Shown: piece by piece, positions 1 through 64,000 of the stretch
Layout: the number at the start of each line of letters is the position of its first letter
Position numbering within the stretch: the first letter of the stretch is position 1
From: an uncultured Verrucomicrobiae bacterium
GTDB lineage: Bacteria; Verrucomicrobiota; Verrucomicrobiia; Chthoniobacterales; Chthoniobacteraceae
NCBI GenBank assembly: GCA_963769025.1
Contig: CAVYKI010000009.1
Location: 1,216,001 to 1,280,000, forward strand
Direction of reading: 5' to 3'
Length of the DNA stretch: 64,000 bases
Translations under genes and position numbers: made by a program
The notes under the pieces: model-generated
The model's database searches: none
What the model was told of the DNA's origin: nothing
What the model saw: only the letters and a program-made list of their open reading frames with translations

Positions 1-499
1 TCACCAGCACGAGCCCGCGCGGGAGCCGGATGAGCTCGGCCACGATCGGAGGCAGCCCGATGTCGGTGTAGGAAAGCATCTCGCGCGGCAGCAGGCGCAA
101 CGCGATCGCGGTGGTGCGCTTCTGCCGGTAGAGGCTGATGCGAAAGCGATTCCTCCCCGAGCTCGTGATCGCAAAATCCACGGTGCCCTCGGTCCGCAGC
201 TTGTGGATCTGCTCCCCGTTCGCGAGCTCGGTCGCGATGTTGTCCGTGTCCTCGGCAAACAGTGCGCGCGTCTCCAGCCGGACCAGCCGGCCGTGAATGC
301 GCAGCACCGGCGGCGTCCCGACGGACAGGTGCAAATCCGAAGCTCCCGATTCCACGGTGAGGCGCATGATGTCCTCGATCGGCGCAAACGCTCCGCGTCC
401 TCCCGCAGACAGGACCGGAGCCGGCGGCTCCGGAGCGGCGGCGGCCTCGGCGGCAGGTTCCTCCCCCGCCACAGTCTTGCCAAATCGGAAGATGCCCAT
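1..499 (-). CDS. pilT: Type IV pilus retraction ATPase PilT family, N-terminal part (runs off window)
   Basis: Manual translation from ATG at 499 (AAGGAG upstream): MGIFRFGK...ASDLHLSVGTPPVLRIHGRL...VDFA...RFRISLYRQ...AIALRLLP...GLPPIVAEL...RGLVLV. Lies directly downstream of pilB. Confidence 0.88.
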   Translation of the reverse strand, partial: MGIFRFGKTVAGEEPAAEAAAAPEPPAPVLSAGGRGAFAPIEDIMRLTVESGASDLHLSVGTPPVLRIHGRLVRLETRALFAEDTDNIATELANGEQIHKLRTEGTVDFAITSSGRNRFRISLYRQKRTTAIALRLLPREMLSYTDIGLPPIVAELIRLPRGLVLV

Positions 500-508
500 G
501 GTCGCTCC

Positions 509-2211
509 TTACTCGTCGTCCGACATTGTCGCGCTGATGACTTCCTCCGCCGTCGTCATGCCCGGAGAGCACTTTGCGGATGCCGTCCTCGCGCAGCGTG
601 CGCATGCCCATTTCGCGTGCCCGCTTGCGCAGGTCCACGGTCGTCGCCCGCGTGTTCACCATGTGGCGCACCGTGTCGTCCACCTCGAAAATCTCGAAGA
701 TGCCCATCCGGCCCTTTGCACCGAGCCCCTTGCACTTTTCGCAACCCGTCCCATGCGCGACGCTCGCCTCGCTGAGCTGCGATGCGTCGATGCCCGAGCG
801 CGCTGATCTCCACCGCAGTCAGCTCCGTGGGCTGCTTGCAGTTCGGGCAAATCTTGCGGACCAGCCGCTGCGCAATCATCGCTCGCACCGCGGAGGACAC
901 GAGGAACGGCTGCACGCCGATATCCACAAGACGCGCGATGGCGCTCGGCGCGTCGTTCGTGTGCAGCGTGGAAAAGACGAGATGGCCGGTGAGCGCGGCG
1001 TTGATCGCGATGTTCGCGGTTTCCGGATCGCGAATTTCACCGATCATGATGATGTTCGGCGCCTGGCGCAGCATCGCGCGGAGCGCTGCCGGGAAGGTCA
1101 TCCCGACCTCCGCATTCACCTGCACCTGGTTGATGCCGCTCATCTGATACTCCACGGGATCCTCGACCGTGATGAGCTTCTTGTCCGGCTTGTTGATGTA
1201 GTTGAGGCACGCGTACAGCGTCGTCGTCTTTCCGGAACCGGTCGGGCCGGTGACGAGCAGGATCCCATCCGGCAGGCGCAGCAGCCGTTCAAAGACCTCC
1301 TGGTCGTCGCTCAAAAATCCGAGCTGCGGCAGACCGAGCGAAAGCGACGTCTTGTCGAGAATACGCATGACCACCGACTCGCCGTGCGCGGTCGGGATCG
1401 TCGAAACGCGCAGGTCCAGGCTTTTCTTGCCCATCTTTACCTGGATGCGTCCGTCCTGCGGCAGGCGCTTCTCGGCGATGGACATCGTGCCCGTCATGAT
1501 CTTCAGGCGCGACACGATCGCCGCCTGCAGCTTTTTCGGCGGGTTCTGCATCTCGTGCAGCACGCCATCGATCCGGAAGCGGACCCGCAGCCGCTTTTCC
1601 AGCGGCTCCACGTGGATGTCCGAAGTCCGCGAGTTGTACGCCTCCACCAGCATCATCGTCACGAGCTTGATGATCGGCGCATCGCCCACCTCCCCTTGCG
1701 CGCCTTCCACGTCCACCTCCTGCCCGCCGATCTGGATTCCTCCCGCAAGGTTTTCCATCGTCGCCACCGCATCCTCGGCGGTGCCGTAGTATTTCATCAG
1801 CGCCGCCTTCATCGAATCCGGCGTCGTGCAAAGGAACTCCACCTCGCGCTGGAGCACCGCCTGGATCGCATCGAGCGTGTCGAAATTCAGCGGGTCATCC
1901 ACCGCGACCACCACACCGCCGAGTTCGGTCGTCGCCACCGGCACCACGCGGTAACGCCGTGCGGTATCGGCGGGGATCAACTCGAGCACGTCCTGCGAAA
2001 CGGTGATTCCGTCGAGAACCACGAAATCCATCGCCGCGTTCGAAGCCACCGCCCGCGCCACATCCTCCTGCGTGATCAAATTCCGGTCGATCATCGCCTG
2101 GATCACCGTCTTTCCCGGCTTCAGCCCCTGGCGGACCTCCTCCACCTGGCTCGTGGTGACCAGCGCGTTCTCGATGAGGATTTCCAGGATGTAATCGTCG
2201 TTTGCAGCCAC
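509..2211 (-). CDS. pilB: Type IV pilus assembly / T2SS ATPase (PilB/GspE family); one frameshift near 790
   Basis: SDIHVEP, IAEKRLPQDGR, Walker A GPTGSGKTTT, TVEDPVEY, GEIRD, GHLVFSTLHTND, QRLVRKICPNC. C-terminus (GCEKC...GRMGIFE...TMSDDE*) is in another frame. Confidence 0.92.
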
Positions 2212-2396
2212 GGTCAGGGATGGTTCTCGGGAAAGATGTTCGGGGTCGGGCTGTTTCGCTCGGTGCCCGGGGACGATTTCAAACATTCCTCGTTTCTTAT
2301 CAACCACGGATTTGAGGAATTGTCTGTTTTGACCGTTGCGCAACGCGCCAGTCCGCCCTTGCCGCAACCTCGCAGCGCGGCTATGGACGCGCCCTC

Positions 2397-2921
2397 ATGA
2401 AATCACTCCTCGCCCTCGTTTGCGCCATTTTCGTCACCACAGTCCACGCCGGAGACTCCGGAAAATTCACCGTCGGCGCATATAACTTCTCCCGCCCCGC
2501 CGATTGGAAATCCATCGAGCCCACCTCGCCCATGCGCAAGGCCCAGCTCCAGGTCCCCGGCAAGGACGGCGGCAAGCCGGCCGACATCACGTTCTTCTTT
2601 TTCGGCGAAGGAAACGGCGGCGGCGTCCAGCCGAATGTGCAGCGCTGGCTCGGCCAGATCGCCGGCAAGCCCGACGCGAACAAGGTCGATACCCAGGAGT
2701 TCAACGGCGTGAAAGTCACCGTCGTCTCCGCCGAAGGCACGCTCAAGGCCGCCCCGATGGCAGGAATCGCCGAGGAACTCACCGATGCCGCCCTCCTCGG
2801 CGCCATCATCGAGCACGGGGAAGGCGCGGTCTTCGTCAAGATGACCGGCCCCGCCCCGCTGGTGAAAGAGAACCGCGAAAAGTTCCTCGGCCTCATCAAA
2901 TCCGCGACGGAGAAAAAGTAA
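2397..2921 (+). CDS. Secreted hypothetical protein
   Basis: Signal-peptide-like N-terminus (MKSLLALVCAIFVTTVHA), coding-like codon usage, motifs NVQRWLGQ and FVKMTGP. Confidence 0.75.
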   Translation: MKSLLALVCAIFVTTVHAGDSGKFTVGAYNFSRPADWKSIEPTSPMRKAQLQVPGKDGGKPADITFFFFGEGNGGGVQPNVQRWLGQIAGKPDANKVDTQEFNGVKVTVVSAEGTLKAAPMAGIAEELTDAALLGAIIEHGEGAVFVKMTGPAPLVKENREKFLGLIKSATEKK

Positions 2922-2923
2922 CC

Positions 2924-3298
2924 ATGGCCGATCTGCCGACGAGTTACTACGTCCACTCGCTGATCGAGATTCTCCACTACATCAGCGACGACCTGCTGCA
3001 GTGCGACTCCGGCACCACCGTCGCCGAACTCTTCAGCGACGACTTCGACGACCTCGACTTCGAGCTCGCGCTCACGTGCTTTGAAGGGACCCACCGGCTC
3101 GCCTTCAAGGAGCACGTCTGGAAGGACGAACTCGCGAGCTTCGAGGAAAAGACCATCGAGGAATTCGTCGAGGAATACCTCGATCCCCGTGAGCAAAAGG
3201 ATCCCCTGTTCGTCACCAAGCGCTTCCTCTTCTACGAGAAGTCCCTCGCCGAAGCCCTCCGCGAGGAATACGAGTCCCCGCCCCCAGGCGATTACTAA
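2924..3298 (+). CDS. Acidic hypothetical protein with weak acyl-carrier-protein-like pattern
   Basis: ATG 2 nt after the upstream stop; MADLPTSYY...ELFSDDFDDLDFELAL...KTIEEFVEEYL. Confidence 0.7.
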   Translation: MADLPTSYYVHSLIEILHYISDDLLQCDSGTTVAELFSDDFDDLDFELALTCFEGTHRLAFKEHVWKDELASFEEKTIEEFVEEYLDPREQKDPLFVTKRFLFYEKSLAEALREEYESPPPGDY

Positions 3299-3557
3299 TC
3301 CCGCACCCGCGGGCCGCGGCGCCCGCGGAGTGAACGCCAGCGCACCGTCTGCAAGCGGACTCCACCGGCCCTTTCGCAAAGCGCGCCAACGGATCTCCCG
3401 CGAACGGACACCAGCGGCGTTCCATCAACCAGCCCAGGGTCGCGAGGAACGAGCTCCCCTGGGTTCCGTCATCAAAACGAATCCCACCGGGCTTCCACTC
3501 GCATTCCGCCGAAAGACTTGCCCCGCGTTTCGCGTTCCGCCATTTCCGTGGGCTACG

Positions 3558-4034
3558 ATGAAAACCACCTTCTTTTTCCTGCTCGGCGCCTCGATCCTCC
3601 CCCATACCCTCCCGGCCGCTTCCAACGCCGCGATGGAAAAGGAGTATCAGCAGGTCCGCACCATCGCGCTCCGCGACCCGCGCGTGCAGTCCGCCTATCG
3701 CGATGCCGACCGCAGGCTGGATGAAAAGATGATCCGCATCGACCCCGCCTTGGAATCCTACGTGAAAGCCAAGCAAGCCGCCCGCGAAGGCACTGCCGCT
3801 CCGAAGCCCGCGGCACCTTTCACCCGCTCCATCTTCGGCAGGAGCACCGCGCCCAAGACCACCCACGCGGTCGCCGCGGGCGAAACGCTCGGCTCCATCG
3901 CCGCGAAGCACCGCATCACGGTCGCGTCGCTCAGAATGGCAAACCACATCAAGGACGAGCGCAAAATTCCCGTCGGCCAGGTGCTCACAATCCCCGCCCC
4001 CGCATCCGCCGGTCGCACGCGCTCGACGCGTTGA
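3558..4034 (+). CDS. Secreted LysM-domain protein
   Basis: Signal-like N-terminus; C-terminal HAVAAGETLGSIAAKHRITVASLRMANHI...IPVGQVLTIP fits the LysM consensus. Confidence 0.85.
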   Translation: MKTTFFFLLGASILPHTLPAASNAAMEKEYQQVRTIALRDPRVQSAYRDADRRLDEKMIRIDPALESYVKAKQAAREGTAAPKPAAPFTRSIFGRSTAPKTTHAVAAGETLGSIAAKHRITVASLRMANHIKDERKIPVGQVLTIPAPASAGRTRSTR

Positions 4035-4158
4035 GGCTGCGATTTCGCAGCCGCGCACATCCAGCCCCGCCTTGTCTGCGCCTCCATCCTGCGACGCAGC
4101 CTAATGCAGCATTGCAACTGAGGCGAAAGACCTGCCCGGGATGAGGGAGGCGGCGCTT

Positions 4159-4329
4159 CTACTGCGCCTGCTGCACCTCCGGGCCGGTGTCCTCGGAAAT
4201 CAGCCAGAGGATGTTGGGCTTCGCCGGCCTGTCCGCCGCCGCGGCCTCACGCAAAGGAGCGGAGATGCTGGGGACTGAGAGCAGCAGGGCCGCGGCGGAG
4301 CGGACGGTTCTGAGGGAGCTGTGGTTCAT
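4159..4329 (-). pseudogene. Truncated sulfatase N-terminal fragment (56 aa)
   Basis: Manual translation MNHSSLRTVRSAAALLLSVPSISAPLREAAAADRPAKPNILWLISEDTGPEVQQAQ*: signal peptide plus the sulfatase PNI-x-x-x-x-x-D/E-D start motif, then a stop. Confidence 0.6.
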
Positions 4330-4450
4330 GAGGGATGAAGCATCGGAGGGTTATCTGCGCGAGGGGAGAAAGTGGCCGCGTTCGGCGATGTCGTGGAGCA
4401 ACAGTGCGGCACAAATCAGGCTTTCACCGCCTCAGCGCCGTCGTCGGCAC

Positions 4451-5941
4451 TCAGTCGAAACTCGGATCCGCCGCCAGCGCCATCTCGCGCCGGCGCTCGC
4501 TCTCGGGCTTGCCGGTGTTGCCGGCCCCGCGCTTGCGCTTCGCCTTTCCCTCGCCGCCGGTCAGCGAAAGATCGGAGTCATTCTTCTGTGCCTCGCCCGG
4601 CGTGCTGCGCCCGCGGGCGATGTAGGTTTGCATCAGCGCAGTCAGCTTCGTCGCGATTTCACCATTCGCCGCGAGCACGTCCTTCGTCTCGCTCAAGTCG
4701 TCGGCGAGATTGAAGAGTTCCCGCTTCCCCGTCTTGTGAAAGATCGCCTTCCACGGACCCTGGCGGATGGCGAGATCGCCGGCCGCGGACTGGTGCACGG
4801 TGGCTTCGCGCACGCCGTCCTTTGCGGTGCCGGAAAATTCCGGGAGCAGGCTCACGCTGTCTTCGCCGGCGTTGGCGGGCAGTTTCGCGCCGACGATTTC
4901 CGCGGCGGTCGCCATCAGATCATTGAGGCAGACGGTGTGAACGTTCACCGAGCCGGGCTTGATTTTCCCCGGCCATCGCGCAGCGAACGGCACGCGGTGC
5001 CCGCCCTCGTAAATGCTGCGCTTCGATTCGCGCAACGGCTCGTAGGCGCGGTGCTCGGCGCCGTTGTCGCTCGTCGCGATGACGAGCGTGTTGTCCGCAA
5101 GATGATTGCGCTCCAGCGCGTCGAGAAGCTGCCCGAGCATCGCATCGCCCTGTCTGAGCCAGTCGCCGTATTTCGGATCCTTCTTCACCAGATCCTGCGC
5201 GCCGCTTTTCCCCACATGGTCCGGTGCCGGCACGATCGGCTCATGGGGCGGACACATCGGGAAATAGAGGAAGAATGGTTCCCCCTGCTTCCGCTGCCCG
5301 ATCCACTCGACCGCTTTCCTGATCATCAGCGGCTGATTTTCCACCGCCCCGACATGCGCCACCACGCGATCCTGCTCGATGATCGTGCCGATGTTCCGCG
5401 CATGGGTGAAACCGTAAAAGTAATCGAAGCCGATGGCGTTCGGCCCGTCCGTCATCTTCGCGCCGATGGGCACTTCCTTATCGGTGCCCGGCTTGCCATC
5501 CACCCAGTTCATCCCGAGATGCCACTTGCCGATGCACGCGGTCGCGTAGCCGTTCTGCTTCAGCAGCGACGCCACCGTGAGCCGGCTCGCCGGGATGATC
5601 GGCGTTGAAAAAGTCGTGAGCACCCCGAACTGCCCGATTCGCGAAGGATACCTCCCCGTGAGCACGCCGTAACGCGTGGGTGTGCAGACTGCGGAACCCG
5701 TGTGCGCATCCGTAAAGCGCATTCCCTGCTGCGCAAGACGGTCGAGGTTCGGCGTGCGCAAAGCGGAACCGGCATTGTAACTTTGCGGCTGCCCCCAGCC
5801 CATGTCATCGAACAGGACGAAGATGATGTTCGGCTTTGCGGCCGTGCTCGCATCGGCGGCATGCACCGTTGGCAGCGCCGCCAGCGCAAAAGCTGCGCCA
5901 ATCACAAACGCGATGGGTGTCGGGGAGTTGCTTTGTCTCAT
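4451..5941 (-). CDS. Arylsulfatase A-like sulfatase (Cys-type)
   Basis: KPNIIFVLFDDMG, signature CTPTR...LTGR, GKWHLG, SDNG, EGGHRVP. Confidence 0.93.
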   Translation of the reverse strand: MRQSNSPTPIAFVIGAAFALAALPTVHAADASTAAKPNIIFVLFDDMGWGQPQSYNAGSALRTPNLDRLAQQGMRFTDAHTGSAVCTPTRYGVLTGRYPSRIGQFGVLTTFSTPIIPASRLTVASLLKQNGYATACIGKWHLGMNWVDGKPGTDKEVPIGAKMTDGPNAIGFDYFYGFTHARNIGTIIEQDRVVAHVGAVENQPLMIRKAVEWIGQRKQGEPFFLYFPMCPPHEPIVPAPDHVGKSGAQDLVKKDPKYGDWLRQGDAMLGQLLDALERNHLADNTLVIATSDNGAEHRAYEPLRESKRSIYEGGHRVPFAARWPGKIKPGSVNVHTVCLNDLMATAAEIVGAKLPANAGEDSVSLLPEFSGTAKDGVREATVHQSAAGDLAIRQGPWKAIFHKTGKRELFNLADDLSETKDVLAANGEIATKLTALMQTYIARGRSTPGEAQKNDSDLSLTGGEGKAKRKRGAGNTGKPESERRREMALAADPSFD

Positions 5942-6280
5942 GGTCAGGATTGGGGGTCTTGTTGGGGAATATGATCAGAGACACTTCAAACAACGGCAAT
6001 CGTCCCGATTCGGACTGCGGAATGTCGTCACTGCATTGCGAGCGCGGCCGGTTTTCGGGTGCCGCCAGTATCGGGGGCGTCCATGACGGCTTCACGACGA
6101 ACAATCCAGCTACTTCCGCTCCGTCGCCGCCGCGACGCTTGGTCGGATGGGCAAAGCCTTCGGACTGGAAACTGCCGACTCGTCGGGATCGATGCCCTTC
6201 CGGCCGCCTACAAATTGCGAATCCCTCAATTTCGCGATTGCGCGAATCCCGAACTCCCTTTAGTTACCGCCCCCCTTTCC

Positions 6281-6354
6281 TGCCTCATGGTGTAACGGTA
6301 GCACAGCAGACTCTGAATCTGCTTGTCTAGGTTCAAATCCTAGTGAGGCAACCA
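6281..6354 (+). tRNA. tRNA-Gln (anticodon CTG)
   Basis: Acceptor stem TGCCTCA/TGAGGCA, anticodon arm GCAGA-CTCTGAA-TCTGC, T arm CTAGG-TTCAAAT-CCTAG, encoded 3' CCA. Confidence 0.96.
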
Positions 6355-6539
6355 TCTCGCGGCCGCGCCAGGAAAGTGCATCCGCCGACGTGGCGACAGC
6401 GCGCAATCCCCTTCCCCGCCGGCCTGTTTCTTCGCCGCCTTGCGCCGCCTCGCCTGCTCCGGTCATCAGCATCCTTGCGGCTGGATTTCGGGCTCAAAAC
6501 CCATTGTTTCTGGTGGCCCACCCGGCCCGGCCGTCTCAA

Positions 6540-7140
6540 TAAGCAATCATTCCTGAGAGACACGAGACTCCGGGTCGTGGCCAGACAATCGTTCCCGGCG
6601 GACACCTCGCTCCGGTGGGTGCGCAGACAATCGTTTTCAAGGATCACCTCGCTCCGGCGTGCTGAAACACAATCGTTTTCCGGGGACATCAGGCTCTGGT
6701 TCCGCGAAAGACAATCATTCCTGAGAGGCACCCCGCTCCGGTCTCTCAGGAACGATTCGTTTTGGCGTCCGACCCTCTCATTCCTGCCCAAACGCAATCG
6801 TTCCTGAGAGTCCCCAGCTTTCCGGGTGAGAAAACACAATCATTGCTGAGAGTCCCGAGCCTCCCGTCTGCCAATTCGGATTGTCGCGCAAGGCTCCGGA
6901 GCCTCCTGTCTGCCAATTCGGATTGTCGCGCGGGGTTCCGGAGCCTCCCGTCTGCCAATTTGGATTGTCGCGCGGGGCTCCGGAGCCTCCCGGCAACGAA
7001 TTTGGATTGTCGCGCGGGGCTCCGGAGCCTCCCGGCAACGAATTTGGATTGTCTGGCCGCGTTCCGGAGCGGGTTGTCCCTCCAAAACGATCATCTGCTG
7101 ATTGTCCCGAGCCTCCCGGCAGTCAGGACGGATTGGTTTT
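6540..7140. repeat. Degenerate 42-bp phased tandem array whose core motif inverts midway
   Basis: CAATC at 6544, 6586, 6628, 6670, 6712, 6795, 6837; then GATTG at 6879, 6921, 6963, 7005, 7047, 7131. Right-hand unit approx. CCGGAGCCTCCCGTCTGCCAATTCGGATTGTCGCGCGGGGCT. Confidence 0.85.
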
Positions 7141-7316
7141 TCACGCGCCCGAACTTCGAAACAAGGGCCGAGGCCATACCGCGGACCGGCGCCTTCCTCC
7201 GCCGCGAGCGGCACCGCGCCGGCTGCGGGTCGGCCCGGACCGGACCAGCCTCGGGGCAACGATTGCTCGGAAATAGGTTGCCGCAAAGCCGCGCACCACT
7301 TCCCTTTCCCGCCCAC

Positions 7317-10300
7317 GTGAAACCCGGCGCTCCGAATCTGCTCGATGCCATCGGCCGTGAGCCTTCGCTTGCGGCGAAGCTGCGCGCAGTGACGGAGGGC
7401 GGCGACGGGATTGTCTTCGAGCAGGTGACGGAGGGAGCGCATTCGGCATTGTGCGCGGCCATCGCGCGGGCCGCGCAGCCGACGGGAAGCCGGGTGTGGC
7501 TCGTGTGCCCGGCCCTGCGGGCGCAGGAGCAGCTGCACAACGAGCTGCTGCAATGGACGCCCGACGCGCTCTTTTTCCCGGAGCTGGAAGTGGCCCCCGT
7601 GGAGGGCGCGATTCCGGACCCCGAGACGGTGGCCGAGCGGCTCGCCATCATCCACCGGCTCAATGCGCGCGACGACGGGAAGAAGCCGCTCGTGATCGTG
7701 CTCACGAGGGCGGCGCTGGAAGAGGCGGTGCCGGACTCGGAGGAGATGCAGGCGCTGGAAATGCGGCTTTCGCGCGGCGAAACGGTGATGCGCGAAATGC
7801 TCCTCGGACGGCTGAGCGCGGCGGGCTACGAGCAGGCGGCGCAGGTCTCGCAGCGCGGGCAGTTCGCGGTGCGCGGCGGCATTGTCGATGTTTTCAGCTT
7901 TCACCACACGCTGCCGACGCGGCTGGAGTTCTTCGGCGACGAACTGGAGAGCATCCGGCAGTTCGACCTCGATGCGCAGACAAGCGTGGAGCAGCTCCCG
8001 TCCTGCACGATCCTCCTCGGCCAGGCGGTGCCTCGCGCGCGACGGCTGCGCGACTGCATCCGGGAGCGGGACATCACCGTGGATGTCGGCGCGGACTGGC
8101 TGGAGGCGAAGGTGACGATCAGTGCTGGATCGGTCGGCGGAGAATTCACCACGGAGGACACGGAGAACACGGAGGGAGTCACAGGAGATTCTGACTACGA
8201 CTCTTTGCATACCTCCGTGCCCTCTGTGGTTGAATCACAAGCATTCGACTACTCGCTTGCCTTCTTTGACAACGGGCTCGGGGAATTTGAGGCGGGCGAT
8301 TTCGTCGTCGATGAGGCGCGGCGCGAGCGGTTCTTCGCGCAGCTCACGGAATGGCGCACGCAAGGGTGGAGCACCTTCGTCTTTTGCAACAACGAGGGCG
8401 AAATCGAGCGGCTGCGCGATCTGATCCCCGCGGTGGAGGCGGACGCGCTGCAATTTTCGGAGGGCACGCTCGGGCGCGGGTTCACCTTCCCGGCCGGACG
8501 CGTCGCGGTGCTCAGCGACTCGGAGCTCTTCGGCCGCTACCGCAACACCCGCGCGCGGCGGATCGCACTGAAGCGCTCGCGGGAGATCGTCAGCCGTTCG
8601 CAGATTGATTTCAGCGAACTGATTGAGGGCGAACTCGTCGTGCATCTCGAACACGGCATCGCGCGCTTCGAGGCGCTGAAGCAGCTCGCGAACGGCGAGG
8701 ACGTGCTCGCGCTGGAATTTGCCGAGGACGCCAGGCTCTACGTGCCGCTCGACCAGAGCTACCTCATCGCGCGCTACGTGGGCATCGGGAAAAAGCATCC
8801 GCCGCTCAGCAAGCTCGGCGATGCGGCGTGGACGAACGCGAAGAAGAAGGCGGAGAAGGCGGCGTTCGACTACGCGGGCAAACTGCTCGAAACGCACGCG
8901 GCGCGCGAGACGCAGAAGGGCTTCACCTTTCCGCCCGACAGCAAGTGGGTGCGCGAATTCGAGGCGTCGTTTCTTTACAAGGAAACGCCGGACCAGCTCA
9001 CCGCCATCGCCGACACGAAGGCCGACATGGAGACGGAACAGCCGATGGACCGGCTCATCTGCGGCGACGTGGGCTTTGGAAAAACGGAGGTGGCGATCCG
9101 CGCGGCGTTCAAGGCGGTGTGCGCGGGCAAGCAGGTCGCCATCCTCGTGCCGACGACCGTGCTCGCGGAGCAGCACTGGCGGAATTTTCGCGAGCGCATG
9201 AGCGACTACCCGGTGACGGTGGACATGCTCAGCCGCTTCCGCACGCGCGGGCAGCAGGTGAAGACGCTCGCGGGAGTGAAGGACGGCACCGTGGACATCG
9301 TCATCGGCACGCACCGGCTCATCTCGAAGGATGTGGAGTTCAAGGATCTCGGGCTCGTGGTGATCGACGAGGAGCAGCGCTTCGGCGTGCTGCACAAGGA
9401 GCGCTTCAAGCAGATGTGGCCGCTGGTGGATTTGCTCACGCTCTCGGCGACGCCGATCCCGCGCACGCTCTACCTCTCGCTCATGGGCGCGAAGGACATG
9501 AGCACCATCGAGACCGCGCCGCTGAACCGCATCCCGGTCGAGACGCTCATCTGCCCGTACGACGAGCGCATCATCCGCGACGCGATCCAGCGTGAGCTGA
9601 AGCGGCAGGGCCAGGTGTTCTTTCTCCACAACCGCGTCGGCGACATCCAGAGCGTGGAGGCAAAAATCCGCATGCTCGTCCCCGGCGCGCGCACACTCGT
9701 CGGCCACGGGCAGATGGCGGAGCATGAGCTGGAGGAAGTGATGCACCAGTTTGTGAAAGGCGACGCGGATGTGCTCATCTCCACGACGATCATCGAGAGC
9801 GGCGTGGATATCCCGAACGCGAACACGATCATCATCGACCGCGCCGACCGTTTCGGGCTCGCCGATCTCTACCAGCTCCGCGGACGCGTCGGGCGTGCGC
9901 AGCACAAGGCGTACGCCTACCTGATGCTGCCGCGCGACATGCTCGGCACGGGCGAGGCGAGGAAGCGCATCAATGCGATCAAGCAATACGGCTCGCTGGG
10001 CGCAGGTTTCAAAATCGCGATGCGGGATCTGGAAATTCGCGGCGCGGGCAACATCCTCGGCACCGCGCAGAGCGGGCACATTGTGACCATCGGCTTCGAG
10101 CTTTACTGCGCGATGCTGCGCCAGGCGATCGCGAAGCTGAAAGGCGAACGCAGGAAATCGCGAATCGAGGTCGCGCTGCATCTGGACTTTGTCGTGCTGC
10201 GCGAGCCCGGCTTCCTCGAAAAGGAGCGCAAGGCCGGCTGGGCGCCCGCATTTCTGCCGACCGGCTACATCGAGGAGACGCACGCGCGCATCGCCGCGTA

Positions 10301-10589
10301 CCGCCACCTCAACGAACTCAGCACGCAGGAGGCGCTCGACAAGCTCCGCAAGGACTGGCGCGACCGCTTCGGCCGTTTCCCGGAGGCGGTGGAAAACCTC
10401 CTCACGCTCGCCGAGCTGCGCATTTCCTCCGCGGCGCGGAAGATCACGGTGGTCGAGGTGAAGGACGACAAGCTGATGCTCACGCGCGGCGGCGACTTCA
10501 TCCTCATCGGCGGGAAATTCCCGCGCCTCACGGCCAAGGGCGGAACCCCGCGGCTGCGCGAGACGTTGAAAATGATCCGCAGCCTGTGA
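7317..10589 (+). CDS. mfd: Transcription-repair coupling factor
   Basis: [85 protein letters not shown] start at 7317 is inferred. Confidence 0.96.
8144..8235. repeat. Palindromic (REP-like) element inserted in frame within mfd
   Basis: ATTCACCACGGAGGACACGGAG...CTCCGTGCCCTCTGTGGTTGAAT inverted arms containing CACGGAG repeats at 9-nt spacing, with an AT-richer loop. Confidence 0.7.
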
Positions 10590-10638
10590 GCGCCGCAGGC
10601 TTGCCTTCCAGCGGCCTTTCTCTAAGCCGCACTGCGCT

Positions 10639-11475
10639 GTGAAGATCCTCCGTACCATCGCCGCCACCCGCCGCTTCCGCGCGCAGGCGCGGGGACGCGT
10701 GGTGCTCGTGCCGACGATGGGCGCGCTCCACGAAGGACACGCCGCGCTGGTCCGGCGGGCGCGCCGCGTCGCGGGAAAGGGCGGCACGGTCGTCGTGAGC
10801 ATTTTTGTGAATCCCACGCAGTTTGGCCCGAAGGAGGATCTCTCGCGCTACCCCCGCCCTTTCGCCGAGGACAGGAAGCTCTGCGCGTCGCTCGGCGTGG
10901 ACGCGATTTTCCATCCGCCGGCCCACGAGATGTATCGCGAGGATTTCTCGACGTGGGTGAACGAGGAGCGCGTATCGCGCGGGCTGTGCGGAGCATCGCG
11001 GCCCGGGCACTTCCGCGGAGTCTGCACGGTGGTGCTGAAGCTGTTCACGATCGTCCAGCCCGACGCCGCCATTTTTGGACTGAAGGATTTCCAGCAGTGC
11101 GGTGTGATCGCGCGGATGGTGCGCGACCTTGATTTGCCGGTGCGACTCGTCTTCGCGCCTACGGTCCGCGAACGCGACGGCCTCGCGCTCAGTTCCCGCA
11201 ATGCATTCCTATCGCCGGAGGAGCGCGCCGAGGCGCCCACGCTCCGCAGCGCACTGCTCGCGGCGCGTGGCGCATTTCTCAAGGGCGAGCGCAGCGCGGC
11301 CAAGCTCACGCATCTCGCAAGACGGCAAATTTCACGCAGCGCGCGCGTGGATTACATCGAAGTCGTGGACGCCGTCTCGCTGGCTCCCGTGCGGAAGCCG
11401 CGCGAGGATGACGCGATGGCGGTGGCGGCGTTCTTTGGCCGCACCCGGCTGATCGATAACATCCAGTTCCGCTAG
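10639..11475 (+). CDS. panC: Pantoate--beta-alanine ligase
   Basis: VPTMGALHEGH, SIFVNPTQF, RPGHFRGV, FGLKDFQQ, GLALSSRN, RLIDN. Confidence 0.96.
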   Translation: MKILRTIAATRRFRAQARGRVVLVPTMGALHEGHAALVRRARRVAGKGGTVVVSIFVNPTQFGPKEDLSRYPRPFAEDRKLCASLGVDAIFHPPAHEMYREDFSTWVNEERVSRGLCGASRPGHFRGVCTVVLKLFTIVQPDAAIFGLKDFQQCGVIARMVRDLDLPVRLVFAPTVRERDGLALSSRNAFLSPEERAEAPTLRSALLAARGAFLKGERSAAKLTHLARRQISRSARVDYIEVVDAVSLAPVRKPREDDAMAVAAFFGRTRLIDNIQFR

Positions 11476-11493
11476 CCCGCCCGTTTCCAAAAC

Positions 11494-13080
11494 ATGCTTC
11501 ATTTCGACTACGCAGTCATCGGCAGCGGCCTCGCGGGGCTGAGCTTTGCGCTCAAGGCGGCGCGCAACGGCACGGTTGTCATCATCACGAAGAAGGCAAA
11601 GGCCGAGTCGAACACCGCCTGGGCGCAGGGAGGCATCGCCTGCGTGACGGACGAGACGGACAGCATCGAATCCCACGTGCAGGACACGCTCATCGCCGGC
11701 GCGGGGCTGTGCGACGAGAAGGTCGTGCGCAGTATCGTGAGGGACGGGCCGGGGCGCATCGCGGAACTGATGGAGATTGGAGTGGTGTTTGATCAGCATG
11801 CCGATGGCCGGCCGGATCTCACGCGCGAGGGCGGACATGCGGCGCGGCGCATCCTGCATGCTCGCGACGCGACGGGCCGGGAGATCGAGCGCGCGCTGCT
11901 GGAGGCGGTCGCGAAGGAGCCGCGCATCACGCTGCTCGAAAATCACATGGCGGTGGACCTGATCACCTTGCGAAAGCTCGGGCTCTCCGCAGTGGAGGAT
12001 CGCTGCGTCGGGGCCTACGTGCTGAACGAGACGACCGGCGAAGTGCTGACGTTGCGCACGGACCGCGTGCTCCTCGCCACCGGCGGCTGCGGGAAGGTCT
12101 ATCGTTACACGACGAACCCGAGCATCGCGACCGGAGACGGCGTGGCGATGGCGTGGCGCGCGGGCGCCCCGGTCGCGAACATGGAGTTCATCCAGTTCCA
12201 CCCGACGTGCCTGTTTCATCCCGAGGCGCGAAGTTTCCTGATCACCGAGGCGATGCGCGGCGAAGGCGCGAGGCTCGTGGATGCGAACGGGAAGGAATTT
12301 GCACAGCGTTACGATCCGCGGGGCGCGCTGGCACCGCGTGACATCGTCGCCCGCGCGATCGATGCGGAGATGAAGCGCACCGGCAGCCCGTGCGTGTATC
12401 TGGACATCACCCACAAGCCCGCGGAATTCGTCCGCTCGCATTTCCCGACGATCCATGAGCGCTGCCTCGGGCTCGGCATCGACATCACGAAGGATCCCAT
12501 CCCCGTCGTGCCAGCGGCGCATTACCAATGCGGCGGAGTTGTCACCGACGACGATGGCGCCACGCCGCTGCCCGGCCTTCACGCGATCGGCGAAGTCGCG
12601 TGCACCGGGCTCCATGGCGCGAACCGGCTTGCGAGCAACAGCCTCCTCGAAGCCGTCGTCCTCGCGCACCGCGCCTTCCACGACCTCGCAAAATCGCAGC
12701 CGCCTTCCGAGCCCATGCTCACGGATCTGCCCGAGTGGAAGAGCGGCGACGCGACCCATGTGGACGAGCTCGTGGTGATTTACCACAACTGGGGCGAAAT
12801 CCGGCGGTTGATGTGGGACTATGTCGGCATCGTCCGCACCGACAAGCGGCTCAAGCGCGCCGGCGCACGGTTGCGGAATCTGCTCCAGGAAATTCAGGAG
12901 TTTTACTGGGACTTCAAGGTGACTACCGACCTGCTTGAGCTGCGAAACCTCGCGACGGTCGCCAGCCTGATCGTGGACAGCGCACTCCTCAGAAAGGAAA
13001 GCCGCGGCCTCCATTACACCCTGGACTACCTGCAGCAGGATGAGCGTTACCAGAGGCCGACGCTGCTGCGGAAGGTCTGA
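11494..13080 (+). CDS. nadB: L-aspartate oxidase
   Basis: GSGLAGL, AQGGIA, REGGH...RILH, EFIQFHPT, LITEAMRGEG, GLHGANRLASNSLLE, ESRGLHY. Confidence 0.95.
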   Translation: MLHFDYAVIGSGLAGLSFALKAARNGTVVIITKKAKAESNTAWAQGGIACVTDETDSIESHVQDTLIAGAGLCDEKVVRSIVRDGPGRIAELMEIGVVFDQHADGRPDLTREGGHAARRILHARDATGREIERALLEAVAKEPRITLLENHMAVDLITLRKLGLSAVEDRCVGAYVLNETTGEVLTLRTDRVLLATGGCGKVYRYTTNPSIATGDGVAMAWRAGAPVANMEFIQFHPTCLFHPEARSFLITEAMRGEGARLVDANGKEFAQRYDPRGALAPRDIVARAIDAEMKRTGSPCVYLDITHKPAEFVRSHFPTIHERCLGLGIDITKDPIPVVPAAHYQCGGVVTDDDGATPLPGLHAIGEVACTGLHGANRLASNSLLEAVVLAHRAFHDLAKSQPPSEPMLTDLPEWKSGDATHVDELVVIYHNWGEIRRLMWDYVGIVRTDKRLKRAGARLRNLLQEIQEFYWDFKVTTDLLELRNLATVASLIVDSALLRKESRGLHYTLDYLQQDERYQRPTLLRKV

Positions 13081-13123
13081 GGAATTCGACGGCTGCCATA
13101 GCCCTCAGACTTTGGGCACCGGG

Positions 13124-13140
13124 TTGGCATCCTCATTGCT
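13124..13140 (+). promoter_or_regulatory. Putative sigma-54 (-24/-12) promoter upstream of pilC
   Basis: TTGGCATCCTCATTGCT: GG-N10-GC spacing with TGGCA and TTGC, ending 12 nt before the pilC ATG. Confidence 0.55.
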
Positions 13141-13152
13141 ACCCTCACAGGT

Positions 13153-14370
13153 ATGCAAACTTTTGCCTACCAAGCCCGCGACGCCGCCGGAAAAATCTCG
13201 ACCGGTGTCCAAGAGGGAATGAACGAAGAAAACGCCGTGAACGCACTGATGTCCCGGGGCCTTCTGGTCCTGTCCATCCAGCAGAAATCGGCTAGCAAGC
13301 TCGTCCGTGGCAAGGCGAAGGTTCCCGATTCAGACCTCGTGATGTTCACCCGCCAGCTCGCGACGATGGTCGATGCGGGCCTGCCGCTCGTCACCGCGCT
13401 GACGGCGCTTTTTGAGCAGTCGGATCCGAAGAAACAGCCCGGTTTGCGCCGCGTGATCGGCGAGATCACAGCGCAGGTGCAGGATGGTTCCACCTTTAAC
13501 GACGCAATCCTGAAGCACCCGAAGGTCTTCTCGCGCCTCTACAGTTCGATGGTGAAGGCCGGTGAATCCGGCGGCATGCTCTCGGAAGTTCTCGACCGCC
13601 TCGCCGGGTTCCTCGAAGCGTCGGCTCGTCTTCGCAAGAAGGTGAAGTCGGCGATGACCTATCCGGCCATCGTCATTTCCATCGCGCTGGCCATCACGAC
13701 GTTCCTCATCGTGAAGGTCGTGCCGGTCTTCGGCAGCATCTTTGCCGACTTCGGTGCGAAGCTCCCGGCGCCCACTCAGTTCCTCATCGACCTGTCGGCG
13801 TTCGTCCGGGGCAACTGGTACTTCATCGTCGGCGCCATCGTCGGTGTGTTCTACGCGATTCGTGCATGGCTCAACACGGCGAAGGGCGCGGACACCTGGG
13901 ACCGCTGGAAACTCAAGCTGCCGATCTTCGGCCCGCTCACGCACAAGATTTGCATGAGCCGCTTTTCACGCACGTTTGCGCAGCTCATCCGCTCGGGTGT
14001 GCCGATTCTCGAGGTCATGCAAATCGTCGGCGACACGTCCGGCAACAGCGTGGTGACCAAGGCCATCAAGTCCGTCTCCGCCGATGTCGAGAAGGGCGAT
14101 CACCTCACTGCTTCGCTCAGCCGGCAGGCAATTTTCCCGCCGATGATGCTCCGCATGGTCGCCGCCGGCGAGAGCACCGGCAAAATCGACACCATGCTCG
14201 AGAAGATGGCGGATTTCTGGGACGAGGAGATCGAGGCGACGCTTGCCGCGCTGACTTCCCTGCTGGAGCCGCTGCTCATCGTTTTCCTTGGCGTGATCGT
14301 CGGCGGCATCGTCATCGCGATGTTCCTCCCGATCTTCAAGCTGAACGATATCGTCTCAGCGAACAAATAG
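13153..14370 (+). CDS. pilC: Type IV pilus inner-membrane platform protein (PilC/GspF family)
   Basis: FTRQLATMVDAGLPL, MVKAGESGG, KVKSAMTYP, AGESTGKID.ML, LEPLLIVFLG...MFLPIF. Confidence 0.93.
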   Translation: MQTFAYQARDAAGKISTGVQEGMNEENAVNALMSRGLLVLSIQQKSASKLVRGKAKVPDSDLVMFTRQLATMVDAGLPLVTALTALFEQSDPKKQPGLRRVIGEITAQVQDGSTFNDAILKHPKVFSRLYSSMVKAGESGGMLSEVLDRLAGFLEASARLRKKVKSAMTYPAIVISIALAITTFLIVKVVPVFGSIFADFGAKLPAPTQFLIDLSAFVRGNWYFIVGAIVGVFYAIRAWLNTAKGADTWDRWKLKLPIFGPLTHKICMSRFSRTFAQLIRSGVPILEVMQIVGDTSGNSVVTKAIKSVSADVEKGDHLTASLSRQAIFPPMMLRMVAAGESTGKIDTMLEKMADFWDEEIEATLAALTSLLEPLLIVFLGVIVGGIVIAMFLPIFKLNDIVSANK

Positions 14371-14913
14371 GCCGCCGGCCACCAGCAACGCTCCATAGGC
14401 GAGCCCGGCGAAAGCCGCGGCTCGCCAGCGTTTTTCGGAGGAACTCAGCCAGGAGATCTGGTCGCGCAACGTGTAAGGCATGCCCACCCAGAACATGCCG
14501 AGCAGCACCCACACATAGACCAGCACGACGAGGAGTAGACGGATGCTTTCCGGGCGCATGAATGCGGACTCCAGCAGCGGTTCAGCCGCCAGCAGCGCGC
14601 AGGTGCCGAGGGCGCGGACGGAGAGAAAATCGGGGATGAACAGAATCGCCAGCGCCGTCGCGATGGGAGTGCCCACGAGCACAGTGTTCCGCCACGGGTC
14701 GAAGTCGCCGAGATCCATTTTCTGCACGAGGAAGAAAAACCACGCACCGGCGACCAGGGCGAGGACGACGCCGGCCTCGCGGCTCCGGTGAAATTTCTGC
14801 AGCCAGTCCCGGACTTCTTCGCCCTTCGCGATTGCGAACATATGCACAAGGAACATGATCCCGCCGATTGCGAGCATCGTGAGCTTGAGGGTCAGCCAGG
14901 AGGGATAAATCAT
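14356..14913 (-). CDS. Hypothetical integral membrane protein
   Basis: Several hydrophobic segments; motifs FLSVRALG and MPYTLRDQI; lies downstream of purQ. Confidence 0.75.
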   Translation of the reverse strand: MIYPSWLTLKLTMLAIGGIMFLVHMFAIAKGEEVRDWLQKFHRSREAGVVLALVAGAWFFFLVQKMDLGDFDPWRNTVLVGTPIATALAILFIPDFLSVRALGTCALLAAEPLLESAFMRPESIRLLLVVLVYVWVLLGMFWVGMPYTLRDQISWLSSSEKRWRAAAFAGLAYGALLVAGGLFVR

Positions 14914-14973
14914 TCGAAAGGTCGCGTATGCAATGGAGCCGGCCCCTGCGCGGCAAGCGAAAAGCCCCGACGG

Positions 14974-15675
14974 CTATGCCACGAGCGCTTTTGCGAGCGT
15001 CGCCACCAACGAATCGAACACCACCCGGCCGTCCTCGCTGAGCAGTGCGCTGTCGCACGCGCGCTCGGGATGCGGCATCAGGCCGAACACATTCCGCTTC
15101 GCATTGCAGATGCCCGCGATGTTTTCCGCGGAGCCATTCGGGTTCGCTGCGGGCGTGATGCGCCCCGCCCCGTCGCAGTAGCGCAGGAGCACGCGTGACT
15201 CGTCGTTCAGCGTCCGGAGCGTCCCGGCGTCCGCCGTGTAGCTGCCTTCGCCGTGGGCGATCGGGATGTTCAACACGCGACCGTTTTCGGATGCGCAGAG
15301 GAAAGGGTTCGCCGTGTTCTCGACGCGGAGCAGCACGTGCTCGCAGCGGAAGTGCAGGTCTCGATTGCGGATGAGCGCGCCGGGGAGCAGACCGCTTTCG
15401 CAGAGGATTTGGAAGCCGTTGCAGATGCCCAGCACCAGCACGCCCCGGCCGGCCTGCTCGACGACGGATTTCATCACCGGGGAATACCGCGCAATGGAAC
15501 CGCAGCGGAGGTAGTCGCCGTAGCTGAACCCGCCCGGGAGGACGATGAGATCGTAGCCCGCGGCGCTGGTTTCCTTGTGCCAGAGGAAGTCGGTGTCGAA
15601 GCCGAATTCGCGCAGGACGAAGTGGCAGTCCTGATCGCAGTTTGAGCCCGGGAAGCGGATGACGGCGGCGCGCAT
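14974..15675 (-). CDS. purQ: Phosphoribosylformylglycinamidine synthase glutaminase subunit
   Basis: [40 protein letters not shown]. Confidence 0.96.
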
Positions 15676-15678
15676 GTC

Positions 15679-15909
15679 CTACTTCTCCAACACGAGTTGG
15701 TAATCTTCAATGACCGGATTGCTCAGGAGGTCGCGGCAGATTTCATGCATCTGCGCCTCATCGGCGCCCTCCACTTCGACTTCGAGCATTTTCCCGACGC
15801 GCACGCTTTTCACACCGGGCAGGCCGTGGTGGCGCATGGCTTCCCGCACGGCGACGCCCTGCGGGTCGAGGATGCTTTGTTTCGGCATCACGATGACTTT
15901 TGCTTTCAT
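15679..15909 (-). CDS. purS: FGAM synthase subunit PurS
   Basis: MKAKVIVMPKQSILDPQG...VRVGK...LLSNPVIEDY; adjacent to purQ. Confidence 0.94.
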   Translation of the reverse strand: MKAKVIVMPKQSILDPQGVAVREAMRHHGLPGVKSVRVGKMLEVEVEGADEAQMHEICRDLLSNPVIEDYQLVLEK

Positions 15910-16031
15910 AGGAGGCGCGGCTTTTAGAGAGCCCGGCATCACGTGTCGAGCACTCCGCGATTCGTTCGGGAAAATTCCGCACACCGAGTCTCGGCTCGAC
16001 ACCCTTCCCCGCCCGCGGCTACCGTCCCTGC

Positions 16032-16835
16032 ATGTCTTTCCGTGCCTGCCTGTCCGCCTTTTTCGGGCTGGCTGCGTGTGCGCTCGCCGAGGTCCCCGCG
16101 CCCCAACCGCTCGCCGAAGAACAGATCCGCACGGCTGAATTTCTCGACCTTTCCATCCCGAATCCGGGCGAGTTGTTCGCGGCCTACGGCAAGGTGGCGG
16201 TGCCCGACTGGGCCGCGCTTTTCCGCAAGCCGCCGCAAACCTCCCACATCACCCGGCCCCACATCGCACTCAACCTGGGCACGCTCATCGCGGAGGGCTT
16301 TCTCGCGGCCGAGGCACAGGACAAGCAGCAGGTGAAAAACGTTTCCAGGGAGATCAAGCTGCTCGCGAAGGGCCTCGGCCGGGAACAGGAATTCATGGTG
16401 CGAAACAACAGCATCGCGGACTTTGCCGACAGCCGTCGCTGGGACGCGCTCGACGAGGAACTCGAGGCGGTGCAGAGCGAATTTGCGTCCGCAATGAACG
16501 CGCAGCACGACGAAGAGCTCGTGACACTCATGTCGCTCGGCTGCTGGCTTCGCGCGCTGGAAGTCGTGAGTTCGCACCTTGCCGCCAAGTACACGCCCGA
16601 GGGTGCGGCGATTCTCCGCCAGCCGGGAGTCGGGGAATTTTTCGTCGCCCGGATGGACGCGCTGCCGGAGAAGATGAAAGCCATCCCGGTCGTCGCCGAA
16701 ATCCGCCGTCGCATGCCCGAGCTCGCCACGGCATTGTCGCTGCCCGTGGAAACGCCGCCCACCAGCGAAGCCGTGACTGGCCTCCAGAGCCTCACCACGG
16801 GGATCCTCAATCTCGTCACCGCGCCCGAAAAATGA
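16032..16835 (+). CDS. Secreted alpha-helical hypothetical protein
   Basis: Signal-like N-terminus; IPNPGELF, ALNLGTLIAEGFLA; ATGA overlap with the next gene. Confidence 0.75.
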   Translation: MSFRACLSAFFGLAACALAEVPAPQPLAEEQIRTAEFLDLSIPNPGELFAAYGKVAVPDWAALFRKPPQTSHITRPHIALNLGTLIAEGFLAAEAQDKQQVKNVSREIKLLAKGLGREQEFMVRNNSIADFADSRRWDALDEELEAVQSEFASAMNAQHDEELVTLMSLGCWLRALEVVSSHLAAKYTPEGAAILRQPGVGEFFVARMDALPEKMKAIPVVAEIRRRMPELATALSLPVETPPTSEAVTGLQSLTTGILNLVTAPEK

Positions 16836-17266
16836 ACCCGGCCATTTTTCCCGCATCCGTGCTCGCGCTCGCGACGGCCCTCAATGCCGCACCGGTGAGC
16901 AGCGACGCCGTGGTCACCAGCCGTCGCGCCGCGCTTGAGCTCGCAGGCGCGTGGACAAACGACGGCTTCCGGCTCCGCGAGCGCTCGTGGACTGGCACGC
17001 TCCCCGGCGACAAGCCGGCCCTCGCTCGCGTGAACCTGCTCGCGGGAAACCGCTACTGGTTCACTGTCGCCACCAATGCGGCCTCGACGACGCTTTCGTT
17101 GAACATTTACGACGAACGCGGAATGCCCGTGACCTCGGAAAACTATCAGGACGGCCCGGTGGCCGCCGCGGGTTTCGCCCCGCCGGCGAGCGGGTCTTAC
17201 CTCATCGCCATCAGCGAATCCACCGGCACGCCAGTGCCTTTCTGCCTCATCTATTCCTACAAATAG
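16832..17266 (+). CDS. Secreted hypothetical protein (beta-sandwich / PPC-like)
   Basis: Signal peptide; LAGNRYWF, LNIYDERG, PPASGSYLI pattern; translationally coupled to the upstream gene. Confidence 0.7.
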   Translation: MNPAIFPASVLALATALNAAPVSSDAVVTSRRAALELAGAWTNDGFRLRERSWTGTLPGDKPALARVNLLAGNRYWFTVATNAASTTLSLNIYDERGMPVTSENYQDGPVAAAGFAPPASGSYLIAISESTGTPVPFCLIYSYK

Positions 17267-17268
17267 CA

Positions 17269-17745
17269 ATGCCTACCAAGACCCCGACCACCAAATCCGC
17301 CGGAACCCGGGCCGCCCGCGAGCGCGTCGTCCAGTTCAGCATCTTCCTCCGCAACAAAGTCGGCGCCTTTCTGGATGTGGTGAGGCTGCTGCGCGAACAC
17401 AGCGTCCAAGTCCTCGGCACCACCATCGAACCGAGCGCGGACACCGCAATCGTCCGCATCGTCGTCAGCGATCCGGAGGCGGTGGAGGAAATCTTTCATT
17501 TGCACTCAATCCCCTATTCCACCTGGCCGCTGGTGGTGGTGGAGCTCAAGGAAGCCGCGCACTTCAGTGAAGTCCTCACGGCATTGCTCGCCGCGGAGGT
17601 GAACATCTACGGGGCCTATGCGCTGCTCACCCGGCCGCGCGGGCACGCGACGCTGGCGCTGCACGTGGAAGATAACGACTGCGCGACCTCCGTGCTCAGC
17701 GGCAGCGGGTTCATCATCCTGAATCAGGACGATCTCTCCCGCTGA
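17269..17745 (+). CDS. Tandem ACT-domain protein
   Basis: QFSIFLRNKVGAFLDVVRLL...IVRIVVSDPE...LLAAEVNIYGAYALL. Confidence 0.8.
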   Translation: MPTKTPTTKSAGTRAARERVVQFSIFLRNKVGAFLDVVRLLREHSVQVLGTTIEPSADTAIVRIVVSDPEAVEEIFHLHSIPYSTWPLVVVELKEAAHFSEVLTALLAAEVNIYGAYALLTRPRGHATLALHVEDNDCATSVLSGSGFIILNQDDLSR

Positions 17746-17751
17746 GGTCCG

Positions 17752-18366
17752 CTACTGCGCGGCCCGCTCCGTCACGACAGCGGCAGCAATCCGCGCCCCG
17801 GGGAGCTCCGTCGCAGGACCGACATCCGGCAGCGGAAGGAATTCGTTGACGATCCTCACCTTCGCGCCGACGCCCACCGTGTTGTAAAGTTTGACCACGT
17901 CGGAAGAGCGCATCCGGATGCAGCCGTAGCTCGCCGGTGTGCCGATCTTCGACTCCTCGGCAGTGCCGTGAATGTAAATGTAGCGGCTGTATGAATTGCG
18001 GTTCGAAGGCTCCTTACCGCTCAGCCACAGGATGCGCGATACGATCGGGTCACGGCCCGGGGCGTTGGGCTTCACAATCTCGCCGGTGGGCCGGCAGCTT
18101 TTGAATTTCATCCCCTGCGGCTGGCCGCCGCCAATCTTCCGCGCCACCTCATGCTCGCCGAGCGGCGTCCCGTAGCTTCCGCTCCGGCTGCTCAGGCAGA
18201 ATTTCGACGTGGAGACATCATACACACGCACCAGCGTTCCCTTGCGATAGAGCGCGAGTTTCTGCTCCGGGACGCTCACGACCATCGTATGCACCGTGTC
18301 CCTCGCGCAGGAGGCGAGAAACAAACTGAACCCAAGTGAGAGAAGCCGGAATAATGGTGTCCGCAT
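17752..18366 (-). CDS. L,D-transpeptidase (YkuD family) lipoprotein
   Basis: Lipobox LASC; IYIHGT...IGTPASYGCIRM catalytic motif. Confidence 0.9.
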   Translation of the reverse strand: MRTPLFRLLSLGFSLFLASCARDTVHTMVVSVPEQKLALYRKGTLVRVYDVSTSKFCLSSRSGSYGTPLGEHEVARKIGGGQPQGMKFKSCRPTGEIVKPNAPGRDPIVSRILWLSGKEPSNRNSYSRYIYIHGTAEESKIGTPASYGCIRMRSSDVVKLYNTVGVGAKVRIVNEFLPLPDVGPATELPGARIAAAVVTERAAQ

Positions 18367-18470
18367 AATCGCTCACAATACACCCACGAGTAGCGCCTCG
18401 CAAATGGGAGTTTCTTGCCGGACGGATTTACCTTGAGACACGCACTTCCGTCCCCATCCTTTCGACCACA

Positions 18471-19899
18471 ATGATTCAGCGCCTTTTCACAATCTCCGCA
18501 GCACTGCTCTTTTCCCTCGCAGCAGCCTGCGCCGCGTTGAAGCCGGGCGAGACCGCTCCAAACCCAAAACCTGACGCCCCCGCTGCCGCACCCTCCACCG
18601 GCCCCGTGTACGTTTTTCCGTTCAAGGATGAGGTCAGCCCCGCCAATCTCGCCTTCCTCCGCCGTTCGCTGAAGGAAGCCGAGCGCGCGGGTGCCAGCGC
18701 CTTCATCATCGACATGGACACGCCCGGCGGGCGGCTCGACGTGACGCTCGATATTTTCGAACTCATGCGCCGGACGAAGCTGCCAACGATCACATTCGTG
18801 AATCCGAACGCACTGTCCGCAGGGGCGCTGATTTCGCTCTCCACGCCGAAGATCTATATGCGCCCCGACGCAACCATCGGTGCGGCGGCCGTCGTGGGTG
18901 GCGAAGGCGCGGACATCCAGAATACGATGAAGTCGAAAATCGACTCATTCATGACGGCGAAGATGCGCGGTGTGGCCGTGGCGAACGGCCATAACCCGGA
19001 CATCGCGGAGGCATTCATGATCCTCGGCAAGGAGATCAAGATCGGAGACGAACTTGTGAACTCGAAGGACAGGCTCCTCAGCCTGAATGGCCGCGAGGCT
19101 GCGAAGCTGTACGACGGCAAACCGCTCCTCGCCGCGGGCCTCGCCGAGAACGTGGAGGAGGTGCTCAAACTCGAAGGGCTCACCGGCCCGGTGGTGCGAA
19201 TCACCGCGACGGGCTTTGAAAAGGTTGCCTTTTGGATCACGATGCTCGCCCCCATTTTGCTCATGGGCGGCATCATCGGCGCATACGTCGAAATCAAGTC
19301 TCCCGGCTTCGGCATCCCCGGAATCGCGTCGCTCATCTGCTTCGCGCTTTTCTTCGGCGGTCATCTCATCGCCGGCCTTGCCGGATGGGAGGCGGTCGTC
19401 ATTTTCGCCATCGGCGTGGTGCTGATCCTTCTCGAGTTTTTCGTGATGCCGGGCACTTTCCTGCCAGGAATCGCCGGCACTTTTCTCATCCTGGGCTCCG
19501 TGGTGTGGGCGATGGTGGATCGCTGGCCGAGCCAGACGGGTCTTCCTTCCAGCGAGTCGCTCCAGCAGCCGTTGTTCAATCTGCTCGTTGGCGCGGGCGG
19601 TGCCGCCGTCGCCGCCGCAGTCATCATGAAGTTCCTTCCGAAGACCGCATTTTACCGGCGCCTCGTGCTCGGCGACTTCCTCCGCGAGCGGCCCGGCCAT
19701 CACCGTGCCCACCGTCAACCTGACTGTGCGCGTGGGCGAGATCGGCGTCGCCACCACCACGCTGCGCCCCTCGGGAAAGGCGACCTTCCGCGGCGAGCCC
19801 CACGATGTCGTCACCGGGGGCGATTACATCAACGCAGGCACAAGCGTGAAGGTCATCAGCGTCGATGGCATGCGGGTGATCGTCGAGCCCGAGGGCTAG
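18471..19899 (+). CDS. NfeD-family membrane serine protease (ClpP class); frameshift near 19690
   Basis: MDTPGG, ALSAGALI, IGAA, EIKSPGFGIPG. C-terminal OB domain (G.A.TTLRPSGKA...DVVT.G.YI) is in ORF 19705-19899. Confidence 0.88.
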
Positions 19900-19995
19900 T
19901 TCCTCGGACACGAATCGAATCCCGCAGGGCGGATCCTGAAAAGCATCCGTGCATTGCCAACCGCACGCCCCGCGCCTAACGCTCCCCTCTTTCCA

Positions 19996-21126
19996 ATGAC
20001 CATGACCTCCGCCAGCCAAGTCAACCCCGCCGAACGCATCCTCATGGGCCCCGGCCCCAGCAGCGTCCCGCATCGCGTGCTCCGCGCGATGGGCGCGCCG
20101 ACGCTCGGCCATCTCGACCCGCAGTATCTCGCGATCATGGACGAGACGTGCGAAATGCTCCGGCAGGTCTTTCGCACCGCGAACAAGCTCACCTTCCCCG
20201 TCAGCGGCACCGGCATGGCCGGCATGGAATGCATCGCGACGAATCTCCTCGAACGCGGCGACGAAGCCATCGTGTGCGTGAACGGCGTCTTCGGCAGTCG
20301 CATGAAGGACGTGATGGAACGCTGCGGCGCAACCGTCCACGCGATCGAAGCGCCGTGGGGCGACATCATTTCCAAGGAGCAAGTCGCCGCCGCACTCGAC
20401 GCGCACCCGAAGGCGAAGCTGCTCGGCATCGTCCACGCCGAGACGAGCACCGGCGCGCTCCAGCCGCTCGAAGGACTCTCCGCGCTCTGCCGTGAAAAAG
20501 GCGCGCTGTTCGTCGTGGATGCCGTCACTTCCCTCGGCGGCCACGAACTGCGCGTGGACGACTGGGGCATCGACGCGATCTACAGCGGCACGCAGAAATG
20601 CCTCTCGTGCCCGCCCGGCCTCTCGCCCGTGAGCTTCGGCGACCGCGCCCTCGCGGTGATGGATGCACGAAAGACAAAAGTGCAGTCCTGGTATCTCGAT
20701 GTCTCGTTGCTGCGGAAGTATTACATGAACCCCGGCGCCGGCGGCGGCCGCGTGTATCACCACACCGCGCCGATCAACATGACCTACGCGCTGCGCGAGT
20801 CCCTCGCCATCCTCCTCGAGGAAGGACTCGACGCGCGCATCGAACGCCACCGCATCATGCACCTGCGCCTGCGTGCCGGATTGGAAAAACTCGGCCTGAG
20901 CTACGTGCCGAAGCATTCGCTGCACACGCTGAACTGCATCCACGCCCCCGAAGGCCGCGACGAGGCCGCGCTGCGCAAGCGCCTGCTCGAGGAATACGGA
21001 ATCGAAATCGGCGCCGGCCTCGGCCCGATGGCGGGCAAGGCCATCCGCATCGGCCTCATGGGCCACTCCGCCTCGCAGCGGAATGTGGATCTCGTCCTCG
21101 CCGCGCTCGCGGAAATCCTCCGCTGA
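19996..21126 (+). CDS. Alanine/serine--glyoxylate aminotransferase (class V PLP)
   Basis: LMGPGPS, SGTGMAGME, VHAETSTG, VDAVTSLGG, SGTQKCLSCPPG, YHHTAP, RIGLMG. Confidence 0.92.
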   Translation: MTMTSASQVNPAERILMGPGPSSVPHRVLRAMGAPTLGHLDPQYLAIMDETCEMLRQVFRTANKLTFPVSGTGMAGMECIATNLLERGDEAIVCVNGVFGSRMKDVMERCGATVHAIEAPWGDIISKEQVAAALDAHPKAKLLGIVHAETSTGALQPLEGLSALCREKGALFVVDAVTSLGGHELRVDDWGIDAIYSGTQKCLSCPPGLSPVSFGDRALAVMDARKTKVQSWYLDVSLLRKYYMNPGAGGGRVYHHTAPINMTYALRESLAILLEEGLDARIERHRIMHLRLRAGLEKLGLSYVPKHSLHTLNCIHAPEGRDEAALRKRLLEEYGIEIGAGLGPMAGKAIRIGLMGHSASQRNVDLVLAALAEILR

Positions 21127-21135
21127 GGAAACGCC

Positions 21136-22574
21136 ATGAACCCGCTCGAACGCTTCCGCACCGTGTTTCCCGCGGAGCGGATGCTCACCGGGCCCGCGCA
21201 ACTCGGCGCGTATGAGTCCGACGGGCTCACCGCCTTTCACGCGCGCCCGCTCGGCATCGTCGTGCCGGAGACGCAGGAGGAAGTGATCGCCGCGGTCCGC
21301 CTCTGCCGCGAACTCGCGCTGCCCTTCGTCGCACGCGGCAGCGGCACGAGCCTCTCGGGCGGATCGCTGCCGGTGGAAAATGGAATCGTCATCGCGCTGA
21401 ACCGGCTCAACCGCATCCTTCGCCTCGATCCGCGCGAACGCATCGCCGTCGTCGAGCCGGGCGTCATCAACACGCAGGTGACCGCCGCCGCGGAAGAGCA
21501 CGGGCTCCACTACGCGCCCGACCCGTCGTCGCAGACCATCTGCACCATCGGCGGAAATGTCGCCTTCAACTCCGGCGGCGCGCACTGCCTGAAGTACGGC
21601 ATGACGTCGAACCACGTCCTCGGCATCAAGGCCGTGCTCGCGACCGGCGAAGTCGTGGAATTTGGCGGAGCGAGCCGCGAGCAGGTCGGCGCGGACTTCA
21701 CCGGACTGTTCACCGGCAACGAAGGCCTCTTCGGCATCGCGCTTGAAATCACCTGCAACTGCTGCCGCGCGCCGAGTGCTTTCACACCGTCCTCGCCGGC
21801 TACCGCACGCTCGAGGAAGCCGGCAACGCCGTGAGCGCCGTGGTCGCCAGCGGGCTGCTGCCGGGCGCAATCGAGATCATGGATACGCTCGCGATCCAAG
21901 CCGCCGAGGCCGCTGTCCATGCCAACTACCCGCGCGATTGCGAAGCGATGCTCATCGTCGAACTTGAAGGCCCGCGCGAGAAAGTCGCGGTCGAGCGCGC
22001 TCATCTCGATGCACTCCTCGCCGCATCGCAGCCGGTCGAGACACGCGTCGCACGCAATGGCTCAGAGCGCGGCGCGATCTGGAAAGGCCGCAAGTGCGCG
22101 TTCAGCGCCGTCGGACGCCTGTCGCCGGACTTCATCGTGCAGGACGGCGTCGTCCCACGCCAGCGGCTCGGCGAAGCGCTCCGGCGCATCGGCGAAATGA
22201 GCACCGCCGCCGGCCTGCGCGTCGCGAATGTCTTCCATGCCGGCGATGGCAATCTGCACCCGCTCATCCTCTACAATGGCCGCGAAGCCGGGGCGCTCGC
22301 CCGCGCGGAGGAACTCGCCGGCCGCATCCTGCGCATGTGCGTGGAAATGGGCGGCAGCCTCACCGGCGAGCACGGCATCGGCATGGAAAAGCGCGATTAC
22401 CTTGGCGACATGTTCAGCGCCGCGGAGATCGATCTTATGCAGCGCCTGCGCGCCGCATTCGACCCGCTCGGAATTTCCAATCCCGGAAAAATGTTCCCCG
22501 GCGGCAATGCGCCCGCGCTCGTGCAACACGGCCTCCACCCGCTCGAAGCCTCCGGCCTGCTCAGCCGGGAGTGA
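21136..22574 (+). CDS. glcD: Glycolate oxidase GlcD-like FAD-linked oxidase; frameshift near 21760
   Basis: [67 protein letters not shown]. Confidence 0.88.
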
Positions 22575-22580
22575 GGGGAT

Positions 22581-22707
22581 GTTGAGGGTTAAGAGTTGAA
22601 GGTTGAGAGGAAGAAAAGCGATCCGTCGCAGGCCGCGCGTTCTCCGACAACAATCAGCGGCTTGAAACGGCGCCCCCTCTCAGCTCTCAACCCTCAACTT
22701 TCAACTC
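22581..22707. repeat. Inverted heptamer repeats forming a long hairpin between convergent genes
   Basis: GTTGAGG-GTTAAGA-GTTGAAG-GTTGAGA ... CTCTCAG-CTCTCAA-CCCTCAA-CTTTCAA-CTC. Confidence 0.75.
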
Positions 22708-22711
22708 CCCC

Positions 22712-23272
22712 TCACCGCACCGGCACGACCGTCCGACTCGTGCGCAGGCGCTCAAAGCTCGGAAAGTACGCTTCGATGACCACGGGCCGCCCCACCGCCA
22801 TGTCGCGGGTCGAGACTCGCGCGTTGTATTCCAGGCGCTCCTTCGGGTTCACGATCACCACCGCGGGCTCCTTTTCAATCCGCTGATCGTCCGACCACCG
22901 CGAGACGACTTTGCCGCCCCCGTCCTTCACGACCACCTCCATGCGCAGCGAACTGGGAAACTCGAGCCGCACCGCCTCCTTGCCCTTGTTCACCACGGAG
23001 ATCGTCACGTCGATCACGCGCGTATCCGGGAGGCGCACCTGCGCGGGCTCCAGCTTCATCGTCACCGAGAGATTCTGCCATGCGACCGCGCCCGGCGACT
23101 CGTCCGCAGTGTTCCGGCGGCCGCGCGGCGTCACGATTTCGGCGGCTTTCTTTCCGACGTTCTTCGTCGCATTCCAAGTGCGCTGCCAAAAACCCGGCTT
23201 CGCCGGCGGCTCGTCCGCTGCGCGCAGCGGAATAAGACTGGCGATGCAAAAGGCGAGGCACAGTTTCTTCAT
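22712..23272 (-). CDS. Secreted BsuPI (intracellular proteinase inhibitor)-like domain protein
   Basis: Signal peptide MKKLCLAF; VVNKGKEAVRLEFPSS...VVKDGGGKVVSRWSDD matches the BsuPI pattern. Confidence 0.7.
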   Translation of the reverse strand: MKKLCLAFCIASLIPLRAADEPPAKPGFWQRTWNATKNVGKKAAEIVTPRGRRNTADESPGAVAWQNLSVTMKLEPAQVRLPDTRVIDVTISVVNKGKEAVRLEFPSSLRMEVVVKDGGGKVVSRWSDDQRIEKEPAVVIVNPKERLEYNARVSTRDMAVGRPVVIEAYFPSFERLRTSRTVVPVR

Positions 23273-23338
23273 GGCGGCAATGTGACCGAGGTCCTTCGCG
23301 TGTTGCAAATCGCATTTCGGACCGCGAAGCTCCGCCCC

Positions 23339-23986
23339 ATGTCCCTACGGCGTCTTTGTTTTGCCCTCGCGTTGCTCGCGCTGCCCTTTTCAGCGCCCGC
23401 CATGTCGAAAAAGGCGGAGGTCTCGATCCGCTTTCACACCGAGGCCAACGCGAATGACAGCGAGGCGTTTTCCATCCCCGTGAATCTCCTTTATCAGCGG
23501 CGTCAGGTGTATCTGAGCCGCGTCCCGGATTTCAGCGAAAAGCAGATCGATCGCATCTTCCCCTTTCCTGCCAAGGACGGCTCGTGGGGCTGCGTGTTCA
23601 AGCTGAATCCCCAGGGCCGCATCCGGCTCGAGACCATGAGCGGGGAAATCCGGGGTTCCGCGCTGGTTGTATTCATCGCCACCAAAGCCGGACGCCGTCA
23701 GGTCACGGACATGATCATCGATCGCCCGGTCAGCGACGGCATCATCACCATTCCGCGCGGGCTCACCGCATTCGAAGTCGAGGCGCTGAAAAAGGAGTTC
23801 AAGACAGTCGGCGAAAAGGAAAAGAAGCCATGGGGTGAGAAGCCGAGGGAGAAGGTGGAGCAACTCCCGGGCGCCCCCGCGGACCGCCACCAAACCCGGC
23901 CCTCGCTCCTCGAACCGCTCTCCACGGCGACGCCGTCGCGGGGCCGCGCGAAAACGGAACCGGACCTCCCCCGCCTCGCTGAGTGA
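23339..23986 (+). CDS. Secreted hypothetical protein (SecD/SecF head-domain-like)
   Basis: Signal peptide; SEKQI...F...DGSWG...KLNPQGR.RLE..S...RG..L...IDRPVSDGII pattern. Confidence 0.6.
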   Translation: MSLRRLCFALALLALPFSAPAMSKKAEVSIRFHTEANANDSEAFSIPVNLLYQRRQVYLSRVPDFSEKQIDRIFPFPAKDGSWGCVFKLNPQGRIRLETMSGEIRGSALVVFIATKAGRRQVTDMIIDRPVSDGIITIPRGLTAFEVEALKKEFKTVGEKEKKPWGEKPREKVEQLPGAPADRHQTRPSLLEPLSTATPSRGRAKTEPDLPRLAE

Positions 23987-24053
23987 GTCTGGCAACACGG
24001 ACCACATCCCGCGCCGACCGCCGCCAATGCGGACGCCCGCCTGATTCGCGAGG

Positions 24054-24996
24054 ATGAAAATCACCTACGCCTCGCTGCTGGCTGCCGTCGTGCCGACGTT
24101 TGTGGTCCTCGCGTGCGGCTTTGCGTTGCGGCGGTTTCGCGGCCTCCGCTCGGAGGCCGACGCGAGCCTGCTTACCGTCGCGGTCAATTTCCTCTATCCG
24201 TGCTTCATCGCGGACACCATCCTGCGCAGCCCCGCATTGCGCGACGTGCGAACGGTGGCGAGCGCACCGGCGATCGGCTTTGTCCTGCTGCTGCTGTGTT
24301 TTGCGCTCGCGGCTCTCGCCGCGAAATTGCTCCCGCTGAAATGGCCGCAGCCCGCGCGGACCTTTGCGTTCAGCGCGGCGATTCCGAATTGGGGCTATCT
24401 CCCGGTGCCCCTCGTGCAGCAGCTCTTCGGCACGGACACGATGGGCGTCCTCTTCGTCCACAACATCGGCCTCGAACTCGCGCTGTGGTCCGCCGGCGTC
24501 TGGCTGCTCTCGGGGAGCGGTTCGTGGCGGCGGGTCCTCACGGTTCCGTTCTTCGCGATCCTCGGGGCGCTCGCGCTGAATCTCGTCCACGCCGGAGACT
24601 GGCTGCCCGGCGTGGTGCTCGAGTCGCTGCACCTGCTCGGCCAGGCGGCGATTCCCCTCTCGCTCCTGCTCACCGGCGCGGTGCTGGCGGACTCCGTCGT
24701 CTCGCTCCGCGACGACCGCCGCCCGTTGATCACGGTGGCCGGCTGTGTCGTCCGACTCGCGCTGCTCCCGCCGCTGTTCCTCGCCGCCGCGCACTGGCTC
24801 CCGGTGTCGCTGGACCTCAAGCGCGTGCTCGCCGTGCAGGCCGCGATGCCGTGCGCGATGGTCCCCATCCTCCTCTCGCGTCATTACCGCGGAGACATCG
24901 GGATCGCCGTCCAGATCGTCCTCGCGAGCACCGCGCTGGGATTGCTCACGATCCCGCTTCTGGCTGCGCATCGGCTTCGCGTGGCTCGGGCTTTAA
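24054..24996 (+). CDS. AEC family (auxin efflux carrier) transporter; frameshift at the C-terminus
   Basis: PNWGYLPVPL, GQAAIPLSLLLTG, QAAMP, ST.LGLLTIP. The true end LRIGFAWLGL* is in the frame of ORF 24745-24996. Confidence 0.88.
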
Positions 24997-25076
24997 AGGG
25001 GTACCGTCGGACTTTCCACCCACGCCGCGGGTTCGACAGCCGCCCGGCCTTCTGCCACAACTCCCCGGCAAAGCCC

Positions 25077-25568
25077 ATGCCCTCCTCACCAAACAACGCC
25101 GCCGTCTTTGCCCTCGATGCCGACTTCCTCTGGGACGACTTGGAGGACGCCATGGCCGGATGCGTGAACTGGCAGAGCGCGAAGCGCGGCAAGATCATCC
25201 CCCTCCTCTTCTTCGCGCCGATGACCGCCCCGGCAAACCCCGACGCGTGGGAACCCCTCCAGGGCCCGCCGCAGCACCTCCTCATCATCTCCATCGAGCA
25301 CAGCTCCGATGCCACCCTCCGCCGCGCCATCCGCCACGCGTCCGGTGTCCTCGGCGAACTCCATGAGCCGGCCAACTGTCCCCACGTGGACATCGCCTTC
25401 GACGGGCATCCCATCGCCGAAGCCTATGCGCAGATGGAGGCTGCCGACATCACCGCCTACCGCTACAGCAGTCTCGTGAAGGACGACGTCTCCTTCTTCT
25501 TCATCCGGGGGCCCGAAGCCGTGCAGGCCTTCGGCCAAGGTCTCCGCCGCGCGACTGCGGGGAAGTAA
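25077..25568 (+). CDS. Hypothetical protein
   Basis: ATG at 25077; 163-aa globular-looking ORF (MPSSPNNAAVFALDADFLWDD...) with coding-like codon bias. Confidence 0.6.
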   Translation: MPSSPNNAAVFALDADFLWDDLEDAMAGCVNWQSAKRGKIIPLLFFAPMTAPANPDAWEPLQGPPQHLLIISIEHSSDATLRRAIRHASGVLGELHEPANCPHVDIAFDGHPIAEAYAQMEAADITAYRYSSLVKDDVSFFFIRGPEAVQAFGQGLRRATAGK

Positions 25569-25755
25569 CATCGCCGCACTGCCGGGCTACCGCTCCATCG
25601 GCACCGGGAACCGGACACGAAGGACGCGGCGTACGGACCACTCGATGACCTTCCGGTCCTTCCGGGAAGTGATTGCCCCTAGCCGCACCTTCGCAGGCGA
25701 GGCCGGATCGTCGGGAACGGGGGAGAAATTCGGATTATCAGCCTGCCCTCGCCCC

Positions 25756-26122
25756 TCAGGCCTCAAACGGATTGATGAGTCGCAGCCCGCTGACGTGTTT
25801 GAAGTCGTCCACGTTCCGCGTCACCAGTTCCAAGCCATGCACCAGGGCCGTAGCGGCGATGATGGCGTCCGCTAGTGCCCATCCTGCTTTCCTGCCGCAA
25901 CGCGATGGCCCGATCGATGACCGCCGTATCCAGCGGATGCACCGTCAGGCGGCGAAACAAAATGTCGAGCGCGGCTTTCTCCTCCGGTTTCAGCCCCGTG
26001 AACCCATACACCTCGATCGGTGTGACGCTGGCCACCCCATTGTCCCCGGAGACCACCAGCGCCTCGATTTCCGGCACGGTCTGGTTCGCTGCGTAAATCA
26101 GAATGTTGCTGTCCAGGAGCAT
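25756..26122 (-). CDS. vapC: VapC-family PIN-domain toxin; frameshift near 25875
   Basis: LLDSNILIY...IEVYG, then in the shifted frame ADAIIAATALVHGLELVTRNVDDF...LINPF. Confidence 0.88.
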
Positions 26123-26125
26123 CGC

Positions 26126-26386
26126 TCAATCCCGGCCCGGCATCGGACGGTCTTTGCGGATTTCCCGCTGCCAGGCCACGGGGTCGGTGATCTCCTTGAA
26201 CGTGCCCATCTCCCGCAACCGCTTGAGCGCGGCCAGCGCCGCCTCCCGCGTCGGTCGTTCGCTTTCCTCGGACGCAGCTTCGATGGTGGCCGTCACTTTC
26301 AACTTGGAATTGCGCAACTCTGCCGGCAGCGGCAGATGCACCGTGCCATCGGCGTCGGCTTCCAAAATCGCGGTGATCGTGCTCAC
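26126..26386 (-). CDS. Putative antitoxin of the VapC toxin
   Basis: 86-aa ORF 3 nt upstream of vapC; GTVHLPLP N-terminus and DPVAWQREIR..R C-terminus typical of small PIN-associated antitoxins. Confidence 0.75.
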   Translation of the reverse strand: MSTITAILEADADGTVHLPLPAELRNSKLKVTATIEAASEESERPTREAALAALKRLREMGTFKEITDPVAWQREIRKDRPMPGRD

Positions 26387-26497
26387 GCAAAGAGATTACC
26401 CCGGCGCGTGCCCTGCGTAAAGCCGCGACTCGCCCGCTTTCTCGTTCCAATCGCGCTCCAAGGCTCCCAGTCCTCGGCTTGCGGAGGCGTCTGCCAA

Positions 26498-29400
26498 TTA
26501 CCCTTTGAGAACCTTCTCCCGCCACCGCCGCACGCTGCTCAGGTCCAGCCGTTCGCCTTTGAACTCGATCTGCTTCACCGGCTTCGTCCCGTTCGCGCTT
26601 TCGCGTTGGAGCACGCTCGATGATTTCCATCCAGCGCACGTCGGCGAATTCCAGCTTCGTCACTGCCGATCGCGCGCTCGTCGTCCTCCGAGAAGGTGCC
26701 GATCACCAGCATCACCGGATGCGGCTGCTGGATCCACGTCTTCACCCAGCGCTGCTTCTTGATCGTGAAAACCTCCGCGCCGTCGGTCTTGCGCTTCGTG
26801 AGGTGGGAATTGCCGGACTTGAGTTGCAGGTAGAGGCCGGCGTGCCGATGCCGTTCGCCGTCGTCATTGGTGAACTCGAGCTCAGCATATCCAGCCCGTC
26901 GTCCTCCGTCCGCCGGAATCTCGAAGCACTTCTGATCGGCGCTGGTGATGCGCGCGCCGACCTCCAGCGCCAGCAGCTTCCCGCGTCGGCGGGTACTCCA
27001 GCTTCGCGAGATCATCGGCCTGCAGTTGCTCGACCTGCGCGCGCACCGCGTCGCTGGCAAACTTCTTCTCCAGCGCATCCCACAGCGGGAAGCGCTCGCC
27101 GCAGTCGTCGCATTCCGTGTCGGCGTTCTGCTTTTCGCGCAGCAGCTTCTTCATCAGCACCTCGGGATTGCCTTTCGGCGCGTGACACTTCGGGCAGACG
27201 TAGTGCCGGAGCCGTTGCGCCTGTTCGCAGGAGGTCTGGAGGTGCGCGTGGATGTAGTTGGCAAAGATCACCTGCTCCTGCTGCGTCACGCCCTTGCCGA
27301 AATAGACGCTGATGTCCCCGTCGCTGCCGCTCTCGCGCGTGAGCTTGAGGCCCATGTGATGATCGCCCGCGAGCGTCACGAAGTCCGCGGCGTCGCGCCA
27401 GAGTTCCTTGAGTTGTGAAGGACTCGCTGTCCGCCAGCTTCACCACCAGCGTCGCGTAGATGTCGTCGAGAAAGCCCTTCACCGCGTAGCTCACGAAGAC
27501 CGACGGATGCTCCAGCACCGCCGGGCGGTCGCGTCCGCAATGGCTCGGGAAGACGAGCTTGTCGCCCTGGCGCAGGCAGAGGCCGCGCTGCTCCAGTTGC
27601 CGCTCCATCTCGCCCAGCACCACGCGCTCCTCGGCGGGCGGCAGGCGCTTCATCTCCACGGGAGCGCCGTCGCGCCCGATGCTCTGGTAGATCAGCTTCC
27701 CTTCCGCGATGCTGCGCAGCGGCAGCACGCCGAGATCGTTCTCCGCGCTGCGCAGGGTGCGAATCACGGCTTGCGCGTAGGCATTGATCCACTCCGGCGC
27801 GAGCAGGATGTAGGTGCCGTAGTCGAGTTCCTTCACCACGCCGGGACCGTCCAGCAGGCCGATCACCGTCTGCAAGGTCTCGTCCGTGAAGCGCGGTTCG
27901 TCCGGCAGGCGCCGCCAGAGCAGTTCGCGCAGTTCCTTGAAGGTGTGCAGCACCTGCCCTTCGTCCCGCAGCTTCAGGATCTCGTCCTTGATCAGTTTGA
28001 AAATGCGCGGCGACGTGCGCTTCTCCATCTGCGCCCAGGATGCCGGCGATCATGGCCGCGCGCAGTTCGTCGCAGCCGGTGCCGTCCTTCGCGCTCGTCT
28101 CATGGTAGGCGAGCCCCTGTTCCTTCGCAAAGGCTTGCAGCTTTCCCCGGCTCGCCTTGAAGCCGGTATCGATCCGCCCGGCCACGAGGAAGTGCGAAAT
28201 CTTCTCCTTCACGCTGCGCCGCAGAGCCGTCTGCCAGTCGCGCAGACCGGGCAGGACATCCTCTTGGTCCGCATTGAACAGTAGCAGGATGAGTGCGGTG
28301 CGATCCATGTAGAGCTGGTGAATGAGGCGTTGATCCGCCTGCCCGCCGAAATCCCATAGCCAGATGTCCCGTTCTACACCTTGCTCCACACTGGCGGCCT
28401 TGAGTTGCCACTGCGTGGACCACGCGCCAACCGTGGAGTCTTCACTCGGCTTCCATTCGCCGGTGGCGAGACGGTGCGTCAACCCGGTCTTGCCCGAGTG
28501 AGTATCGCCGACCAGGAGGACTTTGGCGTTGGTATATTCAATTTGGTCGCGCCAGAGAGGTAGGTCGTACGCGCGAGATGCGGACGCTCGTGCTTCAGCA
28601 GTTAATTCTTCCAAATCCCACACCCTAATTCCTCCGCGCTTGTCGCCGGAGAACGCGTAGCGTTGTTCTGCGCTCCACGCCACGATGCGGATTTCGTGTT
28701 TGTGACCTCTGAGCACTAGCAAACAGCGGCCAGTCTCGATATCCCAAAGGCGCACGGTGTTATCTGACGAACCAGACAATGCACGGCTCGCATCGCTGTT
28801 CAAAGCCAAGCTCGTAACTCGATTCGCATGGCCTTCGAGCACACGTAAACATCGCGCCGAGTCCGCCTCCCAAACACGAATAGTTCTATCGTGTGAACCG
28901 GACAATATGAGACGTTGATCGGCACTCCACGCTATACTCCGAACCTGACCAGTATGGCCTCCAAACACGCGAAGACACTCTCCGGTCTCAATGTCCCATT
29001 GGCGCACACTGTGGTCGTCAGAGCATGACAAGCCGCGGCGCTGGTCAGCACTCCACATTACACGCCAAACTAGAGAATAGTGTCCTTCAAACACGCGAAG
29101 ACATTGGCCTGTCTCAATATCCCATAGCCGCATCGTGCCATCGTCCGAGCCCGAAAGTGCGCGAGCGTTGTCCGCGCTCCACTCGGCGTGCCGAACCGCG
29201 TTTGTGTGACCCTGAAAGACTCGATTACGTCTCCGTGAATTAAAATCCCACATTCGCATGGTCTTGTCCGAAGAGCATGTGAGAATACGCCGCTGGTCAT
29301 TGCTCAGGGCGACACTGTTCACACGACTAGCATGGCCTCTGAAAGTAAGGAGGCACAATCCCGTCTTCGCATCCCAAAGCCGCGCTATGTTCTCAGTCCC

Positions 29401-29925
29401 ACCTGTTAGCGCGTGGTTACCGCTTGGGCTGAACACAAACGCTAAAAGCCTCCCCTTCGATCGAAGCTGGACGGCATTTGCCTCAACCTCCTCCTCCTCT
29501 TCCGTCGGCATCGTAGGAGGCGGCCGGCACGCTTCGAGGAGCTTCACATATTCCTGCTCGCGCTCTGCCGGGCGCCAGTTGATGTAAAGGAATTGCGCCA
29601 GGGAGCCTTTGATGGGGGCGTCGTCGAGGCGCAGGGGAAGGAAGCGGCGCTCCTTGTTCAGCGGGTCGCGAAAGCGGAACGTGCCGGACTCCAACTGCGC
29701 CCAGTCCGAGCCGAACGCATTCGCCGACATGCAGAGCACGAGCACGCGGGAGCGCTCCAGCCCTTCCTCGATCTTCGCCGGAATGCTGTCGCCGGGCCGG
29801 ATCTCCCATTCATCGAACCACACCCGCAGCCCGTCCTTCCTCAGCCGCTCCGCCACGTCGCGCACGACCGGCTTGTCCTTCGCGCTGTGGCTCAGGAAGA
29901 CGTCGTAGGGGAAATCCTCAGGCAT
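26498..29925 (-). CDS. TIR - 7xWD40 - Roc GTPase - COR-like - Zn ribbon - DUF4365-like nuclease protein (Roco-like); several frameshifts
   Basis: TIR: YDVFLSHS..DK...W.D...I.PGD...SDWAQLE. Seven ~42-aa GH...WD repeats. Roc: GDTHSGKT, STVG, WDFGGQ, ETSAK. COR-like: ILLAPEWI...YAQAVIR. CPKC...CDDC. C-terminal DDGLD..LEF...LYLQLKSG. Pieced together from ORFs 27376-29925, 27012-28028, 26882-27379 and 26575-27078. Confidence 0.85.
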
Positions 29926-30184
29926 AAGGCGGTGGCATTTGGGACGGCGAGGACTGCGCGGCGTTTACATTTGCCGCTGCGTCCGCTGCGCCGCCGGGTG
30001 CTGTCTCGTGTGTCATGCCGCGTGGGAGGATGGAGATTCGCCGCGGAGGATGCACGATCGCGGGAAGCGAGGCGAGGAGGAAAAGCAGGACTTGGATTCG
30101 AGTGGAACGAAAAGCCTGCCGCAGGCAGCCCGAAGGGCAGCGCCGGAGGGCGCTGGCAAGCTTGGAGACGCGGGACTGGAGAGT

Positions 30185-30469
30185 TCACCAGCGGCGCGCC
30201 CCTTGCCGGGCGAAGGGCGGGCGGCGGCAGATGACTACGGTGACGGCTTCCAGCGCGGCGGCGAGGCGGTTCTCGACGCAGAGCTTGTCGAGGATGCGGC
30301 GGACGTGGGTGGAGACGGTGAAGTTGCGGAGGTCCATGATGCCGGCGATTTCGGGGTCGGTCTTGGCGTGGAGGATCCATCGCAGCACTTCGCCCTCGCT
30401 CGGGGTGAGCAGGGGGAATGAATCGCGGAGGGTGACGGGCGTGAGTTCGTAGGGAGCGGGAATTTTCAT
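30185..30469 (-). CDS. Stand-alone LuxR-type HTH regulator
   Basis: LTPSEGEVLRWILHAKTDPEIAGIMDLRNFTVSTHVRRILDKLCVENR. Confidence 0.82.
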   Translation of the reverse strand: MKIPAPYELTPVTLRDSFPLLTPSEGEVLRWILHAKTDPEIAGIMDLRNFTVSTHVRRILDKLCVENRLAAALEAVTVVICRRPPFARQGARRW

Positions 30470-30560
30470 GGCACAGCCATTTCAGATAGCGTGCCAAGTG
30501 GCATCCGTAGGTCTCGGTATGGTGGGAAGAAGGGCCGGGTGCCAGCATCCGCGCCATGAA
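30470..30560 (-). pseudogene. Possible remnant of an integrase N-terminal SAM-like domain
   Basis: SSHHTETYGCHLARYLKWLC resembles the S.RTE..Y..W.RR.I.F helix pattern of integron/phage integrase N-termini; no catalytic domain follows. Confidence 0.3.
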
Positions 30561-30838
30561 ACGGAGTAAGCCGCACACTTCTCTCGCCGCCACTGGCGGC
30601 AATGCGTGTTCCCTCCACAGCACGGCGGCCGTGTTCAGGCGCGGCGGATGGCGCGGGCCGGGACATGTGGTGGTGGGCGGTGACACCTTCCGTGGCATGG
30701 GGACGTCAGTCATGGCTGTCTATTTTCAGGGGAAGGAGTGGCAAATGACTGCCACGGGCGTCGCTGCGGGGGCAGGACGCCTGCTTGGTTCGGAAACTGC
30801 ATTCCGTCCGATGCGCGGGGGCCTTTCCGAACCCGCAG

Positions 30839-31250
30839 CAACAGTTGCCGGAGCATGGGGGAGACTCCTCCGGCCTTGGACAACACTTGCCGGAGCATGG
30901 GGGAGACTCCCCCGGCCTTGGACAACACTTGCCGGAGCTTGGGGGAGACTCCCCCGGCCTTGGACAACACTTGCCGGAGCATGGGGGAGACTCCCCCGGC
31001 CTTGGGCAACACTTGCCGGAGCATGGGGGCGACTCCTCCGGCCTTGGACAACACTTGCCGGAGCATGGGGGAAACTCTCCCGGCCTTGGACAACACTTGC
31101 CGGAGCATGGGGGAGACTCCCCCGGCCTTGGACAACACTTGCCGGAGCATGGGGGAGACTCCCCCGGCCTTGGGCAACACTTGGTGGCGCCTGGGGGAGA
31201 CTCCTTCACCTCCGGACAACAGTTGGCACAGCTTTGGGGAGGCTCCTTTG
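30839..31250. repeat. Tandem array of ~10 x 42-bp units, each with an internal hairpin
   Basis: Unit CAACACTTGCCGGAGCATGGGGGAGACTCCCCCGGCCTTGGA starting at 30839, 30881, 30923, 30965, 31007, 31049, 31091, 31133, with degenerate copies at 31175 and 31217; no spacers. Confidence 0.95.
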
Positions 31251-31413
31251 CCTCGGAAAACGCCTGTTTTCCGGCTTGGCCGCCCTGATTACCCCCGCGC
31301 CCGCGATGGCGGCGTGGGATGAAGGGGCCTGGGATGATGGATTCTGGGACACGCCGACGCCGCCCGCCTTTCCGCTGATTCCGCAGGCCAAAAAACCAAC
31401 CAACCGAAAAACC

Positions 31414-32334
31414 ATGGCTACAAACCCAACCCCCGATGACGATGACGTGCTCATCTCCCTGACCGAAGAACTCGCCGACGGCTGCCACCTGCACGAGGTG
31501 GCCCTCGGCATCAAGCAACAGACCGAGGCGGTCATGCGCGCCGGCCTGCTGGCGTCCAAGACCGCCCTCCTGGGCCTCGGCGCCGCGCGCGTGCTGGTGG
31601 ACCAGAAGAACGACCTCTTCCAGGCGGCGGACGCCGCGGGCGAGACCGTGCTGAAGAACTGCCGCCTGCGGCTGGTGAAACTCTTCGGCACGCAATACAA
31701 CTCCAACTGGCAGGCCGCGGGCTGGCCCGACCAGTCCACGAAAATCCCGCTCAGCCAGGACAAGCGCCTGACGCTGCTCGGCGCGCTGGATCTCTACTTC
31801 ACCGCCAATCCCTCCGCGGAGAGCGAGGACATGGACGCGACCGCCGCCATCTGCCACACCGCGCACGAGGCCATCAGCGATGCGCGGGGCGCGGTGAATG
31901 TGGCGGATTCCGGAGTGACGACGGCGAAGAACACGCTGACGAGCACGATGAAGACCCTGCGCAAGCGGGTGCGCGGCCTCATCGTGGAACTGGGCACGCT
32001 CATGGCCGACGATGACGCGCGCTGGGAGCAGTTCGGCCTGAACATCCCGGCCAACCCCTCGGCCCCCGAGGCGATCGAAGACCTCACGCTCACCGCACTC
32101 GGCGGCGCCAGGGTGCTCGCGCAATGGCCCTACGCCACGCGGATGACGGGCACGCGCATCATGCTGAAGCGCATCGGCACGGACGACGACCCGGTCTCCG
32201 CCGGCAGCGTCGGCGGCCTGGAAAAAGTGCTCGCCGCCCTGACGGTCGGCCAGACCATCGAGGTCTTTGTCATCGCCCACAACGACGGCGGCGACGCCGC
32301 ACCGAGCCCCACGAAGAGCGTGGTGGTGACGTGA
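31414..32334 (+). CDS. Helical-bundle protein with C-terminal fibronectin type III-like domain (possible in-frame upstream start at 31306)
   Basis: A/C-rich leader before ATG 31414; long amphipathic helices with W..AGW and W..FGL motifs; C-terminal P....L.L...G...V...W......L..G....V.V.AHNDGG...PS Fn3-like pattern. Confidence 0.75.
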   Translation: MATNPTPDDDDVLISLTEELADGCHLHEVALGIKQQTEAVMRAGLLASKTALLGLGAARVLVDQKNDLFQAADAAGETVLKNCRLRLVKLFGTQYNSNWQAAGWPDQSTKIPLSQDKRLTLLGALDLYFTANPSAESEDMDATAAICHTAHEAISDARGAVNVADSGVTTAKNTLTSTMKTLRKRVRGLIVELGTLMADDDARWEQFGLNIPANPSAPEAIEDLTLTALGGARVLAQWPYATRMTGTRIMLKRIGTDDDPVSAGSVGGLEKVLAALTVGQTIEVFVIAHNDGGDAAPSPTKSVVVT

Positions 32335-32339
32335 TAGCC

Positions 32340-32450
32340 GAAGGATGAAGGATGAAGGATGAAGGCGGAAGGGTGAAGTCCCCCCGTTTTTCCGCGGTCG
32401 TTTCTGCCTTCCTTCATCCCTCGTCCTTCATCCTTCATCCTTCATCCTTT
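32340..32450. repeat. Inverted heptamer repeats (GGATGAA)n ... (TTCATCC)n hairpin
   Basis: GAAGGATGAAGGATGAAGGATGAAGG...CCTTCATCCTTCATCCTTCATCCTT. Confidence 0.85.
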
Positions 32451-32457
32451 GCCCCCC

Positions 32458-33054
32458 ATGCCCTTCGACCCCTCCAAGCCCGCCGACCGCTCGCCAAACT
32501 CGGCCGCCGAAATGCGCGCGCAACTCATCGGGCTGAAAGACCTCATGGACGCCATCCCCGGGATCACCTCCGCGGTGGTGGATTCGGTGACGACGCTCAA
32601 TCCCGGCGAATCGGCGACGGCGACGTTCACCCTCATCGGCACTGTGCTGCACATCAGCCTCGCGCTCCCGCGCGGCGCGGACGGCATCCCCGGCCTGCAA
32701 GGCGAGGTGGGGTCGCAGGGACCGCCGTTTGCCAATGCGGTCATCGACAGCGTCACGACGCTGAACCCCGGGGACAACGCGACGGTGTCGGTGACCTTCG
32801 ACGGGAACTCGGTGCATTTCAGCTTTGGCATTCCGCGCGGGGCGCAGGGGGAACCGGGGCCGCCGGGGCAGCCGGGCGAGGTGACAAATGCGGACATGGC
32901 CAATGCGATTTCCTCGGTCATCGCCGGCACCTCGAACAACACGAACTCGGTCCCCACGATGGACACGCCCTTCACCAACGACCCGCTCTCGCTGGCCGAT
33001 GGCGAGCTGCTGCGGGCGAACTACAACGCACTCGTCCTCGCGCTGCGCCGGTAG
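32458..33054 (+). CDS. Collagen-like / phage fibre-like protein
   Basis: Two copies of A(V)(V/I)DSVTTLNPG..AT.....G...H.S...PRG, each followed by short G-X-Y runs (GADGIPGLQGEVGSQGPP; GAQGEPGPPGQPGE); C-terminal helix LRANYNALVLALRR. Confidence 0.78.
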   Translation: MPFDPSKPADRSPNSAAEMRAQLIGLKDLMDAIPGITSAVVDSVTTLNPGESATATFTLIGTVLHISLALPRGADGIPGLQGEVGSQGPPFANAVIDSVTTLNPGDNATVSVTFDGNSVHFSFGIPRGAQGEPGPPGQPGEVTNADMANAISSVIAGTSNNTNSVPTMDTPFTNDPLSLADGELLRANYNALVLALRR

Positions 33055-33062
33055 GCGGCGCC

Positions 33063-33199
33063 CCTGGACTGCGGCAGCTCGCTGCCGCTTTCGGCTTCGA
33101 GGCTTGCCGAGAAGGGGGCTGGGGCGGGTGCTCCGATCCCCGCCGCACTCGCCAAGGCTCGCCTGCCACAAAGCGGCGGCGAGCCTCCGCAGTCCAAGG
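33063..33199. repeat. REP-like inverted repeat pair between convergent genes
   Basis: CCTGGACTGCGGCAGCTCGCTGCCGCTTT ... AAAGCGGCGGCGAGCCTCCGCAGTCCAAGG; each arm is itself palindromic. Confidence 0.78.
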
Positions 33200-33211
33200 C
33201 GGTGAGCGGAT

Positions 33212-35125
33212 TCACACCGTGCGCAAACCGCGCCGGAGCACCAGCGCGCCCGCGATCCATAGCACAAGCAGCGGCGCGACGCTCCACCGGCTGCGCGGGA
33301 AGAACAGCTCGCCCGCGTTGAACGAACTCCACCGCGCCGCTTCGGAATGCGCAGGGAATTGCCGGAAGTAGGTGCCGTCCCACGGGCCAATCACATTCGT
33401 GGACACAGGCCCGTCGATGGCGGCGATCCAGAGCGGTTCGGGTTCGCCGCGCATGACTTTCTCCCAGCCCTCGCTACGCAGCTTTGCCACTTGCGCATCG
33501 AGTGCATCGCCAGTCAGCCCCTTCTTCGCCAATCCCGCGCGCTCCTTTCCGATCCATTCGTCGAACTTCGCATCGATCACCGGCCACGCGCGGTCGCGCG
33601 CAAACATCGGCCACGCGTAACGCCAGACAATGCTGTTGCCGGCGAGCTTCTCCTTCCACTCGCCGGGATGGTCCACCCAGACGTGGGCTCCCAAGCCGAG
33701 CGGATTCAGCGCGTCGGTGATCGTCAGCAGCGATTGCTGGGCGATGCTCACCGCGGCAAGGAGGGTCGTCGGACGCGGCCAGCGGACGAAGGCGCCGGCG
33801 AGCGGAATGCAGACGAAAGGCAGCGCGGGAATGAGGTAGCGCGGCCCGGCTGTGAACCCGCCGTGAAAGCCGTTGAAGCAAATGTTGATGAGAAAAAAAT
33901 ACGCGGCGCATGCGAGAATCAGCCGGCGCTCGGCGACGAGCGTCTCCATTTTCCAGCGGCCAATCAGACACGCCAGGGCCAGGATGAGGACCGGCGAGAG
34001 GATGAACACGCCGCGCCACGGCGAGACGGTGATAACCACCGTGGCAAACCACGACGGCCACGAAAACATGCCGAGGAATGCCGGGGCGATTTCCTTGAAC
34101 GCCGGATTCTGGAAACTCGTGTTCAATGCAAACGGCGATCCGAATGCCGCGACATTGTACGCCAGCAGCGCGACGAGGCACGGCAGGACGCCGAGCGTGA
34201 AGCGCGCGGCATTGCCCCACTGCAAACGCAGGTCCGCCGGGTCCCCAGCGGGTTCCGCATTCGGACGGTCCGGCACCTGCCGTCGGCGCCTGCAAAGGAG
34301 CCACACGCCGAACATCGCGCCGGGGATGGCGGCAAGGTAGTTCGTCAGCGCCGCGATGCCGGCCCAGACGCCGGAGGAAACCGGCCGTCCATTTCGCGCC
34401 GACGAAAATGACGCGAGAAGAAGAACGGCCGTCACGTTGTGGTCGAACATCAGCGTCGCAAACGGGAAGAACGTCGTCCCAAAGCCGAATGCCAGCGCGG
34501 CTCCGAGCGCGGCAGCGGGATGGCCCGGATACAATTGCGCCGCGACCCGGAGCACGAGCACGACGCCGAGCGCGGAGACGAGCCCCACGGTCAGCACGGA
34601 GCAAAGCCACACGTTCACGTTCAGCACCCACCAGTCATCCGGATCGAGCCCGAGCCAGCGCTCGACGTGGTAGAGCACAAAGTACGGCGGCACCGCGAGC
34701 AACGAGGCGCCCGGCGGTTTGTTCGGGTGGAAATGCCCGTCCGGCGCCATGCCGACATCGCCCGTGCAGGTGCCTTCGCCGACGACGACCATCGTCGCGG
34801 TGGGATCGAGCGGCGTGTCGTTCACCGTGAGCTGCTGCCAGTCGGGCTTCTCCTTCGTGCCGACATTCCGCCAGTCGCCCCACGAGAGCTGATGCCGCAC
34901 GCCGCCGTAGCTATATTCCCCGCGCTCCACCTTCGAGCGCACGAGCTTCCGCCCCTCGCCGCGGTGAAAGACCATGTAGTCGTTGATTGCGAGGCGCCCC
35001 TGCTCCACGATGGCGCGCACCTCGGCAAAACGCGCATTCTGGTTCCATCCACCGCCTTGGTGGAACCACGCGAAGGTGATGAAGGACAGCGCGAACAGCA
35101 GCGACTGGAGGCGGCGGGTGGGCAT
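33212..35125 (-). CDS. Polytopic membrane protein, probable GT-C-fold glycosyltransferase
   Basis: Many TM segments; PNKPPGASLLAVPPY, YNVAAFGSP, GPRYLIPALPF motifs. Confidence 0.65.
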   Translation of the reverse strand: MPTRRLQSLLFALSFITFAWFHQGGGWNQNARFAEVRAIVEQGRLAINDYMVFHRGEGRKLVRSKVERGEYSYGGVRHQLSWGDWRNVGTKEKPDWQQLTVNDTPLDPTATMVVVGEGTCTGDVGMAPDGHFHPNKPPGASLLAVPPYFVLYHVERWLGLDPDDWWVLNVNVWLCSVLTVGLVSALGVVLVLRVAAQLYPGHPAAALGAALAFGFGTTFFPFATLMFDHNVTAVLLLASFSSARNGRPVSSGVWAGIAALTNYLAAIPGAMFGVWLLCRRRRQVPDRPNAEPAGDPADLRLQWGNAARFTLGVLPCLVALLAYNVAAFGSPFALNTSFQNPAFKEIAPAFLGMFSWPSWFATVVITVSPWRGVFILSPVLILALACLIGRWKMETLVAERRLILACAAYFFLINICFNGFHGGFTAGPRYLIPALPFVCIPLAGAFVRWPRPTTLLAAVSIAQQSLLTITDALNPLGLGAHVWVDHPGEWKEKLAGNSIVWRYAWPMFARDRAWPVIDAKFDEWIGKERAGLAKKGLTGDALDAQVAKLRSEGWEKVMRGEPEPLWIAAIDGPVSTNVIGPWDGTYFRQFPAHSEAARWSSFNAGELFFPRSRWSVAPLLVLWIAGALVLRRGLRTV

Positions 35126-35225
35126 TGAGGGAAAGACGAATGCCGGATGATGCAGGGCGAAAGAAGCGCGAAATTGCGGCACACACGGCTTGCCTTCGCC
35201 ATCCGTCATCCGTCATCCGTCATCG

Positions 35226-36838
<1,613 letters not shown>

Positions 36839-36842
<4 letters not shown>

Positions 36843-37536
36843 AAAAGATCCTCCTCCTCCTCGTCTGCCTCGTCACCGCTGCGAACGCACAGAAGCCCGA
36901 CGCCAAGCCCCAGCAGCGTGCCCCGAAAAAACCCGACGCCTCGCTCGCTGCGATCACCGACGAACCGGGCCTGCCGCGCGTGCTGCTCATCGGCGACAGC
37001 ATCTCGATCGGCTACACTTTGCCAACGCGCGCATTGCTGAAAGGAAAGGCCAACGTCCACCGCATCCCCACCAACGGCGGATCGACCAGGGACGGCATCG
37101 CAAAAATCGAGAGCTGGCTCGGCACCGGAAAATGGGACGTGATCCATTTCAACTGGGGCCTGCATGACCTGAAGCATTTCAAGGATGGAAAGATGGACCT
37201 GGCCGCGCCGCAGGTTTCATCGCTCGAAGAATACGAGAAGAACCTGCGCGCACTGGTGAAGCGCATGAAGGCCACCGGCGCGAAGCTCATCTGGGCCACA
37301 CACCACTCCGGTGCCCGAGGGAAGCAGCGGCCGCGTGCATGCCGACGAGCTGAAATACAACGCCGCCGCCGCGCGCGTGATGAATGACGAAGGCATCCCG
37401 ACCGACGACCTCCACGCGATCTGCCTGAACAACAGCGGCTGGCAGCTTGCCGCAGAATGTCCATTTCACACCCGAGGGCTCTGCCGGACTCGCGGCGAAG
37501 GTCGCCGCCGAAATCGAGGCCGCGCTGAAGAAGTAG
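36839..37536 (+). CDS. SGNH/GDSL hydrolase; frameshifts near the 3' end
   Basis: VLLIGDSISIGY, HFNWGLHD, LIWATTTPVP (across a shift), NVHF. Confidence 0.85.
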
Positions 37537-37548
37537 GCGCCCGCGCGG

Positions 37549-38160
37549 CTACATCCCGTCAGCGGGGGAATTCACGACTTTCGCGCTCACCACGTAGAAG
37601 AGCTCGCACGCGCCGTTCCCGCTGTCCTCGCGCGTCGTCGAGGAGTTCCACGTCCTGCCTTCCGGGCCGGCGGCATTCACGAGGAAGCCATCCATTTTCA
37701 AAATCTGCCCCACGCGGAGGCCGCGGATCACACCCTTCACTTCGGCGTTCGCGGAGATGAGGTGATTGTTCGCGGCGGAGACCTTGATCTCCTCCGGCGG
37801 AATCGCCGGCTGGTCTGCCCACTCGTAGAAAAAGAACCGGTTGCCCATGCTGATCTCGAATTGATCGAGCACGGCCTGATCGGTCATCCGCTTCCAGCCG
37901 ATGGCGACGTCGATCGGCACAAGGTCGGAATTGGGATCGCCGTAATAGCGCTTGGTGCCCAGCACCCGGCCGCGCACGTGATACTCGGCGACTGCGGTGA
38001 GATTCCAGCCGGCGACGGTCCCGAGCGATTTCCACGGGATGTCCGTTTGCGCCGGCGGCTCCGGCACGAGCACGCCTGCCGGATGCGTGATGGGTCGCCG
38101 GGACATGAACAGCCAGACCGCTCCCGACAGCAGGAGCAGGAAGACAAGTTTCGGGAGCAT
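37549..38160 (-). CDS. Conserved hypothetical membrane-anchored protein
   Basis: N-terminal TM; P.DVAIGW, ANNHLI, W.SST.REDSG.GACE.FYV. Confidence 0.72.
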   Translation of the reverse strand: MLPKLVFLLLLSGAVWLFMSRRPITHPAGVLVPEPPAQTDIPWKSLGTVAGWNLTAVAEYHVRGRVLGTKRYYGDPNSDLVPIDVAIGWKRMTDQAVLDQFEISMGNRFFFYEWADQPAIPPEEIKVSAANNHLISANAEVKGVIRGLRVGQILKMDGFLVNAAGPEGRTWNSSTTREDSGNGACELFYVVSAKVVNSPADGM

Positions 38161-38275
38161 CCGGATGAACATCGCCATCACCCCCTCCAAAGCAAAACCG
38201 ATGCCGCGGGCCGTGGCGCGGCCCGGCGAGGAATCACGATTGCACAGCCGCGGCCCGCTGTTCAGCGTCCGCCCC

Positions 38276-39089
38276 ATGAAGCGCATCCTCTCCCTCATCG
38301 CACTCACCCTCGGCATTGCCGGACTTTTCACGCCCTCCCGAGCCGCCGACGAAAAGACCAAATCCGCTCCGCGCCCTGATGGTCTGCGGCGGATGCTGCC
38401 ACGACTACACGAGCCAGAAGAAGATCCTCTCCGAGGGCATCACCGCGCAGGCGAACGTCGAGTGGACCATCGTGCAGGAAGGCGCGCCGAAGGGTGCGGA
38501 CGAACGCAGCCATCGCGTGAGCATTTACGAGAAGCCCGAGTGGTGGAAAGGCTACGACGTCGTGGTCCACAACGAATGCTTCGGCATGGTCGCGGACAAC
38601 GCATTCATCGAGGGCATCACCGCCGCGCACAAGGCCGGCGTGCCCGCGGTCTTCCTGCATTGCTCGTCGCACAGCTACCGCGCTGGCACGACCGACGAGT
38701 GGCGCAAGTGCGTCGGCATCACGTCACGCAGCCATGAGAAAAACCGCGACCTGACAGTGAAGGTGATCAAGGCCGATCATCCCGTGATGAAAGGCTTCCC
38801 CGCCGAGTGGCTCAACCCGAAGGACGAACTCTACAAAAACGAATTCGTCTGGCCGAACACCGTGCCGCTCGCGAAGGCGTACGGCGAGGACACGAAGCAG
38901 GACCACACGGTAATCTGGGTGAACACCTATGAAGGCACGCGCGTATTCACCACGACGCTCGGACACAACAATTCCACGATGGCCGCGCCGGAGTTCCTCG
39001 GTCTCGTCACGCGCGGCCTGCTGTGGGCGTGCGGCAAGCTGACCGATGACGGCAAGCCCGCCGCAGGATTCGGCCCCGGAGGAAAGTAG
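38276..39089 (+). CDS. ThuA-like domain protein; frameshift after the signal peptide
   Basis: GGCCHDY, YDVVVHNEC, HPVMKG...DELY, RVFTTTLGH. Confidence 0.82.
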
Positions 39090-39149
39090 CACCCCGGCCG
39101 GAAAAGGGACGTTGCATCGCGCGCAAGGCGGTTGCTAGCGTCGCGCCTC

Positions 39150-39483
39150 ATGACCACCCCGCCCCCCTCCGACTGGACGCGGATCGCAAACGATCCCGCA
39201 TTTCTGGAACTCAAACGGGCGCGCAGGCGGTTCACCATTCCCGCGACGATCTTCTTCCTCGTGTATTACACCGCGCTGCCGGTGCTCGTCGGGCTTCTTC
39301 CCGGAGCTCATGAAAAAGCCGGTCTTCGGCAAGGTGAACGGCGCATACCTTTTCGCCCTCTCTCAATTCATCATGACGTGGGTGCTCTGCGGCATGTACG
39401 TCCGCGTGGCGCGCCGCTGGGATGCGATGAACGCCGCCCTGCTCTCGCGCCTCGCACCATCCAACGTCACGACCTCGAACTAG
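39150..39483 (+). CDS. DUF485 (YjcH-like) small membrane protein; frameshift
   Basis: F.EL.R.RRRF..P...FFL.YY; FALSQF...W....YVR.A..WD; immediately upstream of actP. Confidence 0.8.
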
Positions 39484-39490
39484 TCCGCCA

Positions 39491-41103
39491 ATGCTCTTCA
39501 CCCTCGCATTCATCAAGCCCGCGCTCGGGCTCTTCCTCGGTTTCGTGGCGCTGACGCTCGTCATCACCTATTTCAGCGCGCGCAAGGCCAAGGGCAGCGC
39601 GGCCTATTTCGCCGCGGGGCGCAGCATCACCGGCTGGCAGAACGGCCTCGCCGTCGCGGGCGACTACATGAGCGCCGCGAGCTTCCTCGGCATCAGCGGC
39701 ATCATCTGCCTGAAGGGCTACGACGGCTTCATGTACACCGTCGGCTTCCTCGTCGCCTACCTCACGGTGCTCTTCCTCGTCGCCGAGCCGCTGCGCAATG
39801 CGGGCAAGTACACGATGGCCGATCTGCTCGCCTACCGGCTCAGCCCGCGGCCGGTGCGCGCGATGGCTTCGCTCTGCACGCTCACCGTTTCCACGTTCTA
39901 CATGATCGCGCAGATGGTCGGCGCGGGCGGGATCATCAAGGTGCTCATCGGCGTCGACTTCGTGCCCGCGGTGATCGGCGTCGGCGTGCTGATGCTCGTC
40001 TATGTCGTCTTCGGCGGCATGCTCGCGACGACCTGGGTGCAGATCATCAAGGCCATCCTGCTCATGGCCGGCGCATTCGCGCTGAGCTGGATGGTGCTCG
40101 GCAAGCACGACTACAGCCTCACGACTTTCTTCGACGCCGTCTCCGCCGCCGACTACGCCGGCACCAAGGCGCCCGTGAATCTCCTCGATCCCGGCCTCGC
40201 CTACGGCGCGACCGAGAAAAATCCGTGGGGCGCCGTGGACTTCCTCTCGCTCGCGCTCGGCCTCGTGCTCGGCACCGCCGGACTGCCGCACATCCTCGTC
40301 CGCTTTTACACCGTGCCGGATGCAAAGACCGCGCGCGTCTCCGTCGTCTGGGCCACGGCGATCATCGGCGTCTTTTACATCCTCACCACGTTCTTCGGAT
40401 TCGGCGCGGCGACTCTGCTGAAAATCACCGACATCCCGCTCGACGCCGCAGGCAAGCCGGACGGCAACATGGTCGCGCCCATCCTCGCGCAGGTGCTCGG
40501 CGGCGAATGGTTCTTCGCGTTCATCAGCGCGGTGGCCTTCGCCACGATCCTCGCGGTGGTCGCCGGCCTGACGATGAGCGCCTCGACTTCCTTCGCGCAC
40601 GATTTCTTCACGAACGTCATCCACCACGGCAAGGAGCACCGGCCCGGCGAGGAGGTGTTCGTCGCGCGCATCACGGCGTTCGTCGTCGGCGCCATGTCCA
40701 TCTTCCTCGCCATCCAGCTCCGCTCGCTGAACGTCGCCTTCCTCGTCGGACTCGCCTTCGCCGTCGCGGCGTCGGCGAATCTCCCGGTGATCCTGATGAG
40801 CATTTTCTGGAAGCGCTTCAACACCACCGGCGCGGTCGCCGGACTCGCCGTCGGCCTCGGCAGCAGCATGCTGCTGATCATTCTCAGCCCGTCCATCATG
40901 GACCCGAGCGGCGCCGCTTCATCAAGGCCGAGCCGATTTTCCCGCTGCGAAACCCCGGCATCGTGAGCATCCCGCTCGGCTTCCTCGCCGCATGGATCGG
41001 CACGCTTCTCGGCGCGCGCGATCCGCACGCGGAAGCGAAGTTCGACGAACTCAACGTCCGCGCGACGACCGGCCTCGGCGCGGAGAAGGCGACTTCGCAC
41101 TGA
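39491..41103 (+). CDS. actP: Cation/acetate symporter (SSS family); frameshift near 40920
   Basis: ITGWQNGLAVAGDYMSAASFLG, GTAGLPHILVRFYTVP, AVAFATILAVVAGL, AASANLP, NPGIVSIP. Confidence 0.9.
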
Positions 41104-41119
41104 CCTTCGCCTTCGCACC

Positions 41120-42271
41120 CAGCAGCGACCCGCCGGCTTGAAGAGCCGCGCGTGTTCGTCGAGCAGGTAGCGGTCGGTCATTCCCGACACGTAGTCGCAC
41201 ACGGTGCGATGCACGCCACCCTCCCGGACCCGGCGCGCGGTCGCCTCGCCGAGCAGCGCGGGCTTTTTCAGGTACGCCGTGAACACATCGCCGAGCATCT
41301 CGCACGCGGCGGTGTTCGCCCCGGCGACGCTCGGGTGGTAGTAGAGTTTCTTGTACAGGAATTTCCGGAGCTGCTGGTTCGCGCGGCGGAGCGAGTCGCT
41401 GTAGGCGATGAGCGGCTTCGAGTAGGCACGCACCTCGTCGGCGCTGCGCACCCCTGCCGCATCGATGCGCGCGGAACTGGTGCGGATGACATCGGCCACC
41501 TGCCGGTCGATCATGCACCGGATGACGTATGCCCGCAGCTCGGCACCCTTGAGCCTCGGGAAAATTGCCGCGCACCTCCGCCTCCGTCTCCTGCCACGCG
41601 TGCAGCTCCGCGAGTTGCTTCGGGTCGAGCAGACGGAAGTCGAGCCCGTCATCGATGTCGTGGCTGTAGTAGGTGATTTCATCCGCGAGGTTCGCCACCT
41701 GCGCCTCGAGCGAAGGCTGCGAGGTCCGCTTCCCGCCGGGCTTCGCACTTTCATAAAAGCGCGCGTGCTTCTGCAGTCCCTCGCGCACCTCGTGGCTGAG
41801 GTTCAGGCCGGGGAACTTCGGGTAGCGCGTCTCGATCACATCCACGATGCGCAGGCTCTGCTCGTTGTGATCAAAGCCGCCGTGATCGCACATCAGTTCA
41901 TCCAGCGTCTCCTCGCCGGTGTGGCCGAATGGCGGATGCCCGAGGTCGTGCGCGAGCGCGATGGCCTCGGCGAGATCCTCGTTCAGCCCGAGCGCGCGCG
42001 CGACGGTGCGCGTGATGTTTGCCACCTCGAAGGTGTGCGTGAGCCGCGTGCGCAGGTGATCGCCCGTGCCGTTGAGAAAAACCTGCGTCTTATATTCCAG
42101 CCGCCGGAACGCGCGGCTGTGGATGACGCGCGCGCGGTCGCGCTGGTAGTCCGTGCGATGCGGATGCTTCGGCTCGGGATAGGCGCGCCCCTCGGAGTCG
42201 CCCGACTTTTGCGCGTAAGGTGCGAGCACCACGCGCTCCTGCGCCTCGAGCTCCACCCGCGTGCGGATCAC
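41120..42271 (-). CDS. dgt: Deoxyguanosinetriphosphate triphosphohydrolase (HD family); frameshift, 3' end approximate
   Basis: YQRDRARVIHSRAFRRLEYKTQVF, RTRLTHT, AHDLGHPPFGH.GE, ADEITY..HDIDDG, DYVSGMTDRY. Confidence 0.92.
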
Positions 42272-42585
42272 TTCGGCTCCCCCTTTGTCTTCTCGTCGAT
42301 CTCCGCGATCTCCCGCTCCAGCCGCGCCCGCATCGCGCGCGCTGTCGCACGGATGATCAGGATGTCAAAAACCGCGAGCAGCACGCCCGTGAGCGTGATC
42401 CACCCGCACAGCGCCCAATAGATGAAGTAGAGCCACACGTGCTGCCTCGCCCACTCGTCCGACATCAGCCACGACCCGAGGAAGAGCATCACCAGCGCCA
42501 CCGACATCAGCCACAGCATCACATTCCGCCGCGTCCTCGTGTCACGGAGGACGCCTTTGGTGAGCAGAATGACGAGGCGGAACAT
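42268..42585 (-). CDS. Small hypothetical membrane protein
   Basis: Two hydrophobic helices; GTGA overlap with dgt. Confidence 0.65.
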   Translation of the reverse strand: MFRLVILLTKGVLRDTRTRRNVMLWLMSVALVMLFLGSWLMSDEWARQHVWLYFIYWALCGWITLTGVLLAVFDILIIRATARAMRARLEREIAEIDEKTKGEPK

Positions 42586-42722
42586 GATCGATGTTTCGTT
42601 CTCCGCCCGCGCAACGTCGAGAAAAGAAACCGGCTTCGCCTTCTCCGCGTTCCCTCTCTCCATCTCCGTTTCAAAAGGAACCTTGGCCGCCCGGGCCGCC
42701 TGCGATACCTCGTGTCAAAGCC

Positions 42723-44210
42723 GTGACCAACCACGAGGCACTTGAACTTGCGCGCCATCACCACCGAGCCGGGCGCTTGGCGGAGGCCGAGACCATCTAC
42801 CGGAGATCCTGGCCGCCGAGCCACGTCACGCGGATGCGCTGCATCTGCTCGGAGTCATCGCCGGGCAGACCGGCAGGCATGAGGCCGCAGTGCAATGTCT
42901 CCGCCAGTCCGTCGTCGTCCGGCCCGATCATCCGGAAGTTCACAAAAACCTCGGCGTCGCGCTGAAGGACAGCGGACGGATCGACGAAGCCATCGCCGCT
43001 TATCGGACGGCCGTCGCCCTCAAGCCCGACTACGCCGAAGCCCACAAGAATCTCGGCAGCGCGCTTTATCCCAAAGGGCCTGCTCGACGAATCCATCGCC
43101 GCTTATCGGCAGGCCATCGCGCACAGGCCCGCGTTTGCCGAGGCCCATGGGAATCTCGGCGCGGCTCTCACCGCCTCGCGCCAGCTCGACGAAGCGATCT
43201 CCGCCTGCCGCGAGGCCATCGCGCTCCGGCCTGGAAATCCCGAAGCCCACAACAACCTCGGCAATGCGCTGCACGACCAAGGTCATTTCGCCGACGCCAT
43301 CGCAGCCTACCGCGCAGCGCTCGCGCTCAGGCCCGGTTTCGCACCCGCCTGCAACAATCTCGGAATCGCGCTCCACGCCAGCGGCCAGCACGATGAAGCC
43401 ATCGCCGCATATCGCCGGGCCATCGAGTTGCAGCCCGACAATCCGGACATTTTTGGCAACCTCGGCAACGTCCTCAAACAGGAAGGCCGCCTCGACGAAG
43501 CCATCGCCGCCTATCGCAGCGCCGTCCGCCTAAAACCCGCTTCGCCCGACTGGCAGCACATCCTCGCCGCACTCACCGGCGATCATTCTTCCTCCACCAC
43601 TCCCGCCAGCTACGTCCGGAAGCTCTTCGATCCCTACGCCCGCGAATTCGACGTTCATCTCGTCGCAAAGCTCCACTATCGCGTCCCCGAACAACTTCTC
43701 GAAGCCGTCCTCGCCGTCGCCCGTGGCAGAAAGTTCGACATCCTCGACCTCGGCTGCGGCACCGGGCTATGCGGCGTCGCATTCCGTTCACTCGCCAACA
43801 GCCTCACCGGCGCGGACCTCTCACCGGCGATGATCGCGCAAGCCGGCGTGCGCGGCATCTACGACCGCCTGCTCACCGCCGACCTCGCTGAAGCCCTGCA
43901 GGCGGATGAAGGCTGCGACCTCGTCCTCGCAGGCGACCTTTTCATCTACACCGGCGACCTCAGCCAGATCTTCCCCGCAACCGCCCGCGCGCTGCGTCCA
44001 GGCGGGTTATTCGCGTTTTCCCTCGAACGCCACGACGGCGAAGGCTTCATCCTCCACTCGAAAGTGCGTTTCGCGCATTCGCTCGCCTACATCCGCGAAC
44101 TGTCCGCGCGGCACCACCTGGCCGAACTCCACGTCCACGAAGTCACCCTACGCAAGAGCGGCCCCCACGACGTGCCAGGATGGATCGTGGTGCTGCAGAA
44201 ACCGGGCTGA
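42723..44210 (+). CDS. TPR-repeat protein with C-terminal SAM-dependent methyltransferase; frameshifts
   Basis: Repeated A..NLG..L...G..DEAIA.YR.A..L.P units; YVRKLFD.YA..FD..L...L.Y..P; LDLGCGTGL.G; RFAHS. Confidence 0.87.
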
Positions 44211-44310
44211 ACCCGGCTTTGCGGAGCGGAGTCGTGCGAATGGCTCGGCGGACACCAAGCGATCCACCGGCTCAACGCCGACCGGTGCATTCCTGCGCTG
44301 CCGCCACCGG

Positions 44311-44868
44311 CTACGTCTTTCGCGAAAACTTCCTGCGGAGGACAAAGCCGATCGCCTTCCACCGGCGAGTGAAATGCCCACCGCGCGGCAGCCATGACTT
44401 GATCTCATTCTTCCAACGCACCACCGCCGCCCATGCAGGCATGGACTTGATGGCCGTGTAGAGCCAGGTCTTCAGCCGGGCGATCCATTCGTAGATCCGG
44501 CGGAACCACACGACCGTGAGCAGCCGTGGCCGGCACACCGCAAAAATGCGCGCCACGATGGCAGTGCCGAGGACCTTCGCCGCGACGATGATGAGCAACC
44601 CTCCGCCGGGATGGCCCTGCGCAATCAGGAAAAGCGCGGCGATCTTCACCGGCAACAGCATCAAGCCAGGGACGAAGAACACCGCCATCGCACCGTACGG
44701 CGGCAGCGCAGCCAGCCTGCGCTCCAGCCAGCGAAAGACACGCGCGCGAGCCACCCACGCCATGAAATTGGCGAGATGCACCCACAGCCATTCCTCGAAA
44801 AACATGATCGCCGCCGCGAGGATCACCATGGGCGGGTAGAACAGTTTCTTGAGCAGGCGGCGGAACAT
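44311..44868 (-). CDS. Hypothetical membrane protein
   Basis: FEEWLW, LPPY.A...F..P...LLP.K, AKVLGTA..ARIF hydrophobic pattern. Confidence 0.72.
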   Translation of the reverse strand: MFRRLLKKLFYPPMVILAAAIMFFEEWLWVHLANFMAWVARARVFRWLERRLAALPPYGAMAVFFVPGLMLLPVKIAALFLIAQGHPGGGLLIIVAAKVLGTAIVARIFAVCRPRLLTVVWFRRIYEWIARLKTWLYTAIKSMPAWAAVVRWKNEIKSWLPRGGHFTRRWKAIGFVLRRKFSRKT

Positions 44869-45094
44869 GAAAATTGGTTCGCGGACAATGCCGGGAGAGC
44901 ATGAGTCACTCCACCTTCAAAAATGTCACGCCAGACCGTCCCGGCATCGCAACTCCGAACGTCGCACCCCGCATCGAGGAAAGCACGGGCATCAAACCAA
45001 GGATCAGCGGCAACAGATGTGCGCCTACGGCTCGCCCGCTGCTTCCGACCGATCGAGCGGTTTAGGATTCCGCCCAGCCGCGGCGCGGGATTGA

Positions 45095-47154
45095 ATGCGC
45101 GGCGTGAAGCGCCTCCTTGTTTTCCTATGCGCGGCGTTGCCGCTGGCGGGGCAGACTGCTTTCGCTCAGGCCCCTGCCCTGCCGCCGGAGCCGCTGACAA
45201 CGGCGCGCCAGGTGCGTGCGCTTTCCCCGACCGAGGCGGAACAGAAATGGCCCGTGAAACTGCGCGCGACCGTAAACGCAATGGATCCCGGGCGCTCGAT
45301 TTTCATCCAGGACCCGACGGGCGGCACATTTGTCACTCGCCCAAAAGGGCAGTCGGCCGTGACACTTGGCGACGTCGTGGAAGTGGAAGGCGTGACGTAT
45401 CCGGGGCTGTTCCTGCCGGGCATCATGGCATCCTCGCTGCGCGTGACGGGGCGCGGGGAAATGCCGGAAGCGGCGGATGTGACGTTCGACGATTTGCTGA
45501 GCGGCAGGTGGCACTACCAGCGCGTGGCCATCGGCGGCATCGTGCGCTCTGCGGTGACGACGGAGGATGGGCGGACTGTGGTGAATTTCGCGGTGGGCGC
45601 GCGGAAGCTGGAAGTGCATTTCGTGGTGCCGGGCGTCCCGGAACTGCCGCGGCTCGTGGACGCGCGGGTGCGAATCGCGGGACTCGCCACGGGCTACATC
45701 AATGACAAGCGGCAGCTCATCGCGCCGCAGGTGTACGTGAGCAGGATGGAGGATTTCCAAATCGAGGAAGCGTCGCCGGAGGATGCCTTCGCGGCACCGC
45801 TCACCACAGTCACGGAATTGCTGCATTTCCGCCCCGAGGGAATATCCGGCCATCGCGTGCTGCTGCGCGGCGTGGTGACGTACAGTCAGCCGGGCGAAGC
45901 GATCTTCCTGCGCAGCGAGGGGCACGGCCGCTCGTTCAGACCGCCGCCGGCGAGGCTCCGCGAGAGGGCGAGTCGCCATTGGCGCCGGGCGATGTGGTGG
46001 AAGTCGCGGGATTCCCGGCGATGGGAAAATTCAGCGCATTCCTTGAGGATGCGGAATTTCGGAGGGCTTGGCCGGAGGACGCGCCTCAGCCGGTGCCGGT
46101 GACACTGAAAGAGGCGCTGAAAGGCGCGAACGATGCCGACCTCGTGACGCTCGATGCGCAACTGATCGAGGTGCTGGAGACGGCGGCGGAATCCGTGCTG
46201 CTGCTGCGCGCGGAGGAGACGGCGTTCAGCGCGCGCATTCCGCGCACGCAGCTCTCGCTGCGCAGCGGCAGCCTCCTGCGGATCACGGGCATCTGCCGCG
46301 TGGATGAGCCGAATTTTCCGCGCGTCGGATTCCAGGCGAAGCCGCGTTCCATCGAAGTATTGCTGCGCTCGCCCGCGGACATCGCGGTGCTCGCCGCACC
46401 ATCCTGGTGGACTGCGCAGCGGCTCGCGTGGGCAGGCGCGCTGCTGCTCGGGATCGCAGTCGCGGCGCTCGCGTGGGCGGTGATGCTCCGCCGCCGCGTG
46501 GCGGCGCAGACGGCGGTGATCCGGGAAAAAGTGGAGCGCGAAGCGATGCTGGAGGAGCGCCAGCGAGTGGCCCGAGAGATGCACGACACACTCGCGCAGA
46601 GCTTCTCCGGGCTCGGTTTCCAACTCGAAGCGCTGGCCGCGGGCCTGCCCGCTGAGACGGACACGGCACACGCACAGCTGGAAACCGCGAAGCAGATGGT
46701 GCGGCACGGGCAGGAGGAGTTTCGCCGCTCGCTGATGAACCTGCGCGCCGGGGAACTCGAACGCGGCGGACTCGCCACGGCGCTGCCGGAACTCGCACGG
46801 CAAATCACCGCAGGCACGGGCATCGTGCCCGACTTTGAAACGAAGGGAACGCCACGCGGCCTGCCTGAAGCCGTCGAGGCAAACCTGCTGCGCATCGCGC
46901 AGGAGTGCGTGAACAACGCCGTGCGCCACGCGTGCCCGAAGCACATCGCCATCGAACTCTGCTACGAACCGGCAGCCGTCCGACTGTGCGTGACGGACGA
47001 CGGCGCAGGTTTTGATCCGGAGCGCGCGGCGGCATCCGGCACGGGGCATTTCGGGCTGCGCGGCATCCGGCGCGCGGAGCAGATCCACGCGAATGTGGAA
47101 TTGCGCTCCCAGCCCGGCGAGGGAACGAAGGTCACGGTAACCGTCCCGCTTTGA
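45095..47154 (+). CDS. Sensor histidine kinase (HisKA_3/NarX type) with large repeated periplasmic domain; frameshift near 45950
   Basis: EERQRVAREMHDTLAQ, LLRIAQECVNNA.RHA, V.DDG.GFD, GHFGLRG. Confidence 0.88.
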
Positions 47155-47156
47155 AC

Positions 47157-47783
47157 ATGCCGCCACGCAAGATCCGCCTGCTGCTCGTCGATGATCACCT
47201 CATCGCGCGCACCGGGCTGCGCGGATTGCTGGAGACGCAGCCCGATCTCGCGGTGGTCGCGGAAGCGGCCAGCGGCGAGGCGGCGCTCGCGGCATTCGAA
47301 GAGCACCGGCCCGATGTGACGCTGATGGACCTGCGGATGCCGGGCATGGGCGGAGTGGAGACAACGGCCGCCATCCGTGCGCGTTTTCCGGATGCCCGCA
47401 TCCTGGTGCTGACGACCTTCGACACCGAGGAGGACATCTTCCGCGTCCTCAACGCCGGGGCGGCCGGCTACCTGCTCAAGAACACGGAGACGAAACCGCT
47501 GCTGGAAACCATCCGCGCCGTCCATGAGGGCACATACCGGACGCCTGCGGAAATCGACGCTCGCCTCGCGAAATGGCGCGCGATGCCGGAGCTCTCGGCG
47601 CGCGAACGTGAAGTGCTCGAACTCATCGTGCGCGGACGGAGCAACAAGGAAATCGGCGCAAACCTCGGCGTCGCCGAAAACACGGTGAAGAACCACGTGA
47701 AGGTCATCCTCGGCAAACTCGGCGTGCAGGATTGCACGCAGGCTGCGACCACGGCTCTCCAGCGCGGCCTCGTGAGCCTTTAG
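47157..47783 (+). CDS. NarL/LuxR family response regulator
   Basis: LLVDDH, DVTLMDLRMPG, GYLLK, LSAREREVL...G.SNKEI...TVKNH. Confidence 0.93.
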   Translation: MPPRKIRLLLVDDHLIARTGLRGLLETQPDLAVVAEAASGEAALAAFEEHRPDVTLMDLRMPGMGGVETTAAIRARFPDARILVLTTFDTEEDIFRVLNAGAAGYLLKNTETKPLLETIRAVHEGTYRTPAEIDARLAKWRAMPELSAREREVLELIVRGRSNKEIGANLGVAENTVKNHVKVILGKLGVQDCTQAATTALQRGLVSL

Positions 47784-47863
47784 CACGTGCCGGGATGATA
47801 GCCCGAAAGGGCCATTGTCTGCGTCCTCTGGATCCGGCATGTTCCGGGTGTCCTCATCGCCCC

Positions 47864-50800
47864 ATGACCACCACTGCCCAGCGCACGTTCCTCACATTCA
47901 TCGCCGGACTCTCGGTGTCCGCCGCCCAGTTTCTCCACGGCGCGGATCTCCCCTACCGCGAAGTGCTGCTCGCCGACAAGCCGGCGGCGTATTGGCGCTT
48001 CGACACGATCGAGGAATGCTGCACGCCAAATGAGACGCACGAGTCGCTCCGTGCCAACGCGGGGACGAATGTCTCGCTGCTCGAAGCCGGGCCGCGTCCG
48101 CCGAGCTTTCCGCGCATTTTCCGCGGAGAACACCGCTGCGGATTTCACCGGCTACGAACGCGACACGTATCTGCGCGTGAAGGATCCGGGGACGCGGAGC
48201 GAGTTCGACTTTGAAAACGGCGACACGATCACGATCGAGGCGTGGGTGCAGTGCGACGAGCATCGGCGACGGGCAGAACGCGTACATCATCGGCAAGGGC
48301 CGCACGGGCCTGCCGGGCGTCCGCGCGCACAATCAGAACTGGGCGCTCCGCCTGCGCGGGCAGGCGGGCTGGCGTGCGTGAGCTTCGTCTTCCACGACCG
48401 CGAGAACGCGGGCGAGAAAGACTGGCACCGCTGGACGACGCGAGCGGGTTCGTGCCGGGGACGGACTGGCATCACGTCGCGGTGAGCTACACCTTTGGCG
48501 AATCGGACAGCATCCGCGGCTACGTGGACGGCGAGGAGGTCAAGGGCGCGTGGGACATGGGCGGGGCGACCGCGGCGCGCCGATGGTGGACGATGACGAG
48601 GTGTGGATCGGCACGTCGATGGGCGGCGCACCGCAGGCTCGAGTCTCCGGGACGGCTCGATGAGCTCGCCATCTACCGCACGGCGCTGACGCACGAGCGG
48701 ATCAGGATCCACGCCGCCGCGAAGCCGTCGTCCCCGGGCGCGCCGCGCCCGTGGTGAAGATCGCACCCGGGGCAAAGCCTGCGCCGAAGGGCGAGGCGCT
48801 GCCGCTGCCGCCCGCGATCATCGCGGCGGAGGAATTGCCGAAGGGCAAGGTGCGCGTGCAGGTGTTCGAGTTCCGAAGCCGGCGGAGCAGGAGTCCGGCT
48901 GGGCGTCGAATGATTCGCCGAAGAAGAAGGCGGAATCCACCGACTTGGACGAGTCGTGGTCGGTGCTGCCGGAAATCCGAACGGATGAATTCACGGAGCA
49001 GGCATTCGCGTTTGCGGACGTCACGAACAAATACAACGAGCGCGGCGTGAAGGTGGATCGCTCCGCGCCCTTCCTCATCCGCGCCGCCGGCGTGGTGCGC
49101 CTCCCCGCGGGCGAGTACACGCTGCATCTGCGCGCGCTCAGCGGCGCGCGTGTCGCATCGACGGCACAATCGTCGCCGACACGCCGCTGAAAAAGGGCCA
49201 GGGCGGCGACGCGGAGGCCGTGCCGGACATGGCGAAGCTGCAGCTCGTGGAATCGATGCCGCCCGCTCCAGCCCGGCCACAGGGAAGTGATGGCGACCGA
49301 GCAGCGACGGCCAGCCGCATGTGCTTCTGTCGAAGCCTTCGTCGGCGGCAAGGGAATCCGCCCGGAACTCGGCCAGCTGTTCGCCGCGTGTCGAGGGACG
49401 GCAAGGCCTTCGCCTGCTCGCGCCCGAGGCGCGGAGGCACCGCGCCGGGACTCGACGAGGGCATGGCAGAAGTTACCGAGGAGCAGCGCGCGCGATCGCG
49501 ACGCTCAATGCGGAGCGACGCCGGAATCCGGCGGAGGAGGCGTACTGGAAGAAACGCCACGATCTCGCCCGCCAGAACGCGAAGCCCGCGATCGCGGTGC
49601 CATCGGCCGCGGCGAACGCATCCGCAACGACGTCGATCGCTTCATCGGCGCGAAGCTCGAGAAGGCCGGCGTCGAAACCCGCCCCGCTGATCGACGACGC
49701 CGCCTTCCTCCGCCGCGCGACGCTCGACACCATCGGGCTGGTCCCACCCCGGAGGAGGCCGCCGCCTTCCTCGCCGACAATGCCCGCGACAAGCGCGCCC
49801 GCGCCATCGACCGCCTGCTCGCCGACCCGCGCTGGGCCGACCAGTGGGTGCCCTACTGGCAGGACGTGCTCGCGGAGAATCCCGCGCATCCTCAAGGCCA
49901 CGCTGAACAACACCGGCCCGTTCCGCTTCTTCCTCCACGACGCGCTGCGCGACAACTGGCCGATGGACCGCTTCGTCACCGCGCTCGTCGCGATGGAAGG
50001 CAGCGCGCGCAACGGCGGCACCGCGGGCTTCGCCATCGCCTCGCAGAACGACCTGCCGATGGCGAACAAGGCGCAGATCTTTCGCTCCGCCTTTCTCGCG
50101 CATGGAGATGAAATGCGCGCGCTGCCACGACGCGCCGAATCATCCCTTCAACCAGGAGGACCTCTTCGCCATCTCCGCGATGCTCCAGCGCGCGCCGGTG
50201 AAGGTGCCCGGCACCAGCCTCACGCAAGGCCTGAGCGCGAACAGCCACGTCGTCGTCTCGCTCAAGGCCGGGCAGAAGATCGAGCCGCACTTGCCGTTCG
50301 AGGACGCTGCCGCCCGAGCCGCTGCCCGGCGTGCTGCGCAATGCCGAGGACACGCGCGAGCAACTCGCCGCGATCCTCACCGATCCGCGCAACGAGCGCT
50401 TCGCGCAGGTCGTCGTCAATCGCCTGTGGAAGCGGCTGCTCGGCTTCGGCATCGTCGATCCGGTCGATGATTGGGAAGACGTGAGCGCCGTCGCACCCCG
50501 AGCTGCTGACCTGGCTCGGCTCGCGAGCTCATCACGCACGACTACGACCTCAAGCACGTCGCGCGGCTGATCATGAATTCGCGACGACCTATCAGCGCGT
50601 CGTCACCGACGCCGGCTTCGCGCGTGCCAAGACCAGCAGCGAGCGGCTCTTCGCAGTCGCCCGCGCGCCGCCGCCTCACCGCCGAGCAGCTCGTCGATTC
50701 GCTCTTCCAGGTCGCGGGCAAGGAATTCGACTGCGAGGAGCTGAACTTCGATCTCGATGCGCCGCCGCACGATCAAGGACTTCCTCAATCTCGGCACGCC

Positions 50801-51394
50801 GCACCGCGCGTGGGAATTCGTCGGCCTGAGCAACGAGCGCGACCGTCCTTCGCTCGGCAAACCCTCCGCGCAGCCGTTCACCGACGTGCTCGCCGAATTC
50901 GGCTGGCGCGACTCGCCGCGCCGAGCCCGGAGCACGCGCGAGGAAGACGCCAACGTCCTCCAGCCCGCGCTGCTCGCCAACGGCATCCTCGGCGCGCGCA
51001 TCACGCGGCTGAGCGACGACAGCGCCTTCACCGCGCTCGCCCTGCGCGACCAGCCGCTCGACGATCTCGTCACGCAGCTCTTCCAGCGCGTGCTCTCCCG
51101 CGCGCCGAGCGGCCACGGAGCGCGCCGCTTCACCGCGACTGCTGCGCGACGGCTACGCCGACCGCCTGCTCGCGGTGCCCAGCGGCGACCTGCCGAAGAA
51201 GCCGCGCATCACGAAGTTCGCGATGTGGAGCAATCACCTCCACCCCGACTCCACGCCCGTCGTCTATGAACGCGAGCAGCATCGTCCGCGCCGGCGACCC
51301 GCCGACACCGCGCCTCGCCGCCGCCTGGCGCGAGCGCATGGAAGACGCCGTCTGGGCGCTCATGCTCACGCCCGAATTCACCTACGTCCCATGA
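47864..51394 (+). CDS. LamG/ConA-like + DUF1549 + DUF1553 protein; many frameshifts
   Basis: [41 protein letters not shown]...IDRLL, CARCHD.P heme-type motif, FA.V.VNRLWK...[18 protein letters not shown]. Confidence 0.82.
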
Positions 51395-51407
51395 ACCTTC
51401 TCCCGCC

Positions 51408-52719
51408 ATGACCACTCCTCACTCCCGCCGCGACTTCCTCACCCGCGCCTCGCTCGCCGCCGGCGCGCTCGCCCTCCGGCTTCGCCGCCGCCAATGCCGC
51501 TGACGCCGCCGTGCCGCTCGGCAAGGCCGAGCACTGCATCTTCATCTGGCTCGGCGGCGGCATGTCGCAGATCGACACCTTCGACGCCAAGCCGACGCAA
51601 GGGCGACGGCAAGAAAGTCGCCGGCTGCTACTACGACATCATCGACACCGCGATCCCCGACGCGCAAGTTCTGCGAGCATCTGCCGCGGCTCGCGAAGAT
51701 GGCCGAGCACCTCGTGCCCGTGCGCACGGTGAATCACAACGTCATCGACGAGCACGCCGCCGCGACCAATCGCATGCACACCGGCCGGCCTGCCGAGCGG
51801 CAGCGTCGTCTATCCGTCGCATCGGCTCGATCATCGCGCACCAGCGCAAGGCCGCCGCCGACGGCGTGCCCGCCTTACGTCGCTCATGGGCTACCCGAGC
51901 GCCACGCGCGGCCCCGGCTTCCTCGGGCCGAAGGCCGGCTACGTCTATCTCACCGACACCGCCAGCGGCCCCGCCGGGCCTCGCGCTGCCGCCCGACATT
52001 TCGCCGCGAGCGCGCGGCGCGCCGCGCAGGGCCTGCTCGCCACGGTGCGCGAGGAGTTCCGCGGACGCGCACGCCGACGACCGCGCACCGCGCGATTACG
52101 ACGCCGCGATCGAGGAAGGCTTCCGCCTGCAGGGCGGCGACTTCATGAAGGCCTTCGACCTCGCCGAGGAGCCCGATCCGCCTGCGCGCGGCGTACGGCG
52201 ACGAGTTCGGCCAGCGCTGCCTGCTCGCGCGCCGGCTCATCCAGCGCGGCGTGCGCTTCCTCGAAGTCGGCTACAACATCAACTTCGTCAACGGCACCGG
52301 CTGGGACACGCACAACGCCGCGCAGAAGGAGCAGCACCAGCTCATCCAGGGACTCGACCAGAGCGTCGCCACGCTCATCACCGATCTCGAAAACGAACGC
52401 GCCTGCTCGACAAGACGCTCATCGTCGTCGCCGGCGAGTTCGGCCGCCCGGCGCAGCTTCGACAGCGGCGGCGGGCGCGGCCATCACGGCAAATGCTTCA
52501 CCGTGCGTCCTCGCCGGCGGCGGCCTGCGCACCGGCCAGTGCGTCGGCACGACCGACGAACTCGCGATGAACATCGTCGACGATCCCGTGAGCGTGCCCG
52601 ATCTCTTCGCCACGATCTTCGCCACGATGGGCGTGAATCCGGCGAAGAACCTGATGGACGGCGATCGCCCCGTGCCGATCACCGACGGCGGCAAGCCGAT
52701 CGCGAAGCTGTTCGCGTAG
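51408..52719 (+). CDS. DUF1501 family protein (Tat-like signal); many frameshifts
   Basis: [34 protein letters not shown]...GVRF.EV, GWDTH, GEFGR, GRGHH, LAGGG. Confidence 0.87.
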
Positions 52720-52767
52720 CACCGGGAAATGCGACGTGCGGAAGTCACGAACGCGTAGGGTTTGCTG

Positions 52768-53758
52768 ATGTTTGATCGTTTCCAGCGTCCGCTTTCGCGA
52801 TCTGCGCCTCTCCGTCACGACCGCTGAATTTCCGTTGCGGCTATTGCATGCCCAAGGAGGTCTTCGGGCGCGGCTACGACTTTTTCCCCAAGGGGGACGT
52901 GCTCTCGTTTGAGGAGATTACCCGGCTCTCGGGGACTTGTCGGGGGGGCGTCGAGAAAGTGCGACTGACGGGCGGCGAGCCGCTTCTTCGGCGCCATCTG
53001 GATCTCCTGATCGGGAATCGGCGGCATCGCAGGCCTCCGCGACCTGACTCTCACCACCAACGGCTCGCGCTGGTGGAGGAAGCGGCAGCGCTCCGCGCCG
53101 CGGGGCTCCGCCGGCTGACGGTGAGCCTCGATTCGCTCGACGACGCGATTTTCCGCGCGATGAACGACGTGGACTTTCCCGTGCATCGAGTGCTCTGCGG
53201 GATCGACGCCGCGCGCGCAGCGGGATTCGCCCCGATTAAGATCAACATGGTGGTGAAGCGCGGGGTGAATGACGACGAGGTCGTGGCGATGGCGCGGCGT
53301 TCCGCGGGCCGGAATTCATCGTGCGCTTCATCGAATACATGGACGTGGGGAACAGCAACGGCTGGCGGATGGCAGGATGTGGTCCCTGCCGCGGAAATCA
53401 TCGAGCGCGTCGGCGCCGAGCTGCCGCTGGAGCCGCTGCCGCGCAATTATCCCGGCGAGATCGCGCGCCGCTACCGGCATCGCGGAGGGCGGCGAAATCG
53501 GCGTCATCGCCTCGGTCACGCAGCCATTCTGCGGCGACTGCACGCGCGCGCGGCTTTCCGCGGATGGGACGCTTTTCACGTGCCTCTTTGCCTCGCAAGG
53601 CATCGGGTTGCTGGACTAGCTGCGCGCCGGAGCCACCGAGCGATCTGCGCGAAAAAATCAGCGCCGTGTGGAAGAGGCGCGAGGACCGCTACTCGGAGAT
53701 TCGCTCCACGCAGACCGGACGCGCGCCAAAAGTCGAGATGTCGCGCGTCGGCGGCTGA
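52768..53758 (+). CDS. moaA: GTP 3',8-cyclase; frameshifts
   Basis: [59 protein letters not shown]-terminal MSRVGG. Confidence 0.9.
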
Positions 53759-53769
53759 GCGGGATTTCT

Positions 53770-54264
53770 CCCACTCGCTCGGACACAACGCTGGGCGCGG
53801 ATGACCGAGGTGATCGAGGCATTCGACGATCGCGGGCAGGAGGAGCGGCAGGCATTCGCCGATGGCGCGCGGGTTGCCGGGGAGATTGATGATCAGGGAC
53901 GTCCGCGCGTGCCGGCGGTGGCCCGGCTGAGGATGCCGTGGGCACCTTGGCAAATGACTGGACGCGCATGATCTCGCCGAAGCCGGGAAGCTCGCGCTCG
54001 AGCACTGCGTGCGTGGCCTCGGGCGTGACATCGCGCGCGGACGGGCCAGTGCCGCCGGTCGTCACCACGAGCGCGCAGTTCCTCGTCGCAGGCGCGGCGC
54101 AGCGCGGATTCGATCTGCCCGCGCTCGTCGGGGATCAGCACGCGCATCCATTCGACTTCCTCCGCGAGCGCGGTGGCAAAAAACTGCTCGATCGCCGGGC
54201 CGCTCCGGTCTTCGTAAACTCCCGCGCTCGCCCGGTCGCTCAGCGTGATACGCGCGAATTTCAT
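53770..54264 (-). CDS. mog: Molybdopterin adenylyltransferase; frameshifts, 3' end approximate
   Basis: T.SDRASAGVYED.SGP, IPDE, TTGGTGP..RDVTPEAT, LPGFGE.MR, NLPG.P..I.ECL. Confidence 0.87.
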
Positions 54265-54711
54265 TCCTTCACCTTCTCGGTCACGCGGATTCGCCAATGC
54301 TCATTTTTTATCCACGGCCTTGCACATGTCGTAAATCGTGAGCGCGGCGACGCTCACCGCGGTGAGCGCCTCCATCTCCACGCCGGTCTTCGCGGTCGTG
54401 CGCGCGGTGACTTCGATGCGGATGGCGTTGGCCAGCACCGTAAAATTCACGTCCACCGCGTCGAGCGGCAGCGAGTGGCAGAGCGGGATCAATTCGTCGC
54501 AGCGCTTCGCGGCCTGGATCGCCGCGATTTTCGCGACGGCGAGCACGTCACCCTTTGGCAGCGCCTGCTGGCGCAACGCGCGGATCGGTCGCGGCGGCGC
54601 AATGGACGAATCCCTCGGCGCTCGCGGTGCGGCGCTGCAAGGCTTGGCGCCCACGTCCACCATGCGCGCGGCGCCTCGCGTCGAGATGGCTGAAGTTTTC
54701 GTTGTTGGCAT
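54261..54711 (-). CDS. moaC: Cyclic pyranopterin monophosphate synthase; frameshifts
   Basis: ARMVDV, KGDVL..A.IA.I.AAK...[26 protein letters not shown]. Confidence 0.92.
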
Positions 54712-54746
54712 GCCGAGGCTTGCGCGCGGCAAAAAGCGAGCACGGG

Positions 54747-55934
54747 CTATGCGATCGCAGCACGGGTCAGCCGAGCGGAAATCTTATCGCCCGGAGGAAT
54801 TTCCGGACTGTTCGAGGGGATGCGGATCAGCGCATCGAAACCGCCGAGGCCCGTGAGGTCGCCGGAGCTCTGCCATTTCAACGGGACGAAACCCGGCCCC
54901 TCGCTCTCCACGACAGCCGCGCGGGCCACCATGTCTCGCGGGCTGTCCTCGTATCGGTTTCGCGCCGCCGAGCGCAGCGTCGCGAGGCCGAACTCCGCTC
55001 AGCCGGTCGTGAGCATGTCGAGGGCGGCGCGGATCACGACGTGCCAGCAGACGACGTGCGAGAGCGGATTGCCGGGAATGACGAAGGCAATCTGCCGGCC
55101 GCGCGTGGCAAAGATGAGCGGTTTGCCGGGCCGGAGATTGAGCTGCGGAAAATGGACGCGAAGCCGAGCGCCTGCAGCGCCTTCAGGCCGAAGTCGTGGT
55201 CGCCCACACTCGCACCGCCGGAGAGGAGCAGCACGTCCCAGCTCTCGGGCGCTGCGACTTCAGCGTGGACATCAGCGCGGTGAAGTCATCGCCAGCGCGA
55301 TGCTGCGCGACGATCTCCGCCGGCCTCGGCGGTGAGCGCGCGCGACGAGCGTGGAATTGCTGTCGCGGATCTGCCCCGGCGCGGCGGCATCCGGCGGCAC
55401 GATTTCGCTGCCGGTCGCGACGTGCAAGATGCGCGGACGCGGCGAAACGAGCGGTTCACGTTTCCGAGCTGTGCGCAAAGGGAGAGTTCCGGCGCACCGA
55501 GGCGCACGCCGCGGTCGATCATCACGCTCCCGTCGCGCGCGTCCTCGCCGCGCAGGCGGATGTTTGTCGCGGCGTCGCGTTTCGCGAATGAAACCGAAGC
55601 GCCCTCGCGCTTGCGCGAGTTCCTGGATGACCACTTGCGTCGTGCCCGAGGGAATCGCCGAACCTGTAAAGACACGCGCGCATTCGCCCGGGCAAATGGT
55701 GCGATCCGAGACGGCGCCGGCCGGGAGCTCGGCGACGATGGGAAACGGACCCGTGCCGTCGCCGTTCACTGCGTAGCCATCCATCGCGGAACGATCGAAT
55801 GCGGGGATGTCCTCGGTCGCCACGAGCGTCTCGCGGAGCACGCGTCCGCGGGCTTCGGCGAGCGGCAGCCGCTCCGGTGCGAGAATGTGGACGTGCTCGG
55901 CAATGAGCGAGCGGGCTTCGGCGAGCGTGAGCAT
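54747..55934 (-). CDS. moeA: Molybdopterin molybdenumtransferase; frameshifts
   Basis: [50 protein letters not shown]. Confidence 0.87.
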
Positions 55935-56079
55935 GATCGGGGGATGACTTGTGCCGTGTCGGTGCTCCGCGGGCGAATGGAAATTCCGGAGACGTTGCTC
56001 GCGAGCGCCGCAGCATGCGCTTGAAAATTCGCCGGATGAGGCGTTTTCAAAATGCGTTCGGGAGATACAGTGGTGCCGC

Positions 56080-56317
56080 ATGATTTCCGTCAAACTCCTC
56101 GCCTTCGCACAAGCCGCCGACCGGCTCGGCTGGCGGGACATGCTGGTGGAATGCGCGCCCGGGGAGACGCCGCGGGAGATTATTGCCCGTGTCGCGCCGA
56201 ACTTTGATCCGGGCACGGTGCGCGTGGCGGTGAATTGCGAATATCTCGACCTGGGACGATGCCGTGGGGCCGATGGCTCAGGAGCTCGCGCTGCTGCCGC
56301 CGGTGAGCGGAGGCTGA
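56080..56317 (+). CDS. moaD: Molybdopterin synthase sulfur carrier; frameshift
   Basis: VKLLAFA, VAVNCEY, C-terminal ELALLPPVSGG*. Confidence 0.87.
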
Positions 56318-56319
56318 CG

Positions 56320-56697
56320 ATGGACAGCGAGGTCATTTTCACGTCGGAGCCGATCCGCGCGCCGGAAGGACGCGGCCTCGCGCGAGATTGGTGCGGTCGT
56401 GGAGTTTCACGGGATCGTGCGTGAGCTGGAAGGCGAGGGCAAAATCGCGGGGCTTTCCTACGAGGCTTACGAGCCGATGGCGCGGAGCGAGTTTGAGCGC
56501 ATCTTCGCGGAGCTTTCCGCGATGCATCCGGTCCAGTCGGTGCTCGTGATTCACCGCCTGGCGCCGTGCCGGTCGGTGAGGCGTCGCTGTTCGTGCGCGT
56601 CGAGGCGAAGCACCGCGGGCAGGCGCTGGCGTTTTGCGGGACGCTCGTCGACCGGATGAAAGAGGACGTGCCGATCTGGAAATCGCCGATGAGGTGA
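56320..56697 (+). CDS. moaE: Molybdopterin synthase catalytic subunit; frameshifts
   Basis: F.GIVR, L.YEAY..MA, HRL, HR..A, K..VPIWK. Confidence 0.87.
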
Positions 56698-56703
56698 GCG
56701 CTC

Positions 56704-56996
56704 TCACCGCTCGCGCAGCGAAGTGCGGCCTCCCCTCGCCTTCCGGAAGCGGTCGAACACTTCGTCGCAGCCGTCGGTCTTGAGCTGATGCACGATGCGG
56801 AGCAGTTCGCCGATGCGCCCGGCGGGCCAGCCTTTTTCTGGAACGCAGCACAGGTATTCGACCGGGAGGTCGAAGAGCGGCACGCCGTGCGGCGGGTAGT
56901 GCTCCGGGCTGTATTTTCCGAAGGGCATGAACGTCCCCGCGATGTCGCCGAGGTCAGCTGCCATCCAGTCGCGGAGATTTTCCTCAATGCGCTCAT
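56704..56996 (-). CDS. DUF3820-like small protein; frameshifts
   Basis: MPFGKY...G.PL.DLP.EYL...KG.P.G..G.LL......K..G. Confidence 0.7.
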
Positions 56997-57194
56997 GCGG
57001 ATGCCGGAGGGTAGTGCGGCTGCGTTGCCGGGCGATGCGAAATGTGCGCGGTGCTGACTTGCGAGAGGTGGCGACGCTTATGACCTTTCGGGAGGCGGCC
57101 ACCCGAAGGCCGGGGCTCGCCCTGATATGTCCAGGATGGCACTCATCTGGCTTGCTTCAGGGTCGAAAGGACATCCAGTGCCCGAATAGTCTTC

Positions 57195-59746
57195 ATGCCA
57201 ACTGTCAGCCCCATCAGCGGCTCCGTCACCGAGCAGTATGCAGACGTGCCGACGTCGCGCTTTGCCCGGATCTTCGAGGCAACGACCGATGTCGTGGCAA
57301 TGACGGACCGGGATGGGAAGCTCCTTTACCTGAATGCCGCCGGTCGGCGGCTTCTCGGTGTGCCGGACGACGGAGATTTCCGGGCACACGCTGCGTGACG
57401 TTCATCCGGAATGGGCGTATGAGATCCTCGTCCAGGAAGGTTTCCCTCCGCCCAGGCGAAAGGCTCATGGTCGGGGAGACCGCGCTGGTTTCGACATCGG
57501 GCGCGAGTATCCGGTGCTCCAGGCGGTGCTCTCACATCTCGGCGCGCAGGGGGAGGTGGAATTCGTTTCGACGATCTGCCGCGACATTTCGGATCACAAG
57601 CAAAGGGAACTTGAACGCATCGAATGGGCCAACCGTTACAATGCGGCGATTCGCGCGAGCGGCCAGGTCGTCTTCGACTGGGACACGCTCTCCGGCGAAA
57701 TTATGTATGGCGGTGACATGGAGAAGCTCCTTGGCTTTTCCGTTGCGGAAATGAGCGGCGGCATGGAGCGTCTGCGCCAGGAGATCCATCCGGAGGATCT
57801 GGCGTCATTCGATGAGCGCATCGAAGTGGCGACGATGACGCGCGATCCATTCGATCAACTTCCGCGCGAAGCGCAAGGGAGGCGGCGGAGATCATCATTC
57901 ACGCCCAGGGTTGCTTCTTTCTGGATCGCCGGGGCAGCTCGGCCGGATGGTCGGCTTCCTCAAGAACGTGACGAAGGAGCGGCTGGCCCAGAGGGCGATT
58001 CTGTGGCCGAACGAACGGCTCGACCAACGGGTGACGGAGCCGGACCGCGGAACTCGCGAAGGCAAATTTGGAATTGAAAATCGGCGCGCTCCGGCAGGCC
58101 GCCGTCTCAAGGCTCGGACAGCGGGCACTCGCTGGGCAGTCGCTGGGCGAGCTGATGCTTGATGCCGCCAGGACCGTCCAGGAAATGCTTCCGTCCGATT
58201 GCACTTCGATTCTCCAATACGACGAGAGCGATGGAATGTTCAAACCTCTCGCGGAACTCGGATGGGGCGACATCGGCACGACCCGAAGCCCGATACTTGG
58301 AGGCACCCAGTCCATGAGCGGCTACACCGTGCAGGTAGGCGAAGCCATTGTCGCGAACGATCTGCGCAAGAACACGCTTCCAGCTCTCCGCAGCCGCCAG
58401 CGCTTGCATGTCCAAAGCGGCATCACGGCTTGCATCAAGGCGGGCGACCGTCCCCTCGGGGTTCTTGAATCCTTCACTTTCACGCCGAGGGAATTTTCGC
58501 GCGATGATGTGAGTTTCGTGCAATCCATTGCGAATGTGCTGACGGCGGCGATTGACCGCCATCAGGCGGAGGAAAACATCCGCCGCGCGCGGGCGGATGC
58601 AGAATCGGCGAACCGCGCGAAGAGCGAGTTTCTCTCGCGGATGAGCCACGAATTACGCACGCCGCTGAACGCCATTCTCGGTTTCACGCAATTGCTCGAA
58701 ATGGAGGAGCACACCGGGAAACAGAGCGAGAGCATCGAGCACATTTCCCGCGCCGGACGGAATCTGCTCGATTTGATCAATGAGGTTCTCGACATCGCGC
58801 GGCTGGATGCCGGGCGAGTCCAATTCAATGTGGAGCCGGTGGATGTCTTCGAGGTGTTGCGGGAGAGGTTTCATTTTCCACCTCCAGTGCCGCGAAACGC
58901 AAGATCACGCTGCGCATCGCCGAGGCGTCGGGCGAAGTGCCGTTTGCTCTCAGCCGACCGCGAACGGCTCAGGCAGGTGCTGCTGAACCTGCTGTCCAAT
59001 GGAGTGAAGTTCAACCATGACGGCGGCAGCGTCACCTTCGCCGTGGCGCGGATCCATGCGGGCACATGGCGCATCAGCGTGACGGACACGGGCATGGGAA
59101 TCGCACAGGACAAACTCGCGCGCCTCTTTGTGCCGTTTGAGCGACTGGGCACGCGCGAAGGCGGCACCGAGGGCGGCACCGGCCTGGGGCTCGCACTGTG
59201 CCAGCGGCTGATCACCAGTTTCGGCGGACGCATCGGAGTGACAAGCACCGTTGGAATGGGCAGCACGTTCTGGGTGGAATTGCCCGTGGCGGAAATCGCC
59301 CCGGAGCCTCTTCCCCGGAGCCGTCCGCACCCTTGCATGCCGGGGTTGCGCCATTGATCCCGGCCGGCCGGTCCCCGGAAAGTCCTGTACATTGAGGATG
59401 ACGTGGCGAATTACTATCTGCTCGAAAGATTTCTGAGCACGCGCAAGGACATTGAACTCATCTCGGCTCTGCAAGGCGGCATCGGGATCGATCTCGCGCG
59501 TCAACATCGGCCCGCGCTGATTCTCCTGGATCTGAATCTCCCGGACATGAATGGCGAGCAGGTGCTGCAGAAGTTGAGGGCCGATCCCGCCACCGCGGAT
59601 CTCAACGTGGTGACGGTCACAGGTGAAATCCGGACCGAGCGGGACAAGGAACTGCAGAACTCGGCGTGATGGAGACGCTGGTGAAACCTTACAAACTGAC
59701 GGAAATCACCGCGCTGCTGGAGCGCTCGCTCGCCGGGAAAGGCTAG
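57195..59746 (+). CDS. Hybrid PAS/GAF sensor histidine kinase with receiver domain; frameshifts
   Basis: Y.NAAGRRLLG (PAS), IHPED, GAF segment, ANRAKSEFLSRMSHELRTPLNAILGF, DTG.GI, GTGLGL, LILLDLNLPDMNG. Confidence 0.88.
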
Positions 59747-59835
59747 CGCCGCCGCGCATGGCCCGGAACAGCAGGAGTGCCACACGCCCGGAGGAACGCG
59801 GCACCCGTTGAAGGAAGCACTGCTTTCAGTTTCGC

Positions 59836-60398
59836 CTAGAGACGATCCGCACACCCACACGAACGGCGAAGTTGTTGATGTCACCGCGGCCGAACGCTCG
59901 CCGTGATAGTTCCAGCGCCAGTGCAGAAGATGCCGACCTTGTTCGGGACGACCCGGTGTTCGATGCCGACGCCGCATCGCCGACGGCCAATTGGTCGCCT
60001 TCCGCCGCGACACCGCCGCCGACGAAGACGTCCGGGGCGGTGCAGATGCTGTCGATGGGGATCGGTAGGTGAGGCTCGCACTGAAGTTATCGATGGTCGT
60101 CCGGCCATCGTTGCCGAGTAGGGAGCCTCGCTCGCCGACAGCCACGCAGCGTCGGCACCGAGGCCGAGGTTGCGGGTGAAGAAGTAGTTCAGGCCGATGC
60201 CGCCGCCGCAGCCGTGGTCGCGGATCGGACCGGCATGGTGGTTGGAATTACCGTCATGTCTGGCCGAACATGTCCAGCTGAGCTCGCCGGCGCGGAAGCA
60301 CTCCTTCTCGTCGACGACGGTCGTTTTTGCTTTCAACCGTGCGCGTGACCGCAAAAGCAGTCCCACAATGCTGCGACGGCGGGTAGGATGGTTTTCAT
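59836..60398 (-). CDS. Secreted outer-membrane beta-barrel-like protein; heavily frameshifted
   Basis: A/C-rich leader, MKTIL signal, CFRAGELS, GGGIGLNYFFTRNLGLGAD, APDVF.GGG, GVGIE.R...VGIF alternating beta patterns. Confidence 0.6.
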
Positions 60399-60794
60399 TG
60401 GTGGTTTGCGTTGGTGTTGTGTTTGGGTTTTGAAGCGCTGATGCGCCAGCGGTGGTAATCGGGGCGGGCCATCCCCGTCGGTCGTCCTTTATTTTCGTCC
60501 TTTTTGAGTGCCCCAAGCTCGCCCCTGCCGCGGACGGGTAAAGGAGGCGATTTGCTCCCCGCCAGGCCTGCCGCCGTAGGTATTGACCCGATCGCCAACG
60601 CTGCCGCCATACGCAGGCTTGCGCCCTCAGCCTCACAGAATTGGCCAGACAGAGAGGACTGCGCAGAGTGCGCGAAAGGCGGAACGCGGCCCCGGCTTCT
60701 CTTACATCCGTGAATGGACGACGACGATTTTGTCTCCGTCGATGGAACCCCCGCGACATCAACAAGAAGCCAACCATCACCCCAAAAAAACCCC

Positions 60795-60985
60795 ATGAAA
60801 CTGCTCCTCCAAACCACTGCCCTGTCCCTCTCGCTGATTGCCGCCAGCTTCGCCACCGACGTGCGGAATACCAAAACCACGCGGATATCCCCACGCCAGG
60901 CGAGCCCATGGCCAAGCCTGTGAATCCCGACGCCGGCAAAGGCGTCACCACCAATGGCGTGCGAAACACGAAGACCAACAAGTAG
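60795..60985 (+). CDS. Small secreted peptide (frameshifted)
   Basis: A/C-rich leader then MKLLLQTTALSLSLIAASFA; internal repeat VRNTKT occurs twice (60861 and 60959). Confidence 0.45.
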
Positions 60986-61018
60986 GTTTTCGGCGAATAC
61001 CGTCGCCTCCGGGCAGTC

Positions 61019-61065
61019 GGAAGGCACCTTAAACGCGGGCGTCGCTCGCGGGTAAGGTGCCTTCC
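61019..61065 (+). terminator. Strong stem-loop, probable terminator
   Basis: Perfect 13-bp stem GGAAGGCACCTTA/TAAGGTGCCTTCC plus inner CGCGGGCG/CGCTCGCG; weak U-tail. Confidence 0.5.
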
Positions 61066-61349
61066 TGCATTTCAGGGCCACATCCGTAAGCGGACGGGAA
61101 CACGGAAAATTCTTCCTTCCCCTCTCCGCGACTCCCTCTTTCCTCCACCTTCTACCCCGTCTCCCCGCCCCCCGCCTCAATATCCGGGTTCTGTGCTGGT
61201 ATGGCGCGGCGTCCTTCCCAACTCCTCCAGTGAACGGCTTCCCTGCAAAAACCGCCTGTTTCCCGATGCCGGGAGGCCGCCTTTGCCGCTCGGGTTGCGG
61301 TTTCGGGCCGAAAATGGCGGTTTTCGCGGTCCCATTGCCGCCCCTGCCC

Positions 61350-61600
61350 GCGCCGGGGTGCCCATGAACGTCCCGGGGTGCCCATTCCCGGTCCCGGGGT
61401 GCTCCATCCGGCGGCGCGGGGTGTCCCATCGCGGCTCCATGGACGCCAGTCCCGCCGCCGGGGTGCTCCATGGGCCGGGCGGGGTGCTCACTACGCAGGC
61501 CGGGGAGGCGCACCGGCCCGGCGAGTGGGCACCCCCGCAGTGCCATGGGACACCCCGGCTCGCGGAGTGGACACCCCGGTCCGCGCACCCGGCACCCCCG
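61350..61600. repeat. Degenerate 21-bp phased array whose core motif inverts midway
   Basis: GGGGTG at ~61355, 61375, 61396, 61418, 61460, 61481; then CACCCC at 61530, 61551, 61572, 61593. Confidence 0.78.
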
Positions 61601-61752
61601 AGACGCCGGGCGGCCGCATCCCACGCGACGCCCGCCGAAGGACGCCCGCGACAACGCGGCAGCGAAGTCGGCGCAGTCCAGACCTCGCGGCGGAAGTGGC
61701 TGTCCCTCGGTTCTGCGTTGCGTTCGGCGCTGGCATCCGTCATTCGGCGTTG

Positions 61753-63356
61753 ATGCAACTCGAAGGACGTTCCCTGATCGCCGGCAAAGCCGCGCCCGCC
61801 AACACGAAGACTTTCCACGCCGTCTCGCCGCTCGACGGGACGCGGCTGGAACCGGAATTCCACGAGGCGAGCGCTGCCGATGTGGATCTCGCGCTGCGGC
61901 AGGCGGAGGATGCGTTCGGCATTTTCGGCCGGATGCCCGCGGCTGCGCGCGCGGATTTCCTCGACGACATCGCGGCGGAACTCATGGCGCTCGGCGACGA
62001 TCTGCTGCAGCGCGCGCATGTCGAATCCGGACTGCCGCTGGAGCGCTTCACGGGCGAGCGCGGCCGGGCGTGCGGGCAGTTCAAGACCTTCGCGACGCTC
62101 ATCCGCGAAGGCTCGTGGGTGGACGCGCGGATCGACACCGCGCTGCCGGAACGCCAGCCGCTCCCCCGCCCCGATCTCCGCCGGATGCTCGTGCCGCTGG
62201 GCCCGGTCGTGGTGCTCGGCGCGAGCAATTTCCCCCTCGCGTTTTCCACCGCGGGCGGTGACGTGGCCTCGGCGCTCGCCGCGGGCTGCCCGGTGATCGT
62301 GAAGGCGCACCCGGCGCATCCCGGGACCTCGGAACTCGTCGCGCGCGCCATTTATCGCGCGATGGAAACCTGCAAGGTCCCGCATGGCGTATTTTCGCTG
62401 CTGCACGGCACCGGCGCGGATGTCGCGCAGGAACTCGTCCGCCATCCGCTCACGCGCGCGCTCGGCTTCACCGGCTCGGAACGCGCAGGCCGCGCGCTCT
62501 TCGACGCCGCCGCGGCGCGGCTCGATCCCATTCCCGTGTTCGCCGAGATGGGCAGCACGAACCCGCTTTTCATCCTGCCTGCGCGCGCTGAAAAACCGCG
62601 GCGCGGCGATCGCCGCAGGGACTGAAGGCGGCGTTCACCATCGGCGTCGGCCAGTTCTGCACAAAGCCCGGAATCGTGTTCGCGCTCGGCGGGCCGGACT
62701 TCGATGCATTCATCGAGGAGTTCCGCACGCAGGTCGCGCAGCACGGTTCCCGGCACGATGCTGCACCGCGGGATTCTGCGACGCCTTCCACGCCGGCGTG
62801 GAGCGCGTGCAAAATGTGCCCGGCGTGCTCCCGGTCGCGGAATCCGCCACCGATGCGGACGAGACGAAGACGCAGGCCGAGCCGGTCGCGTTTGCGACGG
62901 ACGCGGAGACCTTTCTCCTCCACCGCGAACTGCGCGAGGAGGTCTTCGGGCCGTACACGCTGCTTGTCGCCGCGCGGACCGTCACGCGAGCTCATCGCCG
63001 CCGCGCACGCGCTGCCCGGCCAGCTCAGCGCGACGCTGCATGCCGACGGCACGGACCTTGGCGATTTCAACGACCTTGTCCGCATCCTCGAACGCAAGGC
63101 GGGCCGCGTCCTGCTGAACGGCTACTCGCCCGGCGTCGAGGTGTGCCCGGCGATGCAGCACGGCGGGCCCTACCCGGCGACGACGGATTCGCGTTTCACG
63201 AGCGTCGGCACCGCGGCCATCGCGCGCTGGGCGCGGCCGCTCTGCTGGCAGGGATTCCCCGCGGGCGGCCTGCCCGAGGCGCTCCGGAATGAAAACCCCA
63301 CCGGGATTTTGCGGACGGTCAATGGAACCCTGACGCGCGATCCGATCGCGGGGTGA
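61753..63356 (+). CDS. NADP-dependent aldehyde dehydrogenase (2,5-dioxovalerate / KGSADH type); frameshifts
   Basis: ESGLP..R..GE..R...Q, GPV.V.GASNFPLAFSTAGGD.ASALAAGCPV.VK.HP.HP, GFTGS, EMGS.NP, GQFCTKPG, EE.FGP, HGGPYPAT. Confidence 0.92.
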
Positions 63357-63404
63357 GAGCCTGCTTGCCATGCGGCCCTTCGCGGCCCTAAGCACCATCC
63401 CCTT

Positions 63405-63705
63405 ATGTTCAGTCACGTCGTCATCTTTTGGACCAAACCCGAAAACCCCAACGCACCCCGCCGAGCTGCTCGCCGGTGCGGAGAAATACCTGCGCCCGAT
63501 CCCGGGCGTGGTCAGCTTCCACGTCGGCAGGATGGTGACGAGCCCTCGCGCGGTGGTGGACCAGAGCTATCAGGTCGCGCTGAATCTGATTTTCGAGACG
63601 AAGCAGCAGCAGGACGACTACCAGGTGCATCCGCTGCACATCGATTTCGTGGAGAAGGTGTTCAAGCCGTGCTGCGCACGGGCGGTCATTTACGATTTCG
63701 AATAG
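63405..63705 (+). CDS. Dabb (stress-responsive A/B barrel) protein; frameshift
   Basis: MFSHVVIFW.K, L..IPGV...HVG, YQVHPLH..FV, IYDF. Confidence 0.85.
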
Positions 63706-63849
63706 GCGGCCCGGAAGCGTGCGGCGCCCGGTCCACGGCACTTGCTTTCCGCGCCCACGTGCGGAAACGTCCGCGCGCAATCGGCTGGCGCCGCGCCTGG
63801 GCCCCGGCGCGTTTCCTGCCATCGCCGGCCCGTGCCGCAACCATCATTC

Positions 63850-64000
63850 ATGAATTTTCCCGAAGCTGAGACGCTGACAAAACTCGCGCAGATCATCCTC
63901 ACGGACCTCGTGCTGGCCGGCGACAATGCGCTCGTCATCGCCCTGGCCACGCGCGCTCTGCCGACGAGGCAGCGGTTCTGGGGGCGGATCTTTGGCGCGG
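63850..64000 (+). CDS. TerC/YjbE family membrane protein, N-terminus (runs off window)
   Basis: QIIL.DLVLAGDNALVIALA.R.LP..QR. Confidence 0.85.
   Translation, partial: MNFPEAETLTKLAQIILTDLVLAGDNALVIALATRALPTRQRFWGRIFGA

Follow-up and report, generated by a model that had tools for sequence, protein, structure and literature searches.

A candidate NLR-like Roc-COR immune receptor with TIR and DREN nuclease ends from an uncultured Verrucomicrobiae bacterium

Bacterial proteins that combine a Roc-type GTPase with a COR domain have already been placed among the candidates for defence against invaders. AP-GTPase (Roc)-COR counter-invader proteins were predicted computationally by Kaur, Iyer, Burroughs and Aravind (eLife 2021; PMC8195603), and Figure 6 source data 1 of that study contains rows labelled 'TIR+BetaPropeller+AP-GTPase' for proteins of 1000-1236 aa, with the NCBI name DUF4365 borne by some of the rows (28 string hits; PMC8195603). 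The DREN nuclease is described as the collateral nuclease of SPARDA, where it is switched on by tetramerisation (PMC12205087). Our search of the literature on Roco/Roc-COR, TIR, WD40, DUF4365 and anti-phage GTPases found no experimental paper on the architecture described below, and the words GTPase, WD40 and Roc are absent from two recent TIR and domain-centric defence screens. PADLOC 2.0.0 contains no model for the whole protein and returns TIR matches (PDC-S66 1.4e-21, ThsB and others) together with a weak nuclease match (Aga_REase, 2.4e-4).

The window analysed here, a 64,000-nucleotide stretch of an uncultured Verrucomicrobiae genome (GCA_963769025.1 CAVYKI010000009.1:1216001-1280000), carries on its minus strand, from 29925 to 26498, a gene for a TIR domain, seven WD40 repeats, a Roc GTPase, COR-A/COR-B, a zinc ribbon and a DUF4365 (DREN) nuclease. 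We consider it probable that this locus is one gene of a single-protein, NLR-like Roc-COR sensor family and that its frameshifts are most likely assembly errors. An earlier note on the same DNA had proposed a GTPase-switched, WD40-sensing defence protein with a toxic output at each end; the single polypeptide, the Roc-COR fold, the nuclease fold, the NADase-like TIR and the variable WD40 region speak in part for that interpretation, but the novelty it implied is reduced, since the kind itself was already predicted by Kaur et al. (2021) and its N-terminal architecture appears in the tabulated rows.

Modules of the encoded protein

All of the elements named in the earlier note (TIR, WD40, Roc, COR, zinc ribbon and nuclease motifs) are present on the minus strand. 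The gene starts with an ATG at 29925 and its last piece ends, by direct reading, with a stop codon at 26498-26500; an 849-aa open reading frame extends over 27376-29925 (minus strand). Its first domain is a TIR (residues 9-129; 29539..29901, minus strand; Pfam TIR_2, E 1.3e-28) whose best matches among solved sequences are the bacterial 7uxr, PdTIR (3h16), AbTIR (7uwg/8g83) and TcpB (E 8e-15 to 4e-10). The glutamate claimed for the WxxxE position, residue 79, can be read directly in SDWAQLE, and W75 is conserved in 60 of 61 relatives, as is E79. This motif aligns with DWTNYE of AbTIR, in which the aligned glutamate is what we take to be the catalytic residue. Judged by these likenesses, the domain is close to known bacterial NADase TIRs and is likely to cleave NAD.

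It could also be that the TIR is a signal producer making a cADPR-type isomer rather than a bulk NADase, with the signal or the GTPase state gating the nuclease, so that there is only one toxic output. AbTIR, which makes a cADPR isomer, is among the closest solved relatives, and TIR signalling is common in Thoeris-type systems in the portion of the literature that treats them. Against this, neither Pfam nor PADLOC places a SLOG, Macro, SAVED or STING domain in the protein, and no partner gene is conserved beside it; we give this option only a slim chance.

The TIR is followed by a seven-bladed WD40 propeller (residues about 160-445; 28591..29448, minus strand; Pfam WD40, E 2.4e-63), which forms a variable block. 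Seven W[DE] dipeptides at residues 183, 225, 267, 309, 351, 393 and 435 keep an exact 42-residue period, in agreement with the single propeller of seven repeats suggested before. Mean pairwise identity among relatives is 0.54 in the WD40 region compared with 0.62-0.74 in the other domains. The difference is also found in close pairs (L012/L022, L029/L035, L029/L036 and L035/L036), with pN of 0.22-0.32 and pS of 0.52-0.74 inside the WD40 region against pN of 0.00-0.06 and pS of 0.16-0.40 outside it; the pair L007/L011 was left out because of an internal stop. An array with a period of about 126 bp occurs in 41 of 78 loci, the WD40 region often consisting of near-identical 126-bp units, as in Acaryochloris marina, with 13.4 units of the array at 91% matches. 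The window's own WD40 region contains no DNA-level tandem repeat at a score of 30 or more. Contigs from four other metagenomes cover both of its flanks at 90% likeness or more and leave 28578-29545 uncovered, which shows only that the contigs compared include no copy at least 90% alike. The propeller diverges far faster than the rest of the protein and, on sequence comparison, appears sensor-like.

The Roc (Ras-like) GTPase occupies residues 468-625 (28051..28524, minus strand) and is recognised by Pfam Roc (E 7.9e-19, residues 468-586) and Pfam Ras (E 2.2e-19). The motifs GDTHSGKT, WDFGGQ, VAGRID and ETSAK are read in the window, so the domain and the degenerate G4 (GRID) noted earlier can both be accepted. 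GxxxxGKT, DFGGQ, and the Arg and Asp of the G4 motif, which is GRxD instead of NKxD, are present in every one of 74 relatives; in the ETSA motif the Glu and the second Ser are kept in all 74, Thr in 73 and Ala in 70. GTP binding and hydrolysis are predicted from these motifs, with the nucleotide preference unproven because G4 departs from NKxD.

The next piece, 27417..28037 (minus strand), comprises 207 codons in one frame and encodes COR-A and the first part of COR-B. It is 77-99% identical to long relatives, with pN/pS of 0.12-0.13 against L006 and L005. No Pfam family matches the window piece at E ≤ 0.1, the COR models included, and the Atlas offers COR-A/COR-B clusters as leads only (0.79). 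Among the best 60 sequence matches to solved chains there is no Roco and none that covers the COR part; the G domain alone is matched, to Rabs. The COR-like region is recognised as part of a genuine Roc-COR core by its fold. The Roc-COR model of the relative L006 (pLDDT 78, pTM 0.79) finds 4wnr first in Foldseek (E 3.2e-14, 350 columns), together with LRRK1 (8e05), CtRoco (6hlu/3dpu) and LRRK2 (8fo9), and the matches to these five structures extend across 350-437 columns. Residues 3-120 of the C-terminal model can also be laid on COR-B of C. tepidum Roco (3dpt_B) with Z 6.0, rmsd 4.6 and 111 aligned residues (VIA-align).

The end of COR-B, a four-Cys zinc ribbon and a long helix lie at 26996..27415 (minus strand). 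The CPKC...CDDC motifs of the ribbon are read in the window at 27101-27196, as had been reported, and its cysteines are kept in 67-69 of 69-70 relatives; the ribbon is set into the end of COR-B. A homodimer prediction for the COR and zinc-ribbon part scored 0.43 (best of three controls, 0.02), with at least 78% of contacts agreeing between runs and a partner pLDDT of at least 80, and the predicted interface is formed by the zinc ribbon and a COR-B strand. Among proteins solved as pairs 20 of 30 attained this mark, and among those solved as single chains one of 23; the counts hold only roughly because our own alignment was used as input.

The DUF4365/DREN nuclease of the PD-(D/E)xK type is assigned to 26501..26994 (minus strand) from Pfam DUF4365 and the fold of relatives. 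The window piece reaches 25.1 bits against a cut-off of 24.3, and relatives match at 1e-11 to 2e-21. That the C-terminus has a nuclease fold is indicated by the C-terminal model of L006 (pLDDT 86), which matches SPARDA DREN (9qcc, 9jt2 and 9vx6; E 1.5e-6 to 9.5e-6) and Hjc (1ob8_A; Z 10.5, rmsd 2.7, 110 aligned). The active-site positions are D1019 (68 of 69 relatives), E1023 (69 of 69), Q1039 (66 of 69) and K1041 (69 of 69), and across the three enzymatic modules the catalytic motifs hardly vary. Both halves of the DDGLD...QLKS pattern on which the nuclease was first proposed are present, but not in register as assembled: the last piece encodes LQLKSG in its main frame, and DDGLD can be read in a neighbouring frame only, a displacement that is probably an assembly error. 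Sequence and model together suggest that the domain is likely a cell-killing enzyme of the SPARDA type.

The interrupted reading frame

Indels had been suspected in this gene, and as assembled it is indeed not one open frame. With intact P0007 as the query, tblastn aligns residues 1-639, 635-841, 842-981, 982-1091 and 1082-1140 to frames -2, -3, -1, -2 and -1, and four or more uncompensated indels, all within the 3' 1.5 kb, distribute the copy among three frames. Break 1 (28036..28038) lacks two bases, CG, that are present in related contigs and shifts frame -2 to -3; break 2 (27416) has one surplus base and shifts -3 to -1; break 3 (26996) has one surplus base and shifts -1 to -2. Further indels, likewise on the minus strand, lie inside the nuclease: at 26911 and 26884 (net +3, with D-G-x-D out of frame), at 26853/26848/26836 (net +3), at 26742/26737 (net 0) and at 26622 (frame -2 to -1). 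The parts do join into one open reading frame in relatives, where 51 of 63 complete loci, from many phyla, carry all of them in a single frame of about 1120-1150 aa.

Similar splits occur in rpoB, dnaE and secA of this genome, which makes assembly errors the most likely cause of the breaks. Within 1.6 kb, the Rpb2_6 domain of rpoB is divided among four pieces, whose open frames measure 273-548 aa; dnaE is split and has stops; one of two secA-type genes is split. The density of breaks in these genes, of which rpoB and dnaE are essential, is similar to that seen here. A GlcD-like gene within the window is also split, and the source genome has a completeness of 83% in 13 contigs. Two possible error signatures were discarded: none of 12 indel places lies in a homopolymer, which rules out the usual nanopore signature as the cause, and an excess of G>C differences was dropped because third-position C/G changes are ordinary at 64% G+C. 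The sequencing-run search yielded no run with more than 29% of the window's words, and the four metagenomes, being contigs of other communities, can reveal where the window differs from relatives but cannot tell whether its indels are genuine.

A real pseudogene of recent origin, with no product beyond a truncated TIR-WD40-Roc protein that ends in nonsense sequence, is unlikely, but recent true decay keeps some weight because the breaks are clustered in 1.5 kb, avoid homopolymers and lie near long genes that are intact, such as Mfd (1307 aa). The out-of-frame D-G-x-D agrees with decay, as do the stops or frame changes in the other 12 of the 63 complete relatives, short-read assemblies included (for example the stop in L046). 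Costly abortive-infection genes are, moreover, often lost. Apart from the broken rpoB, dnaE and secA-type genes, what opposes decay is the strong purification of substitutions within each piece (pN/pS 0.06-0.16 in the frame-consistent COR, middle and initial DREN pieces, an out-of-frame Roc piece being disregarded) and the confinement of the breaks to a region whose identity with copies from other members of the community is 90% or more, where cross-mapped reads could corrupt the consensus. Noisy metagenome assembly, not gene decay, is most likely the source of the frameshifts in the window copy. A practical lesson is that this assembly has numerous frameshift errors and that its broken genes should not be read as pseudogenes.

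Spread, neighbourhood and proposed function

Relatives are numerous. Among one-genome-per-species contigs, 217 of 493 candidate stretches encode one; 982 long proteins among 2184 candidates match at E ≤ 1e-3; and the COR piece alone finds 898, 357 and 90 representative clusters at E ≤ 1e-3, 1e-10 and 1e-30. Most hosts are large-genome Acidobacteriota, Verrucomicrobiota, Planctomycetota and Cyanobacteria. Cultured strains with an intact member include Acaryochloris marina MBIC11017 (L080), Bradyrhizobium sp. LTSP885 (L069), Magnetospirillum fulvum DSM 13234 (L075) and Candidatus Nitrotoga sp. M5 (L015). DNA identity in the Roc-COR-nuclease core reaches 95% across lineages: the COR piece is 94-95% identical to L006 and L005 (dS 0.21 and 0.17), a 2-Mb Isosphaeraceae contig has a copy at 90% identity (dS 0.39), and dN/dS is 0.08-0.12. 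By comparison, the window's PanC has its best match in the whole collection, its own protein aside, at 89% at the protein level. The family is widespread and patchy across phyla, and such sequence patterns suggest that it spreads horizontally.

An all-against-all comparison of 4264 flank ORFs from 79 loci revealed no conserved partner gene; the top clusters near the gene were rejected as partners, being its own shadow frames or displaced pieces. The most widely common flank cluster occurs in at most nine of the 79 loci and lies kilobases away, so a conserved housekeeping neighbourhood is lacking as well. Toxin-antitoxin, defence or mobile genes are found within 5 kb in seven of the 12 loci sampled, an example being SIR2+HerA immediately upstream in L007; the co-localisation with defence islands proposed at the outset has this count in its favour, but the count has no control set and is only suggestive. 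Near the gene in the window, 25763-26386 looked PIN-like by eye and was dropped as a VapBC candidate, with nothing returned by Pfam, NCBIfam, PHROGs or PADLOC.

The five remaining sampled loci have only housekeeping neighbours, which is one of the points in favour of a regulatory or kin-conflict Roco signalling protein rather than an anti-phage one. Such a protein might, for example, govern programmed cell death or developmental processes in soil and sediment bacteria with large genomes; its TIR would be an adaptor, and its DUF4365 module would bind DNA or be a nuclease under regulation. The predominance of large-genome hosts from the four phyla named above agrees with it, as does the variant P0203, which has an N-terminal response-regulator receiver, and the parts of the work of Kaur et al. 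that treat the subject tie such systems to a multicellular habit (PMC8195603; PMC7159879). This role is decidedly unlikely in our judgement, given the nearly invariant catalytic residues of TIR and DREN, a TIR closest to NADase TIRs, the hypervariable repeat sensors, the patchy cross-phylum spread with no conserved partner and the existence of variants with an added AAA_21 or OLD-type ATPase. Sequence and model evidence point instead to a candidate immune receptor.

As such a receptor, the protein could work as follows. The variable propeller would bind an invader-derived ligand. Binding would alter the nucleotide state of the Roc-COR core and the way it is assembled; modelling predicts that this core dimerises by way of COR-B and the zinc ribbon. 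TIR and DREN enzyme types both need oligomerisation, and a higher-order assembly would gather the TIR domains and the DREN domains. The cell would lose NAD+ and have its DNA cut unspecifically, an abortive-infection outcome.

A more far-reaching proposal, possible though doubtful when taken as a whole, would make bacterial Roc-COR proteins of this type genuine pattern-recognition receptors and a second, GTPase-based lineage of NLR-like immunity. A propeller-bound ligand would convert the COR dimer, linked through the zinc ribbon, into a tetramer or filament, and this assembly would fire the TIR NADase and DREN together. New specificities would arise by unit shuffling inside the 126-bp WD40 arrays and also by exchange of whole propeller cassettes between phyla, for which the near-identical TIR and Roc flanks would serve as homology arms. 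The immune functions of eukaryotic ROCO proteins (LRRK2, DAPK and algal ROCOs) would then descend from this bacterial system.

Should members of the family prove protective against phages, Roco GTPases would be added to the immune modules that bacteria and eukaryotes have in common, alongside STAND NTPases, TIR, cGAS-STING and gasdermins. They would also offer a tractable bacterial model for LRRK2-type switches, of about 1140 residues and with two easily assayed outputs. In addition, the family is a natural experiment in sensor diversification, in which a nearly frozen signalling and killing core moves between phyla and the propeller joined to it changes by repeat turnover and replacement.

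Comparison with known systems

Among the closest counterparts are the systems of Kaur et al. (2021), which likewise unite a Roc-type GTPase and COR switch, a fast-evolving repeat sensor and variable effectors, TIR included, in one protein. The same features are found in the window family, with its AP-GTPase and COR core, fast-evolving repeats and variable effectors in a single chain. In contrast to the N-terminal LRR sensors and C-terminal effectors described in the relevant text of that paper, the window family has a WD40 propeller and effectors at both ends. The architecture strings in the rows of the source data compared here lack the C-terminal COR, zinc ribbon and DREN nuclease.

With solved Rocos (M. 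barkeri Roco2, 4wnr; C. tepidum Roco, 6hlu, 3dpu and 3dpt; LRRK1, 8e05; LRRK2, 8fo9 and 6vno) the family shares the Roc-COR-A-COR-B fold; a homodimer formed through the end of COR-B is predicted for it by modelling. Unlike them, it has no LRR and no kinase, a GRxD G4 motif, a four-Cys zinc ribbon at the predicted dimer interface, and TIR and nuclease ends. Its G domain has Rabs as best solved sequence matches, and Pfam COR models miss the window piece. SPARDA (short pAgo with DREN/DUF4365-APAZ; 9qcc, 9jt2 and 9vx6) has the same nuclease domain family and fold, and its activation by oligomerisation, as outlined in the report on it (PMC12205087), could be a ready model for the window family. The window family differs in having no Argonaute, APAZ or guide, in the fusion of the nuclease to a GTPase switch, and in a sequence identity of 16-19%.

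The WD40 repeats of fungal HNWD/NWD NLRs are under concerted evolution. WD40 sensors built of near-identical 126-bp units are common to those receptors and the window family, whereas the kingdom and the NTPase differ (NACHT in the fungi) and the window copy is free of a DNA-level repeat. Avs and bNACHT proteins (STAND/NLR-like; PMC13581612) also place an effector, an NTP switch and a repeat sensor in one protein and, in the part of that source dealing with them, have hypervariable sensors and swapped effectors (PMC13581612). Pfam detects no STAND family of the NACHT or NB-ARC type in the window protein and 18 relatives (best 25 families each). The switch of the window family is a Ras-like GTPase with COR instead of a STAND ATPase, and the window protein, as judged from its sequence, appears to be NLR-like in its working rather than a member of the STAND NLRs.

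Domain architecture and predicted folds

The Roco-type gene lies on the minus strand; it starts with an ATG at 29925, and its stop codon is at 26498-26500. As assembled it runs through four overlapping open frames of 849, 338, 165 and 167 amino acids that join into one protein. The first frame holds a TIR domain at residues 9-129 (Pfam TIR_2, E 1.3e-28), WD40 repeats (Pfam WD40, E 2.4e-63) and a Roc/Ras GTPase at residues 468-625 (Pfam Roc, E 7.9e-19; Ras, E 2.2e-19). Seven W[DE] dipeptides occur in the WD40 block (residues 183, 225, 267, 309, 351, 393 and 435) at an exact period of 42 residues, so the block forms one seven-bladed propeller, as the earlier note had proposed. All of the elements described in that note are present in the window: SDWAQLE, GDTHSGKT, WDFGGQ, GRID, ETSAK, the CPKC...CDDC zinc ribbon and LQLKS are legible in the translated frames. 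For the C-terminal DDGLD...QLKS segment the agreement is partial, as the DDGLD motif of the nuclease is legible only in a neighbouring frame of the window copy as assembled. The last piece barely exceeds the Pfam DUF4365 cut-off (25.1 against 24.3 bits), and the COR piece matches no Pfam family.

Folds were modelled on L006, the closest intact relative, using alignments of 70 and 67 natural relatives. The Roc-COR model (pLDDT 78, pTM 0.79) best matches the RocCOR of M. barkeri Roco2 (4wnr, E 3.2e-14, 350 columns), followed by LRRK1, C. tepidum Roco and LRRK2, all ranking above plain Rabs. Residues 3-120 of the C-terminal model (pLDDT 86) match the COR-B of C. tepidum Roco (3dpt_B, Z 6.0), and these matches together identify the COR-like region as a true COR with the zinc ribbon at its end. 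Residues 139-299 resemble the DREN domains of SPARDA (E 1.5e-6 to 9.5e-6) and Hjc-type resolvases (Z 10.5, rmsd 2.7, 110 aligned), in line with the suggested nuclease fold. A homodimer of the COR and zinc ribbon is predicted with a score of 0.43 against 0.02 for the best of three controls, a measure of model confidence obtained with an alignment built for this analysis. Among proteins of solved structure, 20 of the 30 known as pairs and 1 of the 23 known as single chains score this high, counts that apply only roughly with such an alignment. Contacts agree between runs to 78% or more, partner pLDDT is at least 80, and the predicted interface comprises the zinc ribbon and one COR-B strand.

Active-site conservation was counted over up to 74 relatives. 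The Trp and Glu of the TIR domain are each kept in 60 of 61, GxxxxGKT and DFGGQ in 74 of 74, and the degenerate G4 reads G-R-x-D throughout (R and D 74/74). The four zinc-ribbon Cys are conserved in 67-69 of 69-70 relatives, as are the nuclease Asp (68/69), Glu (69/69), Gln (66/69) and Lys (69/69). By sequence, the TIR domain is nearest to bacterial TIRs, among them the NAD+ hydrolase AbTIR.

Frame breaks in the window copy

The claim of a single gene holds for most complete loci of the family, but not for the window copy as assembled. Among the 63 loci with all five parts and away from contig ends, 51 have one uninterrupted frame, 3 a stop and 9 a frame change; no conclusion is drawn from the interrupted relatives since about half come from long-read MAGs. 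In tblastn, residues 1-639, 635-841, 842-981, 982-1091 and 1082-1140 of the intact relative P0007 (1142 aa) fall in frames -2, -3, -1, -2 and -1 of the window. Set against near-identical conserved parts in contigs of four other metagenomes, the minus-strand gene has two bases absent after 28037, one surplus base each at 27416, 26996 and 26622, and locally compensated indel sets (26911 with 26884; 26853/26848/26836; 26742/26737). No homopolymer is found at these places. A search of sequencing runs for the source reads did not find them, no run containing more than 29% of the query words.

The breaks could reflect decay into a real pseudogene or errors of assembly, and the rest of the genome bears on the choice. 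In this assembly (5.34 Mb, 13 contigs, 83% complete), the Rpb2_6 domain of rpoB (G000:C3:126485-128054) lies in four pieces spread over 1.6 kb, with open frames of 273-548 aa. Both dnaE-type genes and one of two secA-type genes are likewise split over frames or carry stops (G000:C6:395440-396266, G000:C9:635205-635922 and G000:C9:854271-855849). In the window, a plus-strand GlcD-type FAD oxidase is divided between FAD_binding_4 (21127-21834) and FAD-oxidase_C (21747-22574) in another frame with an 88-base overlap, probably a further assembly frameshift. The genome probably contains many consensus indel errors, which also fits its 83% completeness in only 13 contigs. Within each frame-consistent piece, differences from the closest intact relatives are mainly synonymous (pN/pS 0.06-0.16 in the COR, middle piece and nuclease start). 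Moreover, every break falls in the part of the gene that shares 90% identity or more with copies from other communities, and the unique WD40 block has none; cross-mapped reads could have spoiled the consensus in the shared part. Because other genes are split too, substitutions are mostly synonymous and the breaks are confined to the shared part, assembly error is favoured over decay by a clear though not overwhelming margin, and the window copy is probably intact in the cell.

Two other observations concern the same stretch. The plus-strand ORF 24054-25568 encodes a Mem_trans (AEC-type) transporter with about 190 extra unrelated residues, and may be two genes fused by a stop-removing indel. 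Directly downstream of the Roco gene, two small minus-strand genes (25763-26386) were read by eye as a possible antitoxin and a PIN (VapC-like) toxin whose C-terminus is garbled; this identity finds no support in Pfam, NCBIfam, PHROGs or PADLOC.

Family spread, changing propeller and neighbourhood

Among 2184 candidates, the COR piece retrieves 982 long proteins at E <= 1e-3; many of them are about 1140 aa long and combine TIR_2, WD40, Roc and DUF4365. In a library with one representative per 50% cluster, it matches 898 clusters at E <= 1e-3, 357 at 1e-10 and 90 at 1e-30. In a collection limited to one genome per species, a relative is encoded by 217 of 493 candidate stretches. The retained set of 78 loci spans Verrucomicrobiota, Acidobacteriota, Planctomycetota, Gemmatimonadota, Proteobacteria, Cyanobacteria, Bacteroidota and others. 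Isolates are among them: Acaryochloris marina MBIC11017, Bradyrhizobium sp. LTSP885 and Magnetospirillum fulvum DSM 13234. Conserved parts also occur in 20 sequencing runs, which belong to 13 studies of sediment, glacier, biocrust, soil and wetland. Variants include members with 13 WD40 repeats, P0203 with an N-terminal receiver domain, P0149 without the propeller but with an extra C-terminal AAA_21/AAA_15 ATPase, and the full-length P0155 with a C-terminal AAA_21/AAA_15-type ATPase. As P0149, P0155 and P0232 carry such an ATPase (AAA_23/AAA_21/AAA_15) C-terminal of DUF4365, and P0149 dispenses with the propeller, the core accepts other sensor or regulator modules.

Two family copies occur on chromosome OY970330.1 (L051, L057) and in one MAG (L014, L039), consistent with a small sensor repertoire. 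The gene is single-copy in the window's genome, where short remnants of its TIR 5' end lie 116-121 kb off (L002-L004, G000:C9:1124960-1126384; 93 bases at 96%, 56 at 95% and 53 at 87% identity). These remnants adjoin a small ORF, DUF433-like by eye, and an extended simple tandem array (L002 about 1795-2445).

Across 42 full-length sequences, pairwise identity averages 0.54 in the WD40 block versus 0.62-0.74 in other parts. In four pairs with near-identical cores (L012/L022, L029/L035, L029/L036, L035/L036), WD40 pN is 0.22-0.32 and pS 0.52-0.74, against 0.00-0.06 and 0.16-0.40 in the other domains; with both raised, the propeller therefore evolves faster at protein level and has a history that is older than, or separate from, that of the other domains. 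A ~126-bp-period array encodes the propeller in 41 of 78 loci (13.4 units, 91% matches and zero indels in Acaryochloris marina); a tandem-repeat search detected none in the window's own WD40 block. The core also travels: the window COR piece shares 94-95% DNA identity with L006 and L005 (dS 0.21 and 0.17), and 90% with a copy on a 2-Mb Isosphaeraceae contig (dS 0.39), in contrast to the window's PanC, whose best match in the whole collection, its own protein aside, has 89% protein identity (best named match, a Chthoniobacteraceae MAG, 81%).

The homologues show no conserved housekeeping context, and no flanking gene is conserved, the largest real cluster occurring in 9 of 79 loci and kilobases off. 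Co-localisation with defence genes was scanned in 12 of the 46 loci for which both 5-kb flanks are available, corresponding to 120 of the 423 neighbour ORFs. Near 7 of the 12 lies at least one toxin-antitoxin, defence or mobile gene, and near 5 there are housekeeping genes only; this uncontrolled count is no more than suggestive of a defence-type neighbourhood. The neighbours are Fic, SIR2_2 and HerA (L007), AbiEii (L015), DUF6036 (L020), Uma2 and ParE (L022), PemK and IstB (L028), pP_pnuc_2 (L029) and an IS1595 transposase (L032). In the Terrimicrobiaceae MAG (L007:6550-9617), the homologue is directly downstream of SIR2_2 and HerA (DUF87), a known defence pair, preceded by a Fic/DOC gene. 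Within the window, the Roco gene is accompanied by common chromosomal genes (Mfd, PanC, NadB, PurQ, a lactate permease) and a small LuxR-type gene. Nearby, a 592-aa ORF (30556-32334), which matches no family of Pfam, NCBIfam or PHROGs, contains a plus-strand 42-bp tandem repeat (30839-31204; 8.7 copies, 94% matches) encoding a 14-residue repeat (TLAGAWGRLPRPWT-like). Two heptamer arrays at 32340-32449, GAAGGAT x5.6 (32340-32378) and TCCTTCA x5.7 (32410-32449), are mutual reverse complements around ~30 bases and could form a long hairpin just ahead of ORF 32449-33054, which has weak tail-fibre-like PHROG matches (best E 5e-8, function unknown; tail proteins 5e-5 to 3e-3).

Proposed mechanism and known systems

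From the observed parts, their order, conservation and folds, the dynamics of the protein can be inferred. Roco proteins switch their assembly state with nucleotide. TIR NADases need assembly for activity. The SPARDA DREN is described as a collateral nuclease that has no activity as a monomer and is activated when it tetramerises in filaments (PMC12205087). The simplest model would be a resting dimer held by COR-B and the zinc ribbon, in which capture of a ligand by the WD40 propeller would lead, through a nucleotide-dependent change, to a higher-order assembly; TIR and DREN sites would be completed simultaneously, and NAD+ loss and DNA damage would stop the infection. The interpretation as a candidate defence sensor is supported as far as sequence, predicted fold and comparative evidence go.

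Literature searches for this architecture, including Roc-COR anti-phage systems, found no experimental paper, and the words GTPase, WD40 and Roc are absent from two recent TIR and domain-centric defence screens. PADLOC 2.0.0 has no whole-protein model for the protein, NCBIfam labels the TIR and small-GTPase domains only, and the protein's Atlas cluster is a 'hypothetical protein'. Kaur et al. (2021; PMC8195603) describe a prokaryotic conflict system centred on an 'AP-GTPase' and COR, in which rapidly evolving LRRs are combined with 24 or more C-terminal domains, TIR among them. The Figure 6 source data of that paper contain 'TIR+BetaPropeller+AP-GTPase' proteins of 1000-1236 aa (28 string hits), and NCBI names some of them DUF4365; in the rows inspected, the architecture string lacks COR, zinc ribbon and nuclease. 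Judging by that text and table, the kind was predicted in print, and the double-effector WD40 Roc-COR form is catalogued there without description. The systems of Kaur et al. (2021) are presented with an LRR sensor, whereas the family here carries a WD40 propeller.

Follow-up and report, generated by a model that had tools for sequence, protein, structure and literature searches.

A putative hypervariable, A/T-shifted WD40 sensor in a mosaic TIR-WD40-ROCO gene of a Verrucomicrobiota bacterium

Introduction

Bacterial NLR-like and ROCO-type proteins are predicted immune receptors, with sensors that would have to match the pace of phages. Prokaryotic AP-GTPases (Roc-COR, ROCO) were predicted to be "counter-invader" proteins by Kaur, Iyer, Burroughs and Aravind (2021, eLife 10:e70394, PMC8195603). 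According to the available part of that paper, they have Roc followed by COR, a fast-evolving repeat sensor N-terminal of Roc, a variable C-terminal effector, a predicted role in conflict or immunity, and lateral spread. The protein described here resembles them in these features, but its predicted sensor is a WD40 propeller instead of leucine-rich repeats, and a second putative effector, an N-terminal TIR domain, is added to the C-terminal DUF4365 nuclease.

Fungal HET-E and HET-D (NWD) NLRs have WD40 repeats that are internally highly conserved (Paoletti, Saupe and Clave 2007, PMC1805685). As far as the accessible text of that study goes, they resemble the present protein in combining a WD40 sensor with an NTPase switch and a death effector (predicted here), in a conserved scaffold with a few hypervariable positions per repeat, putatively on the interaction face in the present protein, and in possible signs of diversifying selection. 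An analogy with them proposed in an earlier note on this DNA appears to hold for the variable positions. It fails for internal conservation, as the fungal repeats are about 80-90% conserved and evolve in concert, whereas those of the present protein are 45% (protein) and 52% (DNA) identical and give no indication that they evolve in concert; it also fails for the NTPase, which is NACHT in the fungi and Roc-COR here (no Pfam NACHT match in the protein). Further, the TIR-WD40-ROCO family usually has one copy per genome and no paralogue pool, bacteria are without RIP, and its diversity spreads as copies pass from phylum to phylum.

Highly repetitive prokaryotic WD40 proteins, with 2ymu as a solved example, were described by Hu et al. 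(2017, Sci Rep 7:10585, PMC5587647). They are bacterial propellers with near-identical blades and variable predicted top-face hotspots, as in the present family; the words "TIR", "Roc" and "codon" do not occur in the available part of that text, and the architecture, mosaic borders and composition dip reported here are not described in it. Sensors of bacterial conflict systems diversified by DGRs (Dore et al. 2024, PNAS, PMC10907252) are similar in that a putative antigen sensor of an NTPase-centred conflict protein is diversified, some having TIR effectors. The targets covered in the accessible part of that article have C-type lectin folds and are accompanied by a reverse transcriptase and a template repeat, whereas the present module is WD40 and neither element was found in its genome. 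No description of the composition effect or of the architecture in bacteria was found in open-access papers and preprints.

The window analysed here is a 64,000-nt stretch of an uncultured Verrucomicrobiae bacterium (GCA_963769025.1, contig CAVYKI010000009.1). The reading that we favour by a small margin over doubt is that the WD40 array of one of its genes is a hypervariable sensor cassette in a mobile, mosaic ROCO-type immune-like gene, and that this cassette is drifting to A/T.

Results

Gene architecture

The features of the gene are as follows (window positions).

26498..29925, minus strand: whole gene, TIR - WD40 x7 - Roc - COR (Zn ribbon) - DUF4365 (ORF list, translations, Pfam)
29539..29901, minus strand: TIR domain, aa 9-129 (Pfam TIR_2, E 1.3e-28, profile positions 1-121 of 122)
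29476..29523, minus strand: Pro/Glu-rich linker (PPPTMPTEEEEEVEAN), the upstream border, where DNA homology to relatives ends and GC3 falls
28585..29475, minus strand: predicted seven-bladed WD40 array with a regular 42-aa period (Pfam WD40, E 2.4e-63; repeat register)
28531..28584, minus strand: WD40-Roc interdomain stretch, the downstream border, with homology back at QIEYTNAKV
28045..28530, minus strand: Roc small GTPase domain with GDTHSGKT, DFGGQ and SAK (Pfam Roc, E 7.9e-19; Ras, E 2.2e-19; aa 468-625)
27012..28034, minus strand: COR domain made up of COR-A and COR-B, the latter carrying a CxxC...CxxC Zn ribbon (translations, structure match of a homolog)
26498..27006, minus strand: C-terminal DUF4365 region, PD-(D/E)xK-type nuclease-like (Pfam; seven small indels as assembled)
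28246..29553, minus strand: low-GC3 tract, codons 125-560, comprising linker, WD40 and the first two thirds of Roc (two-change-point fit)
26618..28037, no strand: nine frame-breaking indels of 1-2 nt (alignment with six relatives)

An intact gene would encode about 1,140 aa. As assembled, it is a single 849-aa ORF (27376-29925) followed by pieces in other frames, which agree with a consensus built from 19 full-length homologs. One additional base near 27416 splits COR over two frames, and a TAA stop is read at 26498-26500. An FAD oxidase is split at 21831.

The TIR domain is matched by the PADLOC TIR models PDC-S66, ThsB and TIR-NLR. Its W75 and E79 are invariant across 20 sequences; E79 is presumably the catalytic Glu, as in other TIRs, and NAD+ cleavage is a prediction. 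The tandem repeats of about 42 aa with a GH...WD scaffold indicate a WD40 beta-propeller of seven blades, and 53/68 arrays of the family have seven repeats. A PDB sequence search with the family profile had 2ymu_A as its best match (E 1e-169). In Roc, the GDTHSGKT and WLWDFGGQ columns are invariant in 20 sequences, GDTHSGKT presumably being the P-loop and DFGGQ the DxxG motif, and the domain places the protein among the predicted Roc-COR members of the ROCO GTPases, with GTP hydrolysis and dimerisation as predicted properties.

The COR region gave no match in Pfam or in a PDB sequence search. Since the copy in the window has a broken frame, the fold was modelled on the counterpart from homolog L057, whose COR is 97% identical to it. 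The AF2 model (pLDDT 84.9, pTM 0.76) matches the COR of Chlorobium tepidum Roco (3dpt_B, E 3.1e-11, TM 0.53/0.59) and also LRRK1/2, which confirms, on this homolog, a COR fold directly after Roc. The C. tepidum protein is the structural prototype of ROCO (3dpt, 3dpu, 6hlu).

Pfam DUF4365 is marginal, scoring 24.8 bits (cut-off 24.3) for the frame piece 26578-27150 (25.1 bits in the own-genome search), and residues 1012-1082 of homolog P0112 weakly match PADLOC Aga_REase-PNTD1-PNTD2 (E 2.4e-4). By these weak matches the C-terminus is like the nucleases associated with short Argonautes, presumably of the SPARDA type; unlike them, it has no Argonaute or APAZ partner and is fused to a ROCO switch. 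No model of PADLOC 2.0 spans the whole protein, matches being at domain level only (the TIR models, the WD stretch of HEAT-ARM_XIII, and Aga_REase), and NCBIfam recognized small_GTP and part of TIR only. An immune function is suggested by the domain composition.

The indels relative to six relatives are located at about 28037, 27416, 26996, 26912, 26885, 26853, 26837, 26658 and 26618. All lie downstream of Roc and are probably assembly errors, since rpoC of the same assembly is broken likewise, over at least three frames. It is very improbable that the gene is a decaying pseudogene or an assembly artefact whose composition is functionally meaningless. Nine frame-breaking indels in the 3' 1.5 kb, abundant family fragments in the genus and an assembly that carries indel errors would fit that explanation, but the first 627 codons, the 315 of low GC among them, are open and share a frame with TIR and Roc, and COR with the Zn ribbon retains 98-99% protein identity to an intact homolog, with no decay. 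Moreover, near-identical contigs of other public runs are without the indels (one of 677 nt has 2 mismatches and 1 gap), and the composition dip recurs in intact homologs of other assemblies (61/67, see below).

Nucleotide composition

The GC counts made by hand in the earlier note (29/60 and 27/60 in WD40, 44/60 in COR, 37/60 in TIR) were all exact on recount. Its description of a low-GC WD40 segment in a high-GC gene was also correct: 300-nt windows have a G+C content of 0.537-0.567 over 28500-29549 and 0.62-0.69 on either side. The 960-nt WD40 segment (GC 0.552) is in the lowest 0.54% of 44,376 windows of its own genome. GC3 is not uniform along the gene, at 0.88 in TIR, 0.60 in the linker, about 0.55 in WD40 and 0.79 in Roc; with the COR and Zn-ribbon frames corrected, it is 0.861 outside and 0.552 inside WD40. 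The eight other WD40 arrays of the same genome have GC3 of 0.74-0.90.

A/T-ending codons set in abruptly at the linker and fade within Roc, as noted earlier and now seen in the GC3 profile and a change-point fit. The two-change-point fit places codons 125-560 at GC3 0.596 between 0.895 and 0.886 (log-likelihood gain 56.7); the first point is after codon 124, and the 2-LL support covers codons 102-148 and 532-569. The first ~95 codons of Roc have GC3 of 0.70-0.78. Four-fold sites are 52% G+C in WD40 and 94% elsewhere in the gene, with A.20, C.26, G.27 and T.28 inside (n=162) and A.025, C.44, G.50 and T.034 outside (n=325). Leu is encoded by CTG in 42/76 cases outside WD40 and in 1/31 inside.

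The A/T shift in the family

The family comprises 6,952 protein matches. In a species-genome collection, 178 relatives were found in many phyla, and 80 loci were retrieved. Thirteen of the 80 were dropped, three without a TIR, Roc or COR match on the expected strand and ten with TIR and Roc in different frames or with stops in WD40, leaving 67. Truncated TIR and COR-B/DUF4365 fragments of the family abound in the genus.

WD40 has lower GC3 than the rest of the gene in 61 of the 67 frame-intact homologous loci, from many phyla. The mean is 0.627 in WD40 against 0.724 in the rest and 0.736 expected from the amino-acid make-up (Wilcoxon p 6e-12, a test that ignores kinship, the loci being relatives and not independent samples). 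By GC class, the dip was found in 4/5, 20/21, 22/26 and 16/16. The regression of GC3 meets the diagonal near 0.41 instead of at the pool mean. In the meta-profile of 66 loci, the dip is flanked on both sides by soft shoulders some 30 codons long. As a control, WD40 arrays from other architectures were compared and have no dip: WD40 was lower in 18/45, and in 2/7 of those with non-WD40 GC3 of at least 0.6. Because most relatives have the same shift, it characterises the family and is not due to a one-time foreign insertion. The suggestion in the earlier note that low GC marks a foreign swap was thus not supported in that form, with a dip in every GC class and no donor found above 60% identity.

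In 21 repetitive arrays, the GC3 of majority codons is 0.82, and derived synonymous changes number 214 GC>AT against 67 AT>GC, giving an equilibrium GC3 of 0.59, although polarisation by majority codon can inflate GC>AT counts under skewed composition. Most derived changes are C>T (107) and G>A (74), together 181/328, a dominance that is also the ordinary bacterial mutation spectrum. The dip is deeper in more diverged arrays, but the link is weak (rho 0.29, p 0.019), and some highly repetitive arrays already dip (L052, -0.20; L040, -0.18).

Repeats and hypervariable positions

A kept scaffold with variable positions after GH and in S.D.T, as read from the window array, was borne out on 371 repeats. 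G12, H13, S31, R39 and W41 are conserved in 92-99% of them, and positions 15, 16, 18, 34 and 36 of each blade are hypervariable, with entropies of 3.1-4.0 bits. These positions we assume to lie on the top face of the propeller. Their dN is 0.77 against a scaffold dS of 0.47, with a ratio above 1 in 11/12 repetitive arrays, a contrast that is partly circular because the positions were picked by entropy on the same data. Positive selection may be the driver.

Identity between the repeats of the window is 0.45 for protein and 0.52 for DNA, and some relatives reach 0.80 and 0.82. No DNA tandem repeat is detectable in the window array, TRF included. At positions with the same residue, codon identity between the window repeats is 0.32, at chance (0.30 expected). 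Across the family, it is at or above chance in 61/63 arrays, with a mean of 0.51 against 0.36 expected.

These values bear on codon selection, a process that would prefer A/T-ending or mixed codons in the array because they might make the DNA of the blades less alike and so reduce blade loss by recombination, or might slow translation and so help the propeller to fold co-translationally. The near-equiprobable four-fold sites, which minimise repeat identity, and the undetectable DNA repeat agree with such selection. Nevertheless, it is decidedly improbable, as the codons are not over-dispersed (codon identity at least at chance in the 61/63 arrays), and the other WD40 arrays, both of the same genome (GC3 0.74-0.90) and of other architectures, fold without such codons.

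Dedicated local hypermutation between linker and Roc, RIP- or DGR-like and driven for example by a deaminase or by error-prone repair, would increase synonymous and non-synonymous change alike and push the stretch to A/T. This mechanism is considered quite improbable. The array has sharp borders, synonymous saturation is limited to it, C>T and G>A dominate the derived changes (181/328), and the dip is specific to this family and not general among WD40 arrays, all in its favour. The C>T and G>A dominance is, however, equally that of ordinary bacterial mutation, the family meta-profile has soft shoulders and not a hard edge, and no candidate mutator gene adjoins the gene. RVT_1 was not found in the genome (83% complete), and blastn of the array in its own genome finds only itself, with no template-like copy. 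RIP has been proposed to feed WD40 diversification in fungi, according to the available part of Paoletti 2007 (PMC1805685).

Borders, divergence and mosaicism

The blastn homology to the closest loci breaks at gene nt ~400 and ~1385. Matches extend over gene nt 1 to ~405 and again from ~1380 to 3415, and the part in the middle has none; HSPs end at 398-409, in the linker, and start again at 1379-1396. Locus L059 has a chassis (TIR and Roc-COR-nuclease) 92% identical to that of the window, but its last blades are unrelated, as is the interdomain stretch up to QVQYTNAKV. DNA identity to L059 rises from 0.78-0.91 in Roc to 0.94-0.99 over long stretches of COR, with the step at gene nt ~1870, at the Roc/COR border. 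The L059 locus is non-syntenic, and its flank is 81% identical to the window's own genome elsewhere.

Identities to homolog P0112 are 86% in TIR, 48% in WD40, 85% in Roc, 98% in COR and 99% in the Zn ribbon. Across 119 homologs, WD40 identity does not exceed 56%, and COR identity is between 43% and 98%. Identity to L057 at four-fold sites is 0.24 in WD40 (chance 0.25), 0.67 in TIR, 0.63 in Roc and 0.83 in COR. The terminal branch of the window has 0.68-0.78 changes per site in WD40 and 0.034 in Roc and COR, so it is about 20 times longer in WD40. Divergence of the two parts is therefore unlike. The rapid diversification proposed there is supported by this branch, by four-fold sites at chance and by the five hypervariable positions.

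TIR DNA rejects a split supported at 100 by Roc and COR (p-AU 0.0003). For WD40, the AU test does not reject the chassis clade (p 0.345), but it has no power, as the tree is star-like with 1/17 inner branches supported. No WD40 donor closer than 56% was found in 119 family proteins, or closer than 60% in a metagenome scan. Because no donor was found and the WD40 test is powerless, a swap of the array and its hyperdivergence in place fit alike. Of the recombination claimed earlier, the part around the cassette stands (the homology breaks, the L059 step and the TIR incongruence), while low GC as its foreign mark is not supported as such.

A single recent import is unlikely. Homologous recombination in TIR/linker and in Roc would have replaced codons ~125 to 560-625 of a high-GC copy from a family member of a lower-GC background, and low GC would be the signature of that donor. 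The stepwise GC3 (0.895, 0.596, 0.886) agrees with it, and the low tract takes in the first ~95 codons of the conserved Roc, a part with DNA identity to L059 of 0.78-0.91 ahead of the rise to 0.94-0.99. Codon use in the tract is nearly uniform, with CTG almost absent (1/31), the family is demonstrably mosaic, and the flanking GC of its hosts is from 0.38 to 0.74. Yet the best WD40 match is 56% in the family proteins and 60% in the metagenome scan, and the window repeats are mutually saturated, so the array is old whatever its origin. Since the dip is also present in 61/67 relatives, copies with a low-GC chassis included, a donor effect is not needed and would not explain its direction. GC3 in the window is stepwise (WD40 0.55, Roc 0.74, COR 0.89) and coincides with the identity step, which a single import fits equally.

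Discussion

In the favoured reading, that of a hypervariable cassette drifting to A/T, the seven-bladed WD40 propeller would be the ligand sensor of a single-chain ROCO-type immune-like protein with two likely killing domains, TIR at the N-terminus and the DUF4365 nuclease at the C-terminus. The chassis modules (TIR; Roc-COR-nuclease) would travel between distant bacteria and recombine with one another, and the WD40 array between them would diverge about 20 times faster, above all at five positions per blade. In comparison with the closest relative, the low-GC3 tract of this gene (codons ~125-560) appears to be part of a recombinant block. On this view, low GC would be the footprint of the divergence regime, not a donor signature. 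Arrays would begin with chassis-like GC3 and then drift to A/T, probably by AT-biased substitutions fixed through linkage to selected hotspot changes. The drift may be uncountered because divergent arrays escape the homologous recombination or GC-biased repair that acts on the chassis.

There is a small chance that the stretch from linker to Roc is itself the target of dedicated diversification, by programmed cassette exchange or by local AT-biased hypermutation. If so, it would be a germline-style repertoire generator for a bacterial NLR-like receptor and the GC3 trough its genomic scar, and similar troughs could be used to locate other diversifying sensors.

The locus belongs to a widely transferred TIR-WD40-ROCO-nuclease family, in which a conserved chassis recombines between phyla and the predicted sensor is A/T-shifted in most members. 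Should sensor turnover leave such a shift in general, a plain GC3 profile could point to specificity modules in defence genes that are still uncharacterised. The family would then also serve as a natural test of the effects that linked selection and GC-biased recombination have on bacterial base composition.

Gene Organization and Predicted Domains

The gene carrying the low-GC segment lies on the minus strand and is interrupted in the assembly.

26498–29925, minus strand: ROCO gene, one long gene according to the ORF and the comparison with homologs
27376–29925, minus strand: ORF as assembled, 849 aa, from the ORF listing

The first 627 residues of the ORF consist of a TIR domain (aa 9–129), a Pro/Glu linker, seven WD40 repeats, and a Roc GTPase according to Pfam. 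Beyond residue ~627, the ORF translation is Arg/Ala-rich nonsense, and the real continuation is found in the other two frames, where the out-of-frame pieces agree nearly residue by residue with the consensus of 19 full-length homologs. This continuation comprises COR with a CxxC...CxxC zinc ribbon and then a DUF4365 nuclease-like domain. Searches by sequence found no match for COR in Pfam, nor for the COR piece in the PDB. The AlphaFold model of the counterpart at L057, a locus of a Luteolibacter MAG (pLDDT 84.9; COR 97% identical), matched in a fold search the COR of Chlorobium tepidum Roco (3dpt_B, E 3e-11) as well as LRRK1/2; via this predicted structure, the region after Roc in the window gene is a COR domain. 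The DUF4365 match is marginal (24.8 bits vs. the Pfam cut-off of 24.3), and the same region in the intact homolog P0112 matches the PADLOC model of an Argonaute-associated REase. No catalogued defence system among the PADLOC and NCBIfam models covers the whole ROCO protein.

In an alignment with six relatives, nine indels of 1–2 nt fall in the last 1.5 kb of the gene; the first 1.9 kb is free of them. A real truncation is possible. We think that most of these indels are assembly errors, because this assembly also breaks rpoC into at least three reading frames (C3:128439–132440, outside the window) and a FAD-linked oxidase in the window at 21831, and because the extra bases of the window are absent, and its missing CG is present, in contigs of other public runs (one of these contigs, 677 nt long, has 2 mismatches and 1 gap against the window). 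Furthermore, COR and the zinc ribbon are nearly identical at the protein level to those of P0112 (98% and 99%), which is unlike decay. The two halves of the oxidase, FAD_binding_4 and FAD-oxidase_C, are on two abutting ORFs (21136–22571, plus strand), and this split is probably another assembly frameshift. Indel errors seemingly cluster in conserved genes of this assembly and may be behind its completeness estimate of 83%.

Base Composition of the WD40 Segment

The earlier note had described the WD40 segment as a low-GC cassette from four hand counts of G+C, all of which were exact on recount. GC3 is 0.881 in TIR, 0.556 in WD40, and 0.788 in Roc; with the frames corrected, it is 0.552 inside WD40 vs. 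0.861 outside. At four-fold sites, G+C is 52% in WD40, where the four bases are nearly equal, vs. 94% outside, and the Leu codon CTG is used at 1 of 31 positions inside vs. 42 of 76 outside. A two-change-point fit placed the low-GC3 tract at codons 125–560 (log-likelihood gain 56.7, without permutation), with support for its ends at codons 102–148 and 532–569. By GC, the segment is within the lowest 0.54% of 960-nt windows of its own genome. The low GC is real and strong, and it is not a general effect of WD40, as GC3 is 0.74–0.90 in the eight other WD40 arrays of this genome.

Divergence of the WD40 Array

Identity to P0112 is 86% in TIR, 48% in WD40, 85% in Roc, 98% in COR, and 99% in the zinc ribbon. 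Among 119 homologs, WD40 identity does not exceed 56%, and that of COR ranges from 43% to 98%. When the closest loci were compared in blastn, nt 1 to ~405 and ~1380 to 3415 of the gene were covered, with zero cover between; the limits proposed for the cassette (28540–29490) are the borders of this homology, at about 29525 and 28540 of the window. In the closest relative, L059, the chassis (the conserved TIR and Roc-COR-nuclease parts) is 92% identical at the DNA level, and the last blades and the linker are unrelated to those of the window. Four-fold sites of identical residues are 0.24 identical to L057 in WD40 (chance 0.25), 0.67 in TIR, 0.63 in Roc, and 0.83 in COR. The terminal branch of the window gene is 0.68–0.78 long in the WD40 tree vs. 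0.034 in the Roc+COR tree.

In public data, four runs, each from a different study, have contigs (at least 88% alike) that align on 26480–28549 and 29470–29925. None align on 28550–29469 except for a depth of 1.35 in one X2 bin, and this missing cover carries no evidential weight. The highest share of the window's sampled words in public sequencing runs is at most 31%. In a search of protein representatives with the array only, the best 150 listed (at least 585 bits) were multi-propeller giants of no more than 49% identity, and closer single-array relatives may score lower than this list.

Within 371 ungapped repeats, G12, H13, S31, R39, and W41 are nearly fixed and entropy peaks at positions 15, 16, 18, 34, and 36, in agreement with the variation noticed earlier after GH (15, 16, 18) and after S.S (34, 36, within S-x-D-x-T). 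Over the 12 most repetitive arrays, these five hotspots have a dN of 0.77 compared with a dS of 0.47 in the scaffold, and the ratio is above 1 in 11 of the 12. As a selection signal this excess is suggestive only, the positions having been picked on the same data. The window array is at the diverged end, with inter-repeat DNA identity of 0.52 and codon identity at chance. Neither Tandem Repeats Finder on 27000–30000 nor a separate repeat search revealed a tandem repeat in the WD40 DNA, and the sole internal match of the array is 71% over 145 nt.

The GC3 Dip in the Family

WD40 GC3 is below that of the rest of the gene in 61 of 67 frame-intact loci; 13 of the 80 loci fetched were left out due to missing domain matches, frame changes, or stops. 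Mean GC3 in the 67 loci is 0.627 in WD40 and 0.724 in the rest, with an amino-acid expectation of 0.736. The window deficit ranked sixth of 68, a rank that was obtained with the window's zinc ribbon read out of frame and that predates the corrected values. A meta-profile of 66 loci has a trough with shoulders about 30 codons on either side. WD40 arrays of other architectures found in a metagenome scan are lower in 18 of 45 cases, and in 2 of 7 among the high-GC3 ones. A general WD40 or amino-acid effect is thus ruled out by the expected vs. observed values, by the other arrays of the own genome, and by the other architectures without a dip.

The dip is present in all GC classes, low-GC3 chassis included, and the regression of WD40 on chassis GC3 meets the diagonal near 0.41, away from the pool mean. 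Regression to the pool mean is thereby ruled out, and random cassette exchange among hosts is no explanation either. At E11, D25, and Q26 of the repeat unit, most of the 371 repeats have A/T-ending codons (GC3 0.21, 0.29, and 0.35); repeat amplification seems to have multiplied a founder codon pattern here, which makes up a small share of the dip.

Mosaicism of the Gene

TIR DNA rejects an 11-vs-9 split that is backed at 100 by Roc+COR (p-AU 0.0003). Identity to L059 jumps at about nt 1870 of the gene from 0.78–0.91 in Roc to 0.94–0.99 in COR. The L059 locus is not syntenic with the window, and the part of the own genome that its flank matches, at 81% identity, lies elsewhere; with the chassis at 92%, the chassis are more alike than the genomes. 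The best WD40 relative found, L106, is 60% identical, and its Roc-COR belongs to the other clade (56% and 50% identity).

The cassette had been proposed to be swapped in or rapidly diversifying. In the AU test of WD40 (20 rows), the chassis clade was not rejected (p 0.345) on a star tree without resolving power, and a swap of the array itself is therefore not proven. A single import of codons ~125 to 560–625 from another family member stays a live rival, because GC3 and identity to L059 both change in steps.

Direction of Change and Proposed Cause

In 21 repetitive arrays, the majority codons across blades have a chassis-like GC3 of 0.82. Derived synonymous changes in these arrays are 214 GC>AT vs. 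67 AT>GC, chiefly C>T and G>A, and the equilibrium GC3 implied by these counts is 0.59; polarising by majority rule can inflate the GC>AT count. Depth of the dip correlates weakly with array divergence, being greater in more diverged arrays (rho 0.29, p 0.019). The low GC is best explained as a trace left by prolonged and rapid AT-biased turnover, which a conserved recombination anchor confines on either side. Mutation in bacteria is reportedly AT-biased and gene conversion GC-biased. The forces that favour GC in the chassis would not reach the synonymous sites of the array, both through linkage to repeatedly selected hotspot changes and because arrays that no longer align would go without homologous recombination and GC-biased repair between them.

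Two other mechanisms were considered. Within the limits of the data, a diversity-generating retroelement is excluded: no RVT_1 was found in the genome, at its estimated 83% completeness, and no template copy of the array elsewhere in it. Codon scrambling against recombination between blades is not supported as the main cause, since 61 of 63 arrays show codon identity no lower than chance.

Distribution, Turnover, and Surroundings

A protein search gave 6,952 matches, and the architecture is common to those listed, in two forms of ~1,140 aa (7 blades) and ~1,410 aa (14 blades). A scan with one genome per species yielded 178 relatives. According to MAG and genome titles, the fetched loci include Acidobacteriota, Planctomycetes, Verrucomicrobiota, Nitrotoga, Gallionella, Zixiibacteriota, Binatia, and Magnetospirillum. 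An intact homolog is found in the cultured Magnetospirillum fulvum DSM 13234 (L102). Several copies are compositionally foreign to their own contig. Two of them look like recent transfers: L072, with chassis GC3 of 0.70–0.78 and contig flanks of 38% G+C, and L065, with gene GC3 of ~0.5 and flanks of 68% G+C.

Forty relatives of the own genome match the gene at the DNA level solely in its TIR part and its 3' part. All 13 TIR matches examined in same-genus genomes (L011, L013–L023) and in the own genome (L025) are truncated fragments of 61–151 aa. Such fragments and partial matches point to high turnover. In L011 and L015, TIR and COR-B/DUF4365 fragments of the family bracket unrelated genes, namely two reverse-strand ORFs and a 494-aa ORF, respectively. 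The own-genome fragments (C9:1124960–1126384) sit in another low-GC stretch (C9:1123081–1127401). The Luteolibacter MAG has a second chassis copy, 68% identical, in tandem directly after the first (L057:7048–9068).

The surroundings of the ROCO gene were inspected for signs of a mobile element. Its neighbours are ordinary metabolic and transport genes and one small two-gene pair; no tRNA was found in 15000–42000, and the gene has no flanking repeats.

25763–26386, minus strand: two small ORFs of 86 and 119 aa, directly downstream of the ROCO gene

Neither small ORF has a Pfam match at 1e-3. On visual inspection, the pair resembles an antitoxin and a PIN-type toxin (the latter, the second ORF, starts with MLLDSNILIY). 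A 42-nt tandem repeat (30797–31000, plus strand; three copies 96–100% alike, the fourth 62%) lies within a 592-aa ORF (30556–32334) without a Pfam match.

Relation to Described Systems and Predicted Function

The nearest printed description, as far as the consulted part of Kaur et al. 2021 (PMC8195603) goes, is the 'counter-invader' class of AP-GTPases (Roc-COR). There, the class is described with rapidly evolving LRRs, whereas the sensor repeats of the window gene are WD40. Kaur et al. 2020 (PMC7159879) mention Roc-COR in passing, and the TIR-WD40-Roc-COR-DUF4365 architecture was not found in the portion consulted. In prokaryotes, highly repetitive WD40 proteins whose hotspot residues vary have been described (Hu 2017, PMC5587647), bacterial NLR repeats have been suggested to evolve under a special regime (Dyrka et al. 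2020, preprint), and the fungal model for diversification of WD40 sensors comes from Paoletti 2007 (PMC1805685). In searches of open-access papers and preprints, neither a GC3 trough in bacterial WD40 sensors nor the TIR-WD40-ROCO-nuclease architecture was found.

We interpret the segment as the hypervariable sensor cassette of an immune-like gene of ROCO type that is mobile and mosaic. Judging from the domains, the WD40 propeller would bind a trigger, presumably a phage protein, with Roc-COR serving as dimeriser and GTP-dependent switch. Depletion of NAD+ and cleavage of nucleic acid by TIR and the DUF4365 nuclease would follow, leading to abortive infection.

Follow-up and report, generated by a model that had tools for sequence, protein, structure and literature searches.

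The window, a stretch of 64,000 nucleotides from an uncultured Verrucomicrobiae bacterium, contains at positions 30839-33054 one copy of a recurrent multi-copy unit of Verrucomicrobiota, a repeat-array-led fibre gene cassette. In the cassette a non-coding 42-bp tandem array is followed by a first gene (gene1), a long heptamer-repeat hairpin and a second gene (gene2), and from copy to copy the spacing of the array is kept while its sequence is not. The unit is previously undescribed and unnamed; a full-text literature search yielded no description of such arrays or cassettes in the titles and abstract openings. The initial annotation of this DNA had proposed a compact unit without a recognised name, a proposal borne out by its recurrence across Verrucomicrobiota loci. 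The cassette is best read as a self-contained, multi-copy operon unit moving between genomic sites. As to its function, we infer, with slightly less than even confidence, a horizontally mobile operon cassette in which a helically phased dyad array, acting as duplex DNA, controls a fibre operon. The features to which the text refers are the following.

24999..33221, no strand: island, an 8.2-kb insertion with the cassette, the LuxR gene, a split TIR-WD40-Roc gene and a TA-like pair
30185..30469, minus strand: LuxR/GerE-type HTH gene of 94 aa (Pfam GerE E 1.4e-11, 44.2 bits against a cut-off of 23.5)
30839..31268, no strand: array, a non-coding 42-bp tandem repeat of eight well-kept and two decayed units, each with the palindrome GGGGGAG-A-CTCCCCC
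31306..32334, plus strand: gene1, 342 aa, with a disordered Trp/Asp-rich leader, a long helical bundle and a C-terminal Fn3 domain
31306-31413, plus strand: leader of gene1, disordered and Trp/Asp-rich
31414, plus strand: conserved internal Met of gene1, preceded by an A-rich stretch
31414-32061, plus strand: long helical bundle of gene1
32059-32331, plus strand: Fn3 domain of gene1, residues 252-342
32339..32451, plus strand: hairpin of about 37 bp, made of inverted heptamer tandem repeats and ending 6 nt before the gene2 start codon
32458..33054, plus strand: gene2, a modular collagen-like protein of 198 aa
33066..33195, at 33066 (+) and 33173 (-): REP-like inverted pair, a genome-wide element not specific to the cassette

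The window copy lies within an insertion whose borders are visible in related genomes. The genes at 24054.. and 33212-35209 adjoin each other in all five related genomes examined, and in three of these nucleotide homology stops at 24990-24998 and restarts at 33222-33233; in genome G003 the two flanks of the site are separated by 62 nt. The island ends are flanked by no direct repeats other than an 11-nt match, which is at the level of chance. Four copies of gene1 and seven of gene2 are present in the window's own genome, up to 12 matches are found in other genomes of the genus, and the flanking genes differ from copy to copy. Many gene1-bearing contigs are just 1-3 kb long, and the arrays probably break metagenome assemblies.

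The array of about ten 42-bp copies reported initially is real. TRF places it at 30839-31204 (period 42, 8.7 copies, 94% matches, score 641), and an in-register layout of the units, eight well-kept and two decayed, extends it to about 31268. The 5.34-Mb assembly contains 12 copies of its core, GGGGGAGNCTCCCCC, every one of them within the window array or that of the closest paralogue. The comparison was extended to 71 Verrucomicrobiota loci; in 59 of them the sequence preceding the gene1 homologue extends over 500 nt or more. A tandem repeat was found within 800 nt upstream of gene1 in 50 of these 59 loci, and in all 50 its period is 41, 42, 84, 123 or 126 bp, with unit sequences that differ completely between cassettes; in the window's own genome, periods of 41, 42 or 84 account for just 24 of 500 TRF rows. 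The arrays lie about 70-300 nt before the gene1-family gene, and many of the gaps are near 100 nt. Downstream of gene1, a gene2-type start is present in 43 of 70 loci. The initial annotation had stated that homologues linked neither to arrays nor to each other would speak against the proposed module; since they are strongly linked to both, this comparison turned out in its favour.

Two other identities of the array were considered and rejected. Its translation as 14-residue repeats is ruled out by the periods of 41 bp and by stops between array and gene, the open frame terminating between the array and gene1 in three loci (L011, L012 and L024), and a CRISPR array by units that are contiguous and contain no unique spacers. 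Some related cassettes of the window's own genome carry arrays of 21-22 bp.

According to the reading that we favour, the array works as duplex DNA. One unit would amount to four helical turns, so that all dyads would face one side of the helix, and a dimeric DNA-binding protein could load cooperatively along the array and thereby switch the whole downstream operon on or off at once. The candidate reader is the cassette's own HTH protein where there is one and otherwise a factor acting in trans, as the window copy would need. The intergenic hairpin may set the ratio of the gene1 and gene2 products. Of the two acidic proteins, one would serve as an adaptor and the other, its structural partner, as a trimeric fibre that varies in the middle between conserved ends. 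Dyads whose arms measure 5 bp or more are present in 48 of 56 arrays, and in 23 of the 42 distinct dyads the centre is 0-2 nt; the complementarity therefore extends to the very middle, which in an RNA hairpin has to stay unpaired. The GGAGNCTCC core is found in only 30 of the 56 arrays. Its role as a genome-wide site was discarded: of 80 copies, 22 lie in three arrays, and the remainder are no commoner than comparable palindromes. A general rule of two dyads per unit spaced exactly 21 bp apart was discarded as well: it was true of the first arrays read, but of the 15 arrays whose second dyad is reasonably good only 4 obey it.

The candidate reader is suggested by a small Cro/C1-type HTH gene (XRE), which lies on the same strand just upstream of the array in 25 of 57 loci (E <= 1e-3); 20 of the 25 exceed the Pfam cut-off (HTH_3/HTH_31), and in the first locus set such a gene accompanied 7 of 8 candidates. 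The window copy has no XRE gene, whereas the paralogue at C9:551-553 kb has one. Where such a gene is present, the arrangement resembles Cro/C1 repressor-operator modules, where a small HTH gene likewise stands beside dyad-symmetric sites upstream of an operon. The cassettes differ from these modules in having three to ten phased sites, whereas known modules have one to three, in the absence of the XRE gene from many copies, and in a dyad sequence that does not follow the recognition helix. In two loci (L029 and L033) the XRE recognition helices are near-identical while the variable dyads of the adjoining arrays are different, and conversely very different XREs adjoin arrays that share the GGAGNCTCC core. 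Promoters were also looked for. The sigma-54 promoter has the -24/-12 consensus GG-N10-GC; between array and gene, at most 8 of 12 consensus positions were matched in any of the 63 loci scanned, no better than in shuffled sequences or on the antisense strand. A sigma-70 scan gave no sites, and a k-mer search of the array-gene1 spacers returned no common motif.

The array could instead act as RNA, a possibility that we take seriously but consider unlikely. Transcription would run through it, for example on the way from the XRE gene to gene1, and the hairpins in tandem would form a leader or intercistronic element serving attenuation, the control of stability or processing, or unit-by-unit binding of a protein. 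Several properties of the arrays are in line with this. The stems change sequence between cassettes and pairing is preserved; among sense-strand stem variants, G:T (53) outnumbers A:C (32); and 13 of the 42 distinct dyads have 3-nt centres, which would suit hairpin loops. The sense strand is biased towards T, ATC and CTC at the dyad centres, the single centre base being T in 13 arrays and A in 3, and the 3-nt centre ATC in five and GAT in none. Additionally, the XRE gene, array, gene1 and gene2 share one strand, and other strong hairpins are abundant in the cassette. Nevertheless, these strand biases are modest, arrays that share descent do not count as independent observations, and the biases could come from such descent or from transcription-linked mutation bias. 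RNA offers no evident reason for a unit fixed at 41-42 nt, which all 50 arrays preserve while their stems vary from 5 to 9 bp; the dyads paired up to a 0-2-nt centre are unusable for RNA, and the conserved GAG-N-CTC core, taken alone, is not long enough to fold. A search of Rfam gave no family match, just sub-threshold microRNA-like ones for the long hairpin. Among public sequencing runs containing this DNA, none of RNA was listed, and the DNA runs contained it at a small share.

Less probable still is a reading of the array as an intergenic minisatellite, selfish or neutral, that travels with the cassette by chance and has no function of its own. Mycobacterial MIRU-VNTRs are intergenic minisatellites with units of tens of bp, dispersed in the genome and variable in copy number, and the arrays share these traits. 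Copy number changes fast: two cassettes that agree in all of the first 60 gene1 residues have 8.2 and 3.2 copies, another comparison gives 5.7 and 3.7, and units inside one array are 88-95% alike, as expected of unequal crossing-over. Because period-21 or -42 arrays in the window's own genome are also found upstream of unrelated genes (mfd, and those for a prepilin peptidase, an oxidoreductase and a DUF4279 protein), housekeeping genes among them, the array class is not exclusive to the cassette. However, neutral drift should vary the unit length, whereas in every one of the 50 arrays, down to about 30% gene1 identity, it equals 41-42 bp or a multiple of that. The fixed position upstream of gene1 and the preservation of dyads despite sequence change also argue against neutrality, and in contrast to MIRU-VNTRs the cassette arrays have a period fixed across the phylum and are tied to one gene family. 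Plasmid iterons, 17-22-bp direct repeats bound by Rep and spaced at about 22 bp, offer a further parallel, as they too are helically phased tandem repeats beside a gene; the arrays differ from them in having no Rep gene or origin features and in units that are dyads, whereas iterons are asymmetric sites.

The product of gene1 combines a helical bundle with an Fn3-like C-terminus, as the initial annotation had supposed and as the AF2 model, VIA and Foldseek confirm. The model has a pLDDT of 88, or 95.6 for the helical part alone. Residues 252-342 align with 3f7q_A over 89 residues (VIA Z 15.6, rmsd 1.4 A), Foldseek matches this domain to titin Fn3 at E 2.3e-6, and in a profile search against PDB sequences Fn3 was the sole match (E 2.1e-6). 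The stretch described earlier as a Trp-Asp leader is indeed rich in Trp and Asp, but it forms the in-frame N-terminus of gene1 itself, which starts at 31306, and no leader peptide of its own. At least 90% of 48 homologues retain W4, D5, W9 and W14, and in the leader the paralogue and the window copy differ by synonymous changes. The whole protein matched no family in Pfam, PHROG, NCBIfam or PADLOC. Its helical domain gave no Foldseek match in the PDB at E <= 0.001 and only unnamed clusters in the ESM Atlas, and its best VIA-align hit, a YscO homologue at Z 9.0, was rejected as lying within helical-bundle noise. A profile search collected 1272 clusters (50% identity) at E <= 1e-3, and every name met among the relatives reads either 'hypothetical protein' or 'fibronectin type III domain-containing protein'. 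The domain defines a large family that has no Pfam model or informative name. No signal peptide is apparent in gene1 on reading of the sequence. The protein is acidic throughout (pI 4.9, net charge -12) and gene2 has a pI of 4.3; both are therefore unlikely DNA binders, and the earlier suggestion that the helical-Fn3 protein binds the array is improbable.

Between the genes, the heptamer hairpin seen in the initial annotation is genuine: TRF finds GAAGGAT x5.6 at 32340-32378 and TCCTTCA x5.7 at 32410-32449, and as RNA the structure has a folding energy of -65.2 kcal/mol (z -8.7), equalled by none of 200 shuffles. Short-period repeats occupy the same intergenic position in 35 of 43 loci.

The collagen-like character ascribed to gene2 holds for its family, 12 of 15 members of which match Pfam Collagen (PF01391; best E 1.8e-14), the window copy itself being sub-threshold (E 8e-4, 19.6 bits, below the cut-off of 27.2). 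The protein consists of a conserved N-terminal part of 35 aa, two copies of a beta-module split by short Gly-X-Y runs, and a conserved C-terminal part of about 50 aa. It shares with bacterial and phage collagen-like fibre proteins the Gly-X-Y runs between globular modules, the conserved ends and an organisation like that of a trimeric fibre; it differs from them in conserved N- and C-terminal modules that match no family, in the absence of a phage context and, as far as can be read from the protein, in having no signal peptide or anchor.

A more far-reaching reading of these parts, which we put forward as speculative and rather improbable, is that the array is a cis element read by geometry, four helical turns and one dyad per unit, and not by sequence. 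Three portable modules, namely the array, a Trp-rich N-terminal leader common to first genes that are not related to each other, and a collagen-like partner whose ends are conserved and whose middle can be swapped, would then make up a phylum-wide family of self-contained cassettes moving between genomes. Up to a dozen alternative fibre variants could be present in one genome, and on the array of each a cooperative nucleoprotein filament would lock or release that variant as a unit. If true, this would be a bacterial system of antigenic variation or host-range variation of an undescribed kind. Verrucomicrobiota are abundant in soil and freshwater and genetically little studied, and if the cassettes encode switchable surface fibres they would provide a first handle on surface variation in this phylum. 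A 41-42-bp period kept phylum-wide amid sequence turnover is a clean natural test case, either for DNA helical phasing or for an unknown RNA architecture.

It is very doubtful that the gene pair is the debris of an ordinary prophage tail-fibre region, or a set of spare fibres for a resident phage-like particle. The evidence pointing that way comes from gene2: weak PHROG matches to tail-fibre and minor-tail families, the best of them (E 5.4e-8) to a family of unknown function, a single weak tblastn match to a tail-fibre gene among phage records (E 1e-3), and a language-model cluster of look-alike viral collagen and head-fibre proteins (score 0.94). The head-fibre identity to which this ESM Atlas lead pointed was rejected, as no member of the gene2 alignment (A3) matches Pfam Phage_head_fibr. 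For gene1, tblastn gave no match in 50,697 phage records, and an alignment scan of IMG/VR viral contigs confirmed no relative. Sheath, HK97 capsid and baseplate J were all without a match in the window's own assembly, which is 83% complete. The initial annotation had named a decayed prophage tail cluster as the finding that would tell against a distinct module; what was found instead is a cassette with no recurrent phage genes beside it in 22 loci and no gene1 relatives in the phage collections.

An anti-phage defence module or a partition (centromere) module is scarcely credible: the window copy does share its island with a TIR-WD40-Roc gene and a TA-like pair, the latter read from ORFs, and the array is built like sopC, but gene1, gene2 and four other first genes match no PADLOC 2.0 family, defence-like neighbours do not recur in the 22 loci, the recurrent neighbours include no ParA-, ParB- or Rep-like gene, and many arrays of different sequence lie on one chromosome. 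The sopC centromere of plasmid F comprises 12 direct 43-bp repeats, and SopB binds the 16-bp inverted repeat that each of them contains (PMC3177203). The two share tandem direct repeats of about four helical turns, one dyad per unit and around ten copies; the cassette array differs in having no ParA/ParB-type genes nearby, in its position upstream of structural-looking genes, in the many arrays of different sequence that one chromosome holds, and in a reader that is only a candidate.

The remaining genes described in the island are neighbours of the cassette and not demonstrated members of it. The neighbour clustering, which took in 22 loci, gave no cluster present in more than three loci besides gene1 and gene2, and a single one reaching that number. 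The TIR-Roco gene and the TA pair, from which an association with defence had been drawn, are mere fellow passengers of one 8.2-kb insertion, not recurrent partners. The LuxR HTH gene is divergent to the array as first described, and its class is confirmed by Pfam GerE; its inclusion in the module did not hold, since tblastn found no match in the other loci of the set and the gene is not recurrent. One other locus (L133) has a GerE-type gene upstream, which is unrelated to the LuxR gene of the window. The REP pair downstream of gene2 was correctly recognised in the first reading; with up to 3 mismatches allowed, the genome contains 56 copies of the element, including the two located here.

The 42-bp tandem array, the two genes downstream of it and the hairpin between these genes (window 30839-33054) constitute a recurrent, undescribed cassette. 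Every feature named in the initial annotation was found in the window, and the observation as such is confirmed far beyond chance. The suggestion of a compact, unnamed unit holds, as the cassette recurs across loci and genomes, and our literature search found no account of it. The first gene (gene1) encodes a Trp/Asp-rich leader, a helical bundle and an Fn3 domain, and the second (gene2) a collagen-like fibre protein.

Features of the window copy
30185-30469, minus strand: GerE/LuxR-type HTH gene, 94 aa (Pfam E 1.4e-11)
30839-31204: 42-bp tandem array (TRF: period 42, 8.7 copies, 94% matches)
Spacer between gene1 and gene2: hairpin of inverted heptamer repeats (RNA fold -65.2 kcal/mol, z -8.7)
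32458-33054: gene2 (layout from the family alignment)
33066-33195: REP-like inverted pair (GGACTGCGGCAGCTCGCTGCCGC), 3' of gene2

The array starts ~370 bp from the LuxR gene and, taken in register, consists of eight well-kept and two decayed units ending at ~31268, with the palindrome GGGGGAG-A-CTCCCCC in every unit. In the 5.34-Mb assembly, the 12 occurrences of the sequence GGGGGAGNCTCCCCC are confined to this array and that of the closest paralogue. The gene2 product has conserved N-terminal 35 and C-terminal 50 residues and, between them, two copies of a beta-module of ~45 residues with short Gly-X-Y runs between the copies. The REP-like element has 56 copies across the genome and is therefore not cassette-specific; 47 of them are located on contigs C10 and C13, there as arrays of 87-184-bp period.

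A count of paralogous modules in the genome, proposed in the initial annotation, gave four gene1 places and seven full gene2 copies. The entire layout is found again, with different repeat sequences, in the closest paralogue (C9:551-553 kb; 79% identity), in the order 42-bp x10 array, gene1, heptamer hairpin, gene2 and octamer-repeat hairpin; its array core is that of the window copy, and its heptamer hairpin differs in sequence. Gene1 matches were detected in 15 of the 41 genomes drawn (own genome included), with a maximum of 12 places per genome, and the 15 include 13 of the 24 further members of the genus. The linkage of gene1 homologues to upstream arrays and to gene2, raised earlier as a check, was borne out. 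In the loci with wide flanks, a 41-42-bp array precedes gene1 in 17/22 and gene2 follows it in 11/22, and no other neighbour cluster occurs in more than three of these 22 loci. Scanning one genome per species yielded 71 loci, overlapping the earlier locus sets and nearly all from Verrucomicrobiota MAGs by title (a few bear odd or unspecific labels). Among the 59 loci with at least 500 nt available upstream, 50 have a tandem repeat in the 800 nt 5' of gene1, and its period is 41, 42, 84, 123 or 126 in all 50; the periods of all 56 arrays are 42 (35), 84 (11), 126 (5), 123 (4) and 41 (1). In the TRF output for the own genome, by contrast, a period of 41, 42 or 84 is found in only 24 of 500 rows. 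A gene2-type start lies 3' of gene1 in 43 of 70 loci, and short-period repeats fill the spacer in 35 of these 43. When 300 further genomes of the phylum were sampled, full-length matches were found only in two (G160 and G065), and one of the four loci in these two genomes has a 42/84-bp array.

Individual loci show variations of the layout. Another genome has two gene1 places of identical score at a distance of 31 kb (G014 C21:303419-304345 and 334504-335430); both have a 41-bp x7 array and gene2, which looks like a recent duplication of the whole cassette. In the own genome, locus L068 (C10:388000-397000) has a 22-bp x7.9 array at 4564-4780, between the Trp-leader gene and gene2 and not 5' of the first gene. 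At locus L056 (C13:16000-26000), the first gene and gene2 are separated by an oppositely oriented gene (4252-4881) that encodes a 23S rRNA-intervening-sequence protein (four-helix bundle, Pfam E 6.5e-30) and lies within an 8/16-mer repeat block. Tandem arrays of 7/8/14/16-mers number 60 in the genome (TRF score >= 50); they are often paired in inverted orientation and then form long hairpins, and 10 of the 60 lie within 2.5 kb of the approximately nine cassettes. Inverted short-mer arrays are an unusual construction for terminator-like hairpins.

The start of gene1, placed at 31414 in the initial annotation, is at 31306; the reading frame runs through the Trp/Asp-rich stretch (MAAWDEGAWDDGFWD) without a stop. 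Residues W4, D5, W9 and W14 are retained in at least 90% of 48 homologues, and the leaders of the window copy and its closest paralogue differ by third-position changes. Met37, nearly invariant and preceded by A-rich sequence, could thus be the start of a second, shorter product. In the AF2 model (pLDDT 88), a disordered N-terminus is followed by a long helical bundle (residues 46-243), which includes two ~54-residue helices, and by a C-terminal Fn3 domain (VIA Z 15.6, rmsd 1.4 A over 89 residues, against 3f7q_A). Modelled by itself, the bundle reached pLDDT 95.6. Fold comparison of the helical domain gave no match above noise; its profile retrieved 1272 clusters with E <= 1e-3 from 1.84 billion representatives, and the only names seen among these relatives were 'hypothetical protein' and 'fibronectin type III domain-containing protein'. 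Judged by sequence, the Trp-rich leader is portable across first genes of different body. In other cassettes of the genome (for example on C13, 285 aa; C2, 291 aa with an Fn3 domain; C10, 199 aa; and C3), gene2 is accompanied by a first gene that differs in its body and has a similar N-terminus, in which Trp-x-Asp/Asn-x-Gly repeats are followed by Pro-rich and Lys/Thr-rich stretches and Met. Profiles of the first genes align mainly over the leader.

Of the 56 arrays, 48 contain a dyad whose arms measure 5 bp or more. When only distinct dyads are counted (42), the centre spans 1 nt in 21 cases and 3 nt in 13, with one case each of 0 and 2 nt. Stem length ranges from 5 to 9 bp, while the four-helical-turn unit is kept in every array. 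As pairing extends up to a single central base and the unit stays constant despite varying stems, the array fits a duplex DNA element that a dimeric protein would read from one side of the helix. We tentatively favour, at slightly less than an even chance, a phased DNA control array preceding a horizontally moving two-gene fibre operon: a dimeric protein would read the dyads on one face of the helix, and the array would control the operon downstream. Among known architectures, sopC of plasmid F comes closest, with 12 x 43 bp and an inverted repeat in each (PMC3177203). An RNA-level role of the array is the chief alternative; two modest sense-strand biases point to it (stem variants G:T 53 versus A:C 32; dyad centres T 13 versus A 3 and ATC 5 versus GAT 0), but both could also result from common ancestry and transcription-linked mutation. 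A small Cro/C1-type HTH gene on the same strand just 5' of the array is a recurrent partner missed in the initial annotation: it is above Pfam's cut-off in 7/8 first candidates and present at E <= 1e-3 in 25/57 loci of a wider set, 20 of these above the cut-off. In one locus, a GerE-type gene unrelated to that of the window occupies the HTH position. The simple view of the array dyads as operators of the Cro/C1-type (XRE) protein is counted against by the lack of such a gene 5' of the window array, by similar XREs adjoining different dyads, by the GAG-N-CTC core being present in only 30/56 arrays, and by the acidity of both cassette proteins (pI 4.9 for gene1, 4.3 for gene2). A coding repeat was rejected, as 41-bp periods shift the frame and stops separate array and gene1 in three loci; the array is thus non-coding.

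The genes at window 24054 onwards and 33212-35209 are directly adjacent in 5/5 related genomes, and nucleotide comparison with three of these five revealed that the window has 24999-33221 where they have ~62 nt. The cassette, the LuxR gene, a TIR-WD40-Roc gene and a TA-like pair therefore share one 8.2-kb insertion. The TIR-WD40-Roc gene (26882-29925, minus strand) continues in overlapping frames 27012-28028 and 26882-27379; with three overlapping reading frames it is probably broken, and looks frameshifted at least twice, through pseudogenization or sequencing errors. Outside the own genome, the best-matching cassette (in G014, 83% identity) is homologous only from 30857 to 32623, with unrelated flanks, which indicates that cassettes occupy different sites in different genomes. 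The LuxR gene, initially counted as a module member, has no relative in any other locus compared.

A defence association, also suggested initially, was not supported, as the cassette matched no PADLOC model. Neither was the alternative of a decayed prophage tail cluster: sheath, HK97 capsid and baseplate J gave no match in the own assembly (83% complete). Gene1 has no relative in 50,697 phage records, an IMG/VR scan with its alignment confirmed none, and gene2, searched only against the phage records, gave one weak match. No Rfam family and no sigma-54 or sigma-70 promoter was matched.

The array class is wider than the cassette, since arrays of period 21 or 42 also lie 5' of mfd, prepilin peptidase, oxidoreductase and DUF4279 genes. 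A second, partly decayed array of 42-bp period (~14 units, window ~6540-7120) lies between tRNA-Gln (6281-6354) and the mfd/TRCF gene (ORF 6762-10553); TRF reports it at 6853-7053 (x4.8, core GGAGCCTCC), and its motif ACAATCGTT is common to the cassette arrays at loci L006 and L030. Three long arrays of the genome (C9:210326-210705, C13:22037-22428 and C10:337034-337400; 17-19 copies) belong to one 21-mer family, CAGTCGCGGAACTGGATCGTT and its rotations; one lies 5' of a cassette and one 5' of a GFO/IDH/MocA oxidoreductase gene.
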